Below, in pieces: positions 1-59,809 of a stretch of DNA of 59,809 bases. Where the stretch lies: positions 1-59,809 of the IMG/VR virus record IMGVR_UViG_3300032227_000277; one strand, given 5' to 3'. A program made the position numbers and the translations under genes. Position 1 is the stretch's first letter; each line of letters begins with the position of its first letter. Origin of the DNA: a virus. Taxonomy: Duplodnaviria; Caudoviricetes. The notes under the pieces are model-generated. The model was not told the origin of the DNA, did no database searches, and worked only from the letters and a program-made list of their open reading frames with translations.

Positions 1-21
1 GCTGACTAACGCGAAACAGTT

Positions 22-537
22 TCAGCGGAAGTTGCGGATGTCCTCTTTGCTCCATTTGCTCTCCCCACTTTTTCTCGCGTGATTTGCAAGCGCATCGACA
101 CGCTCGTTTCTGATGACGCCGGAATGCCCCTTCACCTTGACGAAGTCAAGAAGACGGAACTCCCGGTGGTGCGTGATCAAGTCGATCCCTAGCTTCACGA
201 GGCTGAGATTCTTGACCTCACTCCCGTTCGATGTTCGCCAGCCATCAGCTTCCCACTGCTTGCTCCAGACGGTCAGCGCACCGATGGCGTAGGCACTGTC
301 AGTGACGATGACAGTGGGTCTAGTGTGAGCCTCGCTCGCCGGAATGAACTGAAGTGCGCGGACAATTGCCATGATCTCCATCTGGTTATTACTGACTCCA
401 TCAACGAATCCATATCTCGTGACACTACCATCGCGGAACTTGCAATGGAACGACCACCCTCCGCGACCGTTTGGGTTCGGGTAGGCTGATCCATCTGTGT
501 AGATCGTGATCGTCTCAGGATCGTCTAGGTCAATCAT
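22..537 (-). CDS. rnhA: Ribonuclease HI
   Basis: IYTDGSA, SNNQMEIMAI, TDSAY, KVKGHSG..NERVDALA motifs. Confidence 0.95.
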   Translation of the reverse strand: MIDLDDPETITIYTDGSAYPNPNGRGGWSFHCKFRDGSVTRYGFVDGVSNNQMEIMAIVRALQFIPASEAHTRPTVIVTDSAYAIGALTVWSKQWEADGWRTSNGSEVKNLSLVKLGIDLITHHREFRLLDFVKVKGHSGVIRNERVDALANHARKSGESKWSKEDIRNFR

Positions 538-543
538 GGCACT

Positions 544-592
544 AAAAGGGACAACCCCTCCGCCCTTCGCTTGCGCTGAGACGGAGAGGTTG
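544..592 (-). terminator. Long imperfect hairpin followed by CCCTTTT on minus strand; possible terminator
   Basis: CAACCCCTCCG...CGGAGAGGTTG inverted repeat downstream of the 631..1665 gene. Confidence 0.4.
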
Positions 593-630
593 CACTGGGT
601 TGCGGAACTTCACTGGCGGAGGCAGGTTGG

Positions 631-1665
631 TCACTCGGACATCGCCATCCACTCATTGAGGATGTGGAGGACACACGCGGAGTCGTCCTGATCGTCGCCG
701 ATGACGGCACGAGCCTTGTCGATGGCTTCCTTGACGACGTTGTCCTGATCTTCGAAGAAGCGGAACTTGCGGGTCACCATCTGAGCGGTCTGGCGATTGC
801 CGTGAACCTTTCCGCCAGCCTCGACAATGGACTTGGTGATCTCGGCCTTGAGATCGGAGGTGGAAGCCTCACGAGCGTAGTCGAGCCACTCTTCGACGTT
901 CGACTCATCGAGGTCGAGCGGGAGAAGTTCGCGGAGCTTGGTCCAGCCGATCTTGGCGATCTTGGCTTCGGTGGTGATCTGCGAGAACTTCTCGTAGAGA
1001 TTGACGAAGTAGTCAGCCTTGCGAGCGGCGATACCGAGGGTGTCCTCGACGTAGGCATTGAAGCCCTTCAAGCCAGCCTCATAAGCGGCAAGCACGTTGC
1101 CCTCCTCGTCCTGCTCATCGCTCTCGATAGCCGTATGGCTGTCGTTGCGCTTGATGTAGGCAAGCACACCACCGAGGGTGAAGACGGTCTTCTCAGACGC
1201 CTCAGCGAGTTCGGTAGCCGCAGCAATGGCGTCACCACCGTGCTGCTCAAGCGCAGCCTTGACCGATGCGGTGGTCTTGAACTTGGGAAGCGGGGCGACT
1301 TCCTCCAGCACGACCTTAGCAGTCTTCGCCGTCTTCTTGGTCGTAGCCTTCGGCTCGGCCTTGGTCTTGGTCTTGGTCTTGGTCTTGGGAGCCTCCTCGA
1401 CCTCCTCGACGGTCTCAACGACCTCGACAGCCTTGGTCTTGGTCTTGGTCTTGGTCTTCGCCTCCTTGGGCGCTTCCTCCTCGATGGCGGAGAACTCGGT
1501 GTCGTAGAGACTGTCCTGAGTCCCGTCCTGATCTTGGACGGCATACGTCCCCTCATCGGGGTCATAGCCCATAATGGTGACGGTAGTGCCGACTTCCAGC
1601 GCACCGTCGTATTCTTTGCTTCCAATGAACTCAACTTGAGTTCCGGTCTTGATGGTCTTTGCCAT
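631..1665 (-). CDS. Putative abundant DNA-binding protein (SH3-like N-terminus, K/T/E linker, DUF3102-like helical domain, RHH-like C-terminus)
   Basis: LGGVLAYIK...FNAYVEDTLGIAARKADYFVNLYEKF...IGWTKLREL resembles DUF3102; strong codon bias; own promoter. Confidence 0.55.
   Translation of the reverse strand: MAKTIKTGTQVEFIGSKEYDGALEVGTTVTIMGYDPDEGTYAVQDQDGTQDSLYDTEFSAIEEEAPKEAKTKTKTKTKAVEVVETVEEVEEAPKTKTKTKTKAEPKATTKKTAKTAKVVLEEVAPLPKFKTTASVKAALEQHGGDAIAAATELAEASEKTVFTLGGVLAYIKRNDSHTAIESDEQDEEGNVLAAYEAGLKGFNAYVEDTLGIAARKADYFVNLYEKFSQITTEAKIAKIGWTKLRELLPLDLDESNVEEWLDYAREASTSDLKAEITKSIVEAGGKVHGNRQTAQMVTRKFRFFEDQDNVVKEAIDKARAVIGDDQDDSACVLHILNEWMAMSE
1360..1458. repeat. Two (CTTGGT)n hexamer tracts encoding (KT)n
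   Basis: Tracts at about 1360-1388 and 1432-1458. Confidence 0.85.
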
Positions 1666-1722
1666 AGGTAGTTATGTTTGGGTTAGTTTGGGTGTGTTGC
1701 CGATTTCGGATTCACGATGAGC

Positions 1723-1750
1723 AGTATAACGTGCCTTTTTTCCTTTGCAA
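1723..1750 (-). promoter_or_regulatory. Promoter TTGCAA-N16-TATACT
   Basis: One of five copies of the CTTGCAAAG(A/G)AAA promoter class. Confidence 0.75.
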
Positions 1751-1769
1751 GCGATTTTGAGCTAAAAAA

Positions 1770-1784
1770 TTGCACGGCGTGCAA
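1770..1784. repeat. Dispersed palindrome copy 1
   Basis: TTGCACGGCGTGCAA. Confidence 0.9.
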
Positions 1785-1787
1785 AAA

Positions 1788-2255
1788 TCATCCCTTTTCC
1801 TTGGTTTGACGGGATCTAGGGGCGGAAACTATTTTCAGCGCACCGTCGCGCATGGCTCTCTCGGCTGCGGTTTTTCGGTCATGGCAGGGTCCGCAAAGTG
1901 CTTGCCAGCCATCCGCCTCGCAGAACATGCGGGAGATGTAGGAGTCCCATCCAACGAACCCCTCCACCGGATCAATGACGGGAAGGATGTGGTCCGCTTT
2001 CATGTCACCCTTCGGAAAGAGTTCAGCGCAGGAGGTGCAACGGTGCAGCTTGCACATACGCCCCGTCCTCGGATTTGGACCAAGGCGAACGAACGCCTTG
2101 TCGATGCACGCCCATTTCGGTCCCCACCTAAGAGTCGCAGAACGTAAGGCTGAGACGATGAAGGAGCGAAACCTCGCACGCGTCCACTGCCCCCCGCAAT
2201 GCGGTCGCTGGAGGTCAGTCCGCACGCGCCCACTCTTCTTGATCGCCTTCCTCAT
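1788..2255 (-). CDS. HNH endonuclease with Zn-binding CxxC pairs
   Basis: CTSC...ADHILPV...WQALCGPCHDRKT; probable ATG at 2255 (MRKAIKK). Confidence 0.85.
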   Translation of the reverse strand: MRKAIKKSGRVRTDLQRPHCGGQWTRARFRSFIVSALRSATLRWGPKWACIDKAFVRLGPNPRTGRMCKLHRCTSCAELFPKGDMKADHILPVIDPVEGFVGWDSYISRMFCEADGWQALCGPCHDRKTAAERAMRDGALKIVSAPRSRQTKEKG

Positions 2256-2266
2256 CGTCGTCGTCG

Positions 2267-3226
2267 TCAAGAATTTCGAGAAAAACATCCGACACACTCT
2301 GGACAGCTTTTAGCCCTTGTTGAGGTGGGCGAAGAGCACGCGTCAAGTCTGTCAGGCAGAACCTAGCACCCACCAGATTTGTGCGCTTCAACCCATTCCG
2401 CTCGCTTAGAAGCAAGTTCGAAGAGATCATCAATGCGAGCAGCAAGGTGGTCATCAATCGTAACGTGGAACTCCTTGTAGGGCTTCGGATGAAAGTCCTT
2501 GCACGCGTAGAATATGGACACGGTATCGTCTGGAGTAAAGCCGTTCTCCCCGAGTAAGCGATGGTAACATGCCGCTTGAAGAACGTGATGCGCTACGGGT
2601 GCTGCCAGTTCCTTGTATTGAGTGACGTTCATCGACTTGATCTCGATAACCCTGACTGCTCCGTTATCGGGTCTACTATAGAGTAGGTCGGGATTGCCAA
2701 CGACTTTTCGAACATCATCCCGTAGCGTAAACTCACCGTAGCGATTGGCGCGTTCTCCGCAGGTTCCACAAAGGCTTCTGGGCATGTCTCCTCGTCTGGT
2801 TAGCTGTCCGCACTTGCATGACCACTCACCTATGACGCCTTCGCCTCTAGTCCCCTCAACGAACTGAGAACGGACATGCGACTCTACGGCTCGACCGATA
2901 GCCCAGATGATTCGTTCAGCCGCCATTACCTTGCGCATTCGGGGACTTGCCCCAACTTGCCTACCTGAGAAGGCGAGACTCTCCTTCCGCGCACAATAGT
3001 CGATCAGCCCACTGACATGGATGTATTCGGACCCCGTTCGGAACTCCTCTGGTGCGCTATCCATAGACATCACTGTCTTGATGAAGTGGTCGTCACTGAA
3101 GTCGTCATGCCCAACCTCATCCTGACTTCGGCTCCTGCGACGAAAGGAAGCTACGGGTAATTCTTCTTCGGCTCGTTTCTGCTCGGTAGTTTCAAGCATC
3201 CTCGCCATTCGCTTTATCGCACTCAT
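2267..3226 (-). CDS. Cas4/RecB-like PD-(D/E)XK exonuclease, interrupted by in-frame TAG at 2363-2365
   Basis: HVSGLIDYCARK, GNPDL, VIEIKS, HVLQAACY; frame continues past TAG as VLPDRLDACSSPTSTRAKSCPECVGCFSRNS to TGA at 2267. Confidence 0.75.
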
Positions 3227-3588
3227 TTGTTGTCTGTTTGATTTGTAATTAGGTCAAGAACCCAAGTCGGCGTAATGGCGACTTCGCAAGCCTTGACCCC
3301 ATTGTCGTTAAACTCAACTATGAGCACAGGCATTTCTCCGTGACACATGGCTGCTGTTTCAACCTTCTCAATCATCTCACGGGTCACCGAGAACGATTGC
3401 TTGTTAGTGGTCTTGGCTTCGATTCTGCACACTCGGTGAAGGCGAACGTCTCCCTTCTCCTTACCAGAACCTGATCCGCGAACGGTGTTTCCACCTACCC
3501 GCTTTGCGAGTTCCCTCTCCTGCCGTGGAGCGCGAGCGTGTGAACTTAGACCACCACCCTTACCCTTGATTCTCTTAGGAACTTGCAT
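3223..3588 (-). CDS. Hjc-like Holliday junction resolvase (PD-(D/E)XK)
   Basis: QERELAK...GSGSGKEKGDV...IEAKTT; probable ATG at 3588. Confidence 0.75.
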   Translation of the reverse strand: MQVPKRIKGKGGGLSSHARAPRQERELAKRVGGNTVRGSGSGKEKGDVRLHRVCRIEAKTTNKQSFSVTREMIEKVETAAMCHGEMPVLIVEFNDNGVKACEVAITPTWVLDLITNQTDNK

Positions 3589-3589
3589 A

Positions 3590-4105
3590 TCAGAAAGGAT
3601 CGTTACCTTGCGGCTCAGTGCAGACCAACTCAGAGTCGTCCACCCAATCGCAGTATGGCTCAAGCGAGTAGCCCTTCCGCATAAGCAGTTCGCGCCGATA
3701 CTCGTAGTTGCGCCGTTCCTTGTTGCCCTTCGCGATGTTCTCACTCAAGGGTATGACGCGTAAGTTACCGACAGTATACCCGAGGCACGGGTCGATGCGG
3801 TCGATGTGAAAGCACCCTACCCTAGTCCCCTTCTCCTCCATGTAGGGAGTATCCCCTACCATCAAGGCGAAGTCATCGAAACTGAGTTCGAACGGAAGCC
3901 TACGCTTCCTCGCACTGTCGCGAAGATTAGCGTAAGCCGCACGGGCTGGGTTCCTCGCTCTCCATAACTGCATGTAGTGTTTCTGGCAGAGAGCGCGGTT
4001 ACCATCCCTGAGCGCGTTGAAGCAGTGGGCGACCATGCAAGTCCTAGCTATCAATCGCTGGCGGAATCTGAAGAACTCTTCCTGCTTGATTTCCAGTTCT
4101 GACAT
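3590..4105 (-). CDS. His-Me/HNH-like endonuclease-family protein
   Basis: SARKRRLPFELSFDDF...HIDRIDPCLGYTVGNLRVI..SENIAKG; probable ATG at 4105. Confidence 0.65.
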   Translation of the reverse strand: MSELEIKQEEFFRFRQRLIARTCMVAHCFNALRDGNRALCQKHYMQLWRARNPARAAYANLRDSARKRRLPFELSFDDFALMVGDTPYMEEKGTRVGCFHIDRIDPCLGYTVGNLRVIPLSENIAKGNKERRNYEYRRELLMRKGYSLEPYCDWVDDSELVCTEPQGNDPF

Positions 4106-4115
4106 ATCAGTAGGA

Positions 4116-5360
4116 TTAGGCTTCTTCTCGGTTGAGTCTAACCAACCTGCCGCCATTCCCTACTAGATAACCATCTGGAGGAAGTGCCTCAAGATTCTTA
4201 GAGACACGTTGCTCTGCGATGATGGATCGTTGAAGCGTGATGAGTTCCTCTGGATTATCGTGCAGGAACTGTCGGATGTCTTCCAACTTCGGGAACTTGG
4301 TGAACGCCTTCTCTCGACGCTCTCCGCTCTTAGTGTTCTCGACATAGCCTCGCTTCTCAGTCAGCAGTGAGAAGTTTCCTCCGCCTCCACGAATGAAGCC
4401 GAACTTCTTTGCGAAAGTCACGGTCGTGTCCACACTATCCACGCACCCCTGATTGACCTTGCCCTTCGGATTAAGGGCGAGATCGAATGCGCCTGAGTTG
4501 ATAGAAGACCCGTGCTTCCGCTTCTCAATCTCGAAAGCCTGTTCGTTGTAGTCTGGGACCACGTTTTCGAACTCGTCTTTGCCTTCGACTTGTTTCGTGA
4601 GTTTGAGCCAGACCTTCGTTGTCGGAACGTGGTTGATCTGAAACCCACCGGGAAGATGTCTTGGAGATCCTAGCACGAACCCAACCTTGTTTCGAATCTG
4701 ATTGATGTTCCAGATGGTGACGTAGTGGTCCTTGCGCCTCTCGGAGTTGATCCTCGTTGTAATCTTAGAGCACATCTTCCCCATGAGGCGAGCGAGAGCC
4801 GCCATCGTGTCATCCTCAGCAGAGTTCTCCAACACTTTCATAGGAGCGCACGCAGGGATCGAGTCGAGGACAATCAAGCCGACGCTAGGTCTCTGAACCA
4901 TGTCCTCAAGAATGTCCACAGCTTGCTCTCCGTATTCTGGACGAGCCACGATAATACGCGTGGTGTCAACGCCGATCATCCTCGCCCACTCCTCGTCGTA
5001 GAGTCCCTCTGCGTCAATCCACACGACATACTTATCCGTGTGCTTGCGCTGGAACTCGCGGACACCGTTGAGGAAGATGGTGCTCTTTGCCGTGGAGTGA
5101 TACCCGTAGGTCATTGATACGAACCCCTGCGGCCAACCTCCGAGAAGCGCGAAGTCGAGGATGAAGATACCTGTCGGAATGACGTTGAACTTCACAGTGG
5201 CTCCCGGTCGCATGAGAATGCCTTCTCCGTGCGCCTTATCAAAATCGGCGAACGACGCTTGAAGGTCCGGTGGAAGCTGACTGTTCGATCCCTTTGCAGC
5301 AGTGGAACCAGCCGATGGTTCCTTGCGCGTATTACCCTGTGCTCTTTGTCTAACTTTCAT
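4116..5360 (-). CDS. recA: RecA/UvsX recombinase
   Basis: IPTGIFILDFALLGG, WIDAE, PEYGEQA, LIVLDSI, ARLM, INQIRNKVG. Confidence 0.92.
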   Translation of the reverse strand: MKVRQRAQGNTRKEPSAGSTAAKGSNSQLPPDLQASFADFDKAHGEGILMRPGATVKFNVIPTGIFILDFALLGGWPQGFVSMTYGYHSTAKSTIFLNGVREFQRKHTDKYVVWIDAEGLYDEEWARMIGVDTTRIIVARPEYGEQAVDILEDMVQRPSVGLIVLDSIPACAPMKVLENSAEDDTMAALARLMGKMCSKITTRINSERRKDHYVTIWNINQIRNKVGFVLGSPRHLPGGFQINHVPTTKVWLKLTKQVEGKDEFENVVPDYNEQAFEIEKRKHGSSINSGAFDLALNPKGKVNQGCVDSVDTTVTFAKKFGFIRGGGGNFSLLTEKRGYVENTKSGERREKAFTKFPKLEDIRQFLHDNPEELITLQRSIIAEQRVSKNLEALPPDGYLVGNGGRLVRLNREEA

Positions 5361-5379
5361 AGTTGTGTGTTTGTTGGTT

Positions 5380-5395
5380 TTGCACGCTCGTGCAA
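5380..5395. repeat. Dispersed palindrome copy 2
   Basis: TTGCACGCTCGTGCAA. Confidence 0.9.
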
Positions 5396-5401
5396 ATCTG
5401 T

Positions 5402-5749
5402 TTAGTCTTGGTCGCTGATTGCTTTCTCGTATTCCTCGTCTAGGAACTCGTTGACGAGCTTAGACGCACGAACGTGCGCTCGTCTGACATCATCGTCATG
5501 CGGAAGGCATGGCAGTGAAACATGGACGTTCAGCTTTACCGAGTTGTAGTCGCCCATGTTCTTGGTCAGTCCCTGAGATACGGAAACGTAGGCAGGGTTT
5601 GGGCAGTTGATTTCATCCTCGAAATCACGAGTCTCAGAAACCTCCTCTCCCCTCTCTGCTCCACGGTTCTGTTGTCGTGAGGTCGTCACGGTTCCTCGAC
5701 CCGTAGCTCGTTGGACTTTGCTTCTTACTTTTGGTGGTGTAGTTGCCAT
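5402..5749 (-). CDS. Hypothetical phage protein
   Basis: Compact in operon; TKNMGDYNSVKLNV resembles a recurrent phage motif. Confidence 0.7.
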   Translation of the reverse strand: MATTPPKVRSKVQRATGRGTVTTSRQQNRGAERGEEVSETRDFEDEINCPNPAYVSVSQGLTKNMGDYNSVKLNVHVSLPCLPHDDDVRRAHVRASKLVNEFLDEEYEKAISDQD

Positions 5750-5767
5750 TGGTATTGTGTGTATTGT

Positions 5768-6325
5768 TTACTGAAGGCCATCGAAGATGGCGAAAAGTTG
5801 CTCAGTAACCTCCGCGTCAGTTGGGCGAAAGGAGGCGCGACCTGCTAGACCGCTATGTAAGCACTGGGACAGAGCGTTCGCTTCTTTGATAGTGAAGACT
5901 CGCTTTCCGCACTTGGACCTTTTGTTTGGACAAGGGAATTTCTCGGACCTGATCCATGCGTTTAGAATCTTAGCGGTGACGTTTAGGAACGTAGCCATCT
6001 GCTCTACGGAAAGCGTAGCTACCGTGATGATAGACTCATCCTCAGTCCACATCTTCTTGCCAGTAGCATACTGTGAGGCTTGACCGGAGTTACCGCCGAT
6101 TTGCTTGGTAGATCCTCCAGTTACCTCACGATACTTCTCACGCTCACGCTCGATAATCTTAGCTCGATACTCAGGGTCTGAATTATAACGTGCCTTTCGA
6201 ACTTCGTTATATTTCTGGTGATACTTACGCTGACGCTCTTTGCGCTTCAGCACAGCATCGGGGTCTGGACGACGACCCCTCTTACTCGGTTCTTTTTTCA
6301 TGTTAGGTTGCTTATCTGATTTCAT
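5768..6325 (-). CDS. Putative MerR/excisionase-like HTH DNA-binding protein
   Basis: LSVEQMATFLNVTAKILNAWIRSEKFPCP; basic N-terminus. Confidence 0.6.
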   Translation of the reverse strand: MKSDKQPNMKKEPSKRGRRPDPDAVLKRKERQRKYHQKYNEVRKARYNSDPEYRAKIIEREREKYREVTGGSTKQIGGNSGQASQYATGKKMWTEDESIITVATLSVEQMATFLNVTAKILNAWIRSEKFPCPNKRSKCGKRVFTIKEANALSQCLHSGLAGRASFRPTDAEVTEQLFAIFDGLQ

Positions 6326-7703
6326 GTATAGTTACTCCTCCGACTTTGTGAAGGCTCCGCAACCTTGCCGCAGTGAACTGATAGAGGAAGGTGAACACAC
6401 TGTTCGGCCTGATCCCCGTATCTTTGATACTGATCCATTCCGCTTGACTCTTGCCGGGATACACACGGCGAGCGCGACCAACAGCTTGTCGAACGTCGGA
6501 GACAGGCAGTGCTTCTATACCAAAGGTGATGCGCGGGATGTCTACCCCTTCCTTCATCATCGAGTAGGTGGCGAAGATGACCTTCGCGTCCTGCTTCACC
6601 TTGTCGAGATCCGCCTTCTTAACCGCTCGCTCTTTAGGACCGTTCTCAGTCTCTACCGTGCGCTTTCCAACGAAGAGACCCATATCGTCTTGCGGTATGG
6701 TCCTGCATAGGTTCATCAACGCCTCTGCGTGCCTAGTAAACTTAGTGAGGACGAGAACAACGTGACCCGACTTATACGCGGAGGTCACACGACTAACGAT
6801 CAACTGATTCCGTTTCTCGTTCTCACTCAACCAAAGCAGAGGCTTGACGTTGCTTCTTGTATACTCAAGAGACGCTGGCGTTCCTGCTACCTTGAACTCA
6901 AGAAGGTTGTAGACCAGCGGCAAAGGCTTCTGCTCCGATCTCACACTGACTTCACCAAAGTAGTTAGTGAATAGTGAGGCGCACCCGTCTTTCCGATCTG
7001 GTGTAGCCGTCACTGCGATTCTGTATTTGGCAGGGAAGTAGCGCATCGTCTTGCTGAACTCTTTCGCTCCCAGATTATGCGCTTCATCCCACGCAACGAA
7101 TCCAAAGCTAGTGTAGAAGTCTGGCGGGAATATCTTCAGAAATAGGTTGTGCAGAACGCACACGGTGAACGGCTTTCCTAGTTGCTCTTTTCCGTCGCCA
7201 ATCATTCCAATCTCGTCATCTGTGAGTCCTAGATGCTTCTTCGCCTCATCGACCCATTGATACATGAGCGTTCGGCTAGGGACTACTATGAGGGCTGATC
7301 TTTCGAACTCCGCTATGGCGTTCAGCACAGCTACTGTCTTTCCAGAACCAGTAGGTGCTTCTACGAGCGAGGTATAGCGATCTCTCAAGGTGTGAATGAC
7401 TTCGTCAAAAAACTTAGCCTGTCCAGAAGGAGCGGACGGGTGTCGTGGGTCTGGTCTTCTGGCGCAAGGTAGTGGGCTACCGTCGCACAGCTTATCCTCT
7501 AATGGGCCGAGAGAGAAACGAAGACCGTAATCTATCGGCAGACCCATCTTGCCCCTATTCTCGACCCACTGCTCGATAGGCTCGGGATCGGGTGCTCCGT
7601 CAAAACCCTTCGTAGGGGTCACCGTCAGTGCTGTTCTGAAGTTCGGGCAGAGCCTCTCAATCTCTTCCCGTTTAAACCACAGTAATGCGCCTAAAGATGC
7701 CAT
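6312..7703 (-). CDS. Superfamily II DNA helicase (UvsW/T5 D10-like)
   Basis: APTGSGKT, DEAH, TATPDRKDG, EGVDIP, QAVGRARR. Confidence 0.93.
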   Translation of the reverse strand: MASLGALLWFKREEIERLCPNFRTALTVTPTKGFDGAPDPEPIEQWVENRGKMGLPIDYGLRFSLGPLEDKLCDGSPLPCARRPDPRHPSAPSGQAKFFDEVIHTLRDRYTSLVEAPTGSGKTVAVLNAIAEFERSALIVVPSRTLMYQWVDEAKKHLGLTDDEIGMIGDGKEQLGKPFTVCVLHNLFLKIFPPDFYTSFGFVAWDEAHNLGAKEFSKTMRYFPAKYRIAVTATPDRKDGCASLFTNYFGEVSVRSEQKPLPLVYNLLEFKVAGTPASLEYTRSNVKPLLWLSENEKRNQLIVSRVTSAYKSGHVVLVLTKFTRHAEALMNLCRTIPQDDMGLFVGKRTVETENGPKERAVKKADLDKVKQDAKVIFATYSMMKEGVDIPRITFGIEALPVSDVRQAVGRARRVYPGKSQAEWISIKDTGIRPNSVFTFLYQFTAARLRSLHKVGGVTIHEIR

Positions 7704-7717
7704 ATCCTACGAAGGGT

Positions 7718-7732
7718 TTGCACGGCGTGCAA
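7718..7732. repeat. Dispersed palindrome copy 3
   Basis: TTGCACGGCGTGCAA. Confidence 0.9.
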
Positions 7733-8797
7733 TTAGTCCTCGAAAGAGGGTTCGGAGCGTCGGGCTGCGTAGCCTCGTCTGGCGGGAGGCGCACTGGGAG
7801 CGGGGGCGCGGCGAGTGAATCTCACAGGAGCCACCTCAACCTCCTCTTCGTCTTCCTCGATGTCATCGTCCTCGTCTGGGTCAGCAACGACACTGGAACG
7901 TCTAGACGCTGATGCCGACAGGGACCGGGGACGAACGGGTTCGTCGTCCTCCTCTTCGTCTTCAGCCACCTCCACGACTTTTCTGCGCGTGGAGCGCGAA
8001 CTCACCTGCGGGATTTCATCGGCATCGTCCTCCTCCTCGCGATTGGAGCGGCGAGAACCGGGAGTGGCGATGCCGTGCTGCTCACGAACCTCTTCGTCAT
8101 CAGTCTTGGGGAAGAGTTTGCGGTAGTCAAAAGGCTCGATGTCCTCATCCGCCTTCCGCAACACTTTGCCGTCTTTCTTGATCGCGTCATGGCCGAACTC
8201 CTTCTGGAGTGCCTTGTCGTCAAGCCAGTCGTTGATGATGTTGCCGTCATCGTTGTTGACGGGCATTCCGGTGGAGAACGCGTTCTCCTCATCTTCCCGC
8301 TTCATAATCACACAGGTTCCGCGAAGAGTTCCATGCTTCCGCATAGCGATAGCTTCGATGCGGTCGAACTCCGCATACTGCTGACGCTTGAGCGGAAGAA
8401 GCATCTTCGTGTAGTTGCTGACCTTGCCCGTCTTCTTGTTCTTGTAGGGGCGAAGGACGAGAACTGACAGTAGCACTACCAGAGAGGAGCGATTGCCAGC
8501 TTCACAGTGTGGGCATGGACCGGACTCTGCGATACAACGCTCGTAGTTGCCCCACTTGCCTCCGATCTGGAGGTTATGCTCCTGACGCCAAAACGCTTCT
8601 TCCATGCAGTTGTCGAGGATGACGATCTCGCAATCGTCTCCCCGTTGCTGCCAGAATCGAAACGGCATGTATTGACCGTTCGACTTCGATTTTGCGCGAT
8701 CTTCGTCGCGCTTCATTGCGTCACGGAGTGCGGATGAACGCTGACCTTGGTCAGCCCTGTTGCCACTGTCCGTGGCTTTGTTTCTGAGACTTCTCAT
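7733..8797 (-). CDS. Putative gp32-like single-stranded DNA-binding protein
   Basis: RFW..., H..C..CPHC Zn site, long acidic C-terminal tail, replication context. Confidence 0.65.
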   Translation of the reverse strand: MRSLRNKATDSGNRADQGQRSSALRDAMKRDEDRAKSKSNGQYMPFRFWQQRGDDCEIVILDNCMEEAFWRQEHNLQIGGKWGNYERCIAESGPCPHCEAGNRSSLVVLLSVLVLRPYKNKKTGKVSNYTKMLLPLKRQQYAEFDRIEAIAMRKHGTLRGTCVIMKREDEENAFSTGMPVNNDDGNIINDWLDDKALQKEFGHDAIKKDGKVLRKADEDIEPFDYRKLFPKTDDEEVREQHGIATPGSRRSNREEEDDADEIPQVSSRSTRRKVVEVAEDEEEDDEPVRPRSLSASASRRSSVVADPDEDDDIEEDEEEVEVAPVRFTRRAPAPSAPPARRGYAARRSEPSFED

Positions 8798-8841
8798 GTC
8801 TTTTTATTTTGGTTTGGTTGAGACCTCTATGGGTCAGGGAA

Positions 8842-8869
8842 AGTATCGTAAATAGCGTTTTCTTTGCAA
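8842..8869 (-). promoter_or_regulatory. Promoter TTGCAA-N16-GATACT
   Basis: Same class as 1723-1750. Confidence 0.65.
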
Positions 8870-8878
8870 GCGATTTCT

Positions 8879-9910
8879 TCACATATTAGGATCGTTAAAG
8901 GAATGCTTGATGGCATACGTCAAGTCACTGTAGTCAAACTCGTCGGGGTCTCTCTTCCCTTTGGGGTATTCGCAGATGAATGTAGGAACGTGCTTTCTGA
9001 GTTTATCGAAAGCCCCGCCACCTTCGAACTTACCTGCTGCCTTGTCATAGATTCCGAACATCCCTTGAGAACCTGCCATATCGAAGTCATAGAGCAGGTA
9101 GATGGGTTGGGCAAAGTCTGACAGAATGTTTGCCTGAGTGGCGCTGAGGGAACTGCCCATTGAGGCGACTGGGTTGACTATCTTCCTAGCTCCGATTGAA
9201 ACCATGTGGGCAAGTGCGAACAACCCTTCCACCAGAAGCATAGGTTTGTGAGGGTCGATCAGTTGCTCACCTAGGATACACTGATCCTTCTTCAATCCGG
9301 CGTAGTCACGGACCTTCGGGCGACGATCATTGGTAGGCAGGATGGTTCGGCTAGTGAATCCGTAGAGTGCTCTCTCATGGTCGTAGACCGGGAACAGAAT
9401 GCGTTTGGAGTCTGGGTCGAAACGAAGCTCAAGAGCATCGCACGCTTCCTTGGTGACCCCTCTCTGCGACAGGTAGCTCCGCGAGTCTTTCTCATCCCAC
9501 GCGTTACTATACATTCGAAAGTATATCTCTGCGTCCAGCGGGTCCATCTCCTCCGCGATGTAGGAACGCTTGTCATCCCAAGAACCGAAGCGATCCGGCG
9601 TCTCACGTTTCAGCGAACGAATCACCAGTCGGTCATAGTCCTCTTGGCGGTAATCGGCAAGTCTCGTGATGAGACGGTGGATGTTCCCCTTTGAGTGACA
9701 TGACAGGCAGTTGTATCCGCTGAAGCCCTGCTCGTTAATCTTGATGAAGAAGGATGGGTTACGGTCTGTCCCAAACTCGTGTCGGTATGGCGCAAACGGG
9801 CATGGTGCGATGAGCCATCCCCGCCCGTTTTTATGGCTAACCTCGATGCCAAGCTCTAATAAGGTTTCTCTAAGATTTGCTTCGGTCATTTGCTGTGTGT
9901 TGTTTTGCAC
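8879..9910 (-). CDS. dnaG: DNA primase (Zn finger + TOPRIM)
   Basis: CPFA..H...NPSF...CLSCH; RILFPV; LVEGLFA; YDFDMAG; KRDPDE; true start may be ATG 9889. Confidence 0.9.
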   Translation of the reverse strand: MQNNTQQMTEANLRETLLELGIEVSHKNGRGWLIAPCPFAPYRHEFGTDRNPSFFIKINEQGFSGYNCLSCHSKGNIHRLITRLADYRQEDYDRLVIRSLKRETPDRFGSWDDKRSYIAEEMDPLDAEIYFRMYSNAWDEKDSRSYLSQRGVTKEACDALELRFDPDSKRILFPVYDHERALYGFTSRTILPTNDRRPKVRDYAGLKKDQCILGEQLIDPHKPMLLVEGLFALAHMVSIGARKIVNPVASMGSSLSATQANILSDFAQPIYLLYDFDMAGSQGMFGIYDKAAGKFEGGGAFDKLRKHVPTFICEYPKGKRDPDEFDYSDLTYAIKHSFNDPNM

Positions 9911-9920
9911 TTGCGTGCAA
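9905..9920. repeat. Dispersed palindrome copy 4
   Basis: TTGCACTTGCGTGCAA. Confidence 0.85.
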
Positions 9921-10103
9921 TTACTGTAGGGCGGTTACGGTCGATCTGAGTTCCTGTATCAGCTTCCACGCCTCGTCGTGCTCGGACTCCGCGATTTGAA
10001 GTTTTCGCATGGTCACGTTGTGCGCCGAAACTTCAAAGTATAGGGCTACACTTGAGGCGAGGCATATGAGTGACAGAGTTAGTATTAGTAGGTTTGTTTT
10101 CAT
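9921..10103 (-). CDS. Small single-TM protein
   Basis: Hydrophobic N-terminus then short coiled coil; fills the gap between pol and primase. Confidence 0.65.
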   Translation of the reverse strand: MKTNLLILTLSLICLASSVALYFEVSAHNVTMRKLQIAESEHDEAWKLIQELRSTVTALQ

Positions 10104-10106
10104 TGA

Positions 10107-13100
10107 TTATCCTTTTACGATGACTCCATAGTCGAGAAGTGCTTGCCACCGCTCCTGCATACCTTCAGTAAGTTCGCGAGGGTATTCACCTGACCTAAAC
10201 CATTCTGGTTGAATCGCGGTGATGTCTTTACGCTTACTCATCTCACAGAGGTTTGGTCCGGTCTTTACGTCAGCTTCAAAGGGAACTGGTAGGCGTAGTG
10301 AAAACCAGTCCTCTAGCGGAGTGTTCTCCATGTAGAAGCGCAGGGCTGCGGCTGCTTCGTCAATCAGGTGCTCCTTAGCTTCAATGACGTTAGCATCGTG
10401 GATGAAGAGAAGCGCACGCATGTCTTCGTGGTTCGCATCCCGCATGAAGCGTGTCACGGCGATGATACCTAGATCAGATGCAAATCTCTGCACCGGAGAG
10501 TTGATGCCTTGTCGCGAACTCATTCCTACAATCATTTCATCGTCACTCTCGACGTTAGGCAAGCGACGGAGCGCACCGTGTAGCGAGCGGACAAACCCGT
10601 GTTCGGACAGGAACTCACGCATCGCCTCGTGCCACCTCTTTAGGCGGGGATACTTTCGGAAGAACAACTCCCGCATCTCCATTGACTCATCGTCAGTGAA
10701 GTTAAGCTTGTAGTCAGTGCGAGCATAGATTTTGAACTTTCTCCATCCCATGCCATAGAGGAAGCCGAAGTTGACTGCCTTGGCGCACTGCCGCTTGTAT
10801 TCGAAATACTCTGAGACGGTGACGCTCCTGCGCTTTTCAGTGGATAGGTTTTTCAAGTAACCTTCGGAGCCGGGGCAGGAAGCCACGTTGTCTACTAGCA
10901 AGGACTCATCAGATGACCCTTCCTTGAATCGTTCATCCGTTACGCCCATGATAGCGGCTGCGGTGGCACTGTGGATGTCGCCGCCCTCCTGATAGATGCG
11001 AATCATCTCGCGCTCGTTAGCCATGCACGCAGCAACGCGAAGCTCGGCCTGACTCAAGTCCACCTCAGCGAATTTGAATCCGTCACTCGGAATGAAGATG
11101 CGTCTGTATGCCTTGGCAAGTTCCCCGCGATTGGGGAGATTCTGTCCGTTCGGATCAGAGTTGTGGTGGAAAATCCCACACGCGGCATAGGAGTGGTCGT
11201 CTTCTACTTCGATGTCATATACCGGATAGCTTCCGACAACGACAATCCCCTCAATCGTGACTCCTCGGGGGTGTGCCGATACCGTTGATGAATCGCAACA
11301 TGCCCTACCTTGGTGGTCAACGCTAAATTGTCCGGCTGGTTGTTCTCCTTGTCTCCGTCGATGTGGTGGATCGTCAACCCCGAGGGCAATTCCGCCACAG
11401 GTATCCCAAGAAGCTCCGCCATCACAATGCGGTGAACAAACTGACGCTTCCCGCGAACTACCCGAGTCAGATACCCGTAGCCGTCCTTGCACTCCCCCTT
11501 GTGATTCTTCGGAACCTTTCCAAGCATCGGGTTTTTCTCCCCGCGCTTCGACTCGGAATACTTCACCGCTTTGAGCCTCGCCAACTCGTCCGGTTCGATG
11601 CAGTCCGCCAAAATAGCGATTACTGTATGATGAGTCACCCCGCAGACCTCGGCGACTTGCGCCATCGTCTTCAAAGTGCTGCGATAGGTTTCCACTACCT
11701 TGCGGCGGATACGCGGACATGAAAAGTGTTTTTTGCAGACTGACATGTTGGATCATACTCCACTGCTCAGAAAAAGTAAATAGTCTATGCTGAAAAGTTG
11801 AGCGCAAAACTTCCCCATTTGAGAGGTAGCTGTCCACCATCGTCTGAACGGGTTTGACGAAGGTGTTCACCACCCGCTTCCAACGCCGCTTATGGGTCCA
11901 AACCAATTCACCAACCTTTATGTCTGCGATACGCTTCTTACCTTCGTAAGTGTCGATCAGAACATCGGCGTGTAAGCAAGAAGCGGCTCTTCCTGTGACT
12001 GTTCTGTGCAACCAGAACGAAGGGAAAATGTGCGGGTCATTGATGTCCTTGATGTATTGCCAGAAACCAGACGGTTCTATGATCTGACGACGCTCTACCT
12101 TGCCATAGGCATCAATCACGATGTCGCCCTTGTTTCCACTTGCGTGCATCACTAGGCTATCTGTCCCAAGCTCTTCCAACTTGGCTTGTATCTGAGGGTA
12201 TGGCGTTCTCCTGCGACCACCCTTGAGTTTCGGCAACTCAATACCGAAATGATCTAGTGCGTCAGTGACAACCTTTGGAAAGCCTCCAGACTTCAAGCGT
12301 TCTACGGCTGTGACTTCTACCCTGCCACGCTCGCCCACATAGGTAGAACGCATCTTGCTGACCTTCTTGTATTGAATCAGGTCTTGAACCAACTCAACGT
12401 GTTCGAAGTAGGGGAGATGATCTTTCGCGCTGGTAGAAATCTTTCCGCTCGCAGTCTTTAGGACAGGGATAAGTGGCTTGCCACCTTTGGTCACCACCTT
12501 ACCGTCCTTGACCTTCACGCCGTAGTCCTCACCGAAAAGTAGTTCTGCTAGGAAGTCTGGGCTATCGAAGGAGACCTTCTTTCCGCTATTGGTCCATGCA
12601 CGCAGCAACTCTGGTGGGCATTGCTCTAGCATTCTGGACTGTAGCTCTGCGGCTGCTTCTGCGAGAGTCACCCCAAAGTCTGAGAGAGCGGTCGTGTCGA
12701 TCCGAACGCCTCTACGCTCCATCTCAACGAACGTGCGTAGGGCTGGCATCTGGACTTTTGTAAAGGTATCCCACTGTCTTGAATCCTTCTTGCCTTCGCG
12801 AATTAGAACTGCTGCGAGGCGATAGCATACGTCCGTGTCACCACCCGCATATAGCAGGAAAGGCTCATGCTTGACTTCGTGCATACGACTCTTGTCTGTC
12901 ATCGCGTTGAACTCATCGGCGTAACCAGCGTATTGCGGCAACCACCGACGAACGCAGTCATCCAGATTCTTGGTCTGCATGTTCTCGTCTACTAGGAAGG
13001 CGAGTTGAATTGTGTCGGCATACCAGTTAGCGATCTCGATGCCTAGTGTTCGCATCACATGCGTGTCATACTTCAAGTTGTGACCGACCACATGAGTCGC

Positions 13101-13952
13101 TGGATTATCAAGGATGCACTTGAGTTGGTTGATCAGCTTACGTCGAAGCCTTGACGTTAGCCTCGTTGACTGTCTGCTCCTTGCGGACATGAGTGATTCG
13201 TCGTTCCACCACTCGATGTCTAGCGGAACCACCAGTGACTTGCCCTTGCTCGGGGTGATCGCAGCCGTAAGCACTCGGAATCCCGGTTTACGAAACTCAA
13301 GTCCGACAGTTTCCGTATCGAAGGCGATCTGAGTAGGTGGGTTGTCTATGAGTTCTTGCAGGTCAAGACACCACTCGTAGTCGTTGCCCTTAGCCTCGGC
13401 CCGATACTCATCAACATTCCACTCATGCTCACTCAGCGACTGTAGTTGGAGGAAGTCTGTGTTGTAGATGTCGCGTCTAGCTGGAAAGCGGAGGACTTCT
13501 CGCGGTGAAAGTAGTGGTAGCAGGTTGAACCCCTCCATGCGTTGGATAGTGCCGCGAACCTTGGTAATCGGCGTAGCCTCCCCAAGAACTTGTCGAAGGG
13601 ACCATCGACCCAACGTAACGACTATCCCCGGCTGCTTTGCATCAAGCAAGTTGTTGAACTCACTGAGGAACTCGTCGCGATGAGTAGTCAGGTGGGAGGC
13701 TACCACTGCATCGCTGAGGTCTTTCAACTCGGCGTCTGCTTGTATGGGTGGGCATGGGTTGATGAACGCGAAGTCTTCGATCTCAAACCCGCACGCTCTT
13801 GCTTCACGCATGAACACTTCCCCTTCCGGCGAAGACATCACCATGTCCGCATCGAAGACTTCATCGCATTGAATATCGGTAACGACCAAAACGCGCACGT
13901 TTCGACCTACTTGGATATTCAGATTGTCACTGTTTTCTTTTTTCATTTGCAC
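10107..13952 (-). CDS. polA: Family A DNA polymerase with N-terminal UDG-like domain, 3'-5' exonuclease and an intein
   Basis: FDTETVG, GHNLKYD, YAGGD; TGRAAS|SDPNGQNLP; DLSQAELR; RQCAKAVNFGFLYG; IHDA; true start may be ATG 13946. Confidence 0.95.
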   Translation of the reverse strand: MQMKKENSDNLNIQVGRNVRVLVVTDIQCDEVFDADMVMSSPEGEVFMREARACGFEIEDFAFINPCPPIQADAELKDLSDAVVASHLTTHRDEFLSEFNNLLDAKQPGIVVTLGRWSLRQVLGEATPITKVRGTIQRMEGFNLLPLLSPREVLRFPARRDIYNTDFLQLQSLSEHEWNVDEYRAEAKGNDYEWCLDLQELIDNPPTQIAFDTETVGLEFRKPGFRVLTAAITPSKGKSLVVPLDIEWWNDESLMSARSRQSTRLTSRLRRKLINQLKCILDNPATHVVGHNLKYDTHVMRTLGIEIANWYADTIQLAFLVDENMQTKNLDDCVRRWLPQYAGYADEFNAMTDKSRMHEVKHEPFLLYAGGDTDVCYRLAAVLIREGKKDSRQWDTFTKVQMPALRTFVEMERRGVRIDTTALSDFGVTLAEAAAELQSRMLEQCPPELLRAWTNSGKKVSFDSPDFLAELLFGEDYGVKVKDGKVVTKGGKPLIPVLKTASGKISTSAKDHLPYFEHVELVQDLIQYKKVSKMRSTYVGERGRVEVTAVERLKSGGFPKVVTDALDHFGIELPKLKGGRRRTPYPQIQAKLEELGTDSLVMHASGNKGDIVIDAYGKVERRQIIEPSGFWQYIKDINDPHIFPSFWLHRTVTGRAASCLHADVLIDTYEGKKRIADIKVGELVWTHKRRWKRVVNTFVKPVQTMVDSYLSNGEVLRSTFQHRLFTFSEQWSMIQHVSLQKTLFMSAYPPQGSGNLSQHFEDDGASRRGLRGDSSYSNRYFGGLHRTGRVGEAQSGEVFRVEARGEKPDAWKGSEESQGGVQGRLRVSDSGSSREASVCSPHCDGGASWDTCGGIALGVDDPPHRRRQGEQPAGQFSVDHQGRACCDSSTVSAHPRGVTIEGIVVVGSYPVYDIEVEDDHSYAACGIFHHNSDPNGQNLPNRGELAKAYRRIFIPSDGFKFAEVDLSQAELRVAACMANEREMIRIYQEGGDIHSATAAAIMGVTDERFKEGSSDESLLVDNVASCPGSEGYLKNLSTEKRRSVTVSEYFEYKRQCAKAVNFGFLYGMGWRKFKIYARTDYKLNFTDDESMEMRELFFRKYPRLKRWHEAMREFLSEHGFVRSLHGALRRLPNVESDDEMIVGMSSRQGINSPVQRFASDLGIIAVTRFMRDANHEDMRALLFIHDANVIEAKEHLIDEAAAALRFYMENTPLEDWFSLRLPVPFEADVKTGPNLCEMSKRKDITAIQPEWFRSGEYPRELTEGMQERWQALLDYGVIVKG
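11160..11978 (-). mobile_element. Intein (273 aa) in PolA
   Basis: Block A CLHADVLIDT..IADIKVGELV; block B STFQH; block F VYDIEVEDDHSY; block G HHN followed by Ser+1; removal restores TGRAASSDPNGQNLP. Confidence 0.93.
11204..11746 (-). CDS. HNH homing endonuclease nested in the +1 frame of the intein
   Basis: HTH N-terminus, GEKNPMLGK, HRIVMAELLG...IHHIDGDKENNQPDNL...H...H; GGAG 11 nt upstream of ATG. Confidence 0.88.
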   Translation of the reverse strand: MSVCKKHFSCPRIRRKVVETYRSTLKTMAQVAEVCGVTHHTVIAILADCIEPDELARLKAVKYSESKRGEKNPMLGKVPKNHKGECKDGYGYLTRVVRGKRQFVHRIVMAELLGIPVAELPSGLTIHHIDGDKENNQPDNLALTTKVGHVAIHQRYRHTPEESRLRGLSLSEAIRYMTSK

Positions 13953-13962
13953 GTTCGTTCAA
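13947..13962. repeat. Dispersed palindrome copy 5 (one mismatch)
   Basis: TTGCACGTTCGTTCAA. Confidence 0.7.
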
Positions 13963-15239
13963 ACCATCCAGCCCGTATTAACGATGTGGGATTCCTGCCC
14001 CTCATCACTTTCATCCTCTTCAACAAAAGACACTTCAACCATGCTAACTGGATTGAAGGAGAAAGCGGTGGCGAACCTAGGTGTGTCACCTTCCCGGTTC
14101 TTCATCACTTCGATGACCCGCTGGGATCGCTGGTAAGGGGCTGGTCCCTGCCGAATACCTAGGACGACACTGGCGTCTTGCGGAATGCTATCGCTTCCTG
14201 CGATGTCTCCTAGGTCTAGTTCCTTCTTGCCCTTGCTCTTCTGATTACGATTGAACTGCACACTGATCACAACGGGAATGTCATAGCGGATCGCGAGTTG
14301 CTTCAACTCACAGATTACTTCGCTGATGCTTTCCCACTTGCTGATGTATCCTGTCTTTCTTCCAGACGGCGTTAGTAGGTAGGCTGCGTCTACGAAGAGA
14401 ATCTTCGGGGCAAACTCCATGACCATTGCCTCGATTCCTGCTACGCTCTTTCGCATGTCCCCGGCAAGCATATAGATAGGGGTTTCATTGTTCTCCATCT
14501 CTGCGATCACAGAGAGTAGCTCCTCGTGTGAGTAGGTGCTCAAGCCACCATCGCGAATTAGATTTGGATTGAACCCTGACCGACGACCTACCCACCGTCG
14601 AACCATCTGCGTCGTAGTCATCTCCATCGAGACCAACGCAGCCGAGTTACCGTCAAGGTAGGCAGAGTTCACCATTTCAAGCATGAGATAGCTCTTGCCC
14701 ATAGACGGGCGACCTGCCAGAACAATAACGTCTCCTCCCATGAATCCCATCGTGGCGAGGTCCAGCGTTGACCAACCTGACGGGATACCGCGAAGACCGG
14801 GATTAGCTCTTGCCCAAAGGTAGTCCTGCCGAACTGCTGAAACCTCGTCACGCAGAGTTGTGTAGCGTTCAGAGCCGACTGCGATGGACGCCTCAGCTAC
14901 CATCTCGCGAAGCACTACCAGCATCTCATCCGTGTTCTGGCTGCTCATGGCTTGGACAAGTCGCGGGTGCTTCTCGTCAACCTTTGTGTAGGCAAACCTA
15001 CGCTTGAGTGTGTCGAGCCAATACTCAGACGAAGCACTACGCCGTGGTCTAGGCAGTTGGAAGCCCTCCGCGCCTAGGACATCCAATGTAGGCATCTCCT
15101 TGTATCGGTCGAAGTAGTCCCGAATGAACGTGAAGGCGGGTAGCTCGTCTTCGGTGAACATCTCGTCCTTCGCCCTGCGAAGAAGACGCCAGTCGTTACT
15201 GCCGAGTGTGGAGTGTAGAAAACTGAATCCGGTGGACAT
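13959..15239 (-). CDS. dnaB: Replicative DnaB-like helicase
   Basis: GRPSMGKS, SMEM, FVDAAYL, LKQLA, QFNR, SDSIPQDA, KNREG. Confidence 0.95.
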   Translation of the reverse strand: MSTGFSFLHSTLGSNDWRLLRRAKDEMFTEDELPAFTFIRDYFDRYKEMPTLDVLGAEGFQLPRPRRSASSEYWLDTLKRRFAYTKVDEKHPRLVQAMSSQNTDEMLVVLREMVAEASIAVGSERYTTLRDEVSAVRQDYLWARANPGLRGIPSGWSTLDLATMGFMGGDVIVLAGRPSMGKSYLMLEMVNSAYLDGNSAALVSMEMTTTQMVRRWVGRRSGFNPNLIRDGGLSTYSHEELLSVIAEMENNETPIYMLAGDMRKSVAGIEAMVMEFAPKILFVDAAYLLTPSGRKTGYISKWESISEVICELKQLAIRYDIPVVISVQFNRNQKSKGKKELDLGDIAGSDSIPQDASVVLGIRQGPAPYQRSQRVIEVMKNREGDTPRFATAFSFNPVSMVEVSFVEEDESDEGQESHIVNTGWMV

Positions 15240-15240
15240 A

Positions 15241-15780
15241 TCAAAGGTTGGTCAATGTGGCTTTGTGGTGAAGAGCGACTCTCTTCTTGAACCTCCCGGT
15301 CAACGTGGACTGGGCGATTTGAACGTCGTGCAAAAAGACAATGGATTTACCGTCCATCAGCCATCGAGAAAGGAACCACTCAAGCGTGCCGTCTTGTGCT
15401 GAGGTGGTTTGGTCAGTGCGTTCTGGCGATAGTCCTTCGATGAAGAGCGTGTGAACTCCGTTGGTATCCTCCCACACGTTCTCTTCCAGTTGCGTCCCCT
15501 CCAGCATATCTAGAACATGGTATCCTTGCACCGGAATGCCGTGGAGGATTGCTGCTCGTGCCATGCAATAGAACGCATCGGTGGCTTCTGGTTTGTCGGA
15601 TACAATCTCAACCACGACACTGTTCTTTTTGAGTTCGTGGTATCCACCCGATGCCAGCCACCCAAGGACAGCCTCGCCGAACTTTCCGCACTTGGTGAGT
15701 GATACGTCTTCGCGTTGGTAGTTCTTTGGAATACCTGCTAACGACAGCATCTTCCTGAGTTCTTTGTCTTGTATGTCCAT
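15241..15780 (-). CDS. Degenerate DnaC/IstB-like helicase loader
   Basis: Lies between initiator and DnaB; AGIPKNY start, Walker-B-like TLFIEGL; no intact Walker A. Confidence 0.5.
   Translation of the reverse strand: MDIQDKELRKMLSLAGIPKNYQREDVSLTKCGKFGEAVLGWLASGGYHELKKNSVVVEIVSDKPEATDAFYCMARAAILHGIPVQGYHVLDMLEGTQLEENVWEDTNGVHTLFIEGLSPERTDQTTSAQDGTLEWFLSRWLMDGKSIVFLHDVQIAQSTLTGRFKKRVALHHKATLTNL
15319..15333. repeat. Dispersed palindrome copy 6 (one mismatch, intragenic)
   Basis: TTGAACGTCGTGCAA. Confidence 0.6.
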
Positions 15781-15784
15781 GTTG

Positions 15785-15922
15785 TTATTCAAAGATCCAC
15801 ATGACAAGTTTGATCGCGACTGCCACTGCTGAAACAGCAACGCTGGTCACCATCACCATTACGAAGCACCCGCATCCGGCTGCGCCAAGTAGTTCATCGT
15901 TTGATCTATCTTCTTTTCTCAT
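15785..15922 (-). CDS. 45-aa membrane peptide (not in ORF track)
   Basis: MRKEDRSNDELLGAAGCGCFVMVMVTSVAVSAVAVAIKLVMWIFE; fills the gap exactly. Confidence 0.65.
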   Translation of the reverse strand: MRKEDRSNDELLGAAGCGCFVMVMVTSVAVSAVAVAIKLVMWIFE

Positions 15923-15923
15923 A

Positions 15924-17123
15924 TTATTCGTCCTCCCATTTTTTGAAGTTGGTTTGAGTGGGAAGTGGTTCCCTCTTTCGATAGCTGAGTGGTTTACTTG
16001 CCTCCTCGCGACGATTGAAAGTTTCTAGCATGATGCCCATTCGCTGACGCGCCTTCGCCAACTCAGCCAACTCTTTCCTAGTGCCGAACTCACGCTCAAC
16101 TACCTCGCGTGCCTTGTCAGGGTCCACGCCGTTCTCAATCAAGTCGCGGATGCGTCTCTCGTGCGGCTCCAGCTTTCTCCAGATAGCCAGTGCCTCTTTC
16201 TCCCTGTAGGCTTCTTCGTAGTAGGCGCGGAGCTTTCCGCTGACGATCATGCGAAGGGCAGGTGCTTTGGGGTAGTTCGTCATCCAAGCAAAGGAGCCTA
16301 CGCGAAGTGCGTTCCAGTTGTCGAAGAGCCACTCAAGATACTCGATGAACTCTCCCTCGTTTCGAGCCTCTACCCAGTTCTTCCAATAGGTGTGTAGGAT
16401 GGCTACGCTCGCCTTTGGCATTGGCTCTAACGCTACGTCAGAGAAGAAGCGAATCCACAGTTCACGCCATGTTAGGATGAGAGCGGAGCGGGAAGGGAGG
16501 AAGCCCGACTGGTCCGGTCGAATGAAGCGACCGTCAGCTTGGCGAAGGGTAGCACGCTTTCTAGAGCGGACTTTGACATTGAGTATGACTTCCTCAATCT
16601 CTTGACGACCTCGGACGCTTGCGTCCGTAGTCTCTTTTATTTCTATATCTTTATTCTCTTCTATTAATCGGGGTGGTTCCGCCACCATCTTTAGGGGTGG
16701 TTCCGCCCCTGTCATGGGGGTGGTTCCGCCCCCATTTTTCAGTCGTTTTGGCAGTTTCATGGTCGGTGGATTCCAGTCAAAATTCAGTGCGTAGCGTTTT
16801 GCTCGGTCATTTTCACGGGAGTCTGAGCGCACGATGCCAAGCTCGACCAGCGAAAGCATGACCTCCGCAGCACGCTTGCGGCAGGAAGTGAACGGAGCGG
16901 CGTAGCACGTTCCATCTGAGCCAATGACACCCTGCGAACAGTGGTCCATCGTGATGCGCTCCCACTCTTTTCCCCAACCAAGAGTGCGGTCGTAGACAAA
17001 CAGGAGAGCGAGCCGTTGAAGAGCGGTAAGGTAGCGAAACCACTCTCTGACCATCTTGCGATGAACTTCATGGGTGAATTGCCAGTCACTAATTTTAGTT
17101 GCGGAGTTTGCACGCTCGTGCAT
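15924..17123 (-). CDS. Replication initiator (lambda O-like winged-helix N-terminus)
   Basis: LTALQRLALLFVYDRTLGWGKEWERIT...LVELGIV resembles phage Rep O; internal iterons; probable ATG at 17123. Confidence 0.7.
   Translation of the reverse strand: MHERANSATKISDWQFTHEVHRKMVREWFRYLTALQRLALLFVYDRTLGWGKEWERITMDHCSQGVIGSDGTCYAAPFTSCRKRAAEVMLSLVELGIVRSDSRENDRAKRYALNFDWNPPTMKLPKRLKNGGGTTPMTGAEPPLKMVAEPPRLIEENKDIEIKETTDASVRGRQEIEEVILNVKVRSRKRATLRQADGRFIRPDQSGFLPSRSALILTWRELWIRFFSDVALEPMPKASVAILHTYWKNWVEARNEGEFIEYLEWLFDNWNALRVGSFAWMTNYPKAPALRMIVSGKLRAYYEEAYREKEALAIWRKLEPHERRIRDLIENGVDPDKAREVVEREFGTRKELAELAKARQRMGIMLETFNRREEASKPLSYRKREPLPTQTNFKKWEDE
16631..16733. repeat. Putative replication origin: three GGGGTGGTTCCGCC iterons plus AT-rich tract
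   Basis: Repeats at 16670, 16694, 16717 (24/23 bp period); AT-rich 16631-16668. Confidence 0.75.
17108..17123. repeat. Dispersed palindrome copy 7 (overlaps initiator ATG)
   Basis: TTGCACGCTCGTGCAT. Confidence 0.85.
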
Positions 17124-17145
17124 AGTTTCCTGTGTTGTGTGTTTG

Positions 17146-17192
17146 CCCCCCGGTTCCGTATTTGGTCGTTCGGAGCCGGGGGGTCTGTTTTT
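17146..17192. terminator. 13-bp GC-rich hairpin, T tract on plus strand only
   Basis: CCCCCCGGTTCCG-N12-CGGAGCCGGGGGG then TCTGTTTTT. Confidence 0.5.
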
Positions 17193-17550
17193 AGTCCACG
17201 AACTGCCCACTACGCTGAAGGTTCTGGATGACTGCGACCTCCGCTCGGACAGCATCCTCGTAGTCGTGGAAGTAGATGACGGGATCACCGGGAAGCCAGA
17301 CTGAGTTGAACTTAGAATGGTGGAAGTTGCTGGAAGGTTGCCCGAAATTGAGGAACGTCCACTTGTCCCCAGCATCCGGTCCTTTGGTCCACTGGATGAA
17401 CCAAGCCTGATTGTCTTCGCTCCACTCGATGAGAGTAGCACGCTCGATCTTGGCAGAACCAAAGGATCGGAGGTCAACTCCTTGACCCTTCTTGTGTTGC
17501 AGACTGAATAAGGAGCCGTCAGGCTTCACGGTGATTACTTGTTTGGACAT
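17191..17550 (-). CDS. Hypothetical protein of the AAA/DUF1257/DUF2997 module
   Basis: VITVKPDG...VDLRSFG.AKIERATLIEW...YEDAVRAEV; overlaps upstream stop. Confidence 0.7.
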   Translation of the reverse strand: MSKQVITVKPDGSLFSLQHKKGQGVDLRSFGSAKIERATLIEWSEDNQAWFIQWTKGPDAGDKWTFLNFGQPSSNFHHSKFNSVWLPGDPVIYFHDYEDAVRAEVAVIQNLQRSGQFVD

Positions 17551-17756
17551 CAGTTGTAGAGGCTTTCGTGTTGGTCTTCAGTTTCGATCATGTGGATTTC
17601 GGGCTTCTCAGCGACCGATACCTCGTTCGGCTTGGCGTTGCTGGAGAGGGCTGTGACCAGTCCCTTGGTGGCTTCGGTGCATCCGCATCCGGCGAAGCCA
17701 ACGGCTTCCACCTTTGCGCGACCTACTTTGTCGATGGTGATGACGATTTGTTTCAT
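17550..17756 (-). CDS. DUF2997-like protein
   Basis: IVITIDKVGRAKVEAVGFAGCGCTEATKGLVTAL. Confidence 0.8.
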   Translation of the reverse strand: MKQIVITIDKVGRAKVEAVGFAGCGCTEATKGLVTALSSNAKPNEVSVAEKPEIHMIETEDQHESLYN

Positions 17757-17758
17757 AC

Positions 17759-18355
17759 TCAGTTGATGTCGATAGTGAGGTGAATGTTTCCTTGCTCATC
17801 CAAGCTAGTGCTCGAAACAATGTAGCCCTCAGACACAGCCTGTTCGCACGCGGCTGCGATAGAGTATTGCTGCATGAGCTTGCCCACCGAATGGAGTTGC
17901 TGCTCACCTGCCTCGCGCTCACCGGACCAATGCTCCACTGCGCCAGCAAACTGTGCGCCAAGGAACTTGCGGATAGGCTTCTCCTCGCGTGAGAAGCCAG
18001 CCGCCATCGACTCAGCGATGCTGGGATACTGGTAGTCATCGAAGAAGGGAACCAGTTCCCCGTGCTGATTGTAGATGAGACCGATGTCATAGTAGGCGTC
18101 TGCCACCTTGATGACATAGTCGCACTCCTCGGGGTTCTCGTGGAACCGAAGACCCTCGTGCGGTTGACCGACACGTTGCGCCGTGTCCTGCTTGCTCTTG
18201 ACATGCTTCGCAATCTGATCTGCGTAATACATACGCGGGACAGCATTCTGCTCAAGAGTGATGTTGATGCTCTGCGATTGCAGGACTGCGATTGCCGTTT
18301 GCAGAGCAGTGACGCTCTTGATCGGCGTGGTCTTGATACTTGTTGTGTGGCTTAT
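17759..18355 (-). CDS. DUF1257 (Ycf35-like) protein, apparent ATA start
   Basis: Frame open upstream of the track ATG as ISHTTSIKTTPIKSVTALQTAI; YDIGL, KLMQQYS..A...A..EGY; GGAGG 7 nt before ATA. Confidence 0.75.
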   Translation of the reverse strand: MSHTTSIKTTPIKSVTALQTAIAVLQSQSINITLEQNAVPRMYYADQIAKHVKSKQDTAQRVGQPHEGLRFHENPEECDYVIKVADAYYDIGLIYNQHGELVPFFDDYQYPSIAESMAAGFSREEKPIRKFLGAQFAGAVEHWSGEREAGEQQLHSVGKLMQQYSIAAACEQAVSEGYIVSSTSLDEQGNIHLTIDIN

Positions 18356-18388
18356 AGCTTTACCTCCAGAAGGAGCCTCCGTGTTAGT

Positions 18389-18898
18389 TTAGTTTTGTCG
18401 ATATACGCCGTTCACGACCCTGCTTACAAGGGCTTGGTCGCATCCCAGCAGTTTTGAAATCTCTCCAATCGCCATGCCTTCATTAAAAAGGCGAAGCATT
18501 TCTGCACGATCATATTTATGTTTACGGGGTCTAGTTGCGTGAAACTCACGAAACCAAGCCCTAGTGGACTCTGACATCTTACGGCCTTTATTCTTACTGC
18601 CACCGTAAGGAATACCGGGTTTGTTATGCCATCCGATCCTGACGTTTAATGAATTAGGTCTTGACCGGATTTCTGATTCTTCCCTAGCAAAGGCTTCGTC
18701 TTGATCTGTAGTGCTGTGTAACACTGACCACGCCCAACCAGACGTAGAGGTGCTCAATGCCTTATGAAAGGGTGTCTTCGCATTTTTTGCTGCCCGTTCA
18801 TGGAAGTATCTGCGTTGCTGCACAGACATAGAAGTGCATCCGACGTAAGTTCCAAGCCTAGGGTGTCTTGCCAAGTAAACGGTAAATACCTTATCCAT
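18389..18898 (-). CDS. GIY-YIG homing endonuclease with NUMOD3-like and HTH domains
   Basis: TVYL...TYVGCT...RRYFH...EAFAREESEI...LN; KGRKMSESTR; C-terminal HTH; also in frame with upstream ATG 18955. Confidence 0.85.
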   Translation of the reverse strand: MDKVFTVYLARHPRLGTYVGCTSMSVQQRRYFHERAAKNAKTPFHKALSTSTSGWAWSVLHSTTDQDEAFAREESEIRSRPNSLNVRIGWHNKPGIPYGGSKNKGRKMSESTRAWFREFHATRPRKHKYDRAEMLRLFNEGMAIGEISKLLGCDQALVSRVVNGVYRQN

Positions 18899-18905
18899 GC
18901 CATTA

Positions 18906-18934
18906 GCTATACTACTCGTAACGGTATAAAGCAA
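18906..18934 (-). promoter_or_regulatory. Cassette-internal promoter TTGCTT-N17-TATAGC
   Basis: -10 lies 7 nt before the endonuclease ATG. Confidence 0.6.
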
Positions 18935-18970
18935 GTGTAAAGTTGTGTGTGACATAGTGGACTGTAGTGA

Positions 18971-18998
18971 ACTATAACGTAACCTGTTTTCTTTGCAA
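18971..18998 (-). promoter_or_regulatory. Promoter TTGCAA-N16-TATAGT
   Basis: Same class as 1723-1750; precedes the MSHTT stub. Confidence 0.75.
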
Positions 18999-19013
18999 GT
19001 AGTTTTTTCTAGT

Positions 19014-19028
19014 TTGCACGCCGTGCAA
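19014..19028. repeat. Dispersed palindrome copy 8
   Basis: TTGCACGCCGTGCAA. Confidence 0.9.
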
Positions 19029-19029
19029 A

Positions 19030-19677
19030 TCACGAACCGATGACACGCCGAGGACGAGCGGCGACGAACATCTCCTTAGTCTCCCCGCGTTCGTCCTTTA
19101 CTTCGACTTTGGTGACGCGTTGGGCGGGAGTCACTTCTGGGGAGATTTCAATCTGCTCGCTGATCGCTCGCTGAACTACGGCGTCTGAGCAGAAGGATCG
19201 AAACTGAGCCAGAACCTTCACCCCTGCGGCTTCGACTTCATTCAGCGTCAGGATGTCAAAGTTGCCCTCAATCTCGCCGTGCTGAAATGCAGAGCTAGGA
19301 TGATCGGTGACCTTAAATCGAATCAGACGCGTTGCTGCCGTAGCACGCAATCTCAAGTAGATCGAAGCGCGAGTCGGTCGCTTGCCGTAGTTGTTGCGAC
19401 AGTCTACGAAGACCTTGACGATCTCGCCCTCCTCGATGTCGAACAGTTGCTGACAGAACTGTCCAACGATCTTCGGGTTTAGGCCGGGAACAGAAGGAGA
19501 CAGGGACATCGATCCTACACGCCTAACTACCGATGCAGTAGTCCCAGCTTTGCTCGCAGCATCGAGGAACGACTCTGTAGTCCCCTTGCCCCCACGTTGG
19601 GGGCAATGAAAGACGCGAACCTGCCCTGACTGATTGCGGAGAACGACATTTCCGCTCGTTGTTTTTAGAAGTGGCAT
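19030..19677 (-). CDS. Hypothetical protein downstream of AAA ATPase
   Basis: 215-aa ORF in operon, CA-rich leader. Confidence 0.75.
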   Translation of the reverse strand: MPLLKTTSGNVVLRNQSGQVRVFHCPQRGGKGTTESFLDAASKAGTTASVVRRVGSMSLSPSVPGLNPKIVGQFCQQLFDIEEGEIVKVFVDCRNNYGKRPTRASIYLRLRATAATRLIRFKVTDHPSSAFQHGEIEGNFDILTLNEVEAAGVKVLAQFRSFCSDAVVQRAISEQIEISPEVTPAQRVTKVEVKDERGETKEMFVAARPRRVIGS

Positions 19678-19697
19678 AGTGTGTGAGTGTTCTGAGG

Positions 19698-21353
19698 TTA
19701 TTGACCGATGCGGCGTCTGCGAACAGCTTGAACTGCGGAGCGTGGCTCAACCAACTCCTCAGATTCCTCCGAGTGTGAAGAGGCGAGTCGAGCGTTGTTC
19801 TTCGCCCACTCACTCATGCGAGCGAAGTCCTCTGGGAATGCTTCTGCGAGCGGTCGCATCTCCCCAAGCATCTCAGCAATGAGCTTGCCCGTGACTTCGA
19901 CCTTGCGGACGAAGGCGACCTTAACCGCTTCCTTGACCGCAGCCTCAAGCTCGGCTGAGACATAGCCCTTGGATGCGCGAACGGCAACGTCGATGTCCTT
20001 GACCTTTCGGACGTTCTGCTTGCGCTTGCGGAGGTGGATACGAAGGATAGCTTCACGCTCCTCCTTGTTCGGAGGCATCACCGCAAAGACTTCATCGAGA
20101 CGACCCTTGCGAAGCAATTCCGGCGGGAGAGAATCCGTGCGGTTTGCGGTGTAGATCGGAAAGATCGGAGCCTTGGTTTCCTGCATGAAGGTCAGGATAG
20201 CCCCGAGAACACGCTTGCTCACACCGGAGTCACCTCCTCCTTGGTGCGATCCACCAAGGGACTTGTCGATCTCATCGAAGAGGACAGTCACGCGACCCAT
20301 CGCTTCCAGTTGCTTGAGAGCGGAGCGAACCCGTGACTCAGACTGACCCACCAGCGAACCGAAACACTTGCTGACATCGAACTTGACCAGAGGCTGTCCG
20401 AGGCGTGAGGCGATAGCCTTGCCGATCAGCGTCTTGCCAGTGCCGGGAGGACCAACTGCCGCGATCCCTGCTGGAGCGTCAACGCCGAACGCACGAGCGT
20501 CCTCCGAGAAGGCACAAGCGGCATTGTCGATCCACTCCTTGAGTTGATCGAGTCCACCCACCTCACTCATGTCAACGGGTTCCATGAGTTCCAAGACTTC
20601 CGACTGCTTGACCACTTCGGTCTTTGCGTCGAGGACGGTTCCGTTGAACTTGTCGAACGGAATGGAGTCTATCGAATCCTCTGGCGACTTGTTCTCAACG
20701 ATTGCGCGGGAGAAGGCGAGTTCCGCCTCCATTTGTGTGAGACCACCAGCCGCCGCAGAGATCGTCTCACGCTCGCCTCTTGTGTAGAGTTCCGGCACGG
20801 CGTGACCTTCTGGGACTGAGCTACCGACGATATACTGAAGGAGATCAGACATCTCTTCGATGGAGGGTAGGTCGAAGTCCACCGTGGGAATGTCGTGAGT
20901 GAGTTCGTCAGGAAGATTGACATGCTCTGGAACGATCACGACCATCCGCATCTTCTTGCTCATAGTTGGGAAGACCCTAACATACTGGCGAAGCAGTTCC
21001 ACCATCGCGGGTGCTTTTTCGAGCCAAGGGTGGATAGCGTGCATCACGAAGAAGCCGGGAGCTTGCCAGCCCTCTGGCTCCCATCCACCGTCCACGTTCA
21101 TTAGCCACTTCATCGCGGCAAGTGGATCGAGGGTTTTCTGCGCGTGCGGCTTCGCACCGGGGGCATCCGATGGGCGTGAGATACGCCAGCCGTTGACTGA
21201 GTCCCACTGACCGAAAGGAATCGCCTCAGCAAAGGCCAATTCCTTGATTGCATCCATTGCGCGATAAGGTTCGCGGGTGCGGGTGAACATAACTCCGCAC
21301 CCAGACTTGCTGAGGATGCTGAGTTCCGTCTTGTATTTATCGTTGGTGTTCAT
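19698..21353 (-). CDS. Ycf46-like AAA+ ATPase
   Basis: VGGLDQLKEW, GPPGTGKT, SLVGQSESRVR, FDEIDK, TANR..LPPELLRKGRLDEVF; degenerate N-terminal AAA domain. Confidence 0.92.
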   Translation of the reverse strand: MNTNDKYKTELSILSKSGCGVMFTRTREPYRAMDAIKELAFAEAIPFGQWDSVNGWRISRPSDAPGAKPHAQKTLDPLAAMKWLMNVDGGWEPEGWQAPGFFVMHAIHPWLEKAPAMVELLRQYVRVFPTMSKKMRMVVIVPEHVNLPDELTHDIPTVDFDLPSIEEMSDLLQYIVGSSVPEGHAVPELYTRGERETISAAAGGLTQMEAELAFSRAIVENKSPEDSIDSIPFDKFNGTVLDAKTEVVKQSEVLELMEPVDMSEVGGLDQLKEWIDNAACAFSEDARAFGVDAPAGIAAVGPPGTGKTLIGKAIASRLGQPLVKFDVSKCFGSLVGQSESRVRSALKQLEAMGRVTVLFDEIDKSLGGSHQGGGDSGVSKRVLGAILTFMQETKAPIFPIYTANRTDSLPPELLRKGRLDEVFAVMPPNKEEREAILRIHLRKRKQNVRKVKDIDVAVRASKGYVSAELEAAVKEAVKVAFVRKVEVTGKLIAEMLGEMRPLAEAFPEDFARMSEWAKNNARLASSHSEESEELVEPRSAVQAVRRRRIGQ

Positions 21354-21383
21354 AAAAAAAGCTCTTCTACTGTGAGCAAGGTA

Positions 21384-21411
21384 ACTTTAGCTCGCCTTTC
21401 TTTCTTTGCAA
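21384..21411 (-). promoter_or_regulatory. Promoter TTGCAA-N16-TAAAGT
   Basis: Same class as 1723-1750. Confidence 0.7.
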
Positions 21412-21430
21412 GCTCTTTTATTCAAAAGTT

Positions 21431-21445
21431 TTGCACGGCGTGCAA
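21431..21445. repeat. Dispersed palindrome copy 9
   Basis: TTGCACGGCGTGCAA. Confidence 0.9.
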
Positions 21446-21446
21446 A

Positions 21447-21767
21447 TCAGGAGACTGGTCGGGTCCGCGAGCGGAACTTCAGCCTTGGGGGACGAGGTGC
21501 GTCCACGATCTCGATCAGACCGTGACTGGGAAGACTGTGATGCCGTCTGGACTTGACGCTGTGCCAGCGACACTCCACTTCCCGTCCCTCACGTTCGGCT
21601 CGCTCCAGTCGCTTCGCGACATCGTTCCACAAGGACGCCCGATTCTCTCCTGCTGCGAACTTCGCCCAGTATCGTGCTGACTCGATGTCAACGATGACTA
21701 CTGAGGGAGGCTGATACGACTGGACATCCGTGGGCTTGGGGAGAGGCTTAGGCAATCGGGTTCTCAT
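21447..21767 (-). CDS. Hypothetical basic protein
   Basis: Probable ATG at 21767, 8 nt below a -10 box. Confidence 0.6.
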   Translation of the reverse strand: MRTRLPKPLPKPTDVQSYQPPSVVIVDIESARYWAKFAAGENRASLWNDVAKRLERAEREGREVECRWHSVKSRRHHSLPSHGLIEIVDAPRPPRLKFRSRTRPVS

Positions 21768-21775
21768 GGACCCGA

Positions 21776-21803
21776 AGTCTAAATCGCCTTTTTTTCTTTG
21801 CAA
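21776..21803 (-). promoter_or_regulatory. Promoter TTGCAA-N16-TAGACT
   Basis: Same class as 1723-1750. Confidence 0.7.
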
Positions 21804-21809
21804 GCGGTT

Positions 21810-22409
21810 TTATCCGCTGACCTGCATACCCCCGGTTTCAGACTCGCCCTCTAAGTCCGTCGTGTAGTCAAACTCAGGAAGCACGGGGACCGGACCATCT
21901 CGGTGGGAGGACGACCCTGCGCGATTGGTGTTCATGCCGGAATCAAAGTTACCGCTTCGGTGAATTGCGGGAAGGTTGATTCCTGTCATATACTTACCAT
22001 CTCGACTTACCATCGCAGCCGCTCGTATCTCACGAACCTCGCCAGAGGATGTCACGATACGGAAGATGTCCTGATACCCGCCACGATCCTCGATAGCTTT
22101 TAGGATTCTGGCATTCACTCGATCCCGGTCCTCGGGATGAATAATTGCCTCAAATGCTCCGTGGTTCGGATTCCACTCCCCCTTCACTCTACCAAAGAGG
22201 ATGAACATCTGGTCGTCCCAAAAGATTTCGTTCTCATCCAAGTTCCAATACCACCTACCTGCGTCCGCAGCCACAAGCGCACTCTGAAACTTCTCTCGCT
22301 CAATAGTGTAAGCGTGTCGTTCCCACATATACAGTGGGATGCTGACATACCCTAAAACTACCAAGAGCATATTCAAAGTCTTGGATATAGTGAACCTACA
22401 TGCTTTCAT
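21810..22409 (-). CDS. Membrane-anchored stand-alone PAS-domain protein
   Basis: One TM then GRWYWN...WDDQMFILFG...IIHPEDRDRV...FRIVTSSGEVREI (PAS_3 pattern). Confidence 0.85.
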   Translation of the reverse strand: MKACRFTISKTLNMLLVVLGYVSIPLYMWERHAYTIEREKFQSALVAADAGRWYWNLDENEIFWDDQMFILFGRVKGEWNPNHGAFEAIIHPEDRDRVNARILKAIEDRGGYQDIFRIVTSSGEVREIRAAAMVSRDGKYMTGINLPAIHRSGNFDSGMNTNRAGSSSHRDGPVPVLPEFDYTTDLEGESETGGMQVSG

Positions 22410-22759
22410 CGTTTTGACAGGAATCGTTTTACCAAATTACTGATGGCTATGCCAACCAACGCTAGTGTATCAAATGCCTTGTATCCTGCAAAGATAGATA
22501 CTCCAAGAAGGAAGTAGGAAAACCCGTAGTGCTGAACTAGCAGGAAGGTAAGTCCAGCAGACACCAGTGCGCCAGCCATCAGATACGCGGCGACGACACG
22601 CACGGTCAATGCTTTGGACTCGTTCCCTAAAACAGATGCGAGTGCGCTGAGTAGGCCCAGCATGGCTGCGCCAGCGATGTATGCTACGACTTTTACGTCA
22701 GCGGATAATGGATTGATCGGCTCCATCCCTCGTATAGTCGCAGACATCCTCCGCCTCAC
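22406..22759 (-). CDS. Putative holin
   Basis: About 3 TM segments, basic C-terminus, ATGA overlap with endolysin. Confidence 0.7.
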   Translation of the reverse strand: MRRRMSATIRGMEPINPLSADVKVVAYIAGAAMLGLLSALASVLGNESKALTVRVVAAYLMAGALVSAGLTFLLVQHYGFSYFLLGVSIFAGYKAFDTLALVGIAISNLVKRFLSKR

Positions 22760-23715
22760 CCTTTAGCCGCCTTGATCTTAGCGATGTCAGCCGAGCACAC
22801 TGCGCGGAACTCTTTCATGGAAAGGCTGTCGCCATTCAGATTGAGCGCACCACCGGGGTCTGTCTTCCTCTTCGGGCTGACCTCGTCATGGCCCAAAACT
22901 CGGTCAACGGAAAACACATCGGGGTTGTTGAGGTAAAGCCAAGCAACCAACCGACGAAGTGCGTTCATCTGGAGAATCGAATACAAGTGATAGTGACCCG
23001 CCGCGATGTTGTCGCGACCACTCACCGTAATCACCTCCTCGTGTGGAATGCGATTCTTAGGGTCGTTCTTTCCGTTGTCCCACCAAGGGTAGTAGTGACC
23101 CGCGTTGACCCGAAGATTGCCAGCGGCTTGAAGCTCTACGCCAGCAAAGTCATCAGAGACGTAGCCCTTCACCGAAGGGTGGGTGGAGTTCCCGGCATGG
23201 TAGCCGTGGTAGTTGAGTGGATCACTCTGACCAAGCCCACCCGCCTTGTCGATCATTAGATAGAGCATCCCGCTCGTCCGCATGAAGTCCATGCCAGCCT
23301 TCAAGCCATTCTGGTGACCTGCGGTCCAGTGGACGATGAGACCAGATGGATACTTGCTAGGATACTCACCACGCTTCGGGCCGGAAGGGAATCGCTCTGC
23401 CCACGGAATCCACAGTTCTTTCTTTCCGAAGGAGTATTGAGAGGGGTCGTGAAGAGAACTGGTCGAGACACTAACACTTTCGGGGACCGGAACCACCTTG
23501 ACCGGGGATTCGTCAACGGGCTTCAGTTGCTCACCGATGAGTTGCCTACGTTCGATGTCGAGAACCCCGGTAAGTAGATCGGACAGTGCTTGCCGTTCAG
23601 TGTCGGTCAGTCCCTTATAGTAGGTGAAGCCGGAATCGGACTTCTGCGCCAAATACCACAGTTGGGTAAAGATGGCGGAACGGTCGTGCTCTACAATAGT
23701 GTTTTGTGCCTCCAT
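22756..23715 (-). CDS. Endolysin, N-acetylmuramoyl-L-alanine amidase (Amidase_2)
   Basis: LIVHWTAG, YHAG, GVEL, LGHDEVSPKRKTDPG. Confidence 0.9.
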   Translation of the reverse strand: MEAQNTIVEHDRSAIFTQLWYLAQKSDSGFTYYKGLTDTERQALSDLLTGVLDIERRQLIGEQLKPVDESPVKVVPVPESVSVSTSSLHDPSQYSFGKKELWIPWAERFPSGPKRGEYPSKYPSGLIVHWTAGHQNGLKAGMDFMRTSGMLYLMIDKAGGLGQSDPLNYHGYHAGNSTHPSVKGYVSDDFAGVELQAAGNLRVNAGHYYPWWDNGKNDPKNRIPHEEVITVSGRDNIAAGHYHLYSILQMNALRRLVAWLYLNNPDVFSVDRVLGHDEVSPKRKTDPGGALNLNGDSLSMKEFRAVCSADIAKIKAAKG

Positions 23716-23783
23716 GCTGCCACATTAACATACGGAGCAGATTTGTCAGTCACATATGTGTGAAACTACGATGATTACCGCCG

Positions 23784-24218
23784 CTATTCGTAGGTCATAG
23801 CCTCCGTGAACCAGTCGTCTACATCATTTTCGTCAATGAGTAGTTGCTGCCGGATAGCCTCGACTTTCGGGGAGGTTCGCCGCACGGTGGGGGCATACTC
23901 AAACCACTCGGTCATAATATCCCGTTCTGTCTGGTTCGGGATAGCCGCGATAGCTGCAAGAACGGTAGCCTTGAGTCCTTTACGGATCAGCATCTCACCA
24001 AACTGGGCGCGGGTGAGAATCAGAGTCGCCCGTGTGTTTGCGAGGGTCGTCGCCGCTAGGTGTGCAGTCTGGGCGATCTCAGCGGCAGGTCGGGCAGCTT
24101 CGATCTCTTCCATCGTAGGGATAGCTCCACCGTCTCCTGCGGTGATCAGATCACCGTCTACGGTCCAACCTCCACGGTTCGGAAAACCAAAAACAAGAAT
24201 TTCGGGGATCGAGATCAT
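23784..24218 (-). CDS. Tail-fibre-associated protein
   Basis: Directly downstream of fibre; PTMEEIEAA and WFEYAPTVRRTSP...VDDWF resemble fibre-chaperone-type proteins. Confidence 0.55.
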   Translation of the reverse strand: MISIPEILVFGFPNRGGWTVDGDLITAGDGGAIPTMEEIEAARPAAEIAQTAHLAATTLANTRATLILTRAQFGEMLIRKGLKATVLAAIAAIPNQTERDIMTEWFEYAPTVRRTSPKVEAIRQQLLIDENDVDDWFTEAMTYE

Positions 24219-24220
24219 GG

Positions 24221-27200
24221 TTACGGGATTCGGTGGACTCGCATAGTCAATCCTTTAAGAAAAGTAATGCTTGTGCCAGAATTTTCGGAGGCTGCGCGAA
24301 ATTGAACGGTGTTTGGATTGCTCCCGTTTATAAGGGTTAAGGTTGCCCGAAACGGGAGGGTATCGGTCGAGCCATCTGCTTGGGTCAACGTAGTATTGAA
24401 CGCAGTCGCTGCTGCCACTGTTCGTCCGGTATTAACGGCATTCCAGTGCTCAAGAGTGTAACGGACATGAGTCGGGCTAGAGGGTCCGGTAAACGCGATT
24501 TGAAGACCAGACCCAGCAGCGCCGCCGACTCGGAAACCAACGATCTCGATAAGTATTTTCTCGTTTATCGCGACAGAGCAAGAAAGACCAGTGACGTTGC
24601 TGATGGTTCCGGTGTTATCAAAAAAGTCGTCCGTACGCATGTAATGCTCGGTGATAGCCGATCCACCTCCACCAGAAGCAACTTCCCACGCAGCACCTCC
24701 TGCCCCGTCTGCGGTAAGAACGTAGTTGTCCGCAGCAGCACCGGAACCGAAGTCCGCTGCATCAATCGAGCTTAGGGCAATTTGCCCCGTGCCGCCGTTC
24801 GCGACAGGGAGCGTCCCGGTAACGTGCGCGGAAGCTGCCGTCAGGCTGACTTGGTTGCGCGTGATAACTTGCCCAGAAATGGTCAGGTATGCTGGAGTCC
24901 CCCCGAGGGTAACGTCTCCAGAGTTCGTTCCAGAAAGAGTTCCGGTAGCCCCGTCAGCAATCGTGATACCACCAGTCTGGATCAGCTTTCCGGTCGTCCC
25001 GTCGAACCGAGCGATTGCGTTGTCCACTACGCTTGATGGCCCAAAGACATCCGCAGTGAAATAATTCGGGCGAACAAATATGGTCCCGTTATTAGCGTGC
25101 GCGCTGACCACCGCCATCACCTCAACAATGGGATTAGGCGCGGAAGGTTTGACACTAGTCAGTTTTACCGAGTTTGTCCCGGCATAGATAATCGTCTCAT
25201 CTGCCCAAGTTTGGCTGTAATTGCCTCCGTTGGTCTGGATGCCTCTGACTTTTCCAAAGGCAACCACAGTGCCTTCATGCCCTTGAATAAACTCCTCGCC
25301 TGTTATGCCCATGAACAAAGTCGCTGGGCCGATGCCGTCCCAAGGCTTGATCCGTAGCTTACCACTGTTCCCAGTTGTCCCGGCGAACATAACCGGAGTG
25401 CCTTTTGCGATTGTCGCTCCGGTATTGTTCTGAGCGTGGTAGATCAGGTGCTGCCCGGTGTGCATCGTGAACCCGTGTAGCTGGAGATCGAGAGTCTCTT
25501 CTCCTACGTTCCAGATCAGGTCGCCAACGGTTGTAGCAACGCCTGTAGGAGTCGTGTCGAACTGAATCTTTTCGACTGCTCCAAGAGTATCTCCTGCGTG
25601 CGTGTGTGCTGTAGGTGTCCTAGCGTCCGTGAGCCGTGCATCGTCTGTAGCAACGTAGTCCGTTCCTGCTGTTGCAGCAGAGACCACACTGCCGTTCCCT
25701 TTAAGGAGACCCGTGATGTCAGTGGCGGTAGTCGAAGTCACCTCTACTTCGGTCAGCGGGGTAACATCTACCCACACTGCGTTGTCTTCAGCATTGTTGG
25801 CACATTCAAACGTAGTGCCATCATCCTTGACGAACCTAGAGCCAACTAAGTAACCGACGGTTTCATCATCGTATTGGGTTGGGTTATTCGTGAGGCCGTA
25901 TTGGACAGAGCGAATATTATTGCTCTGATCCAAGATAAAAAGCGACCCGTTCCGCCAACGGTGAACATAATCAATCGAGCAGACCAGATCGAGACCGTAG
26001 TCATTGGGTGTCTGGCGGATTCTAGCGTAGTTGTCGAAGGCGATCTCCGCACCGTTGTCCATGATACCACCAGCAAGCGGGAGGTAATCACCTCCAGCCC
26101 CTCCGCCAGCAGACCATTCTTCTTCCGTGAGAACCGGATCGTCAGTCGTTGTATCAAGATAGGATTGGTAGGCGGTTTTACCCGTATCCCCAGTGTCGCC
26201 CTTTGAGACCAGCAACTCCCAGTTATATCCCGGCGGTGCGCCCCCAACCGTCCAACCCCCCGTAGCAGGTAGCCAGTAGAGACTGCCCTGATGCGTCACG
26301 GCATCATAGAGACTGTAGTTCGCGTAACCGTCCCATGCCCCTCGGTAGTTGTAGGGCATTGGTCCGGTATCTCCGGTATCACCCTTTGGTCCAGCGTCAC
26401 CAGTTGTGCCTTTAGGCAGGTAAAGATCCCATCCCCCAGAAGAGGTAGGATCACCTAGTTCCCCGCTCCCCGTGGCGACATAGAGATTGTTATCGCTACC
26501 CTTGACCACCGCACCGGGGACGTATCCGTTGCCGGGGATATAGGCGTTCAACCAGTAAAAGCCGGGACCAGTGCCGCCAGTATCGCCAGTGTCTCCTTTT
26601 GGACCGGGATCTCCGTTATTTCCGGTCGGACCTTTAAGAGCGAATGGCCCGTAGCTTGCCAAATCCGTGTAGAAGGTAAGGTTGCCACTACCGTCGTCTA
26701 CAACATTGGTAATCGGAGTGGCGTTCGTGCCGTCCGTGCCATCTTGCCCATTTGAACCGGGAGGGCCGGGATCGCCTTGCGCCCCTTGTCCCCCCGCTGG
26801 ACCTTTCAGTGCAAATGGCCCGTAGCTTGAGCTTGACGTGTAGATCGTAAGATTCCCGTTTCCATCGTCGCTGATGTTGGTAATTGGCGTAGCGTTCTCT
26901 CCATCTGAGCCATTAGAACCGGAATCACCCTTCAAATAGAATGGACCATAAGAACTACTTGTCGTGTAGATCGTCAAGTTGCCATTACCATCATTTGAGA
27001 TACTGGTAATTGGCGTTGCCTCTGGACCAGCGGGACCGGGGTCTCCCTGTGGTCCTTGTGATCCATCTGAACCAGCTGGTCCTTTGAGAGCGAATGGCCC
27101 GTAGCTTGAGTTCTGTGTGGAGATCGTCAGATTTCCACCACCGTCGTCGGAGATGATAGTGATAGGAGTCGCCTCTGCACCAGCGGGACCGGGGTCTCCC

Positions 27201-27547
27201 TGTAGTCCTTGTGAACCGGGATCGCCTTGAGGTCCAGCGGGTCCGAGTAACGCGAACGGACCATAGTCCGTGGTCGATGTGCTGATGGTCAAGTTGCCAT
27301 CACCGTCGTCTGTAATAGCGGTAATCGGAGTGGCGTTCGTGCCGGGAGCACCGGGAGCGCCGGGAGGACCAGCAGGTCCGTCAAGAGACGCAACCCACTG
27401 AGCTTCCGTCAGTATGGGATTATCCGCCGTCGTATCTCGGTAGGACTGGTAGGCAGACTTTCCTCTGCCCGTTTCCATGACAATCTCTCGCCCTTGAACA
27501 GTGAGCGTGATCAACCGTCCTTGAACAGTGAGAGTCGTGTTAGGCAT
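24221..27547 (-). CDS. Collagen-repeat tail fibre / receptor-binding protein
   Basis: G-X-Y runs alternating with a repeated ATPIT..DDG.GNLT..YGPFALKG module; YLPLAGG; DARLTDARTPTAHTH. Confidence 0.85.
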   Translation of the reverse strand: MPNTTLTVQGRLITLTVQGREIVMETGRGKSAYQSYRDTTADNPILTEAQWVASLDGPAGPPGAPGAPGTNATPITAITDDGDGNLTISTSTTDYGPFALLGPAGPQGDPGSQGLQGDPGPAGAEATPITIISDDGGGNLTISTQNSSYGPFALKGPAGSDGSQGPQGDPGPAGPEATPITSISNDGNGNLTIYTTSSSYGPFYLKGDSGSNGSDGENATPITNISDDGNGNLTIYTSSSSYGPFALKGPAGGQGAQGDPGPPGSNGQDGTDGTNATPITNVVDDGSGNLTFYTDLASYGPFALKGPTGNNGDPGPKGDTGDTGGTGPGFYWLNAYIPGNGYVPGAVVKGSDNNLYVATGSGELGDPTSSGGWDLYLPKGTTGDAGPKGDTGDTGPMPYNYRGAWDGYANYSLYDAVTHQGSLYWLPATGGWTVGGAPPGYNWELLVSKGDTGDTGKTAYQSYLDTTTDDPVLTEEEWSAGGGAGGDYLPLAGGIMDNGAEIAFDNYARIRQTPNDYGLDLVCSIDYVHRWRNGSLFILDQSNNIRSVQYGLTNNPTQYDDETVGYLVGSRFVKDDGTTFECANNAEDNAVWVDVTPLTEVEVTSTTATDITGLLKGNGSVVSAATAGTDYVATDDARLTDARTPTAHTHAGDTLGAVEKIQFDTTPTGVATTVGDLIWNVGEETLDLQLHGFTMHTGQHLIYHAQNNTGATIAKGTPVMFAGTTGNSGKLRIKPWDGIGPATLFMGITGEEFIQGHEGTVVAFGKVRGIQTNGGNYSQTWADETIIYAGTNSVKLTSVKPSAPNPIVEVMAVVSAHANNGTIFVRPNYFTADVFGPSSVVDNAIARFDGTTGKLIQTGGITIADGATGTLSGTNSGDVTLGGTPAYLTISGQVITRNQVSLTAASAHVTGTLPVANGGTGQIALSSIDAADFGSGAAADNYVLTADGAGGAAWEVASGGGGSAITEHYMRTDDFFDNTGTISNVTGLSCSVAINEKILIEIVGFRVGGAAGSGLQIAFTGPSSPTHVRYTLEHWNAVNTGRTVAAATAFNTTLTQADGSTDTLPFRATLTLINGSNPNTVQFRAASENSGTSITFLKGLTMRVHRIP
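26630..27340 (-). repeat. Five about 50-aa repeat units in the tail fibre
   Basis: ATPITxIxDDGxGNLTIxTxxxSYGPFALKG + collagen triplets, five times. Confidence 0.85.
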
Positions 27548-27548
27548 C

Positions 27549-27860
27549 TTAGACGGAAGGCTGAATTACCCACATCGGACCATCGGTGATGTTCACGCGT
27601 CCACTAGCGATCTCAGTGACCACCAGTTGTGACTCGTATCTACCGGGAGAGAAAATTTCGGGGTCGATTTCGATGTAGGCTTCTGCCTCATCACCGTCTA
27701 CCGCAAATTCCCAGTCAAGAACCTCCTCATACTCTGAGGGCGAGATCCGCCTACCAATTTTGTAGTGGACCTCATGCCCCTCAAAGGAGTCGGTATCAGT
27801 GAAAAGGAAGTGCTCCGTTTCACCGATATGGAGGTAGATGGACTGTGCTGGCGTTGGCAT
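27549..27860 (-). CDS. Small acidic virion protein (BppU/Ig-like adaptor)
   Basis: IGET..., PGRYESQLVV...ITDG pattern, upstream of fibre. Confidence 0.5.
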   Translation of the reverse strand: MPTPAQSIYLHIGETEHFLFTDTDSFEGHEVHYKIGRRISPSEYEEVLDWEFAVDGDEAEAYIEIDPEIFSPGRYESQLVVTEIASGRVNITDGPMWVIQPSV

Positions 27861-27861
27861 T

Positions 27862-27877
27862 TTGCACGCTCGTGCAA
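27862..27877. repeat. Dispersed palindrome copy 10
   Basis: TTGCACGCTCGTGCAA. Confidence 0.9.
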
Positions 27878-28270
27878 TTAGTTACGATTGAACAGTTCGG
27901 TCAGTTTGCGAAGTGCGGATTGCGCATTCGGACCAACCCAAGCATCAAGCGGACCTTGATACACACCCTGATCCTTGAGAATCGTAAGGGCTGCGTTGTT
28001 GTCCTTCGCGATAGCTCCCTTGACGAAGAAGTCGAGGATCATAACGATCATCGGAGCGACAGCCGCAACGAATCCAGCCTCACTGAGCACTGCGCCGGGA
28101 GGAAGGTTGAACAGAACGCCAAGGGCGATCTTCACGACCTCGGGAGCACCGGGGATGTAGGACGCGAGCATCGAGAAGAGGATGGCTGCGACCGTGGTGG
28201 AAATCTTCTTGAGAAATTTATCACCGAAAAAGAGACTGATGAATCGAGACTTGAGCTTTTCCATACGCAA
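27878..28270 (-). CDS. Membrane protein with C-terminal peptidoglycan-binding-like motif
   Basis: Hydrophobic helices; LKDQGVYQGPLDAWVGPNAQSAL resembles PG_binding_1. Confidence 0.55.
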   Translation of the reverse strand: MRMEKLKSRFISLFFGDKFLKKISTTVAAILFSMLASYIPGAPEVVKIALGVLFNLPPGAVLSEAGFVAAVAPMIVMILDFFVKGAIAKDNNAALTILKDQGVYQGPLDAWVGPNAQSALRKLTELFNRN

Positions 28271-28310
28271 TCCTACCTCAAGCTCTGGATTACGTCAACC
28301 GCACGTTGAT

Positions 28311-28796
28311 TCAATTTCCGCTAGTCAAATAAGCACTAGGTCTGAAAACCAAAGTATCGCGCTGGAAGTCTAGAATGGCGATGTGTGGGTCAAGCAGATC
28401 GGTGTAGGATTTTCGACTAGCGTCGTGCAGGACAATCACCCCGTCAGGAGTTAGCCGCAGCATCGCGGCAAAGCAGCACTCCACTCTCCTCCGCCCGTCT
28501 ACGAAAATCAGGTCGAAAGGCTGCGATTCCCTTAAAAGACATGTCGCGTAATCGCTCACTCGCCGCGCCACATTTTTTTCCAGTAGCGTCCACCTCGGGT
28601 CTGAAACCTCGCCCCGAATCTTTTCCGCCCACACCGCCTGATGCTCCACGCTAGTCAAGCTCTGAAGGCTAGGCGCATCGGAAAGTATCACATGCGTGGA
28701 AAGCCCCGGTCCCCACTCCCAAACTCGCTTCGCGGAAGTTTTACGCAGCCAATCCTGCAATACTGGAACAAAGCTAGTCATCACATGGTTGAGCAT
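28311..28796 (-). CDS. Class I SAM-dependent methyltransferase (glycan-type)
   Basis: VWEWGPGLST, SVEH, FDLIFVDG, GVIVLHD. Confidence 0.85.
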   Translation of the reverse strand: MLNHVMTSFVPVLQDWLRKTSAKRVWEWGPGLSTHVILSDAPSLQSLTSVEHQAVWAEKIRGEVSDPRWTLLEKNVARRVSDYATCLLRESQPFDLIFVDGRRRVECCFAAMLRLTPDGVIVLHDASRKSYTDLLDPHIAILDFQRDTLVFRPSAYLTSGN

Positions 28797-29673
28797 TGAA
28801 GCCTTTGGATGGCAGGAAGTCCGAGAAAAACTCCTCGTCAGACCGAACCTTCCTTGTGGCGAAATCAGCCACCTCCGCCAGCACAGCCTCCGTAGAGACA
28901 CGGGCTAGGCCGCGCTCCATCATCCAATGGTGGTGTGCATCCATCAAAGGCTTCCAGTGGTCCTCCCACGTTTGCTCGTTGAAGATGACCCTGTAGGAAT
29001 GCAGGATGTTGAAGAGCGGATGGATCGCCGCCACCGGATACCCGAAGCCGCACTTCACCTTACCCTTGTGCTTGTAGATGGTATCCCGATCCAAGATCAC
29101 CGGAACATCGCAGAACCACGCCTTGAGGATCAGACTCGGATCGTTATAGCCCCAGAAGTGATGATCGACCCAGCCCCCGATCTTTTCATACACCGTTCGC
29201 GGCATGATGAAAAAGCCTCCCCAGTTTCCACCGAGTCGTGTGTAGCGTTGCTCTGGGCGTCTATTCCATATATCAAACGCGATCAACTCACTTCCGACTC
29301 CCTTGCAGATGAAGTTTCGACTGTAGCCAGTGACCTCCCCCTTGCCGTGCAGAGACTGCATGGCTGGAACCATGATTGCCTGTCTACGCACGGCTTCTTC
29401 ACAGATGCCGCGTAGGTCGTCTATCCTCGTGTGAGCATCAGCGAAGACGATGACATCTCCCGTAGATCGTCGCGCTCCTAGATTTCGGCAAACACTTGGA
29501 CCTAGGCTTACGTCATGTCGGAAATGAACGGTTCGGGTATCCTCTGGGATTGGCGTATCAGATCCATCATCGAAGACCAGCACCTCATCAGCCCCAGCCG
29601 CGAGCATACTACTCACTGTCGCCTCAATCTCTGAGTGCTCATTCCTCGCTGGGTGAACTACTGAAATCCTCAT
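28774..29673 (-). CDS. Family 2 glycosyltransferase
   Basis: ISVVHPARNE, VFDDGS, RNLGA, VFADAH, WGYND; ATGA overlap at 29673. Confidence 0.9.
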   Translation of the reverse strand: MRISVVHPARNEHSEIEATVSSMLAAGADEVLVFDDGSDTPIPEDTRTVHFRHDVSLGPSVCRNLGARRSTGDVIVFADAHTRIDDLRGICEEAVRRQAIMVPAMQSLHGKGEVTGYSRNFICKGVGSELIAFDIWNRRPEQRYTRLGGNWGGFFIMPRTVYEKIGGWVDHHFWGYNDPSLILKAWFCDVPVILDRDTIYKHKGKVKCGFGYPVAAIHPLFNILHSYRVIFNEQTWEDHWKPLMDAHHHWMMERGLARVSTEAVLAEVADFATRKVRSDEEFFSDFLPSKGFNAQPCDD

Positions 29674-32600
29674 GGTGCATAGTAGTAGCATGTGATGTTT
29701 TGACCCTGATTGATATACCCATACGGAACAGTCACGTTGGTAGAGCCATACCCAAGATCTTCAGTGCTGTATGATGGCGTGTGGAGTTCACAATACCAGA
29801 CAGTAACCGTTGGGTCAGGAGACCCCGTAGGATCAGGGGAGGGCGACGGAGCATTGGGGTCGTAACAAGCCAAGTTCCCCTGACCGGAGTTCAGATATCC
29901 CTCGGGGATTGGAACACTTATTATCGGTCCATTTCCGCTGGCAGCCAATCCAACAGAGGCGCAAGTCCACAGCGATGGCTCAAGAGTTCCCGTAGGATTG
30001 GGAGTCGGCGTCGGATCAGGAGTCGGCGTCGGAACAGGGCAGGGCGCAAGGAGTTGAATCTGACCGTTAGGGGCGGCTTCCCAGTAAGTATCGCCATCAC
30101 TGAAGTAGCTCACTTCGCCGGGGACTGAGTTGGCTATCGTCGTCAGTCCTACGTTCGAATAAAGCGTGGCTCCTGTTCCAAGCGTTACGCCGAGACCATA
30201 GTAGTTACGCGCACCTACTGGATACGCAGAGCAAGCGACTGCTGGGCTGACACGACTCTCAGTGAGGTTGTAGCTGTAAACTGGAACAGGGCAGGATGCG
30301 ATAAGTGTAATCTGACCATTAGGTCCAGCTTCCCAGTAAGTAACACCGTTACTAAAATAGCTAATCTGACCGGGGACTGAGTTGGCGATTATGGTCAATC
30401 CCGCATCTGCATAAAGCGTGGACCCATTCGCAAGCGTTTCCACATTACTGTAGTAATCAGTCGCCCCTGTAGGATACGCAGAGCAGGAAACAGAGGGGCT
30501 GACCCGACTCTCAGTAAAGTTAAACGTGTATACCGTAAGCGGTGTGGGAGTTGGCGTTGGCGTCGGCGTTGGAGGTGGCGGCGTTGGAGTCGGCGGATAG
30601 TAATCCTCCAACCAATCTCTGACCACCCGCGTGAAGAAGGGCTGCGATGCAAACCGTATTGCAGGGGTCGGTGGCACTGGCAAGTATTCCCCTGCTAAGG
30701 TAGCCGTCACTACAGCGGGAGTTGTATAGGCTGGAAGCGTTGGGTAGATGTGGCCCTGCGGATACAGGTAGAGCGTTGGTTCAAGTGGGTCTGGCGAATA
30801 CCTATAAAAGGATATGTAAGTCAGCGCCTCTGGAACTACCTCCGTAATATCGTAAATAATCGCGAATGAAGTCGCGCTACGGGCTTCTACGGTCACGGTG
30901 TAGCCTTCATCTGCAAACACGCTTACTAGGTCGTCAAAAAAGTCCCCAACGGAAACTGGATTATAATTAGGAAACACATAATTCGTGACCACGTTATACA
31001 CGGGCGGATCACTCGCTTCGACTTGTGCGCCCCGAAGTTCCAGTTGGTCATACGGGCCATAGCTAAGGTTCGTCAGCGGCATGTATAAGAAGCTGAATGG
31101 ATTGGTCAGCGTTAGTGGCGATCCACCATAGTTTGGATCATTGGGTTTTGCCCACGGAGGTGCATTATACCCGCCCCAATCAACCAAGAACTCCCTAAAA
31201 TTACTATTGGTTGCACTGGTCGTGATCCGATAGTTAACATCTACTGAGTTCGTGTCACCCGCTATTTGCGTGTTGGCAAACGTGAGTTGCCACGGATCAG
31301 TAGAGGTGCTAGTCCGAGAAGACGTTCCAGCCGTCCCCGAGATAGCCCAAGCCGCACCATTCCAAGTGGCGGTAAAGGTTCTTTGTAGCAATAGCGAGTG
31401 GTTCGGACGACCGGACACTTGAATGCCTAGCGAAAGATCAAATAGCATTGGCGATCTATCAGTGCGAAAGCCAGTGAATTGAAAGCTACCGACCAATCCA
31501 GCCGTCATCCCACCACTAACCGAAACTGCATCAGACTTGGTTACTGAATCGTTGTCAGACTGTAATCCTAGAAGCGTAGTCGTTAAGACGGCGGTGGAGG
31601 TTTCCGAATAATTAGGTAATTGAACCGCGCTTACATAGTCTTCGTTTGTCGGCGGGTAGTTTCCCGGATCATAGTGAAAAGCAACCTCCCTAACGAGCAT
31701 TTCATCACTTTTAACACCTGATACGCCAATCACAAATGTGCCGACGTTTTCTGCGTATATCATAGTTAGCTGACCCGTAGTTCCCATGGTCGTAGTTTCT
31801 ATGATCGTATTCCATGCTGTTACAAAAGCAGCGAAAAATTGTGCGGGCGTTCCCTCTGCGTCTATTTCAAAAAAGTAGCTTCCTATGAGATTCCCATCTC
31901 CATCTTTAAGATACAGAGTCTTCTGACCAAAGTTGACTAAACTGTTTTCAATAAACAGATTACCAACCTCCATAGTCCCTCCCGAGCTTAATAACCACTG
32001 AAAGTCCAGTAGTCGCGTGCCATCTGTAGTGATCTGGTAAGCTACGTCGATTGAATTTGAATCTCCGGTCAGTGAGAGATTTTGCAGTGTCGCCGTCCAA
32101 GGTAGTTCAGCCGACCCTGAGTCCACCGATGCCCCCTCTAGTTCGGAGATTGACCATGTGCTACCGTCCCATCTGCCAAGAAAATTCCGATCCAACTGGA
32201 GGGTTTGGTTCGGGCGACCTGCCACCACAAGCCGCATGGACAGGGTAAAATCAGCAGGAGCTTTTGTCGTGTCGATGCCCGTAAACACTAGTGTCCCAGC
32301 AAGATCACCGGGTTCTATCTCGGCTTGAATCAGTGGGATGCTCGTGGTCTTGGTCTGATTGTAACGCCAGATCTCATCTGGATCAGACCCATCGTCTGGA
32401 ACAAGTGTTAGCTCTACGCTACCTACTGCTCGCACAGAAGTCTGGTTATCGTCTTCGTATGAAGAGAGCAGACTCCACTGCTCTCTAGTGATGGAAAGCG
32501 GGATTCTGTATCGGGTAGTATCCCCACTGCCAACGATTGTTCCCACGGCCTGTGTTAGCGTGATGATCTGCTCGGGTTCGAACTCTTTCAACGAGAACGA

Positions 32601-33065
32601 GATCCTAGCGACTTTGTTTTCCGCGTCTACGAGTCGAAGCTGTCCCCACTTTTTGAAGCCGATCAGCAGATTCAGTGCGTCACGCGTAAGTAGTGTGATT
32701 ACCGCGTCATCCTCCTGCTTTCCAACCTTTGGAATAGTGACCTCTCTCGTGACGAGATCAAAGTCAAGCTCAAGATCATTGCGTAACCCTGCGCCCACTG
32801 CCGCATCTTTAACCTCCCAAATGATAAACGCGGGTTCGGACTCCCCTAATGCGTTGGCTGCGATGATCATGGTTGTCGTCGTGCCTACGGCACTTGGAGT
32901 CCCCGTGATTCGCCCTGTCATAGGATCGATACTTATTCCAAAAGGGAGCGGCGCGGCGGCGTAGGCCGTCGGGGAATTAGTCGCCTGAATAGACAAAGTC
33001 GGAATCGCCTTATTTATAGCGATTACACGAGGGCTGACCGGGGCAGTTATGATCGGGGCTGGCAT
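29670..33065 (-). CDS. Large tail/baseplate adhesin (He_PIG Ig domain, internal repeats, Pro-Thr linkers)
   Basis: LPFGISIDPMTGRITGTP; duplicated 90-aa and 85-aa modules; (PT)n. Confidence 0.75.
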   Translation of the reverse strand: MPAPIITAPVSPRVIAINKAIPTLSIQATNSPTAYAAAPLPFGISIDPMTGRITGTPSAVGTTTTMIIAANALGESEPAFIIWEVKDAAVGAGLRNDLELDFDLVTREVTIPKVGKQEDDAVITLLTRDALNLLIGFKKWGQLRLVDAENKVARISFSLKEFEPEQIITLTQAVGTIVGSGDTTRYRIPLSITREQWSLLSSYEDDNQTSVRAVGSVELTLVPDDGSDPDEIWRYNQTKTTSIPLIQAEIEPGDLAGTLVFTGIDTTKAPADFTLSMRLVVAGRPNQTLQLDRNFLGRWDGSTWSISELEGASVDSGSAELPWTATLQNLSLTGDSNSIDVAYQITTDGTRLLDFQWLLSSGGTMEVGNLFIENSLVNFGQKTLYLKDGDGNLIGSYFFEIDAEGTPAQFFAAFVTAWNTIIETTTMGTTGQLTMIYAENVGTFVIGVSGVKSDEMLVREVAFHYDPGNYPPTNEDYVSAVQLPNYSETSTAVLTTTLLGLQSDNDSVTKSDAVSVSGGMTAGLVGSFQFTGFRTDRSPMLFDLSLGIQVSGRPNHSLLLQRTFTATWNGAAWAISGTAGTSSRTSTSTDPWQLTFANTQIAGDTNSVDVNYRITTSATNSNFREFLVDWGGYNAPPWAKPNDPNYGGSPLTLTNPFSFLYMPLTNLSYGPYDQLELRGAQVEASDPPVYNVVTNYVFPNYNPVSVGDFFDDLVSVFADEGYTVTVEARSATSFAIIYDITEVVPEALTYISFYRYSPDPLEPTLYLYPQGHIYPTLPAYTTPAVVTATLAGEYLPVPPTPAIRFASQPFFTRVVRDWLEDYYPPTPTPPPPTPTPTPTPTPLTVYTFNFTESRVSPSVSCSAYPTGATDYYSNVETLANGSTLYADAGLTIIANSVPGQISYFSNGVTYWEAGPNGQITLIASCPVPVYSYNLTESRVSPAVACSAYPVGARNYYGLGVTLGTGATLYSNVGLTTIANSVPGEVSYFSDGDTYWEAAPNGQIQLLAPCPVPTPTPDPTPTPNPTGTLEPSLWTCASVGLAASGNGPIISVPIPEGYLNSGQGNLACYDPNAPSPSPDPTGSPDPTVTVWYCELHTPSYSTEDLGYGSTNVTVPYGYINQGQNITCYYYAP

Positions 33066-33066
33066 G

Positions 33067-33801
33067 TCAGTCTGGGACTTGATCTCTAATCACTTCAACC
33101 TTGAACGGAACAGTAGTCAACCGTAATCCATTAGCAACAATCTCAATTTCTGTATTAGCGTAAACGCTTGTGCGCTCATCGTCTTCGTAGTTACTGAGGA
33201 CGCCCTGCCAGTTTTCTGGGCTGAACCAAATAGCAATTCGATATCTAGTCGTGTCCGCTGCCCCAACCTTCGTTGTAGGATTTCCATGTGCCAGCGTGAT
33301 AATAGCTTCGGGTTCGAACTCTTTCAACGCACACCTAACAGCTACACCCTGATTGGCTGGGTTCAAATCTTGAAGAACGCCATACTTCAGCAGACCAACG
33401 AGTAAGTAGAAGTAATCCCCCTTGCCGACACGGAAGACTGCACCGTCAGCAGACGTCGTAACCCCCGGTATACTCGCTTTCCGCGTGTGGAAGTCGATGT
33501 CCAACTCAAGGTCAGACCAAGTGCCACCACCGACTGCTGCTGCTTGCACATTCCAAAGTATTGACACCGAATTACCGCTACCGTCTCCGTTCGTAGCAGT
33601 AATCGTGGTAGTGGTCAGCCCCTCTATGGCTGGCGTCCCAGTGATCACACCCGTAGTGGTATCCACTGCTAGCCCAAGAGGAAGAGGTGACGCTGAATAA
33701 CTTGTAGGCGTGTTACTAGCTACGATCTGAAGCGGAGGAATCGCCACTCCGCGAGCGATTGTTCGTGGCGAGGCAGGTTGTGTTACTACTGGGGCTGGCA
33801 T
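33067..33801 (-). CDS. He_PIG Ig-domain virion protein, paralogue of the 29670..33065 N-terminus
   Basis: LPLGLAVDTTTGVITGTP; shared DLELD.D, LKEFEPE, DTTRYRI, LS.YEDD. Confidence 0.8.
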   Translation of the reverse strand: MPAPVVTQPASPRTIARGVAIPPLQIVASNTPTSYSASPLPLGLAVDTTTGVITGTPAIEGLTTTTITATNGDGSGNSVSILWNVQAAAVGGGTWSDLELDIDFHTRKASIPGVTTSADGAVFRVGKGDYFYLLVGLLKYGVLQDLNPANQGVAVRCALKEFEPEAIITLAHGNPTTKVGAADTTRYRIAIWFSPENWQGVLSNYEDDERTSVYANTEIEIVANGLRLTTVPFKVEVIRDQVPD

Positions 33802-33815
33802 GACCTATATGGGTT

Positions 33816-33831
33816 TTGCACGTTCGTGCAA
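33816..33831. repeat. Dispersed palindrome copy 11
   Basis: TTGCACGTTCGTGCAA. Confidence 0.9.
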
Positions 33832-36543
33832 TTACTTGACGATACCGAAGCCGAGTTCAAAGTCAGATCCTGACTCTGCGGTCTCGCGAGTTACATTCAG
33901 ACCACTGAGCATCAGCAATCCCTTGCTATCAGACTCACCGTCACTTGTATCGAATCTACGGAGAACTGCACGAACCGAGAAGTTCGCAGTGCGGGGAGGG
34001 ACAGCACCACTTTCCAGTGCTCCGTAGATGTATCGGAACGCAGTAAACACATCTGCCCCATCGACGGTCCTTCGGCTGATTTTCATGCCAAACTTGTGCG
34101 TAGTCGAGATGCTACTCAGATGGATGGCTTGCTCAAGGAACGGAAGTTTGCGCCAGACGATTTCTTCCAAGTTAGCCCCCTCGGTTCCAACTGTGGACAC
34201 TGACCTAGGCTCCCCGATCTCAAGCGCAATATGCCACATCGCATCGACATTGTTCTTTAGAAGCGCAGCTTCAAAAGAGAAAGCAAGGAATAGATTCTTC
34301 TTAGCCCGAAGTTGCTTATCGTTGAGATGGATCGTGAAGAGAGTGCGTTCGAAATGCGTTGGGTAGTAAGTAATCTCCTGCGGCACTACTACCGTGTGGA
34401 CGCCCGAACCGCCAGCACTGAAATTGACTGCTGACCCGCCAAGGCTTTCACTGACTTGGAACGTCTTGTTCACATAGTCAGGACTCAGAACGTAGTAAGT
34501 AGTCCCTGTAGCCAAACCGGAAGGAAGTGTCCCCGTGGTCTCAATTTCGATGGCTTGACCCGCGATGAATGGCTCCGCCAAACTACTGGAGAAAGTCAAA
34601 ATATCGGTAGTGCTGTTGAGGGTCACAACATACCCGTTATACCTTGCGTGCGGCGTGACTGGATACCAAGCACGACCGTCGCACGCAGCATACTCTCCGT
34701 CCTTGATAGTGACAGCTCGGTTTCCATATCCACCGGGAAGGATCACATCATCGTTTGTTCGATTTTCATAGACGTTCCCAACATACGATGGGCCGGGATC
34801 TGGAAGTGGGTTAGGCAGGGCAGAGGCAGTTGCATCGTGAACTGCGGGGAACAGTCCGCGCCCACGGTTGATGATGAGCTTGTCGTTCTCATCACGTTCG
34901 GACAGGTTGACCTCACTGATCAGACCCATGTCGGGTCGAGTGGGTTGAACGCGAGACGGGTAGAGTTCCCAGACAATCGGAAGCTGCCAGCGTGCTGCCT
35001 CTTCTCCATCACTTCCAGTCTCAGAGCTAGTTCCTCCACCAGTATTGACATTAAGTTGAGCGAAGCGTTGCTCAACACTGTCAATCCACTCTTGGAGACC
35101 TTCTACATCATTGATCACATGAGTGTGCTCATCGAAGAAACTGGTTTGTGCCAGACCAAGGATAGTCACGGTGTATTGATCCGCCAGCGGAACTCCGGTC
35201 AACCACGTTATCGTGACTTGGTCTGCACTATTGCGTGACCAAACATAGTCGGTCCCCTCGACCATCTTGTCGCCGGGAGTGGTGTTCTCCAAGATGATGA
35301 CATCAACGAACGGTGTATCAAGTCCGTGAGTAATCACGAAGGATGACACGGCTGCGTCTCCAATAGTGGTGGAGTAGTGGATCTGCCCGTTGCTGACTTG
35401 ATTGGGGGAGAAGACGTTGTAGTGAACCAGCGTAGGAGGGTTGAGCCAATCGACTTCCGGCGCAACTGCCAACTCGTCCCACTCCACCGCTTCTCTGAAT
35501 CCAACCTGTTGGCGAAGAACACAATGCCAACGGGAAATATTGGAATCTTCCAAGTCTTCCAAGTAGGCGTAGACTTCAAGGATGAGGATAACTTGGTTCG
35601 CCTCCATCATCAGTTCAGCCATTCCACGAGTCTTGGTCGAAAAGCTGATGACATGCTCTTCTGGGGGAGCGTCGAAGATTTCTACTTGAATCTCGTCTTG
35701 GTTGATCCCAAGCATATCCCCCTCGAAATAGATGTAGAGGTTGTTGTCAATCGGAAGCGTCACCGTAAAGGAGCCACCGGGATCTTTGAGAACGTCAATA
35801 GCTGAGGAAACGTCCTCCAAGGTCGAATCCTTGCTGAGAGGGTCCGTTCGGATCTCGCCCCGCTTCAGACGAAAAGTTCCAGTGAAGGAGGGTGGAACGA
35901 AGAGCTTTTGAATCTCCGACCACTTCACCTCATCAACCTCACCACCATCTCGGAGGGTCGTGATTTTAGGGAGCGGTCCAGTGCCAAGTTCAAACGTATT
36001 GGAATACCCCACGGGAGCCTTGACCAGACGGAACTCGTAGAAATACTTTCCGCCACGAAGGTATTCGCGAATGCGAAGAAACGCGCCGGGGAAGAGCGTG
36101 TTGTGAGTCACTTCAATAACCCGTTGGATAGCTGGGTTATCCAGAAAGCAGACGATGTAGGACTCAAATCGCTTCTCCACGGACACCTCAGTGATAGAAG
36201 CCAAGTCCTCGATTGCGTCCTTGAGGATGTTTTGGAAAAGGGTGGCGGGGGTCTCAGCATCCTCCTCAGAAGGATCAAAGGTAAAGAGTGCGGTCTCCTC
36301 TCCGCCAATCTCGATTTTGAGATCACCAGAGATGGGTCGAAGGTCAACCTCCCCCAATACTGCTTTCATCGCCGTGACCACGGGACGGATCTCATCAGAC
36401 GCGCCTTCGCGGCTCTGTTTGAACTTGACTCGAAAGGTAAGGTCTTCCCCAGCGACTAGTGTAGGAACTGCAATGCTGGAATTGTCTTGCAGCGAGGCAG
36501 TGAACCTCTTCGTGGATAGATCGTAGTAGCCGGAGATGTCCAT
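33832..36543 (-). CDS. Large minor tail/baseplate protein
   Basis: 903 aa in tail block; ITHGLDT, HTHVINDVEGLQ, LPSGLATGTTYYV virion-type motifs. Confidence 0.7.
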   Translation of the reverse strand: MDISGYYDLSTKRFTASLQDNSSIAVPTLVAGEDLTFRVKFKQSREGASDEIRPVVTAMKAVLGEVDLRPISGDLKIEIGGEETALFTFDPSEEDAETPATLFQNILKDAIEDLASITEVSVEKRFESYIVCFLDNPAIQRVIEVTHNTLFPGAFLRIREYLRGGKYFYEFRLVKAPVGYSNTFELGTGPLPKITTLRDGGEVDEVKWSEIQKLFVPPSFTGTFRLKRGEIRTDPLSKDSTLEDVSSAIDVLKDPGGSFTVTLPIDNNLYIYFEGDMLGINQDEIQVEIFDAPPEEHVISFSTKTRGMAELMMEANQVILILEVYAYLEDLEDSNISRWHCVLRQQVGFREAVEWDELAVAPEVDWLNPPTLVHYNVFSPNQVSNGQIHYSTTIGDAAVSSFVITHGLDTPFVDVIILENTTPGDKMVEGTDYVWSRNSADQVTITWLTGVPLADQYTVTILGLAQTSFFDEHTHVINDVEGLQEWIDSVEQRFAQLNVNTGGGTSSETGSDGEEAARWQLPIVWELYPSRVQPTRPDMGLISEVNLSERDENDKLIINRGRGLFPAVHDATASALPNPLPDPGPSYVGNVYENRTNDDVILPGGYGNRAVTIKDGEYAACDGRAWYPVTPHARYNGYVVTLNSTTDILTFSSSLAEPFIAGQAIEIETTGTLPSGLATGTTYYVLSPDYVNKTFQVSESLGGSAVNFSAGGSGVHTVVVPQEITYYPTHFERTLFTIHLNDKQLRAKKNLFLAFSFEAALLKNNVDAMWHIALEIGEPRSVSTVGTEGANLEEIVWRKLPFLEQAIHLSSISTTHKFGMKISRRTVDGADVFTAFRYIYGALESGAVPPRTANFSVRAVLRRFDTSDGESDSKGLLMLSGLNVTRETAESGSDFELGFGIVK

Positions 36544-36570
36544 AGTCTGTAGTTTAACATCGAGGGTGGC

Positions 36571-36759
36571 TTAGTCAATCCCGCGCAGCACTAGCTCAGT
36601 TTTATTCAGCGGCTCTGAGGGAGGGGCAATGGAGTCGTAGGGGAAGGGAATCATCGTGAAAGGATACCGTGGGTTGACCGGAGGCGTCTTAGCTTCCTGC
36701 TCCTTACGCTCCTCCTCGTTAGGGTCTACCCCTTGGTTGTCTGCCACAGTGAGGCTCAT
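36571..36759 (-). CDS. Small hypothetical tail-block protein
   Basis: ATGA overlap with upstream gene. Confidence 0.6.
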   Translation of the reverse strand: MSLTVADNQGVDPNEEERKEQEAKTPPVNPRYPFTMIPFPYDSIAPPSEPLNKTELVLRGID

Positions 36760-37844
36760 ACGGTCCAGAATTTACCTCTGATTGCGGTTCTTTGATAAGC
36801 CTCCTCTGCCTGTCTATTGACTTCGTTCATAATCTCCACCGCAGCTTGCACAACGACACCGCTCAATAATCCTGCGGCTGGATTTATCTGACGATAGGCC
36901 GGAATCTTGTCAATATCAATATCAACTGAGTGATCCAAGTTATAGAAGGTATGATACTGAACCACGGGTTGCCACTCCTCGGTGACTTCGGAAGCCTCTA
37001 GGTCACCAACTGGACCTAGCATCCAAATCGTGGCGATTGGGACAGTGTCGTAACCGGGGTCAACCCCCTCTAAAGCAACCTTGACGCTGACACTCTCAGA
37101 CGCCTCAATCTCTAACGGAGACTCCCTAGTCAACTCAAGGTATGGCGGATCGTCCTTTGGGTTAGTCATTTTGACGGCAAGCTCCAGATAATTCTTATCG
37201 ACAGCCTCAGTTGGAAGAGCGAACTGCACGCTTGCTCTGGGCTGCCGAAGCACCAACTCAACACAATAAGCTACGCGAGCATTCTCCCGATCCTGCTCAA
37301 GCTCCTCGGATACATCAACGGTAACCCCACTCTCGATATTGTCAGTGCTGGCGTTTACTTTGCTAGACACCACAATGTTATAACGCTCTTGAATTGATCG
37401 AGGGACTTCCTTAGCGACATCGCCCTCTGCCGTTGGAGCACCCGTAGCGACCGGACGCCACAGCTTCGTTGGGATAAAAATCTCAGGGCGATTCAAAATA
37501 GAAACGTCGATCTTCTTCGTCAAGTCAGTCTCGGAGTCCACCTTGATCCCAAGTTTCTCCCTAACGTCTTCTGGCACAAGATAGGGAGTGGTGGAAGCCA
37601 TCACCTCATGTCCACGAACAAACCCCGGCGCTACCTGTATGACCCAACGCTCGATAGTGAAATCCCACCTAACACGAGTCTTCCATGCGTGAGGTAGACG
37701 ACCTTCTTTGTAGCCGGATGCGATCCACCCTAGATAGGCGCGTAGAAACTCACTGACAGCATTCCAGTCCTTATGGTTAAGAAGGAATGGCTCATCACTA
37801 GTTTCGTTTAGCAGTGGTCTGAATCCACCGTAGTTGACGCTCAT
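36756..37844 (-). CDS. Minor tail protein
   Basis: Position and ATGA coupling. Confidence 0.6.
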   Translation of the reverse strand: MSVNYGGFRPLLNETSDEPFLLNHKDWNAVSEFLRAYLGWIASGYKEGRLPHAWKTRVRWDFTIERWVIQVAPGFVRGHEVMASTTPYLVPEDVREKLGIKVDSETDLTKKIDVSILNRPEIFIPTKLWRPVATGAPTAEGDVAKEVPRSIQERYNIVVSSKVNASTDNIESGVTVDVSEELEQDRENARVAYCVELVLRQPRASVQFALPTEAVDKNYLELAVKMTNPKDDPPYLELTRESPLEIEASESVSVKVALEGVDPGYDTVPIATIWMLGPVGDLEASEVTEEWQPVVQYHTFYNLDHSVDIDIDKIPAYRQINPAAGLLSGVVVQAAVEIMNEVNRQAEEAYQRTAIRGKFWTV

Positions 37845-38515
37845 AGTGGAGGGAAGAAGTGCCTAGCTTGGTTGTTATCACCCTTGGTAACGAAATGCCC
37901 TAAGCTATGTCTTACAATCTGAAACCTGTTGGATACGCGCTCCTCTTCCCACTCTAAGCGAACCAAGGGATACCATGCCCAACCGTCACCATCAGCAAGC
38001 ACTCCACCGCTTCCGAATCCCTTTGGAAGTTCTTCAATTCCCTGTAGTCGTAACTGTTCCCACGTATCCTTTTCATCTGGGTCGATCTCTGCGAGTGAAC
38101 TAGTGCTGGCAGCTATGTTGACGCCTACTGCTACATATGAGTAGCCCTCGCTCTTTGGCTTCAACTGCAAGCCCAACACAACACCGTCCTTGTCCTTATC
38201 ACCGACTCGATACTCTTGGGAAATCCACGGACGCCTACCTGCAACCAAACCCTCACGAACCAACACTCTATCTTCTTCGTCTAGTGATCCAATAGACCAA
38301 GGATGCGGAGCAGTTATTACCGGAGGTTTGCCAGTGATAAGGACTCCACCGGACGGAAGGTAACGAATGTGCGTATCCTTTCCAGCAATGGTGTAGGACT
38401 CCTCTGCCTTCTGGATCAGTTTCTTCCACTTTGTAAGAATGCGGTCACCCTTCTTCGCGTAGATTTCAGCCCACTCTTCCATAAGATTTGCACGGCGTGC
38501 AATTATAAATTCCAC
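37841..38515 (-). CDS. Minor tail protein
   Basis: Position after tape measure; start could be ATG 38482. Confidence 0.6.
   Translation of the reverse strand: MEFIIARRANLMEEWAEIYAKKGDRILTKWKKLIQKAEESYTIAGKDTHIRYLPSGGVLITGKPPVITAPHPWSIGSLDEEDRVLVREGLVAGRRPWISQEYRVGDKDKDGVVLGLQLKPKSEGYSYVAVGVNIAASTSSLAEIDPDEKDTWEQLRLQGIEELPKGFGSGGVLADGDGWAWYPLVRLEWEEERVSNRFQIVRHSLGHFVTKGDNNQARHFFPPL
38488..38502. repeat. Dispersed palindrome copy 12
   Basis: TTGCACGGCGTGCAA. Confidence 0.9.
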
Positions 38516-39312
38516 CCCGTCTTTGGAGCCAACGGAGTATCTGGGAGTCTAGGTGCGTTGAACTCCCGTTCCTTCTGCTCAGTCGGGGAAAACTTACCTT
38601 CCATTGTTTCATATACCGTTTCCGGCCAGCCGCCAATTGGGGACAGCAGATATTCTACCGTAACATTAAAAAGCTCAGAATCTGGACCACTACCCGATCT
38701 ACGCGTAGCCTTTGGCGGCATAACCAACCAATCGTGTCCGTCGGGGGTATCGAAACCCCCCGGTGCTCTACTGACGATCCTACCGATCATTGAAAGGCTG
38801 GGCCTACTTCTTGAAACATAAGAATGTCGAACCACAGCCTTTAGCACCATCCAAGTAGTATGCCCATACATAGGGTTCTTACTGAAGCCCTTACTTCCCG
38901 GCTGAGTGTTCAGCTTTTTGGGAAGGCGAATATACTCTTGGAACTCTACCTTATCGTCAACAACTTGGCCGCGATACTTCTTTTTAATCTCCTGCCAGTT
39001 TGGGTGGGATTGAAGAGGTTCCTCGGAAAAGGATACATCTAGACTGTAGTCATCTACGTCAGTTGGATCTTCCTCCAGTTTGCCTTGATATTTTATGGTT
39101 AGTTCGTAGCCCAAACACCCCTCTAGCTGAGTCCAAGACCTACTGACCTCCGGTATGCCCCTATACTTAGTCTGCCCGTGAGTAGTCACATCCGCAAAGT
39201 CAGGAACTACATAGGTAAGTGAGAAGCTATATTCACGAGTGGCTGAATCGTAGCTTCCAGATTCGGAGCCACTGAGGAAAGGCGATGTTTGTCCTACGAT
39301 TATAGAGTTCAT
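38503..39312 (-). CDS. Distal tail/hub-like protein
   Basis: Immediately after tape measure; EEPLQSHPNW. Confidence 0.6.
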   Translation of the reverse strand: MNSIIVGQTSPFLSGSESGSYDSATREYSFSLTYVVPDFADVTTHGQTKYRGIPEVSRSWTQLEGCLGYELTIKYQGKLEEDPTDVDDYSLDVSFSEEPLQSHPNWQEIKKKYRGQVVDDKVEFQEYIRLPKKLNTQPGSKGFSKNPMYGHTTWMVLKAVVRHSYVSRSRPSLSMIGRIVSRAPGGFDTPDGHDWLVMPPKATRRSGSGPDSELFNVTVEYLLSPIGGWPETVYETMEGKFSPTEQKEREFNAPRLPDTPLAPKTGWNL

Positions 39313-41714
39313 TACGCAAAGGTTGCTACCCCTCCATTGTTTTTAAGTGATGCGACTGCCGCTGTGGTCTTCTTCTGTTCCTCCAGCATATCTTCCGCCG
39401 TATCCAACTGATCTTTCGCGATATTGGCAATGACTTCGTTGATGGTTCGGCCCATGATGAGGTTGGTAGCCATTCGGTTGGCTCCAGCCAAACCACCTCC
39501 TAGCCCGTTGTAACCAGAACCGGAACCTGCGGCCATATCCCTCCCACCCTTTTCACCGGGAGGCTTTTCTGGAACCTTCGGAAGATTTCGACCAACTATA
39601 CCTTTAAGTTGTTCGAACAAGCTACCCTGACCGAATACGTCCTTAGCCGTGAAGCCATCCTTAAATACGGTCATCGCGTCAGCCACATTGGTGTTCCAAG
39701 CATCACCGAGTTCATAACCAGCGACAACGGATGCCTCAGTGGCTTTTCCTCGTAAGCTGGTAGCCGCGCCTAGGATTCCATTACCGAGGGCTTCACCATT
39801 AGTTTTTGTTTCGAGCGCGATGTCCCCCCAGCTTCTTCCGAGACGATCCAATCCAGATTGAAACATGTCACCACCAGCAGTAGACGCTGCGGGAGCCTGT
39901 GCCTTAACCTTGTCAGAAAAGGCGTTAGCAACCCAGCCAATGAGATCCTTAGCCTCTTGTATAATACCAGAAAAGACAGCCTTAACCGTTTGGATGAACC
40001 CACCGAGTTTATCGACGATGACATCGGTAAGGATTGAACCGATGACTTTAAAGAAATCTACCCACGCAGACAGTTTAACGAGTATGTAGTCAATCATCGA
40101 CCTTCCGATAAGTGAGATCACTTGCCATATCGCCATGACATACGCCATACCCTGTCTGAACGCATTTACAGACGCTTCAATCTGGCTGTAGATAAAGCCA
40201 CCGACCAACATCGCAGTTCCAAGGAGCGTATTAGCGAAGAAATTAGCCACGGTTAAAATCGGCAGGGTAAACCTCAACACAGCTAAAGCTAACCGACCAG
40301 TGAGTTCGGTCACCATAGAGAGCATTAGGTAGACGCTAGACAGGAATACTTGGTAGATGCCGCTCCAAAAAACTGGGCTAGCTAACATACTGAAGACCCC
40401 GACTGCGAATGCCGCTACTGATTGAAAGGCAAACACCAAGCTATTATAGAACAAGTTACCCGTCTTAGCAGCGATAAGTTTCATTACCGTCGCAAGCAGC
40501 GTAAAAAGCTCCCCGTTTTTGGCTGCGTTATTCATAATCTGAATAGTCAGCGCCAGATCTAGCACGAACTTGCGAAGAGCATTAACAATGGAAGTCAATC
40601 CTTTCAATAACGCAGAGCTGTCTCCAATAACCTTCTGGAGTTCTAGCCATGCGTTTTTCAGCCTTAGAGTGGCAGCTTCCAATCCACTGTCCATCGTGTC
40701 AGCCATTCGTTGCGCAGCTCCATCTGCGTTACCCAGCACACCATTGAACTTAACAAGCTCATCGTAAAGCACGGTGAATGCAGTGCCAGCCACACCTGCA
40801 CGCTGCCCAAATATCGCAAACGCCGTGTTTGCATCCACGCCCTTATCCTTTAGGCGTTTCATAATCTGATCCAACTGGTTCAGTTTCCCCGGTCTAATTT
40901 CTTCAGTAGTAAGACCCAACTCCAGAAGTTTTTTATGCGCGGCTGATGAGGAGTCCGCTAGCTGAATAAGCGTTCCACGGATAGCAGTCCCAGCCATACT
41001 TGCCTTAACTCCAGCCCCCGCTAATGACCCCATAGCAGCAGCCACCGTCTCAAAAGACTGACCCATCCCCGCACCTGCCAACCCAACGTATTTAAAGGCA
41101 TTCTGAATCTCGTTCAAGTCAGTCGTTGACTTAGCTGCGGTCATCGCCAACACATCAACAACTCGTGTAGTCTCAGATGCTGCCATGCCGAATGATGTCA
41201 TCATATCAGCCACGCTTTGCGCGGTATACCCCAAGCCCATACCGCTCGCTTGAGCCAAGTTTAGGATACCATGCAACGACTCACCTGCATCACCCGCCCC
41301 ATACCCAGCCTTCGCTAAGGCTTCTAACCCTTCCGCCGCTTCAATCATAGAAAACCTAGTCTGCTTACCCGCCCTCCGAGCGGTATACTCCAGATACTCC
41401 ATATTTGCAGCAACGTCCCCACCGTCCTCTTGAACCACAGACTTTATGCGGAGCATAGCTGATTCAAACTTCGTGAGAACTGATACTGTCTGGCTTAAAC
41501 CGCGAACGGCAAACGCAATGGCAGCAACACCCGCCGCGACACCTCCAGCTACCGCCGCGACACCTACTAAACCACCCATCATCCCACTGAGCGCGGGGCT
41601 TGTTCGACTGACAGGTCCACTGAGTGAGTTTATGCTTCGCGATAGGTTGTTGATCGCGCTCTGCGCCTGACCTGCATTCGCAAGAAAGTTAATCGAGACG
41701 GTATGCTGGGCCAT
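39312..41714 (-). CDS. Tape measure protein (TP901 family)
   Basis: TRFSMIEAAEGLEALAKAG, DVLAMTA, GVKASMAGTAIR, GAAQRMADTM; Ala/Gly-rich helical. Confidence 0.93.
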   Translation of the reverse strand: MAQHTVSINFLANAGQAQSAINNLSRSINSLSGPVSRTSPALSGMMGGLVGVAAVAGGVAAGVAAIAFAVRGLSQTVSVLTKFESAMLRIKSVVQEDGGDVAANMEYLEYTARRAGKQTRFSMIEAAEGLEALAKAGYGAGDAGESLHGILNLAQASGMGLGYTAQSVADMMTSFGMAASETTRVVDVLAMTAAKSTTDLNEIQNAFKYVGLAGAGMGQSFETVAAAMGSLAGAGVKASMAGTAIRGTLIQLADSSSAAHKKLLELGLTTEEIRPGKLNQLDQIMKRLKDKGVDANTAFAIFGQRAGVAGTAFTVLYDELVKFNGVLGNADGAAQRMADTMDSGLEAATLRLKNAWLELQKVIGDSSALLKGLTSIVNALRKFVLDLALTIQIMNNAAKNGELFTLLATVMKLIAAKTGNLFYNSLVFAFQSVAAFAVGVFSMLASPVFWSGIYQVFLSSVYLMLSMVTELTGRLALAVLRFTLPILTVANFFANTLLGTAMLVGGFIYSQIEASVNAFRQGMAYVMAIWQVISLIGRSMIDYILVKLSAWVDFFKVIGSILTDVIVDKLGGFIQTVKAVFSGIIQEAKDLIGWVANAFSDKVKAQAPAASTAGGDMFQSGLDRLGRSWGDIALETKTNGEALGNGILGAATSLRGKATEASVVAGYELGDAWNTNVADAMTVFKDGFTAKDVFGQGSLFEQLKGIVGRNLPKVPEKPPGEKGGRDMAAGSGSGYNGLGGGLAGANRMATNLIMGRTINEVIANIAKDQLDTAEDMLEEQKKTTAAVASLKNNGGVATFA

Positions 41715-41722
41715 GACGGATA

Positions 41723-41911
41723 TTACACTTCATCAAGCAGGTTTTCAATCCTTTGATTTGGTCTTCGAACTTTATAGCCCTCACGAAGGTAGAACATATG
41801 CTCGTATGCGAAAACTAGACGGAGCGGCATCTTCTTGAAGATGTAGTCTGCGTTATGCCCCGTCACAAGATGAACTATGACGCAGAGCCGCGCCATCCAG
41901 TTCGGGGTCAA
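41723..41911 (-). CDS. Tail assembly chaperone T-segment (-1 frame)
   Basis: Overlaps the G-ORF end in the -1 frame, just upstream of TMP. Confidence 0.65.
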   Translation of the reverse strand: MTPNWMARLCVIVHLVTGHNADYIFKKMPLRLVFAYEHMFYLREGYKVRRPNQRIENLLDEV

Positions 41912-42366
41912 GACTCCCCCAGCATATCGACAGACAGTTCTTGCCTAGCTTTGGTTTCCTCAACAGGCTCAACCCTAGTTTCTTGAGAACTTTGAAGCAA
42001 GTCCATCACGAGTTGCTGGAACTGCGGCATCTCTGAAGGAGCAATCTGATCCGCCAGTTCGTAGGCTTGTAGCTCCAACTCATTCGGGTCGTCAGCCAGC
42101 TTGATCGCTTCACGCAAGGAGATAGACTGTAGCAAAACGACCTTGCACGAATCGAGGAGCAGGTTGTCGCAATCTTCGATTGCCTTTCCAGATACAATCT
42201 CGTTCTTCGTCTTTTGGAGTAGCGCGATACTCGCGAGCTTGATAGGGCGCAACTTCTTTCCAAAAATTGTCGGCATATGTCCTAGCATGTCGCTTTGGAC
42301 GTTCGCCATGATTCGGTCCTCGTTACTCTCAATCAAGTTGAGTTCGCTCTCGATGTTATTGTCCAT
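41908..42366 (-). CDS. Tail assembly chaperone (gpG-like)
   Basis: Position; probable ATG 42366; ends LGES. Confidence 0.7.
   Translation of the reverse strand: MDNNIESELNLIESNEDRIMANVQSDMLGHMPTIFGKKLRPIKLASIALLQKTKNEIVSGKAIEDCDNLLLDSCKVVLLQSISLREAIKLADDPNELELQAYELADQIAPSEMPQFQQLVMDLLQSSQETRVEPVEETKARQELSVDMLGES
41914..41920 (-). other. Putative -1 slippery site G GGG GAG
   Basis: One sense codon before the G-ORF stop; -1 shift enters the T ORF. Confidence 0.55.
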
Positions 42367-42367
42367 A

Positions 42368-42868
42368 TTAGCCCTTTGGTTTTTGATCTTCGAACGGATC
42401 GCAACGCACCCACCCCTTTTTGAGGTAGTTTTCATGCCGTTTAGATCCCTCAATACACTGCACAGTTGATTGACCTGTAGGCGAGCGGAAAGCTACCCAA
42501 GGCTTCACCTTAGCCAGACGCTCGACAAAGATAGACCTGTTTCGAAGAGCGCACATCGCACCCGTGAATATGTCCACTGGGTTTTCAGCGATGTATTTAT
42601 CGGACTGCGCGTATCCATTGACTAGGTCCATCGTCTTCTTCTTCTTATCCGAGGTATGCGGTAAGAAATTAAAAACCCACCGAATCTCACCGTTCTTTAG
42701 TCGAGCGGCGGTATACGGTGGGTCTTCACGAAGAGGAACGCCAACGGAAAAGAGAGCGACTGCCAAGTCCAAGTCTGTGACCCGAACAACCGACGTATGG
42801 TTGGAGATTGCCCCCCGGCTTTTAGCCTTCTGAAGCAATACATCCGCTTTGCTACCTCTCTCTTCCAT
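42368..42868 (-). CDS. Hypothetical protein in tail operon
   Basis: 166-aa ORF abutting the chaperone start. Confidence 0.65.
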   Translation of the reverse strand: MEERGSKADVLLQKAKSRGAISNHTSVVRVTDLDLAVALFSVGVPLREDPPYTAARLKNGEIRWVFNFLPHTSDKKKKTMDLVNGYAQSDKYIAENPVDIFTGAMCALRNRSIFVERLAKVKPWVAFRSPTGQSTVQCIEGSKRHENYLKKGWVRCDPFEDQKPKG

Positions 42869-42909
42869 CTGGAAATTCCCTTCGGCTCAAAGTCCTCCGA
42901 GACAGGTGT

Positions 42910-42925
42910 TTGCACTCGCGTGCAA
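42910..42925. repeat. Dispersed palindrome copy 13
   Basis: TTGCACTCGCGTGCAA. Confidence 0.85.
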
Positions 42926-42937
42926 ACTGGTTCATGG

Positions 42938-43291
42938 TCACGAGCCAGCAGCAATGCCACTGTAGGAGGTGGCTTTGATCGAGGACTTGACGAACTCCTC
43001 GTTCGCCTTCTCAACAGAGACTTCGTCAACGTAGGTCTCCCCAGCAAGTGTGAGGTAGGTTCCAGCGAGAGAAAGGGATGACCCAACCGTGTTGGTAGCT
43101 GTTCCAAGCCCCTCAATCTGGACTTCAGAAGTCGCATTGTAGTAGGCAACAGTCACGATAGACCCGCAGCTATTACGAGCTTCCTTCTTGTCCATCTTGT
43201 TAGTGACAGACACAGATTGAGTGACAAGGCTCGCCTCATCATATTCAATCCCAAATTCAAGTTCTTGTCCGACAATAGTTCCGCAGGGCAT
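42938..43291 (-). CDS. Major tail tube protein
   Basis: Small S/T-rich beta protein between terminator and chaperones; probable ATG 43291. Confidence 0.65.
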   Translation of the reverse strand: MPCGTIVGQELEFGIEYDEASLVTQSVSVTNKMDKKEARNSCGSIVTVAYYNATSEVQIEGLGTATNTVGSSLSLAGTYLTLAGETYVDEVSVEKANEEFVKSSIKATSYSGIAAGS

Positions 43292-43351
43292 GGCAGTAGT
43301 TGGGTTAGTTATCTCGAAAATACCATCCCATCGACAACGCGTCAACACTGA

Positions 43352-43906
43352 TTATGCTAATGTTGTCTGACGTTCTCCACGGCAGTGATGTTGGGGGTAA
43401 AGAGTGATCTCCAGAAAGAAGTGAAAGGCGTTTTCGGTGTTTTCATTCTCCTCAACCACGACACGGGTAGGCTGAATCACTGTGCCGCCTAAGCTAGTGT
43501 CTACCGAATCCTCACCGTCTCGGGTAGTTTCAATAGCGTCGATGATTAGAGCTAACCAGTCTAGCGCACCCTTGGGGACAGAAGGCTCCGTAGGGTCTCT
43601 GCGAAATAGTCCCTTTTGTCTGGAGAACGCGCATCTGTATTTGACGACTTGCTGAGGAGCCACGGGGGAGTTCTTCTTCGCAACGTCAGCGGTTCTAGGA
43701 GCACCAGCAGAGATGCTCTCCGTTAGCTGAAACGTATCGAACTGCATGGAAGGGTAGCTGTCTTCACCCATCGACTGCTTTGTGCCTTCGGGATCGTATT
43801 TCAGACCAGCCAGCATACCTCCCGGCTGCGAATGGAAGGTCAGACGTTCGTTGATCTCCCATGCCGGGGCGCAAAACCTAAACACATCGTTTACCGTTGG
43901 ATTCAT
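43352..43906 (-). CDS. Tail terminator/completion-like protein
   Basis: Synteny; DTSLGGTV motif. Confidence 0.55.
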   Translation of the reverse strand: MNPTVNDVFRFCAPAWEINERLTFHSQPGGMLAGLKYDPEGTKQSMGEDSYPSMQFDTFQLTESISAGAPRTADVAKKNSPVAPQQVVKYRCAFSRQKGLFRRDPTEPSVPKGALDWLALIIDAIETTRDGEDSVDTSLGGTVIQPTRVVVEENENTENAFHFFLEITLYPQHHCRGERQTTLA

Positions 43907-43907
43907 A

Positions 43908-44408
43908 TTAAATGCTCTTCCTGATTACTCGCGCAAGTCGTAGTTGCGCTAGGTTTCCGTAGGTTGTTTCTAGATCACGCAGGATATTGTGCGGCCTAAT
44001 TCCACGAACCCGTTTCGCTAGGATGTAATCAACCCCCCACTTGTAGCTCTTTTTATTGCGGTATACGCCTTTAGGTCCAGCACTGTGCGCCTTCTTATTC
44101 AAGGGGATGAACATTCTCTTTGCTCTCTTTGCGCCATGTGACTTAGTTCCCTTCTCCAGATACCGCATGGCCCTGTAGTTATTTCGAAGAATCCATCCAA
44201 CGGAACCACGACTAACCACTTGCCACCCCGCCTTCGTATTTCTAGTAAAGCGTTCTGGGGTTTTAAGGATTGCTTCTGCTTTAGCACCCTCCGCGATAGC
44301 CCGCAGTTCCGCCTTGATGAAAGGCGCACTCAAAACCATGTTGGTCTTCTTTAAAGCAGATTGAAGTGCTTTAGCATTGACCGTTATTGCTATTTGCCTA
44401 GCAGCCAT
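43908..44408 (-). CDS. HK97 gp10-like tail completion protein
   Basis: Basic; TPERFTRNTKAGW, YLEKGT, GIRPHNIL. Confidence 0.7.
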   Translation of the reverse strand: MAARQIAITVNAKALQSALKKTNMVLSAPFIKAELRAIAEGAKAEAILKTPERFTRNTKAGWQVVSRGSVGWILRNNYRAMRYLEKGTKSHGAKRAKRMFIPLNKKAHSAGPKGVYRNKKSYKWGVDYILAKRVRGIRPHNILRDLETTYGNLAQLRLARVIRKSI

Positions 44409-45112
44409 CAGAGCATATGAGAGAAGTTCCTAAACTTGTTCAGAAGCCTGTAAACGTCGGCGGGAATAGTAAGCTCGATAAGCTCAATCCTGTTTCCCTC
44501 AAGATTGACCTGCTCCAAACGTCTCTCCATGCTGTAGGTGGCTGCGATGATTGCCGTAGCCTTTCTGAGGGTGGATGGAAGGTTTAGAGGAATGCGCGTA
44601 TCACCAAGTTCTGGGTCTTCTCCCTCGGCAACGTCGTTCTCATAGCCGAAAGTCCCCTCAAGCACCATGTTTCTGACGAACGGGTATTCGCCAAAGATCG
44701 TCGGGCTTCGATAGGTAAAGGGGTTCTCCCGAAACATGACACGACTTTCCGCAGTAATCTTGCCGATCTGCTTACTGTCGTCGTTATCAAAGTAGTAGTC
44801 TTGAGGACTCCACAGATCGTCGTTAGTCTTTCCAACGACTCGGTCATCATACACCCACAGCTTAGTCAGTGTGATGATGGGCCAAGGGAGATAGACACTG
44901 TCCTCCATGACCCATGAGCGCCGAACAGTAAGTGGCGTTTCACCTGCTGAGTGGTCATGGTAACGAAAGTCTCTTCGGCAGTGCTCCTCGACCCAACGAG
45001 ATGCGAGGTTGATACAGGTGTGATACCAGTCAGTGAGTTCCTGCCCCGAGTTCTTGGTTTCCCTTTGGACATCAAGCAGGGTGCAGTATGGTTTCTCCAG
45101 CGTCACACTCAT
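44408..45112 (-). CDS. Head-tail connector (gp6/gp15-like)
   Basis: YCTLLDV, ASRWVEEHCRRDF, IPADVYRLLNKFR. Confidence 0.75.
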   Translation of the reverse strand: MSVTLEKPYCTLLDVQRETKNSGQELTDWYHTCINLASRWVEEHCRRDFRYHDHSAGETPLTVRRSWVMEDSVYLPWPIITLTKLWVYDDRVVGKTNDDLWSPQDYYFDNDDSKQIGKITAESRVMFRENPFTYRSPTIFGEYPFVRNMVLEGTFGYENDVAEGEDPELGDTRIPLNLPSTLRKATAIIAATYSMERRLEQVNLEGNRIELIELTIPADVYRLLNKFRNFSHML

Positions 45113-45117
45113 ATCAA

Positions 45118-45318
45118 TTAAGCGGTATGCGGTCCTTTAGCGACCTTGGTTTGGAAGGATTTGTCTTGAGGAATGGAGCGACGAAAATCAGTCAACGCAC
45201 GTTCCTGATCTTCTGTCGTCTTTAGACTGTTGAACCGCATAATGTGCTCCGCCTTCTCACTGGTAGTGAGGTGTCTGGAGGAGTTGATGAGACGGCAGAA
45301 GGTGGCTTTGGTGTTCAT
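45118..45318 (-). CDS. Small hypothetical protein
   Basis: ATGA overlap with upstream gene. Confidence 0.6.
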   Translation of the reverse strand: MNTKATFCRLINSSRHLTTSEKAEHIMRFNSLKTTEDQERALTDFRRSIPQDKSFQTKVAKGPHTA

Positions 45319-45989
45319 GTCAGGGCAGGTTGTAGCTTCGATCTCTTCCGAAAGGATGTAACGGTCTTCAGCATTTTAGAGGACTTCGGCTTCTCAGCTT
45401 CACTGGTTTCAGCACCCTGCTCAACCTCCAAGCTGACCAGTTCTGCTCCGCTCTTGTCGTAGCGTGGTGCAGGGAAGTCGCCTTGGATTCGTGGGACGCT
45501 TTGCTCATTATTCTCGTAGTAACGAAGAACGAGGTTCCCGGTTCCATCGTCTTCAAGGCGCGGCATCTGCAAGCGTTGAGTCTCAGTGTATCTGTGCCAC
45601 TGCATGTTTTTGGACGCGGCGATAATCGCATCCACCACGAAGAGCTTTTCGCCGTCGTAGTTCGGCTCAGTGACCACGGCTCCAGCCAGACGCATAGCAT
45701 CAATGATTCCGCGCAACTGGTTGCGGCTTGCTCTGGCAGTGAGACGATTGAACACGTTCGGGTTCTCCCAAGGGATAGTTCGCAGATCGAACACGGGCGT
45801 TCCGATGGGCAAGATGCCTTCCCCAAGTTTCATCGCCTCACTGGTGACATCACCGCTGAGTAGCTTGTAGGCGTTGTCTTGCTCGACACAGTCCCACTCA
45901 CCTTCGGTAAGCACGAGTTCTTGCCCTTTCTTGACTTCTCCAAAACGACCGATGTTCTTGGGTTCTCCGACGTATTTCACTGTTCTCAT
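45315..45989 (-). CDS. Hypothetical head-associated protein
   Basis: Probable ATG 45989 (MRTVKYVG). Confidence 0.6.
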   Translation of the reverse strand: MRTVKYVGEPKNIGRFGEVKKGQELVLTEGEWDCVEQDNAYKLLSGDVTSEAMKLGEGILPIGTPVFDLRTIPWENPNVFNRLTARASRNQLRGIIDAMRLAGAVVTEPNYDGEKLFVVDAIIAASKNMQWHRYTETQRLQMPRLEDDGTGNLVLRYYENNEQSVPRIQGDFPAPRYDKSGAELVSLEVEQGAETSEAEKPKSSKMLKTVTSFRKRSKLQPALT

Positions 45990-46039
45990 ATATTTGCTGA
46001 TAGCGAGTAAAGCATAACAGGAACGCCGCCACCCCGCAA

Positions 46040-46924
46040 CTACAGATTGCACGAGCGTGCAAACGCTGGTCGGATTCTCGCCCACGCTTTTCCTGACCGA
46101 ATGTCTTCAGACGAAAACTGAGAGGAGGCTACCTGATCTAGCCAAGCCCTTCTCTGGTCTTCATCAAAGTAGGCTTGTTGATCTACTGTGCTTCGAACAT
46201 CCCAGCACATGCTGCCGGGGTGTGCTGGCATAACGTCTATTCCAGCCATGAAGGCTTCTACCAGTGAGTTTGAGGAGAACGCTACGGCTAGATCCGCCCA
46301 TTCAAAAACCTTCTCTTTATCCCAACCAGCGTCATCAAACTTGAAAACATCTGGGGCGACCATGTTAGTCCAAACTGCGTCCTGCGGATGTCCGCGAAAC
46401 CCAACTGCACAACCTCGCCGCTCAAGGAAGCTGGCTAACCGTCTAAGGTATTCGCAATAAGCCCGTGGACGCCCGTCGTCGGATGCGTGAATTGGTATGA
46501 GGCTGGCGTCTTTCGCAACCTGACCCAGAATGACTACGTTCTTGTGTTCGATCCTTTTAGGTAATGGCTTCAGATCACCATACCACTCCTGCCCAGCACC
46601 TTGAATCACTGGCGCAACAGGTTTACCCATTCCGTTCAGCCCAGAAAACCCTACGAAGAAGTTGTTTAGTCTGTCACCGAGAAAACCACACTCCATTACA
46701 AGGTGGTGGACGGCGTGTAAGTGAGCTAGTTCGGGCATTCTTGGACCCCAAGTAATACATACGTCTCCATATTGATCCTTGTCGGACGACAGTGTCACGG
46801 GCTTGTCTCCGAAAGCCCTAATACCTTCTTTCCACAATGACATGCCCCTTACCCTCAGTTCAGTCGATCTAGGGTAGTGTTGATTGCAGAGAATGACCTC
46901 AATAGGTCGAGTAGTGTTTGCCAT
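46040..46924 (-). CDS. KpsS/Capsule_synth-like GT-B glycosyltransferase
   Basis: VMECGFLG, VILGQV..DASL, FRGHP, AFSSNSLVEAFMAGI. Confidence 0.7.
   Translation of the reverse strand: MANTTRPIEVILCNQHYPRSTELRVRGMSLWKEGIRAFGDKPVTLSSDKDQYGDVCITWGPRMPELAHLHAVHHLVMECGFLGDRLNNFFVGFSGLNGMGKPVAPVIQGAGQEWYGDLKPLPKRIEHKNVVILGQVAKDASLIPIHASDDGRPRAYCEYLRRLASFLERRGCAVGFRGHPQDAVWTNMVAPDVFKFDDAGWDKEKVFEWADLAVAFSSNSLVEAFMAGIDVMPAHPGSMCWDVRSTVDQQAYFDEDQRRAWLDQVASSQFSSEDIRSGKAWARIRPAFARSCNL
46047..46062. repeat. Dispersed palindrome copy 14
   Basis: TTGCACGAGCGTGCAA. Confidence 0.9.
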
Positions 46925-46962
46925 GAAAGAAGTATAAGGGTTGTATAGCGGCACACAACTGC

Positions 46963-47001
46963 AAAAGAAGAAACCACCACCCCTTTCGGAGCGGTGGTTC
47001 T
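46963..47001 (-). terminator. Intrinsic terminator after capsid gene
   Basis: GAACCACCGCTCC-GAAA-GGGGTGGTGGTTTC then TTCTTTT. Confidence 0.8.
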
Positions 47002-47060
47002 GCTATCCGCATCAGCAAGGTCGGCAAACGCCTACTGACGAGAAATGTAAGCTACAAGCC

Positions 47061-48794
47061 TCACGCAGCCGTGTTGTTGTAGCCGAGGCACACAAGCGGA
47101 AGCGAGGTGCTGGGCGTTTCCATCGGCGTGAACGCACGGCGGAAGCTGGCGATGACGTAGTTGACCTGCTGCATCTTGTCAACGTCCACCTCAAGGGTGA
47201 ATCCGCGACGAACGCCAACCATCCACGAGGGGCGGTGAACGAGCAGAAGCGAACCCTTGGTCGTGGTGGAGCCGTCATAGACACCGGAGGCGTTGAGGTC
47301 TTCGCGAAGTTGCGCGGAAACCACGATGCGGATGCCGAAGATCGAGGCGGCTTCACCAGTGAGAATGCGAGCGGCAGCAGCCGAACCCACTTTTTCGAAG
47401 GTGAGGGTTTCGTCAAGACCAACGAGATCGTTGTAGGCTTGGGGACCAGCGATGAGGATGAGGTCGCGGGGACGCACACCGTATTTCTGCATCAGCTTCC
47501 GCATCGCCTTGATGTTGGAGGCGTTGATGTTGCCCGTGCTGAGATCCTTTTTGATGGACCCAGCAAGCGCATACTTGCGGAAACCCTTGAAGAGTTTCGC
47601 GTGGTGGTTGGTCACGGCGTGGTAATCCGAGTGCTGGTGAGTAGCAGTCGTATCACCCTCGATGAGGGCGCTTTCGAAGGCTTCAGCAGCACCAGCGGAC
47701 AGACCGTCAGTGAGCATCGGAAGAACGGCAACGATGGAGTCCTCGTCGGCTTCGTAGCTATAATCGGACATACCGATCAGCTTCTTGGCGTCAAGGGTGA
47801 TGTTCGCCGTGCCGGGATTGCTCGCGCCGGGGTTGCTACCGGGATTCTCAGCACCAACCTTGAAGACAGGGCGGGTGGTGGTCATCGGGAACTTGAACGG
47901 ATCGGTCGGCATCTGAATTTCCGAAGCCATCATTTCCATAGCGAGGTCGGAATTGAGATACATGCGCTCTTGGAGAAGCGAGGAGAGGTCCGTGAAGACC
48001 AACTCCGCACCTTCGCCCGAGCCACCCGTGGTGAGCGTCTTGCCCCCCAGCACGACGGAATCGCGGAGGCTCTTGAGGCGAGCGGAACCACGAGTCTGAG
48101 CGTTGCTGAGTTGTTCGGCGGTGATGCCATCGTTGATGCCAGTGGGGATCGAACCACCGGATTTGATGGTCGAAGCCTTGGCGTCCGCGCTGACGTTCAT
48201 CAAGCAGATGTTGAGCAACTGCTTCTCAGCAACCGAGAGGTTACCGGAGCGATGCTCGACAGGGCGAGCACCCTTTCCGCTTTCGGGGAACTGGTTGGCA
48301 CGGGGAGCCTTGACGGAGGCGGCGAACTTGTCGAGAAGCTTCTCAAACTGCTTCTCGGTGATCGAACCTTCGGTGCGCTGGGCGGAGATGGTGTCGCGGA
48401 TCGTTTTGACGAGGGCTTCCTTGTCGATTCCGTTGCCACCAAGGTGCTTGGTGATGACAGCTTCGATCTCATCGACCGTGACGGTCTTCTGAGCCTTGAT
48501 CGCGCCAGTGATTTCTTCCACGAGCTTGTTGGAATCAATGCCGCTTTCGGAGGTGGCGTCCTTGACAGCCTTCACGACGATGTCGCTAAGTTCTTCGGGA
48601 GTGAGCGCACCGTCGTTGGCGGTTTCTTCGGGATCGGGGGCGTAAGCCTTGACGATCTCATCGACGTTCTCGTTTGCGTTGTTCGCCTTCGTTTCGAGGG
48701 CGACCATTTCGGACTTTTCGGTGTCCGTGATTTTGTCGGCACTGATCGACTTCAGATGTGCCAACCGGAGTTTTTCCTTGAGGGTCAGTTTCAT
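47061..48794 (-). CDS. Major capsid protein, HK97 fold with long N-terminal scaffold domain
   Basis: GEGAELV, ITLDAKKL, SYEADEDS, ALIEGD, SIFGIRIVVS; strong codon bias. Confidence 0.92.
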   Translation of the reverse strand: MKLTLKEKLRLAHLKSISADKITDTEKSEMVALETKANNANENVDEIVKAYAPDPEETANDGALTPEELSDIVVKAVKDATSESGIDSNKLVEEITGAIKAQKTVTVDEIEAVITKHLGGNGIDKEALVKTIRDTISAQRTEGSITEKQFEKLLDKFAASVKAPRANQFPESGKGARPVEHRSGNLSVAEKQLLNICLMNVSADAKASTIKSGGSIPTGINDGITAEQLSNAQTRGSARLKSLRDSVVLGGKTLTTGGSGEGAELVFTDLSSLLQERMYLNSDLAMEMMASEIQMPTDPFKFPMTTTRPVFKVGAENPGSNPGASNPGTANITLDAKKLIGMSDYSYEADEDSIVAVLPMLTDGLSAGAAEAFESALIEGDTTATHQHSDYHAVTNHHAKLFKGFRKYALAGSIKKDLSTGNINASNIKAMRKLMQKYGVRPRDLILIAGPQAYNDLVGLDETLTFEKVGSAAAARILTGEAASIFGIRIVVSAQLREDLNASGVYDGSTTTKGSLLLVHRPSWMVGVRRGFTLEVDVDKMQQVNYVIASFRRAFTPMETPSTSLPLVCLGYNNTAA

Positions 48795-48880
48795 GGTATT
48801 GTCTTTGGTATTGGTTGGGCTTTCTGCTGATCGACCGAGCCGATATGCGGCACGACACTTTAGGAGAAAAGATGTTTCAA

Positions 48881-48909
48881 AAAGTATGTGGAAAACTAGA
48901 GATCGTCAA
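48881..48909 (-). promoter_or_regulatory. Candidate capsid promoter TTGACG-N17-TACTTT
   Basis: Intergenic, upstream of MCP. Confidence 0.45.
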
Positions 48910-48925
48910 GTGTTTCTAATCACTT

Positions 48926-49930
48926 CTACTTGAGAAGCATTCCGTGAAGATTTCCTGCCAAGGAGCGACCTTGCCAGATGGGAATATTCAAGTGCAGGAA
49001 CTCACCTGACTCGTCAACGATCTGGACGGCATAGCCATGTGACCAGTCGGACGGGTTGGAGTGCATATAGAGTTTCTGCCGCTGACATAGACAGCCGGGA
49101 TTCCACCCCTTCACTAATCCCACGTTAGGTAGGACTCGCGTGGCCGAATCCTCTCGATGGGTATGCCCAAACACCACATTACCAGCAGTTCTAGAAACGG
49201 AATCGGCTGCGGCATTCTTGGATTTACCCAACTCGTGAACAAAGTAGATGTTGCCCATCTTCACCCAGCCGGGAGGGAAACCGGGGATATGCACCTCTGA
49301 TCTCCTATAGAAGGAGATTCCGCGCCTAGACAGATTCAGAAGCGCATCTGGCGAGAGGATGGTTCTAAGGAACTCACCGTCTCTAGTATTTGAACGCACT
49401 TGGTCAACGATCCACCGCTCGACCCTGTCCTCATGGTTGCCCTCCAAATAATGGATCTGAGCGTCAGGGGCGATTGCTTGGATCTGGTCAAGAAACCAGT
49501 TACCCGCCGCAATATCGTCTTGGAAACTATACTCAGTCTCGGCAACGTATCCAAGAACATGGTGCTGGGCAGCAAACCCGCCGCAATCTACCATATCTCC
49601 AAGAAGAACGATTTCCTGCGGCTTCCACCTAGAGAGATCGTCAAGGAACGCCTCAACTGCTGCTCTATCCATTCGCGATCCGTGCAAGTCTCCGCAGATC
49701 ACGCGAATAGTTCCGTTATCACCACTTTTCTTACTAGCCTTCGTTGGCTTTACCGGATCGGGGGTCTTGGCTTCAACAAGATCGGAGTATTGCATGAGCA
49801 ACTCATCACGATCTTTTCGAAGGGCGGAGAGTTCCTTCTTGGCTTTCGCCAACTCGGCTCGGGCGCGAAGCACCTCTGCCATTGACTCGTCAGAAGAAAC
49901 ACGGCGTGCGGAGAGATCGACTTCTTTCAT
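48926..49930 (-). CDS. Calcineurin-like metallophosphoesterase with N-terminal coiled coil
   Basis: GDLHG, GDMVD, GNHEDR, FVH, GHTHR. Confidence 0.9.
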   Translation of the reverse strand: MKEVDLSARRVSSDESMAEVLRARAELAKAKKELSALRKDRDELLMQYSDLVEAKTPDPVKPTKASKKSGDNGTIRVICGDLHGSRMDRAAVEAFLDDLSRWKPQEIVLLGDMVDCGGFAAQHHVLGYVAETEYSFQDDIAAGNWFLDQIQAIAPDAQIHYLEGNHEDRVERWIVDQVRSNTRDGEFLRTILSPDALLNLSRRGISFYRRSEVHIPGFPPGWVKMGNIYFVHELGKSKNAAADSVSRTAGNVVFGHTHREDSATRVLPNVGLVKGWNPGCLCQRQKLYMHSNPSDWSHGYAVQIVDESGEFLHLNIPIWQGRSLAGNLHGMLLK

Positions 49931-50385
49931 ATGTGGAACTGTTTAGCAGTTTCGGGGTTCATCACCATAGGCTTCCAATCGTCGGCTTCTACCTCAACGA
50001 ATTTAAGACAGCCCAAATCTCTGGCGTGCTTGCGAATCGTTTCCTCGCTCATCCCCCAAGCCTTCGCCAAATCGGAGGTTGCGTAGGCTTTTCCGTTTGC
50101 CAGCTTACGAAGATACTTCGCGGCAGACTCCGCTGGTCGTCTGGAAAGAACTGAGCGATTACTGAGTGAGATTCCAGCGATCTTGAAGGAGGGTGACTCA
50201 GCCGCTTCCTCTACACTATCTTTGCGACTAGCCGTTTTTGAAGTGGACGGAGCACCCTTGCCCATCGCGACCCTAACGCGTTCGACATCGACAGTTGAAA
50301 CTCCCTTGAAGTTCTTAGCGATCTCCCAGTTTTTCCTGTCGGGATTTCGTCGGATACTATCTGCGATTCGGTCGTCTAAGGTCAT
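49927..50385 (-). CDS. Two-HTH DNA-binding protein
   Basis: KNWEIAKNFKGVSTVDVERVR and TSDLAKAWGMSEETIRKHA; ATGA coupled to phosphoesterase. Confidence 0.65.
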   Translation of the reverse strand: MTLDDRIADSIRRNPDRKNWEIAKNFKGVSTVDVERVRVAMGKGAPSTSKTASRKDSVEEAAESPSFKIAGISLSNRSVLSRRPAESAAKYLRKLANGKAYATSDLAKAWGMSEETIRKHARDLGCLKFVEVEADDWKPMVMNPETAKQFHI

Positions 50386-50391
50386 GGCTTT

Positions 50392-51615
50392 TTAGGTATC
50401 AGGGGTGTCTAGTCGTTCCACTAAGCGTTCAGCGTATGACTGAGCACGCATAGCTGTCTCTTTAGAAGAACCACCTCCCCAGAGGAGCATGGCGACTAGA
50501 CCGGGAGTGATTTCTTCCCCGTCAACTGCGTCAAGGTCTCCGATGTGCCTCGCGATCCAAGGGCCGATTCTGCGCCACTTGTCTTCGCTCAGTGCGTCAC
50601 CGTTAGCCATTCTAGTTGCGTCAGCAACTGTGGCTGGTTTCAAACCTTCACCGGAGTAGCCCTCTTCATGCAGGGTGAGACCACGCCGAGCCGATGCTGC
50701 CATAAAGGATGGCGCGACCAGCGAGGGCGGAGCTTTTTCTCCAAGCAAACTCTTTTCACAGCGACGAAGCTCGCCACCGTTCAGCGACTTGTAGCGTTGG
50801 AACGCCTTCGCCGCGACATCCTCGGTGATGGAACGAACATTGAAACTTGCGTCGGGATTTGCTGGAATCACTACCAGCGAAGTTTCGTGCAATTCGATCT
50901 CCTCGATGCCCTTGTAGTCATCCATGTAGTAGAAGAACCCACCGATACTGAGGGTCTTCAAGGCTTTCTCCATGATTTGAAAGCGGACATGGACTGCGTC
51001 AGGATGGGGGGAGTTGGTGACTACACCGCGCAAAGCCAGACCCCGACTGTTGACCGAAACCTTGTCATACTTGCCCATCAGATTTTTTACGGAACGCGTA
51101 TGGTCCGTAAGCATGACAGGGTTCTCCATAAACTGACGAAGCGTGCGGTCGAAGGCTCCCTGCATGATATAGTCGCCGTCTCGATCAGCCGGGGTCACGT
51201 TCTTAAACGTGGAGCCGTAGCCCTCAAAGGTGACATCCTGATAGTCCACGATGAGTCCATCGTTCTTGATCTCCATCGCAGCCTTAGTGGTTTCAAGCGG
51301 ATCACGCGTTTCGAACGCCTTCACGTTTCTATCGGCTCGATAATGAACGTCGATTAGGTCCAGTTGATCCACGGGGACGATGAACGCCGCATCCTTAGCG
51401 ACATAGAGAATGCCGTCAGGGTTGGGGATAGCGGGAGAGACCGTGGCGATCCCTCCATTCAATTCACGGACTAGGCCAATAACGTCCACGGCGTCTTCAC
51501 CAGAGCCGACACGGTAGCGAACCGTCTTTCCGATAATCGACGGAATGACCACCGAAGCTTGGGATTTTGTCGTCTGAGTAATCCCGGCACGCTTGATCTT
51601 GATGAACTTCGCCAT
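50392..51615 (-). CDS. HK97-family prohead protease with extra N- and C-terminal domains
   Basis: EGYGSTF, DRDGDYI..GAF, LTDH, LSIGG, ETSLVVIPANPDA. Confidence 0.9.
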   Translation of the reverse strand: MAKFIKIKRAGITQTTKSQASVVIPSIIGKTVRYRVGSGEDAVDVIGLVRELNGGIATVSPAIPNPDGILYVAKDAAFIVPVDQLDLIDVHYRADRNVKAFETRDPLETTKAAMEIKNDGLIVDYQDVTFEGYGSTFKNVTPADRDGDYIMQGAFDRTLRQFMENPVMLTDHTRSVKNLMGKYDKVSVNSRGLALRGVVTNSPHPDAVHVRFQIMEKALKTLSIGGFFYYMDDYKGIEEIELHETSLVVIPANPDASFNVRSITEDVAAKAFQRYKSLNGGELRRCEKSLLGEKAPPSLVAPSFMAASARRGLTLHEEGYSGEGLKPATVADATRMANGDALSEDKWRRIGPWIARHIGDLDAVDGEEITPGLVAMLLWGGGSSKETAMRAQSYAERLVERLDTPDT

Positions 51616-51655
51616 ATGACAATTCTACCACTAGCGAAAACTACCGCAACTGATA

Positions 51656-51671
51656 TTGCACGAGCGTGCAA
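51656..51671. repeat. Dispersed palindrome copy 15
   Basis: TTGCACGAGCGTGCAA. Confidence 0.9.
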
Positions 51672-51674
51672 ACC

Positions 51675-52616
51675 TCAGCTTCCAGCCGTCAACTGAAGAC
51701 TCGGAGACAGCCCGTTACTGTCAGTAATCCCGCTTACAGCAAAAAAGCCAGTGTGGTTCGGATGGAACTCTAAGCTATCCACGTCACTAGCCGGGACGTT
51801 TTGGATATTACACGTCGGCAAGCCACGATAAAAGTGCGGTCCTTTCCACTCCACGAACATGCAACCGACCACACTTATATGGGAGACTACTGGGCTGCGC
51901 CTTGCAGCTACCGCAACGCCTACGTTGGTAGCCCTGACAGCTTCCGTTCTAGCGATAACCCCGCTTCGACCTTTGGCAATCTGTGTAGCCTTCTGGCGAA
52001 CAAGCTTGAGCGTATCTTGAAAGCTCTTTCCAGCCTTGATCGCACTCTCTACCGCAGTCCTGACTGCACTCTTAGTTGTTTCCCAGATTCCTGCTAGAAG
52101 CGGCGTGTGGGAGGCAGAGCGTGAGGCGACTTCCGATATAATGGAGGGTCGCACCTCCGTTTGCAGGATTTCAGCAGCCGCCCTAAAGGCACGCGCACTC
52201 ACCTCGTTGTGCATTGACTGTAGATGCAGGATATTCTCAAGCCTCGGACCACGCTCGCTAGACTCTAGCCCGTTCTCCCACAAAGCACGCATTACCTCTG
52301 GGGGTAGGTGATGCCCTTCCGGTGCTTTACTCACGGCTCGTTGCCCGTAGACGGCTCGATAGGTTCGTTCAACGGACTCGCAGACCGAAAGAACATAGCC
52401 CTCTAGAGTCTGCTCGACCGGAGACGCCACCAGTCGAACCGCTTCCGCACGATAAAGAACTTGGAGTAGACGAAGTGACTCATTCGCCTCTTGGACCCTC
52501 AAAGACTTCCCGCGTTGCTGATAGTGACGGACTATCGCATAAGCGACGGCGTCTGGTTCCGCCCCGGCGCTGACATATGTAGAAGACGCGATGTTTCCCG
52601 GTGTCTTCATGGTCAA
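51675..52616 (-). CDS. Head morphogenesis protein (Mu gpF/SPP1 gp7-like)
   Basis: ETTK...VIARTEAVRATN...HPNH; follows portal. Confidence 0.75.
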   Translation of the reverse strand: MTMKTPGNIASSTYVSAGAEPDAVAYAIVRHYQQRGKSLRVQEANESLRLLQVLYRAEAVRLVASPVEQTLEGYVLSVCESVERTYRAVYGQRAVSKAPEGHHLPPEVMRALWENGLESSERGPRLENILHLQSMHNEVSARAFRAAAEILQTEVRPSIISEVASRSASHTPLLAGIWETTKSAVRTAVESAIKAGKSFQDTLKLVRQKATQIAKGRSGVIARTEAVRATNVGVAVAARRSPVVSHISVVGCMFVEWKGPHFYRGLPTCNIQNVPASDVDSLEFHPNHTGFFAVSGITDSNGLSPSLQLTAGS

Positions 52617-54094
52617 CGCCTACGCTTTTTCGGTTTGGCTGGATAGGACTTAGCGACCTGTGACTGCGTTCCTCGGACGGTCAGGCTCCTCTGATTTACG
52701 TCGTCCGATGGGCTTTCACTCTGGATTTCCCCGGTGATGTCCTCAACGTCTCCACCAACCGTTTCTCCGTAGGCGCGAAGCATGTCCTCATTGGAGAGAT
52801 TAGCCAAACCTGCAAGCTCGATTGGGATGGTGTTGACCATAACCATGATCTGATCCATGTGCGGATTCTCGACTCGACGGAATCCAATCAACTCGCGAAA
52901 CTCATTGCGTGTAATAACCCCTTCGCGGAGAAGCGGAAGGTGCGCCTTGGTGATCTGCTCGGTATCAATGACTCCGTAGAGTTCGTAGACCAACTTGAAG
53001 GAGGGATTGACCTTCTGAATAAACCCGTCCGCGTTGATCTTACCAACGATGATGTCGATGAGGGGGACGATCTTGTAGCGACGGAAATTGATCTCATCCT
53101 GCTTGGCAGTTGCGTAGTTCGCCGCACCTTGCACGCCAGCGATAGAAAGCGGCACGCCGTGATTGAGGAAAATCTGCTCAACGGTCCACTTGGACTCCTC
53201 CAAGGACTGCATTTCAGACATCGTGAGACCTAGCTTGTGATAGGACCACTTGCCGTTGAGGAACGCGACTTTTCCTGAGTTCTTTTTGCCAGCATATTCG
53301 GCATGGAACTTTCTGCGGAGTTTTTCCCACTCCACTTCGTCAGAAACCGATCCATCGTCCAAGGTCATAACCCCAGAAGGCTGCGCCCCGTTCTCCTTGA
53401 ACTTTAAGCGGATTTCCGTTTGAGCCATTGCATCGCGATAGAGGTCTTCGCCAGACTCCATACTACCAAGACCAGCGATCAGGTCAGAGGGATTGGTGTA
53501 TCGGAAATGGATGATCTGCTCCGGTTCAAATTTAAGCTCTTTACCGTTTACCGTGTAGACGAATGCCGAAATCTTTTCATCCAGCGAAGGAATCCACTTC
53601 ACGTTTTGAGGGAGCAAGGGGAAAAGGGCGGATGGTCTACCGACAAGGTCGCTCTCGTCCTTCAGCCAATAGGCATTACCAGTGAACTCCAAATGAGCCA
53701 CCGTCATGTCGATTAGCTCTTCCCAAGTATCGTAGGGGTTCGGCTTGGTAAGAAACCTGCCCTTGGCGAACGCAACGGTATCAGGATCGCGAGGAGTAGG
53801 CTCGACCTTGAGCGAATCATCAGCCGCCGTTGCATCCACTACTTTGAAGTTGGCGGAGATGGCTGTGGCGGAAATGAGTCGAACGGCACGCATTGCCGCC
53901 CAGACTTTCTTCGACCCAGCGTTTACATAGCTGGAGTAGTCCGTGAACTTGTGGATAGGAACACCGATGCGGTATTCGATAAACTCGCGACTCTTCTCGT
54001 CAGGGAGGCGAGAAAGCATAGCCGCTTCTGCCGGGGAGAGTGAGTTGACTTTCGATTTCTTCGAAAATCCAAGAAGGCTAAGAAGGCTTGGCAT
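52613..54094 (-). CDS. HK97-family portal protein
   Basis: KPNPY, GNAYW, IIHFR, NGAQPSGV, GVP, ITRNEFR; probable ATG 54094. Confidence 0.93.
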   Translation of the reverse strand: MPSLLSLLGFSKKSKVNSLSPAEAAMLSRLPDEKSREFIEYRIGVPIHKFTDYSSYVNAGSKKVWAAMRAVRLISATAISANFKVVDATAADDSLKVEPTPRDPDTVAFAKGRFLTKPNPYDTWEELIDMTVAHLEFTGNAYWLKDESDLVGRPSALFPLLPQNVKWIPSLDEKISAFVYTVNGKELKFEPEQIIHFRYTNPSDLIAGLGSMESGEDLYRDAMAQTEIRLKFKENGAQPSGVMTLDDGSVSDEVEWEKLRRKFHAEYAGKKNSGKVAFLNGKWSYHKLGLTMSEMQSLEESKWTVEQIFLNHGVPLSIAGVQGAANYATAKQDEINFRRYKIVPLIDIIVGKINADGFIQKVNPSFKLVYELYGVIDTEQITKAHLPLLREGVITRNEFRELIGFRRVENPHMDQIMVMVNTIPIELAGLANLSNEDMLRAYGETVGGDVEDITGEIQSESPSDDVNQRSLTVRGTQSQVAKSYPAKPKKRRR

Positions 54095-54122
54095 GACTGT
54101 GGAGCGGTTTGCTTTGTGCAGC

Positions 54123-54965
54123 TTACTCCTCAGCACTACTTGTGTCAATCACCTCAAGCTCTTGATCTATGGTGGACGGCTTCTGCCTTTTTCTCTTCGC
54201 ACGAACGTGCAAAACACCGTCATCTTGAACTTCTTCGATTACTTCGTCTTGCTGGGGCTGCGGGGCTTCGTCTTGATCGGAAAGCTGATTACCTCCGATT
54301 AGCCCCGAAAACCTTACGTCATTCTGCATACAACGCTTGCAGTAGCCCTCAACGAGGCGAACGGCGAATGGATCGAGCGACCAGACCTTTAGCTTTTGAA
54401 ACAGGGCGTAGTCCTCTGCATATACAACTTTGACTAGCGGCGAGTCCCCTCGCCCACGGAGTGCCTTGAACTGCGGGTTAGACCTGAGATTGTTCTTTCG
54501 GAGACAGCATTTTCCAACGACCCGATTGAAGTATTCTGCGATGTCTCGCGTTGCTAAAACCAAGTCGAACTTCGCCGTGAGCCACCTGCTCTGAGGAAGA
54601 AAGAACTCTGGGGCGAGTTCGATGGACTCTCTGAGAAACTGAAGAACTGCTTCGGCCTTATCCACAGCCTTGCTATCAAGGTTCTCCTCAAGAACGGCGT
54701 TGAACTCGGGCGTGAATGAATTGGAACCTGCTTGAAGAAACGCTAGTGTAAGCGCACTTTCAAAGCGTTCTCTAGGGTCACGGACTAGAACGACCTTTTT
54801 TGCAGCGACCCATGCTTCTCGCGAGATAGCGGAGCGTGCGCTAGTGGGTCTGGCATACTTTGCCATTCCAAGAGTTTCCGAAAGGCCCATAGCCGAAGCG
54901 AAGGACTCGTTTCCGGTCAGCGGGTTTTCGATCAGAATAATGGACTGGTCCTTATTAGTTCTCAT
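54123..54965 (-). CDS. Sulfotransferase-fold protein (Sulfotransfer_2-like, possibly degenerate)
   Basis: LVRDPRERFESA, FLPQS, VYAEDYALF; 5'-PSB reads NPLTGNES. Confidence 0.6.
   Translation of the reverse strand: MRTNKDQSIILIENPLTGNESFASAMGLSETLGMAKYARPTSARSAISREAWVAAKKVVLVRDPRERFESALTLAFLQAGSNSFTPEFNAVLEENLDSKAVDKAEAVLQFLRESIELAPEFFLPQSRWLTAKFDLVLATRDIAEYFNRVVGKCCLRKNNLRSNPQFKALRGRGDSPLVKVVYAEDYALFQKLKVWSLDPFAVRLVEGYCKRCMQNDVRFSGLIGGNQLSDQDEAPQPQQDEVIEEVQDDGVLHVRAKRKRQKPSTIDQELEVIDTSSAEE
54197..54212. repeat. Dispersed palindrome copy 16 (one mismatch, intragenic)
   Basis: TCGCACGAACGTGCAA. Confidence 0.7.
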
Positions 54966-55000
54966 GGGCAAATTATAGCTGACCTAGGTGATCCCAGCAA

Positions 55001-55927
55001 TCAATAACTCGGCAACGCCCTGTCCCGTATCATTCCATAGAGGACTTGCCATGCGAGTCTGTCCACTGCTGGAACTTGAGCGTTTCCAATGGCTTTAAGT
55101 CTGTCCACCCTAGCGGGAACCCGATCAGCCACTCTCCCCACATCGGGTTCACTGGACCACCAGCGATTACATTCAACGGATATGTGTTTCTGCGAAACTG
55201 TGCTGGACCTGCGTTGTTCTCGGAGTCTTGAACTGTCGGGGTAGGCAACAAGTCCCCAATCTTCCGCGACAACGCGATAACCTTCGTTGAAATGTGACCT
55301 TGGGCAAGAACATCCCGAATAATCTCCTCCGCAACCCGCGCAGACTGTCTTTCCACAGCATTCGCACTGCTCGCAGTCACTCTCAAGGACCAGCGGCGTC
55401 CATTCCCGGAACGCGAGAACGAATGTCCGCTTTCGTAGATGGGGCGCACCCAAGTCGGACGCATAGAAGTCACCACTTCTGCAACTGTATCCTGCTTTGG
55501 CGAGGGATTTCCACAAGACATCGAGTCCCTTTGATCTGAGGTTTTGGACGTTCTCGATGAAGACGAACCTAGGCTGCGCCTCCTTGACGATCCGGCACAT
55601 TTCGAACCACAAGCCACTCCTCTTACCCTCGATGCCCTTTCCATTCCACGCGACTGACAAGTCTTGGCACGGAAACCCGCCCGATATAACGTCAACAATT
55701 CCTCTATACGCCGTCGCTTCAAATGTTCGAACGTCATCCCAAATTGGGAAAGGCTCCAGAAATCCTTCATTTTGCCTAGCGACAAGAACCCCTGCGGCAT
55801 AGGGGTTGAGTTCAACAGCACAGACGGTTTTCCATCCGAGGAGTTTTCCTGCGAGCAATCCTCCACCCGCTCCAGCGAACAACGCGAGTTCTCTAAGCGG
55901 TCCACCAAAGCTTTGCTCAGTATCCAT
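55001..55927 (-). CDS. DNA cytosine-C5 methyltransferase, alpha-type chain
   Basis: LFAGAGG, GGFPCQ, RSGLW, IENV, PHLRKR, RLKAIGNAQVP; motif IX absent. Confidence 0.93.
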   Translation of the reverse strand: MDTEQSFGGPLRELALFAGAGGGLLAGKLLGWKTVCAVELNPYAAGVLVARQNEGFLEPFPIWDDVRTFEATAYRGIVDVISGGFPCQDLSVAWNGKGIEGKRSGLWFEMCRIVKEAQPRFVFIENVQNLRSKGLDVLWKSLAKAGYSCRSGDFYASDLGAPHLRKRTFVLAFREWTPLVLESDCEQCECCGKTVCAGCGGDYSGCSCPRSHFNEGYRVVAEDWGLVAYPDSSRLREQRRSSTVSQKHISVECNRWWSSEPDVGRVADRVPARVDRLKAIGNAQVPAVDRLAWQVLYGMIRDRALPSY

Positions 55928-55932
55928 CCCAT
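55030..55932 (-). CDS. Overlapping-frame ORF carrying C5-MTase motif IX (beta-type chain)
   Basis: LLPTPTVQD...VNPMWGEWLIGFPLGWT; ATG 1 nt after upstream stop. Confidence 0.7.
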   Translation of the reverse strand: MGWILSKALVDRLENSRCSLERVEDCSQENSSDGKPSVLLNSTPMPQGFLSLGKMKDFWSLSQFGMTFEHLKRRRIEELLTLYRAGFRAKTCQSRGMERASRVRGVACGSKCAGSSRRRSLGSSSSRTSKTSDQRDSMSCGNPSPKQDTVAEVVTSMRPTWVRPIYESGHSFSRSGNGRRWSLRVTASSANAVERQSARVAEEIIRDVLAQGHISTKVIALSRKIGDLLPTPTVQDSENNAGPAQFRRNTYPLNVIAGGPVNPMWGEWLIGFPLGWTDLKPLETLKFQQWTDSHGKSSME

Positions 55933-55933
55933 A

Positions 55934-56533
55934 TCAGTAGTTCATGGGTTTGATGCCGATACCGAACTTCGAACCCTGAGTGTGGAGCGTGATGTCGTTC
56001 TCTGTCTTTATCTCGTTCCAGAACCTTGGAACCTCGACGTAATGCCCAGCGCACCCCAAACCGGGAGTTGCGCAGGTATCGTGGAACGCCACGGCTCCGC
56101 CAGAGCGAACGCACTGACTGAACCAAATGTAGTCATTCTGGACTCCCGTGTAGGTGTGATCTCCGTCGATGAAAAGGAAGTCCACGTTTCCACGCTCGCG
56201 CTGAGCCAAAGCGTGCGCCTCTCGGCTATGGGAGTCGATCAAGTGAAGGTCAACCGTGATGCCTCTGCCCTGCAAATTCTTGACACAGTCACGAAGGGCT
56301 TGCTCGGAGTTGTTTCTACCCCACAGAGACCCCGGCAGGTCCACGATTACGACTCTCTCCAAGAAGGGCATGGACGCTTCCGCCAATCGAAGGATGGAGC
56401 GACCATGCCGTGAACCGATCTCCATGATCGTCTTCGGGCGAAGTTCCCTGACGTATTGGCAAAGCGACTCAAACTCGTCTGGGTCTTGGGGCGGATACTT
56501 GAAGTAGGAGTGCGCTATTTCCATCATACGCAC
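55934..56533 (-). CDS. Class I SAM methyltransferase (Methyltransf_24-like)
   Basis: MEIGSRHGRS, DFLFIDGDHTY, GGAVAFHD, VPRFW. Confidence 0.9.
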   Translation of the reverse strand: MRMMEIAHSYFKYPPQDPDEFESLCQYVRELRPKTIMEIGSRHGRSILRLAEASMPFLERVVIVDLPGSLWGRNNSEQALRDCVKNLQGRGITVDLHLIDSHSREAHALAQRERGNVDFLFIDGDHTYTGVQNDYIWFSQCVRSGGAVAFHDTCATPGLGCAGHYVEVPRFWNEIKTENDITLHTQGSKFGIGIKPMNY

Positions 56534-56536
56534 ACG

Positions 56537-56800
56537 TTAGCTTTTAAGGGTTACGAAGCAAGGCGTATATTCGCCAACCCACGCGCCCACCTGATTGAAC
56601 TCCCAGAACTCCTGAGCTTCTTCTTCGCTCTCAATCCCGTCATCCATCAGCTTTTGTATGACCTTGCTTTTGTCATAGCAGATGATCGGAGACCGTCCGT
56701 ATTGCTCCACGATACCGATGATACAATCATCATACCCGTCCATTCTAACCAGTTCATCATCAGTGAATTGGCTCAACAAGTCGTCAATCTCGCAGGTCAT
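56537..56800 (-). CDS. Hypothetical phage protein
   Basis: DGYDDCIIG...YD..K...EEAQEFWEFN..GAWVGE.TP. Confidence 0.75.
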   Translation of the reverse strand: MTCEIDDLLSQFTDDELVRMDGYDDCIIGIVEQYGRSPIICYDKSKVIQKLMDDGIESEEEAQEFWEFNQVGAWVGEYTPCFVTLKS

Positions 56801-56824
56801 ATTGTTATCGTTATTTGTGTTTTG

Positions 56825-58495
56825 TTAGGCTAAAAGTAACTTACCGCGCTTCTCCAGCATTTCCCAAGCAACGCTCATTGCATCCATCTGGTCATCGTGC
56901 TTACCGTCAGGGAACGTATCAAGTTCATCAATGAACTCCTTGGTCCACTCGGCTTGAACCACGACGACTTGTCCAGCCTCAACTTTGTTGAGCCATGACT
57001 GTGCGCGGAGTAGCTTTGAGCCTCCGCCTTCTGAGCGTTTGGGAGGGTTTTTCAACTCGACCTTCACTCTTCCCATAAGAGCGTCACGAACGTCTTCAAC
57101 GACACCCTTGAAGCCACCGACACCTTCCATACCCATGCGAAGCACGCGAATGGCTGGCTCGTCTCCGTCGTCACCTTCAATGACTCCCGCTTGCGGGTAG
57201 CCCTTCAAATCGACCTCGGCTTGAAGCGTGATGAGCGAACGCATCTTAGCCCAAGCCAACCTACGCCGTATGATGTTGAGGACGTATATCGTCTTGGACT
57301 TTCTATCGTATCCAAGAAGCGCACCAGCCGTGTAGTCAGCCGTCTGCGCCTCACTGAGAGCCGTATCCCAGCCGCGAACGATTTCGTCTATGTTATCCCA
57401 AGGAACGTCCGACATCCTTATATACTTGATGTTGGACAGGTCTGTCAGCCCACTACTAGCCGCCCGTGGCATCCCTCTATACTGACTGTCCCACTCGTAG
57501 GCCGGAATGGTTGCTTTGATGCCTTGCAAGAACGAGAGCGGACGTTCTTCTGGAAAGAGAGCCTCGTGTGGACCACGCCCAAGCACATCCGTCTCACCTT
57601 CCTCCAGAAAAGCTGGAATGTTGATGAAGTTGAACTGCTTGTCCTCTCTACCCTCCGCGACAAGCTGATTGATGTGCTCCTCACTGGTCAAGTGTCCAAT
57701 CAGGTCGTCGGGATGCCAGCGTGTTCCGATCAAGAACTGCTTCGCCTTTGGGTGTAGACGCGTGAAGCAGTCACCGAAATACCACTGAACCACCTTCTCG
57801 CGAAGAACCGGAGACTCAGCCTCGGCACGCCCTGCGTGAACGTCATCCATTATCAGCAAATCGACACGACGACCAGTCAGCTTGGAACCGGAGGACTTCG
57901 CCACCACGCCTCCGCCTTTTGTCGTCACCCACTCATCAGACTTGTTACTTCCGCGAACTGGGTGGACACCGGGAAAGACCAACTGATAGAGCGGAGACTC
58001 CATTCTCGCCCTGATCGACTTTGAGAACTTCGTCACGAGCGTGTGCGAGAACCCCGTTATCGCGACATTGTATGTGGGATAGCAGCCCAGCACCCAAGAA
58101 GGAGCCTCCACTGAGAGCAACGAGCTTTTGCCATGCTGCGGAGGAAGACTCACTGCCGTATTTGACGTAAGCTCGTCGTTCATAATTTGCTGAACGAGCG
58201 TGATCAAATACCTGTGGACATCGCCAAGCACAAACGGCGAAAACCCCTGCGGATTGAACAAGTGGTAGTAGGCGAGGAAATTCGTGCGCGAAAGCTCTAT
58301 GAGCGTTGAGAGCAGCAGAGCATACTCCTCATCAGAAACCCCGTGAGGAACGTCCACCATACCCGTGCGTATGGCGTGCTCGGCGCACTCTTGCGGCGTA
58401 GCCGACTCAAGTGGGTGGGGGGCTTTCTTGCGCGACAACTTTGTCGGCAACACAACTTTGGGCTTTCTGGGCATATCAGCTTTCCTCCTCTTCAC
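56825..58495 (-). CDS. terL: Terminase large subunit
   Basis: PPQHGKS, LIMDD, GTRWHPDDL, GWDTA, FPDGKHDDQMDA. Confidence 0.95.
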   Translation of the reverse strand: MKRRKADMPRKPKVVLPTKLSRKKAPHPLESATPQECAEHAIRTGMVDVPHGVSDEEYALLLSTLIELSRTNFLAYYHLFNPQGFSPFVLGDVHRYLITLVQQIMNDELTSNTAVSLPPQHGKSSLLSVEAPSWVLGCYPTYNVAITGFSHTLVTKFSKSIRARMESPLYQLVFPGVHPVRGSNKSDEWVTTKGGGVVAKSSGSKLTGRRVDLLIMDDVHAGRAEAESPVLREKVVQWYFGDCFTRLHPKAKQFLIGTRWHPDDLIGHLTSEEHINQLVAEGREDKQFNFINIPAFLEEGETDVLGRGPHEALFPEERPLSFLQGIKATIPAYEWDSQYRGMPRAASSGLTDLSNIKYIRMSDVPWDNIDEIVRGWDTALSEAQTADYTAGALLGYDRKSKTIYVLNIIRRRLAWAKMRSLITLQAEVDLKGYPQAGVIEGDDGDEPAIRVLRMGMEGVGGFKGVVEDVRDALMGRVKVELKNPPKRSEGGGSKLLRAQSWLNKVEAGQVVVVQAEWTKEFIDELDTFPDGKHDDQMDAMSVAWEMLEKRGKLLLA

Positions 58496-59165
58496 CGTCC
58501 TCAGCCTCCCGTGCCTCCTGCTCTTCCTCGTCCCTATCGTCGTCCACCGTTGCCTCGACGTAGCGAACTACCTCAGCCTCTTGAACAGCTTTCGAAGACG
58601 TTTCCAAAAGCCGGGGATTTTGTTTCAGCAAATCAGAAAGAGCGAGCCGCAGAGAATCTGCTGGAACATCCGACTTGAAATTTATCTGGACGTTGTTCTG
58701 AACATTGCCGCCATATCCAACGGGGTTTCCTTCTCCATCCAAAGCCATCACCGTAGGCTTTCCATACCCCCTATCTCGCCCCTTCCTCTCAAGAAACCAC
58801 CGCATCGAACGCAAGTCCTTCTCTTCCACCGTCGTCTTAATGAACAACGACTCCATTCTGTCCACCACTCCCTCGGCTATGTCATTGGTCGCCTCAGCAT
58901 ATGTAGCGTCAGACGCCAACCACCTGTAGTGCGTCATGCGGCTTATGCCCACCTTGTCGCACGCATAGACCACGTTTCCATGAGAACGGGAAAGGTGAAA
59001 GAGCATCAACTCCTTGCGCTCCGTGACCTTCGTCTGAAGATTTTCACCCACCGTGCTACTCCCACTCCGCTTAACCTTGGCAGCAGGGCGCTTCGCTTTC
59101 GAAACGCTCTTCTCGCCCCGCAACTTCTTGCGCGAGCGGACTTTTACTACAGGTAGGTCAGGCAT
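58476..59165 (-). CDS. terS: Terminase small subunit-like HTH protein
   Basis: GNVVYACDKVGISRMTHYRW, FLERKGRDRGY; directly upstream of TerL. Confidence 0.75.
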   Translation of the reverse strand: MPDLPVVKVRSRKKLRGEKSVSKAKRPAAKVKRSGSSTVGENLQTKVTERKELMLFHLSRSHGNVVYACDKVGISRMTHYRWLASDATYAEATNDIAEGVVDRMESLFIKTTVEEKDLRSMRWFLERKGRDRGYGKPTVMALDGEGNPVGYGGNVQNNVQINFKSDVPADSLRLALSDLLKQNPRLLETSSKAVQEAEVVRYVEATVDDDRDEEEQEAREAEDGEEEES

Positions 59166-59198
59166 AGCAAAGAAACATGGCTCAAATAAGGGCGAACG

Positions 59199-59702
59199 TC
59201 AATTCCATGTATGCCCACATCGCGGACACTCATTACACTCGTCCTCCTCGACTGCCTCAAAAGAAACCTGCCTCTTCGTCGTTGCAGCAACCTTCTTCTG
59301 CGGAAACCAATCGAAATCAACCATTGCCATTCCGTCGTCCTCCAGCATTTCGAACTCCTCTTCCAGCAAGTCCAAATCCCAGTGGGCAAACTCCGAAGCC
59401 TTGTTGACCATCAAACGGAGAAGGCGAACCTCCTTCTCACTCATCTCATCGCACCGAATCACCGGAACCTCCTCCATTCCCATCTCTTTCGCAGCCTTGG
59501 CGCGGAGGTGACCGTCAATAATGTCATGCCCCTTCACCAGAATAGGAACGCGAAATCCCACTGCTTCGATCACCGCAACCATATCCGCCACAGCATGATC
59601 GTTTTTGCGTGGATTGTTCGCGTAAGGAACAAGCGAATCAGTCGGAGCATACTCCACGCTCATATTCGGCTTCTTTTTAGAACTGCGGCTTCTCACTTTC
59701 AT
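59199..59702 (-). CDS. ParB/Srx N-terminal domain protein with C-terminal Zn ribbon
   Basis: LVPYANNPRKND, GFRVPI, IIDGHLR, CPRCGH; start 59702 or 59663. Confidence 0.85.
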   Translation of the reverse strand: MKVRSRSSKKKPNMSVEYAPTDSLVPYANNPRKNDHAVADMVAVIEAVGFRVPILVKGHDIIDGHLRAKAAKEMGMEEVPVIRCDEMSEKEVRLLRLMVNKASEFAHWDLDLLEEEFEMLEDDGMAMVDFDWFPQKKVAATTKRQVSFEAVEEDECNECPRCGHTWN

Positions 59703-59718
59703 AAAGTAGCCTAGCAGA

Positions 59719-59734
59719 TTGCACGTTCGTGCAA
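59719..59734. repeat. Dispersed palindrome copy 17
   Basis: TTGCACGTTCGTGCAA. Confidence 0.9.
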
Positions 59735-59809
59735 AACCGTTTTTTTCCAATTTTACAAAAATCCACCACCTGTTCGTCCCCCGCTACCCTCGCCAGATTT
59801 TCGACCTAC

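Follow-up and report, generated by a model that had tools for sequence, protein, structure and literature searches.

What a single PAS domain, tethered to the membrane and carrying no output domain, might be doing in the lysis cassette of a phage is the question raised by three consecutive minus-strand ORFs at 22756-23715, 22406-22759 and 21810-22409 of the window, by which we mean the whole 59,809-nt stretch of DNA analysed here. An initial annotation had described these neighbours as an amidase, a holin and a TM+PAS protein, and ORF calling recovered all three at these positions. The window is an IMG/VR virus record with a CheckV completeness of 68% and reads as an uncultured siphovirus-like phage, in which terminase, portal, capsid, tape measure and tail fibre genes lie 5′ of the lysis unit and a replication module lies after it, with a single strand used throughout. 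The late operon would terminate in this unit, composed of an Amidase_2 endolysin, a three-transmembrane (3-TM) holin, a membrane PAS protein (TM-PAS) and a small basic protein. Lysis timing sets the burst size and fitness of a phage. The reading that we prefer, with a probability of roughly 0.45, is that the 3-TM protein is a holin and that TM-PAS is its co-translated, antiholin-like timing regulator.

The TM-PAS gene (21810..22409, minus strand) encodes 199 aa, residues 62-137 of which match Pfam PAS_3 (PF08447) with an E-value of 1.2e-11 and 45.2 bits, against a cut-off of 25.6; this match, together with a hydrophobic N-terminal helix, bears out the TM+PAS description. In the AF2 model (pLDDT 72.7) a continuous helix is predicted for residues 2-47, which includes the membrane helix (residues ∼12-29; 22323..22376, minus strand) and runs into the PAS N-cap. 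The PAS fold proper (residues ∼48-147; 21969..22268, minus strand) comprises strands at 51-56, 61-64, 111-119, 125-134 and 140-147 with helices between them, i.e. the five-stranded antiparallel sheet and flanking helices by which a PAS fold is recognized. Foldseek comparison with the PDB returned 444 matches at E ≤ 0.001, the best of which are solved PAS domains (E 5e-9 to 1e-5), with the sensor-kinase PAS domains 3mr0, 6ph4 and 8js5 at the top. The C-terminal tail (residues 148-199; 21813..21968, minus strand) is variable and predicted to be disordered, with pLDDT below 50 over residues 150-199 and a column conservation of 0.35, compared with 0.70 for the PAS core and 0.64 for the membrane helix. 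The same architecture recurs in 18 homologues of 169-200 aa, all 18 of which contain PF08447 alone, and the N-terminal hydrophobic window is found in 19/19 members of the family. The PAS gene differs from its counterpart in locus L004 by 29 synonymous and 12 non-synonymous changes (dN/dS ∼0.10) and is under purifying selection, from which it follows that the genes of the unit are not chance ORFs.

The PAS domain was said to be of histidine-kinase type yet devoid of kinase or GGDEF output, and both parts of this statement hold. Multi-PAS kinases, with 25-40% identity, are the nearest matches to the PAS domain among longer proteins, in agreement with the kinase PAS domains that head the Foldseek list, and the TM-PAS alignment holds conserved W-x-W, WD, HPxD and Y...FR positions, which we take to be typical of PAS_3 motifs. 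A search for output domains (HisKA/HATPase_c, GGDEF, EAL) gave none, only PAS families being matched in Pfam at E ≤ 1; the NCBIfam matches are local and confined to the PAS parts of kinase/cyclase models, and only the disordered tail of ∼50 residues follows the fold. TM-PAS therefore shares PF08447, and the fold of 3mr0, the LOV-HK PAS and the FixL PAS, with the multi-PAS sensor kinases and GGDEF/EAL proteins, but differs from them in having a single domain and, within its 199 aa, no output module of the kinase, GGDEF, EAL or DNA-binding kind, as well as in being phage-encoded, anchored by one N-terminal helix and paired with a 3-TM gene. Such short forms are sparse at the top of a whole-library search with the PAS profile, which gave 102025 matches at E ≤ 0.001, mostly multi-PAS proteins; among the best 150 of these, 5 are short full-length forms (P0012, P0132, P0018, P0180 and P0201). 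No ligand or cofactor signature was identified in the PAS domain, and its alignment allows neither a LOV- nor a haem-type call.

The kinship with kinase PAS repeats also accommodates a different role, in which TM-PAS would act as a decoy. By pairing with the PAS domains of sensor kinases or cyclic-di-GMP enzymes of the host, it would rewire signalling at a late stage of infection, and the link with the 3-TM gene would then reflect nothing beyond shared membrane targeting. Besides the identity to multi-PAS kinases, a local match to a diguanylate-cyclase model (E 2.2e-17) is in line with this role, as are the common action of PAS domains as homo- or heterodimers (HIF2a-ARNT heterodimers are on the Foldseek list) and the occurrence of short PAS-only proteins in other uncultured phages. 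A decoy is nevertheless quite improbable in our view, as it leaves unexplained both the conserved membrane helix and the strictly kept place next to the 3-TM gene, with its ATGA coupling, described below, and expression at the end of the late operon would presumably leave little time for rewiring.

Turning to the lysis genes, the gene at 22756..23715 (minus strand) encodes an endolysin candidate of 319 aa. In accord with its annotation as an amidase, residues 122-288 match Amidase_2 (PF01510) with an E-value of 4.9e-8 and 33.8 bits against a cut-off of 26, and the preceding ∼115 N-terminal residues match no family. The PHROG matches (phrog_1493 and phrog_9611) are weak, and the NCBIfam match, to AmpD, is local. 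A hydrophobicity scan of the N-terminus revealed no signal or membrane segment; the enzyme, which would be cytoplasmic, therefore needs a holin, and the 3-TM protein is the membrane protein encoded next to it. Searches of the phage collection with the region itself gave no match, either by blastn of 21400-24300 or by tblastn of the TM-PAS protein, and an amidase search gave a single weak match. Relatives could be defined through the downstream AAA ATPase (L338C, HJ05 and L009); at the corresponding position these have an endolysin together with small membrane proteins, so that in this phage group the slot is a lysis cassette. In the window lineage it is within such a cassette that the 3-TM and TM-PAS genes lie.

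The 3-TM protein (22406..22747, minus strand) has 113 aa if translated from ATG 22747 and 106 aa from ATG 22726, the ORF itself opening at GTG 22759. AF2 predicts three helices (residues 6-33, 42-67 and 71-104 of the 106-aa form; pLDDT 80.5), which supports the assignment of 22406-22759 to a small membrane protein; its N-terminus is acidic and its C-terminal tail, KRFLSKR, basic. These are general traits of holins, which are small membrane proteins with one TM segment or more and a C-terminal end that is charged and basic. The 28 homologues are 106-150 aa long, and none (0/28) contains a Pfam domain. In the alignment of these with the window copy (A2, 29 sequences) 20 columns are invariant, and the motif YGFSYFLLGVSIFAGYKAFD is nearly invariant across the family.

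The name holin reflects a small 3-TM membrane protein encoded beside an endolysin in the window, and finds no counterpart among curated holin families. The window protein matches no holin family in Pfam or PHROG and nothing in NCBIfam, and 0/29 sequences of the alignment match a holin family (Pfam at E ≤ 0.1, PHROGs at E ≤ 0.01). The copy in G001/G002, the latter a 200-kb phage, gives a sub-threshold match to PF04550 (E 0.0017; 19.2 bits for the G001 copy against a cut-off of 25). Lambda S105/S107 (class I, Phage_holin_3_1, superfamily III) is similar in its ∼105 aa, three helices and basic tail, and hhalign locates a local resemblance to lambda S at the TM3 end and tail; the profile match, however, is not significant (31.8% probability across 31 columns), and there is no Pfam match. 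Used as a language-model lead only, the nearest feature clusters of the 3-TM protein in the Atlas consist of ∼105-aa phage proteins with Phage_holin_3_1, 3_2 or 3_3, these families occurring in 10-92% of cluster members (scores 0.89-0.90; 192-200 shared features). Taken together, position, topology and this lead suggest that the 3-TM protein is a holin, which would be class-I-like, although the true holin could instead be a 2-TM ORF at 27878-28270, ∼4 kb upstream of the endolysin, the sole other candidate in the window.

ATGA overlaps had been proposed at both junctions of the three genes, and that between the 3-TM and TM-PAS genes (22406..22409, minus strand) is as proposed, + strand TCAT reading ATGA on the coding strand. 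It recurs in L002, L004 and L011/L012, and L026 has a 6-nt gap. At 22756-22759, on the other hand, + strand TCAC corresponds to coding-strand GTGA, and the GTG start of the 3-TM ORF is not kept in two relatives: in the 93%-identical L004 the 3-TM gene starts at an ATG past the amidase stop with no overlap, and in L002 at another ATG. The start in the window is likely ATG 22747, which lies 8 nt beyond the amidase stop and is preceded by GAGG 6 nt upstream. In the window, L004 and L002 a second Met lies 7-8 codons downstream of the initial one, the stretch between the two containing one K or R, an arrangement that recalls the dual-start motif of lambda S105/S107; the second Met is absent from most members of the 3-TM family. 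The parallel does not extend to the regulator: lambda uses a longer version of the holin itself, whereas here it would be a separate PAS protein.

The genes of the two membrane proteins are closely linked. The 3-TM gene lies directly upstream of a short TM-PAS gene in 6/6 examined loci (the window, L004, L002, L011, L012 and L013/L026), with an ATGA overlap at five of the junctions and a 6-nt gap at the sixth. Three further loci were left out of this count as ordinary kinases, namely the multi-domain kinases L003 (1353-aa ORF) and L005, and L031, in which a 528-aa PAS-PAS-kinase is followed by a response regulator. For 9/18 PAS homologues the longest contig has exactly the same size as that of a 3-TM homologue (43505, 50406, 73454, 12860, 90883, 1149, 1255, 1087 and 1188), which points to nine further pairs beyond the examined loci; four of these contigs are shorter than 1.3 kb, and in them the genes must therefore be neighbours. 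The two families co-diverge (Mantel r 0.74 over 13 pairs, with 0/5000 permutations as high). Among the examined loci are those of a 200-kb phage and of a proteobacterial MAG contig, in which the neighbouring genes differ from those of the window, and the flanking genes also differ among loci with 49-52% holin identity, the independent contexts amounting to three lineages only. The 3-TM and TM-PAS genes are therefore a conserved pair, tight and persistent, as the coupling noted initially had implied. Adjacency and co-divergence are also expected from simple co-inheritance and so do not in themselves demonstrate contact between the proteins.

Conservation beside lysis genes, by comparison, holds for the holin-like gene but not for the endolysin, a recognizable one being adjacent only in the window lineage (three loci, the window, L004 and L002). 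In G001/G002 no recognized endolysin flanks the pair, which has a 901-aa InPase-domain virion-type protein on one side and proline-rich unknowns on the other. PF01510, PF00959 and PF01464 are absent from G002, a 98%-complete 200-kb record, in which the sole peptidoglycan-binding protein found (PG_binding_1) lies 22 kb from the pair; as large phages often have scattered lysis genes, this distance is weak evidence. On the MAG contig (L026) the pair precedes a gene for an M10/astacin-like secreted protein, with a PG_binding_1/CHAP protein 7.5 kb downstream and the contig end on the upstream side.

Such mobility into different neighbourhoods is what would be expected if the pair were a self-contained membrane module for sensing, exclusion or host manipulation, with no part in lysis, that just happens to close the late operon of the window lineage. 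The lack of a holin family match for the 3-TM protein agrees with this, as does the degree of conservation of its family, the invariant columns being unusually many for a holin. PADLOC, for its part, matched 0/3 of the PAS, 3-TM and 106-aa proteins. Against a non-lysis module, the pair of the window lineage immediately follows an endolysin that has no signal, relatives have lysis genes in that slot, holin-family clusters neighbour the 3-TM protein in the Atlas, and the 2-TM ORF would be the only alternative holin in the window. On balance we consider a non-lysis module unlikely, if by no means far-fetched; even if the lysis reading fails, the pairing defines a new two-gene membrane module of environmental phages with no described function.

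The charges flanking the TM-PAS helix are compatible with an N-in, type II orientation and, at the level of sequence, tentatively favour a periplasmic location for the PAS domain, as in T4 RI, whereas PAS_3 domains are typically cytoplasmic. An N-in anchor with its bulk possibly in the periplasm, encoded past the endolysin and holin, is also how TM-PAS resembles lambda Rz/Rz1, and it could on these grounds replace the inner-membrane spanin or serve another step of outer-membrane disruption. In two distant relatives, Rhizobium phage L338C and L009, the space from endolysin to ATPase is occupied by an N-terminal-TM protein and a lipobox protein, a spanin-like pair that the window lacks: as had been noted, no recognizable spanin pair is present, and a six-frame scan of the whole window gave no lipobox ORF on the coding strand outside other genes. 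An o-spanin embedded in the PAS gene was likewise rejected, the alternative-frame ORFs having neither signal peptide nor lipobox. TM-PAS has the N-terminal TM segment of an i-spanin, but its soluble part is a globular PAS fold and not the periplasmic coiled coil of i-spanins; it has no lipoprotein partner in the window, and the next protein (106 aa) has no signal sequence. Spanin-less phages are, moreover, not rare, numbering 91/677 in Table 1 of PMC6139136. As the record is 68% complete, spanins may also lie outside the window. A spanin substitute is accordingly the least plausible of the roles considered, and we regard it as very improbable.

For the holin and timing-regulator reading, the following mechanism would apply. 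TM-PAS, a single-pass membrane protein, would be translated by re-initiation at the ATGA that contains the holin stop codon, so that the two genes act as one conserved module, and it would join the holin in the inner membrane by way of its conserved membrane helix and its juxtamembrane helix. There it would set the time of holin triggering in the manner of an antiholin, its state following what the PAS domain senses. Holin activity, physical contact between the proteins, a delay or an acceleration of triggering, the sensing of ligand or redox cues and the membrane topology are all inferences.

A precedent for a membrane-tethered sensing antiholin is T4 RI, which, according to PMC11413866 and PMC8385771, has an N-terminal hydrophobic segment that targets it to the envelope and a globular domain that senses and restrains the holin, the same logic as is proposed here. 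The resemblance is one of logic and not of sequence, as T4 T/RI are unrelated in sequence to the window proteins and TM-PAS matches no PHROG family at E ≤ 0.1 and no known antiholin family. To our knowledge T4 RI does not have a PAS fold. The holins also differ, T4 T crossing the membrane once and having a large domain in the periplasm, whereas the window protein has three predicted TM helices with short loops. The T4 T and RI genes are, as far as we know, not adjacent, in contrast to the 3-TM and TM-PAS genes, which are adjacent and translationally coupled.

A more specific proposal is that lysis here is signal-responsive, with an output-less membrane PAS sensor acting on a class-I-like holin via helix-helix contact, and we put it forward tentatively, as a possibility somewhat short of even. 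Host lysis would then be timed by a small molecule, a redox state or an envelope cue read by the PAS domain, and holin and PAS would travel together as a two-gene module common to 60-kb siphophages and 200-kb phages. Known lysis regulators are either alternative holin forms or a few idiosyncratic antiholins (T4 RI and RIII; P1 LydB), and text searches of the literature gave no publication that connects PAS domains with lysis by phages. Were such a domain confirmed to act on a holin, it would be the first generic ligand-tunable sensor fold in lysis timing. This would point to phages sensing chemical or redox conditions as late as the final step of infection, and engineering would gain a compact lysis switch, perhaps one under the control of a ligand.

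Finally, the last gene of the unit (21447..21767, minus strand) encodes a basic protein of 106 aa that has no membrane segment, signal sequence or family match, all hits being below threshold, those in NCBIfam far below it. Directly after it a terminator-like hairpin and T-run (21430..21446, minus strand) was picked up by a pattern scan and serves as a lead only, terminator-like sites in the region being no more frequent than in shuffles; the hairpin separates the gene from that of the adjoining AAA ATPase. The 106-aa protein is kept in L002 and L004 only, with a dN/dS of 0.15.

The window spans an entire IMG/VR virus record (59,809 bases), linear and by CheckV 68% complete, and its minus strand carries nearly all long ORFs. 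By PHROG matches, the gene order is ParB, small and large terminase, methyltransferases, portal, protease, capsid, tape measure and collagen-like tail fibre. Following the tail fibre (24221–27547) are the region studied here, an AAA ATPase (19698–21353, minus strand; phrog_8638, E 3e-146) and then a module of replication genes, with PHROG matches to helicases, polymerase, primase, UvsX-like recombinase and RNase H. Neither blastn of the region nor tblastn of the PAS protein against a 50,697-record phage collection returned a match. As the nearest named phages by ATPase identity are Rhizobium phage L338C (47%), Aeromonas phage HJ05 (41%) and the Pseudomonas PaMx31/SM1-like phages (34%), a proteobacterial host is likely. 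The ATPase family is common to Rhizobium, Aeromonas, Pseudomonas, Rhodobacter and Mycobacterium phages, and PADLOC IetA models also match the protein (E 7e-17).

The three ORFs of the initial annotation at 21810–23715 are present as described, all on the minus strand. The first (22756–23715) encodes an Amidase_2 protein, scoring 33.8 bits on PF01510 (cut-off 26), which has no family assigned to its N-terminal ∼115 residues and lacks a signal or membrane segment; the second (22406–22759) encodes a small hydrophobic protein with three predicted transmembrane (TM) segments; and the third (21810–22409) encodes a 199-aa TM-PAS protein in which PAS_3 (PF08447, 45.2 bits against 25.6) is the only domain. 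The genes had been described as chained by ATGA overlaps, which holds at 22406–22409, where the coding strand reads ATGA, but not at 22756–22759, where it reads GTGA. This GTG start is not kept in the two relatives compared: in L004 the holin-like gene starts past the amidase stop, at an ATG, and in L002 a different ATG is used; in the window, an ATG at 22747 has a GAGG 6 nt upstream. Because the GTG is not a conserved start, only the coupling of the holin-like and PAS genes is regarded as solid. A 106-aa basic protein with no membrane segment or family match (21447–21767, minus strand) closes the unit, directly followed by a terminator-like hairpin (21430–21446, minus strand); it is kept in L002 and L004 and does not follow the pair in the 200-kb record G002 or in L026, a proteobacterial MAG contig. 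In the holin-like genes of the window (22724–22759, minus strand; MSATIRGM-), L004 (5660–5690; MMSATIREM-) and L002 (4660–4690; MQTVPKPM-), two in-frame Met codons lie 7–8 codons apart with one K or R between them. This arrangement recalls the S107/S105 dual start of lambda, and the second Met is missing from most other family members.

The holin-like/PAS couple recurs beyond the window. In all six fetched loci holding a short TM-PAS gene, the 3-TM gene lies directly upstream, with the ATGA overlap in five: the window, L004 (PAS identity 93%), L002 (65%), and L011 and L012, which are identical in this stretch and come from records of 121 kb and 200 kb, the latter an IMG/VR record that is 98% complete (holin 49%, PAS ∼30%). 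The sixth, on the 11.5-kb MAG contig (L013/L026; holin ∼50%, PAS ∼36%), has a 6-nt gap instead. L011, L012 and L013 were obtained from the holin alignment, and L002 and L004 from PAS scans, the L002 record also appearing in the holin scan. In all three holin-found loci a PAS gene adjoined the 3-TM gene, although the PAS search had missed those PAS genes. Loci L003, L005 and L031, brought in by the PAS patterns, encode ordinary kinases and were left out of the count. The PAS protein has 18 homologues (169–200 aa, PAS_3 only, all metagenomic), and for nine of these the longest contig is exactly as long as that of a 3-TM homologue (43505, 50406, 73454, 12860, 90883, 1149, 1255, 1087 and 1188). 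We infer that these nine couples are pairs on the same contig; on the four contigs shorter than 1.3 kb, the two genes must be neighbours. For 3-TM homologues on contigs of 51, 62, 150, 161, 193 and 215 kb the word-based search lists no PAS homologue, which is no sign of absence, since the divergent PAS genes in L011 and L013 also escaped that search. Pairwise identities within the two families correlate (Mantel r 0.74 over 13 pairs, with none of 5000 permutations as high), which shows long co-inheritance and is not a sign of contact. Compared with L004, the window's PAS gene carries 29 synonymous and 12 non-synonymous differences (dN/dS ∼0.10), and its neighbours are under similar constraint. 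Its dS (0.27) exceeds that of the amidase (0.08), holin-like gene (0.03) and ATPase (0.10) severalfold, which hints at faster turnover or recombination of the PAS gene.

The 3-TM protein has 28 homologues of 106–150 aa, none with a Pfam domain, and none of the 29 aligned sequences, window copy included, matches a holin family in Pfam or PHROGs. Twenty columns of the alignment are invariant, among them Y67, G68, S70, L73, G75 and the run F79–D86 (FAGYKAFD), and the AlphaFold2 model (pLDDT 80.5) places helices at 6–33, 42–67 and 71–104. The acidic N-terminus, basic first loop and C-terminal tail, and very short second loop would fit an N-out/C-in, class I holin-like topology. Direct comparison with holins gave 19.2 bits for the G001/G002 copy on PF04550, below the cut-off of 25, and 31.8% probability against lambda S by hhalign over 31 columns (end of TM3 and tail). 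The nearest ESM Atlas clusters are proteins of ∼105 aa, some with Phage_holin_3_1, 3_2 or 3_3 (scores 0.89–0.90, 192–200 shared features), which by the Atlas's own calibration counts as a lead rather than proof.

The AlphaFold2 model of the TM-PAS protein, built on 19 family sequences (mean pLDDT 72.7), comprises a single unbroken helix at residues 2–47 with a hydrophobic stretch at ∼12–29, a PAS fold at 51–147 and an unstructured tail at 150–199. The likeness to histidine-kinase PAS domains is borne out: the first Foldseek matches in the PDB are sensor-kinase PAS domains (3mr0, Brucella LOV-HK PAS 6ph4 and FixL 8js5), and among longer proteins the nearest are multi-PAS kinases and GGDEF/EAL proteins (25–40% identity over the domain). 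The lack of an output domain likewise stands, as Pfam gives PAS_3 only and NCBIfam matches are local, confined to the PAS parts of kinase/GGDEF-type models. Consistently across the 19 members, 1–3 K/R and almost no acidic residues precede the membrane helix, and ∼3 K/R balanced by ∼3 D/E follow it, which favours, but does not settle, an N-in topology that would leave the PAS domain outside the cytoplasm; PAS_3 domains usually lie within it. Short PAS-only proteins (143–205 aa) from uncultured phages, with automatic labels, also occur in BFVD; four of these from uncultured tailed phages (A0A8D9CBR8, A0A6J5NY05, A0A6J5QVN9 and A0A6J5KZZ3; 165–205 aa) align structurally with the model over 129–168 columns and may be further stand-alone phage PAS proteins.

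The proposed role in lysis meets evidence on both sides. In the window lineage, the pair directly follows a signal-less endolysin and precedes the basic protein and hairpin, and the same slot is filled by lysis genes in the ATPase-defined relatives: in L338C, a hydrolase bearing a peptidoglycan-binding domain, followed by an N-terminal-TM protein and then a lipobox protein; in L009, two membrane proteins and a Peptidase_M15_4 protein, together with an N-terminal-TM protein and a lipobox protein; and in HJ05, two membrane proteins plus an Amidase_2/PG_binding_1 protein and an N-terminal-TM protein. The PAS gene keeps its 3-TM neighbour in every fetched locus, but conservation beside lysis genes does not extend to G001/G002, where no recognisable endolysin flanks the pair. 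Its flanks there are unknowns and a preceding 901-aa InPase-domain protein (G002 region L016, 12345–15050; PF18823, E 3e-46), with a domain of a kind seen in large virion proteins; about 1.4 kb further along, G002 encodes a 106-aa protein (L016 18155–18475) whose N-terminal TM and coiled coil make it look like an i-spanin. The 200-kb record G002 lacks Amidase_2, Phage_lysozyme and SLT, and its sole PG_binding_1 protein is 22 kb from the pair. The L026 contig has a PG_binding_1/CHAP protein 7.5 kb downstream of the pair, and its end cuts off the pair's upstream side. In the window, a 130-aa ORF (27878–28270, minus strand; conserved in L004) that lies upstream of the tail-fibre gene and encodes two hydrophobic segments is an alternative holin candidate or could also act in lysis.

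The reported lack of a recognisable spanin pair holds for this 68%-complete record, as a six-frame lipobox scan of the window gave no coding-strand candidate lying outside other genes and alternative frames within the PAS gene carry no signal sequence. With a globular soluble part and no lipoprotein partner, the PAS protein itself is an unlikely i-spanin. Table 1 of Kongari et al. 2018 (PMC6139136) counts 91 of 677 phages of Gram-negative hosts in which spanins were not found; by that table such absence is not rare.

The most economical reading of the pair is a putative holin plus its own partner protein, which re-initiation at the ATGA would keep at a constant ratio. In the TM-PAS family, the membrane helix is almost as conserved as the PAS core (0.64 and 0.70), the tail is variable (0.35), and in the model the helix continues directly into the PAS N-cap, a geometry that in sensor kinases transmits the PAS state along the helix. 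On these grounds, the PAS state may alter packing of the membrane helix against the holin helices and so change the time of holin triggering; the contact, like the direction of the effect, the topology and the ligand, we infer. The logic would resemble that of T4 RI acting on holin T (PMC11413866; PMC8385771), although fold, holin class and gene arrangement all differ. Among the matches listed by full-text literature searches, none connects PAS domains with phage lysis genes; PMC6090650 and PMC9496106 are the only listed papers to set ‘PAS domain’ beside a lysis term, incidentally by their titles. The TM-PAS protein would thus be a putative holin-associated regulator, new in its sensory fold.

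Elsewhere in the record, the 1108-aa tail fibre (24221–27547, minus strand) alternates collagen-like G-x-x runs with a repeated ∼50-aa unit (ATPIT.ISDDGNGNLTI.T...YGPFALKG). Residues 657–737 of the 1281-aa DNA polymerase (10107–13952, minus strand) match ribonucleotide reductase PHROGs rather than polymerase ones, and could be an intein or other insertion. The replication module also holds two very small minus-strand ORFs (9921–10103, 60 aa; 15785–15922, 45 aa), both with a single strongly hydrophobic segment.
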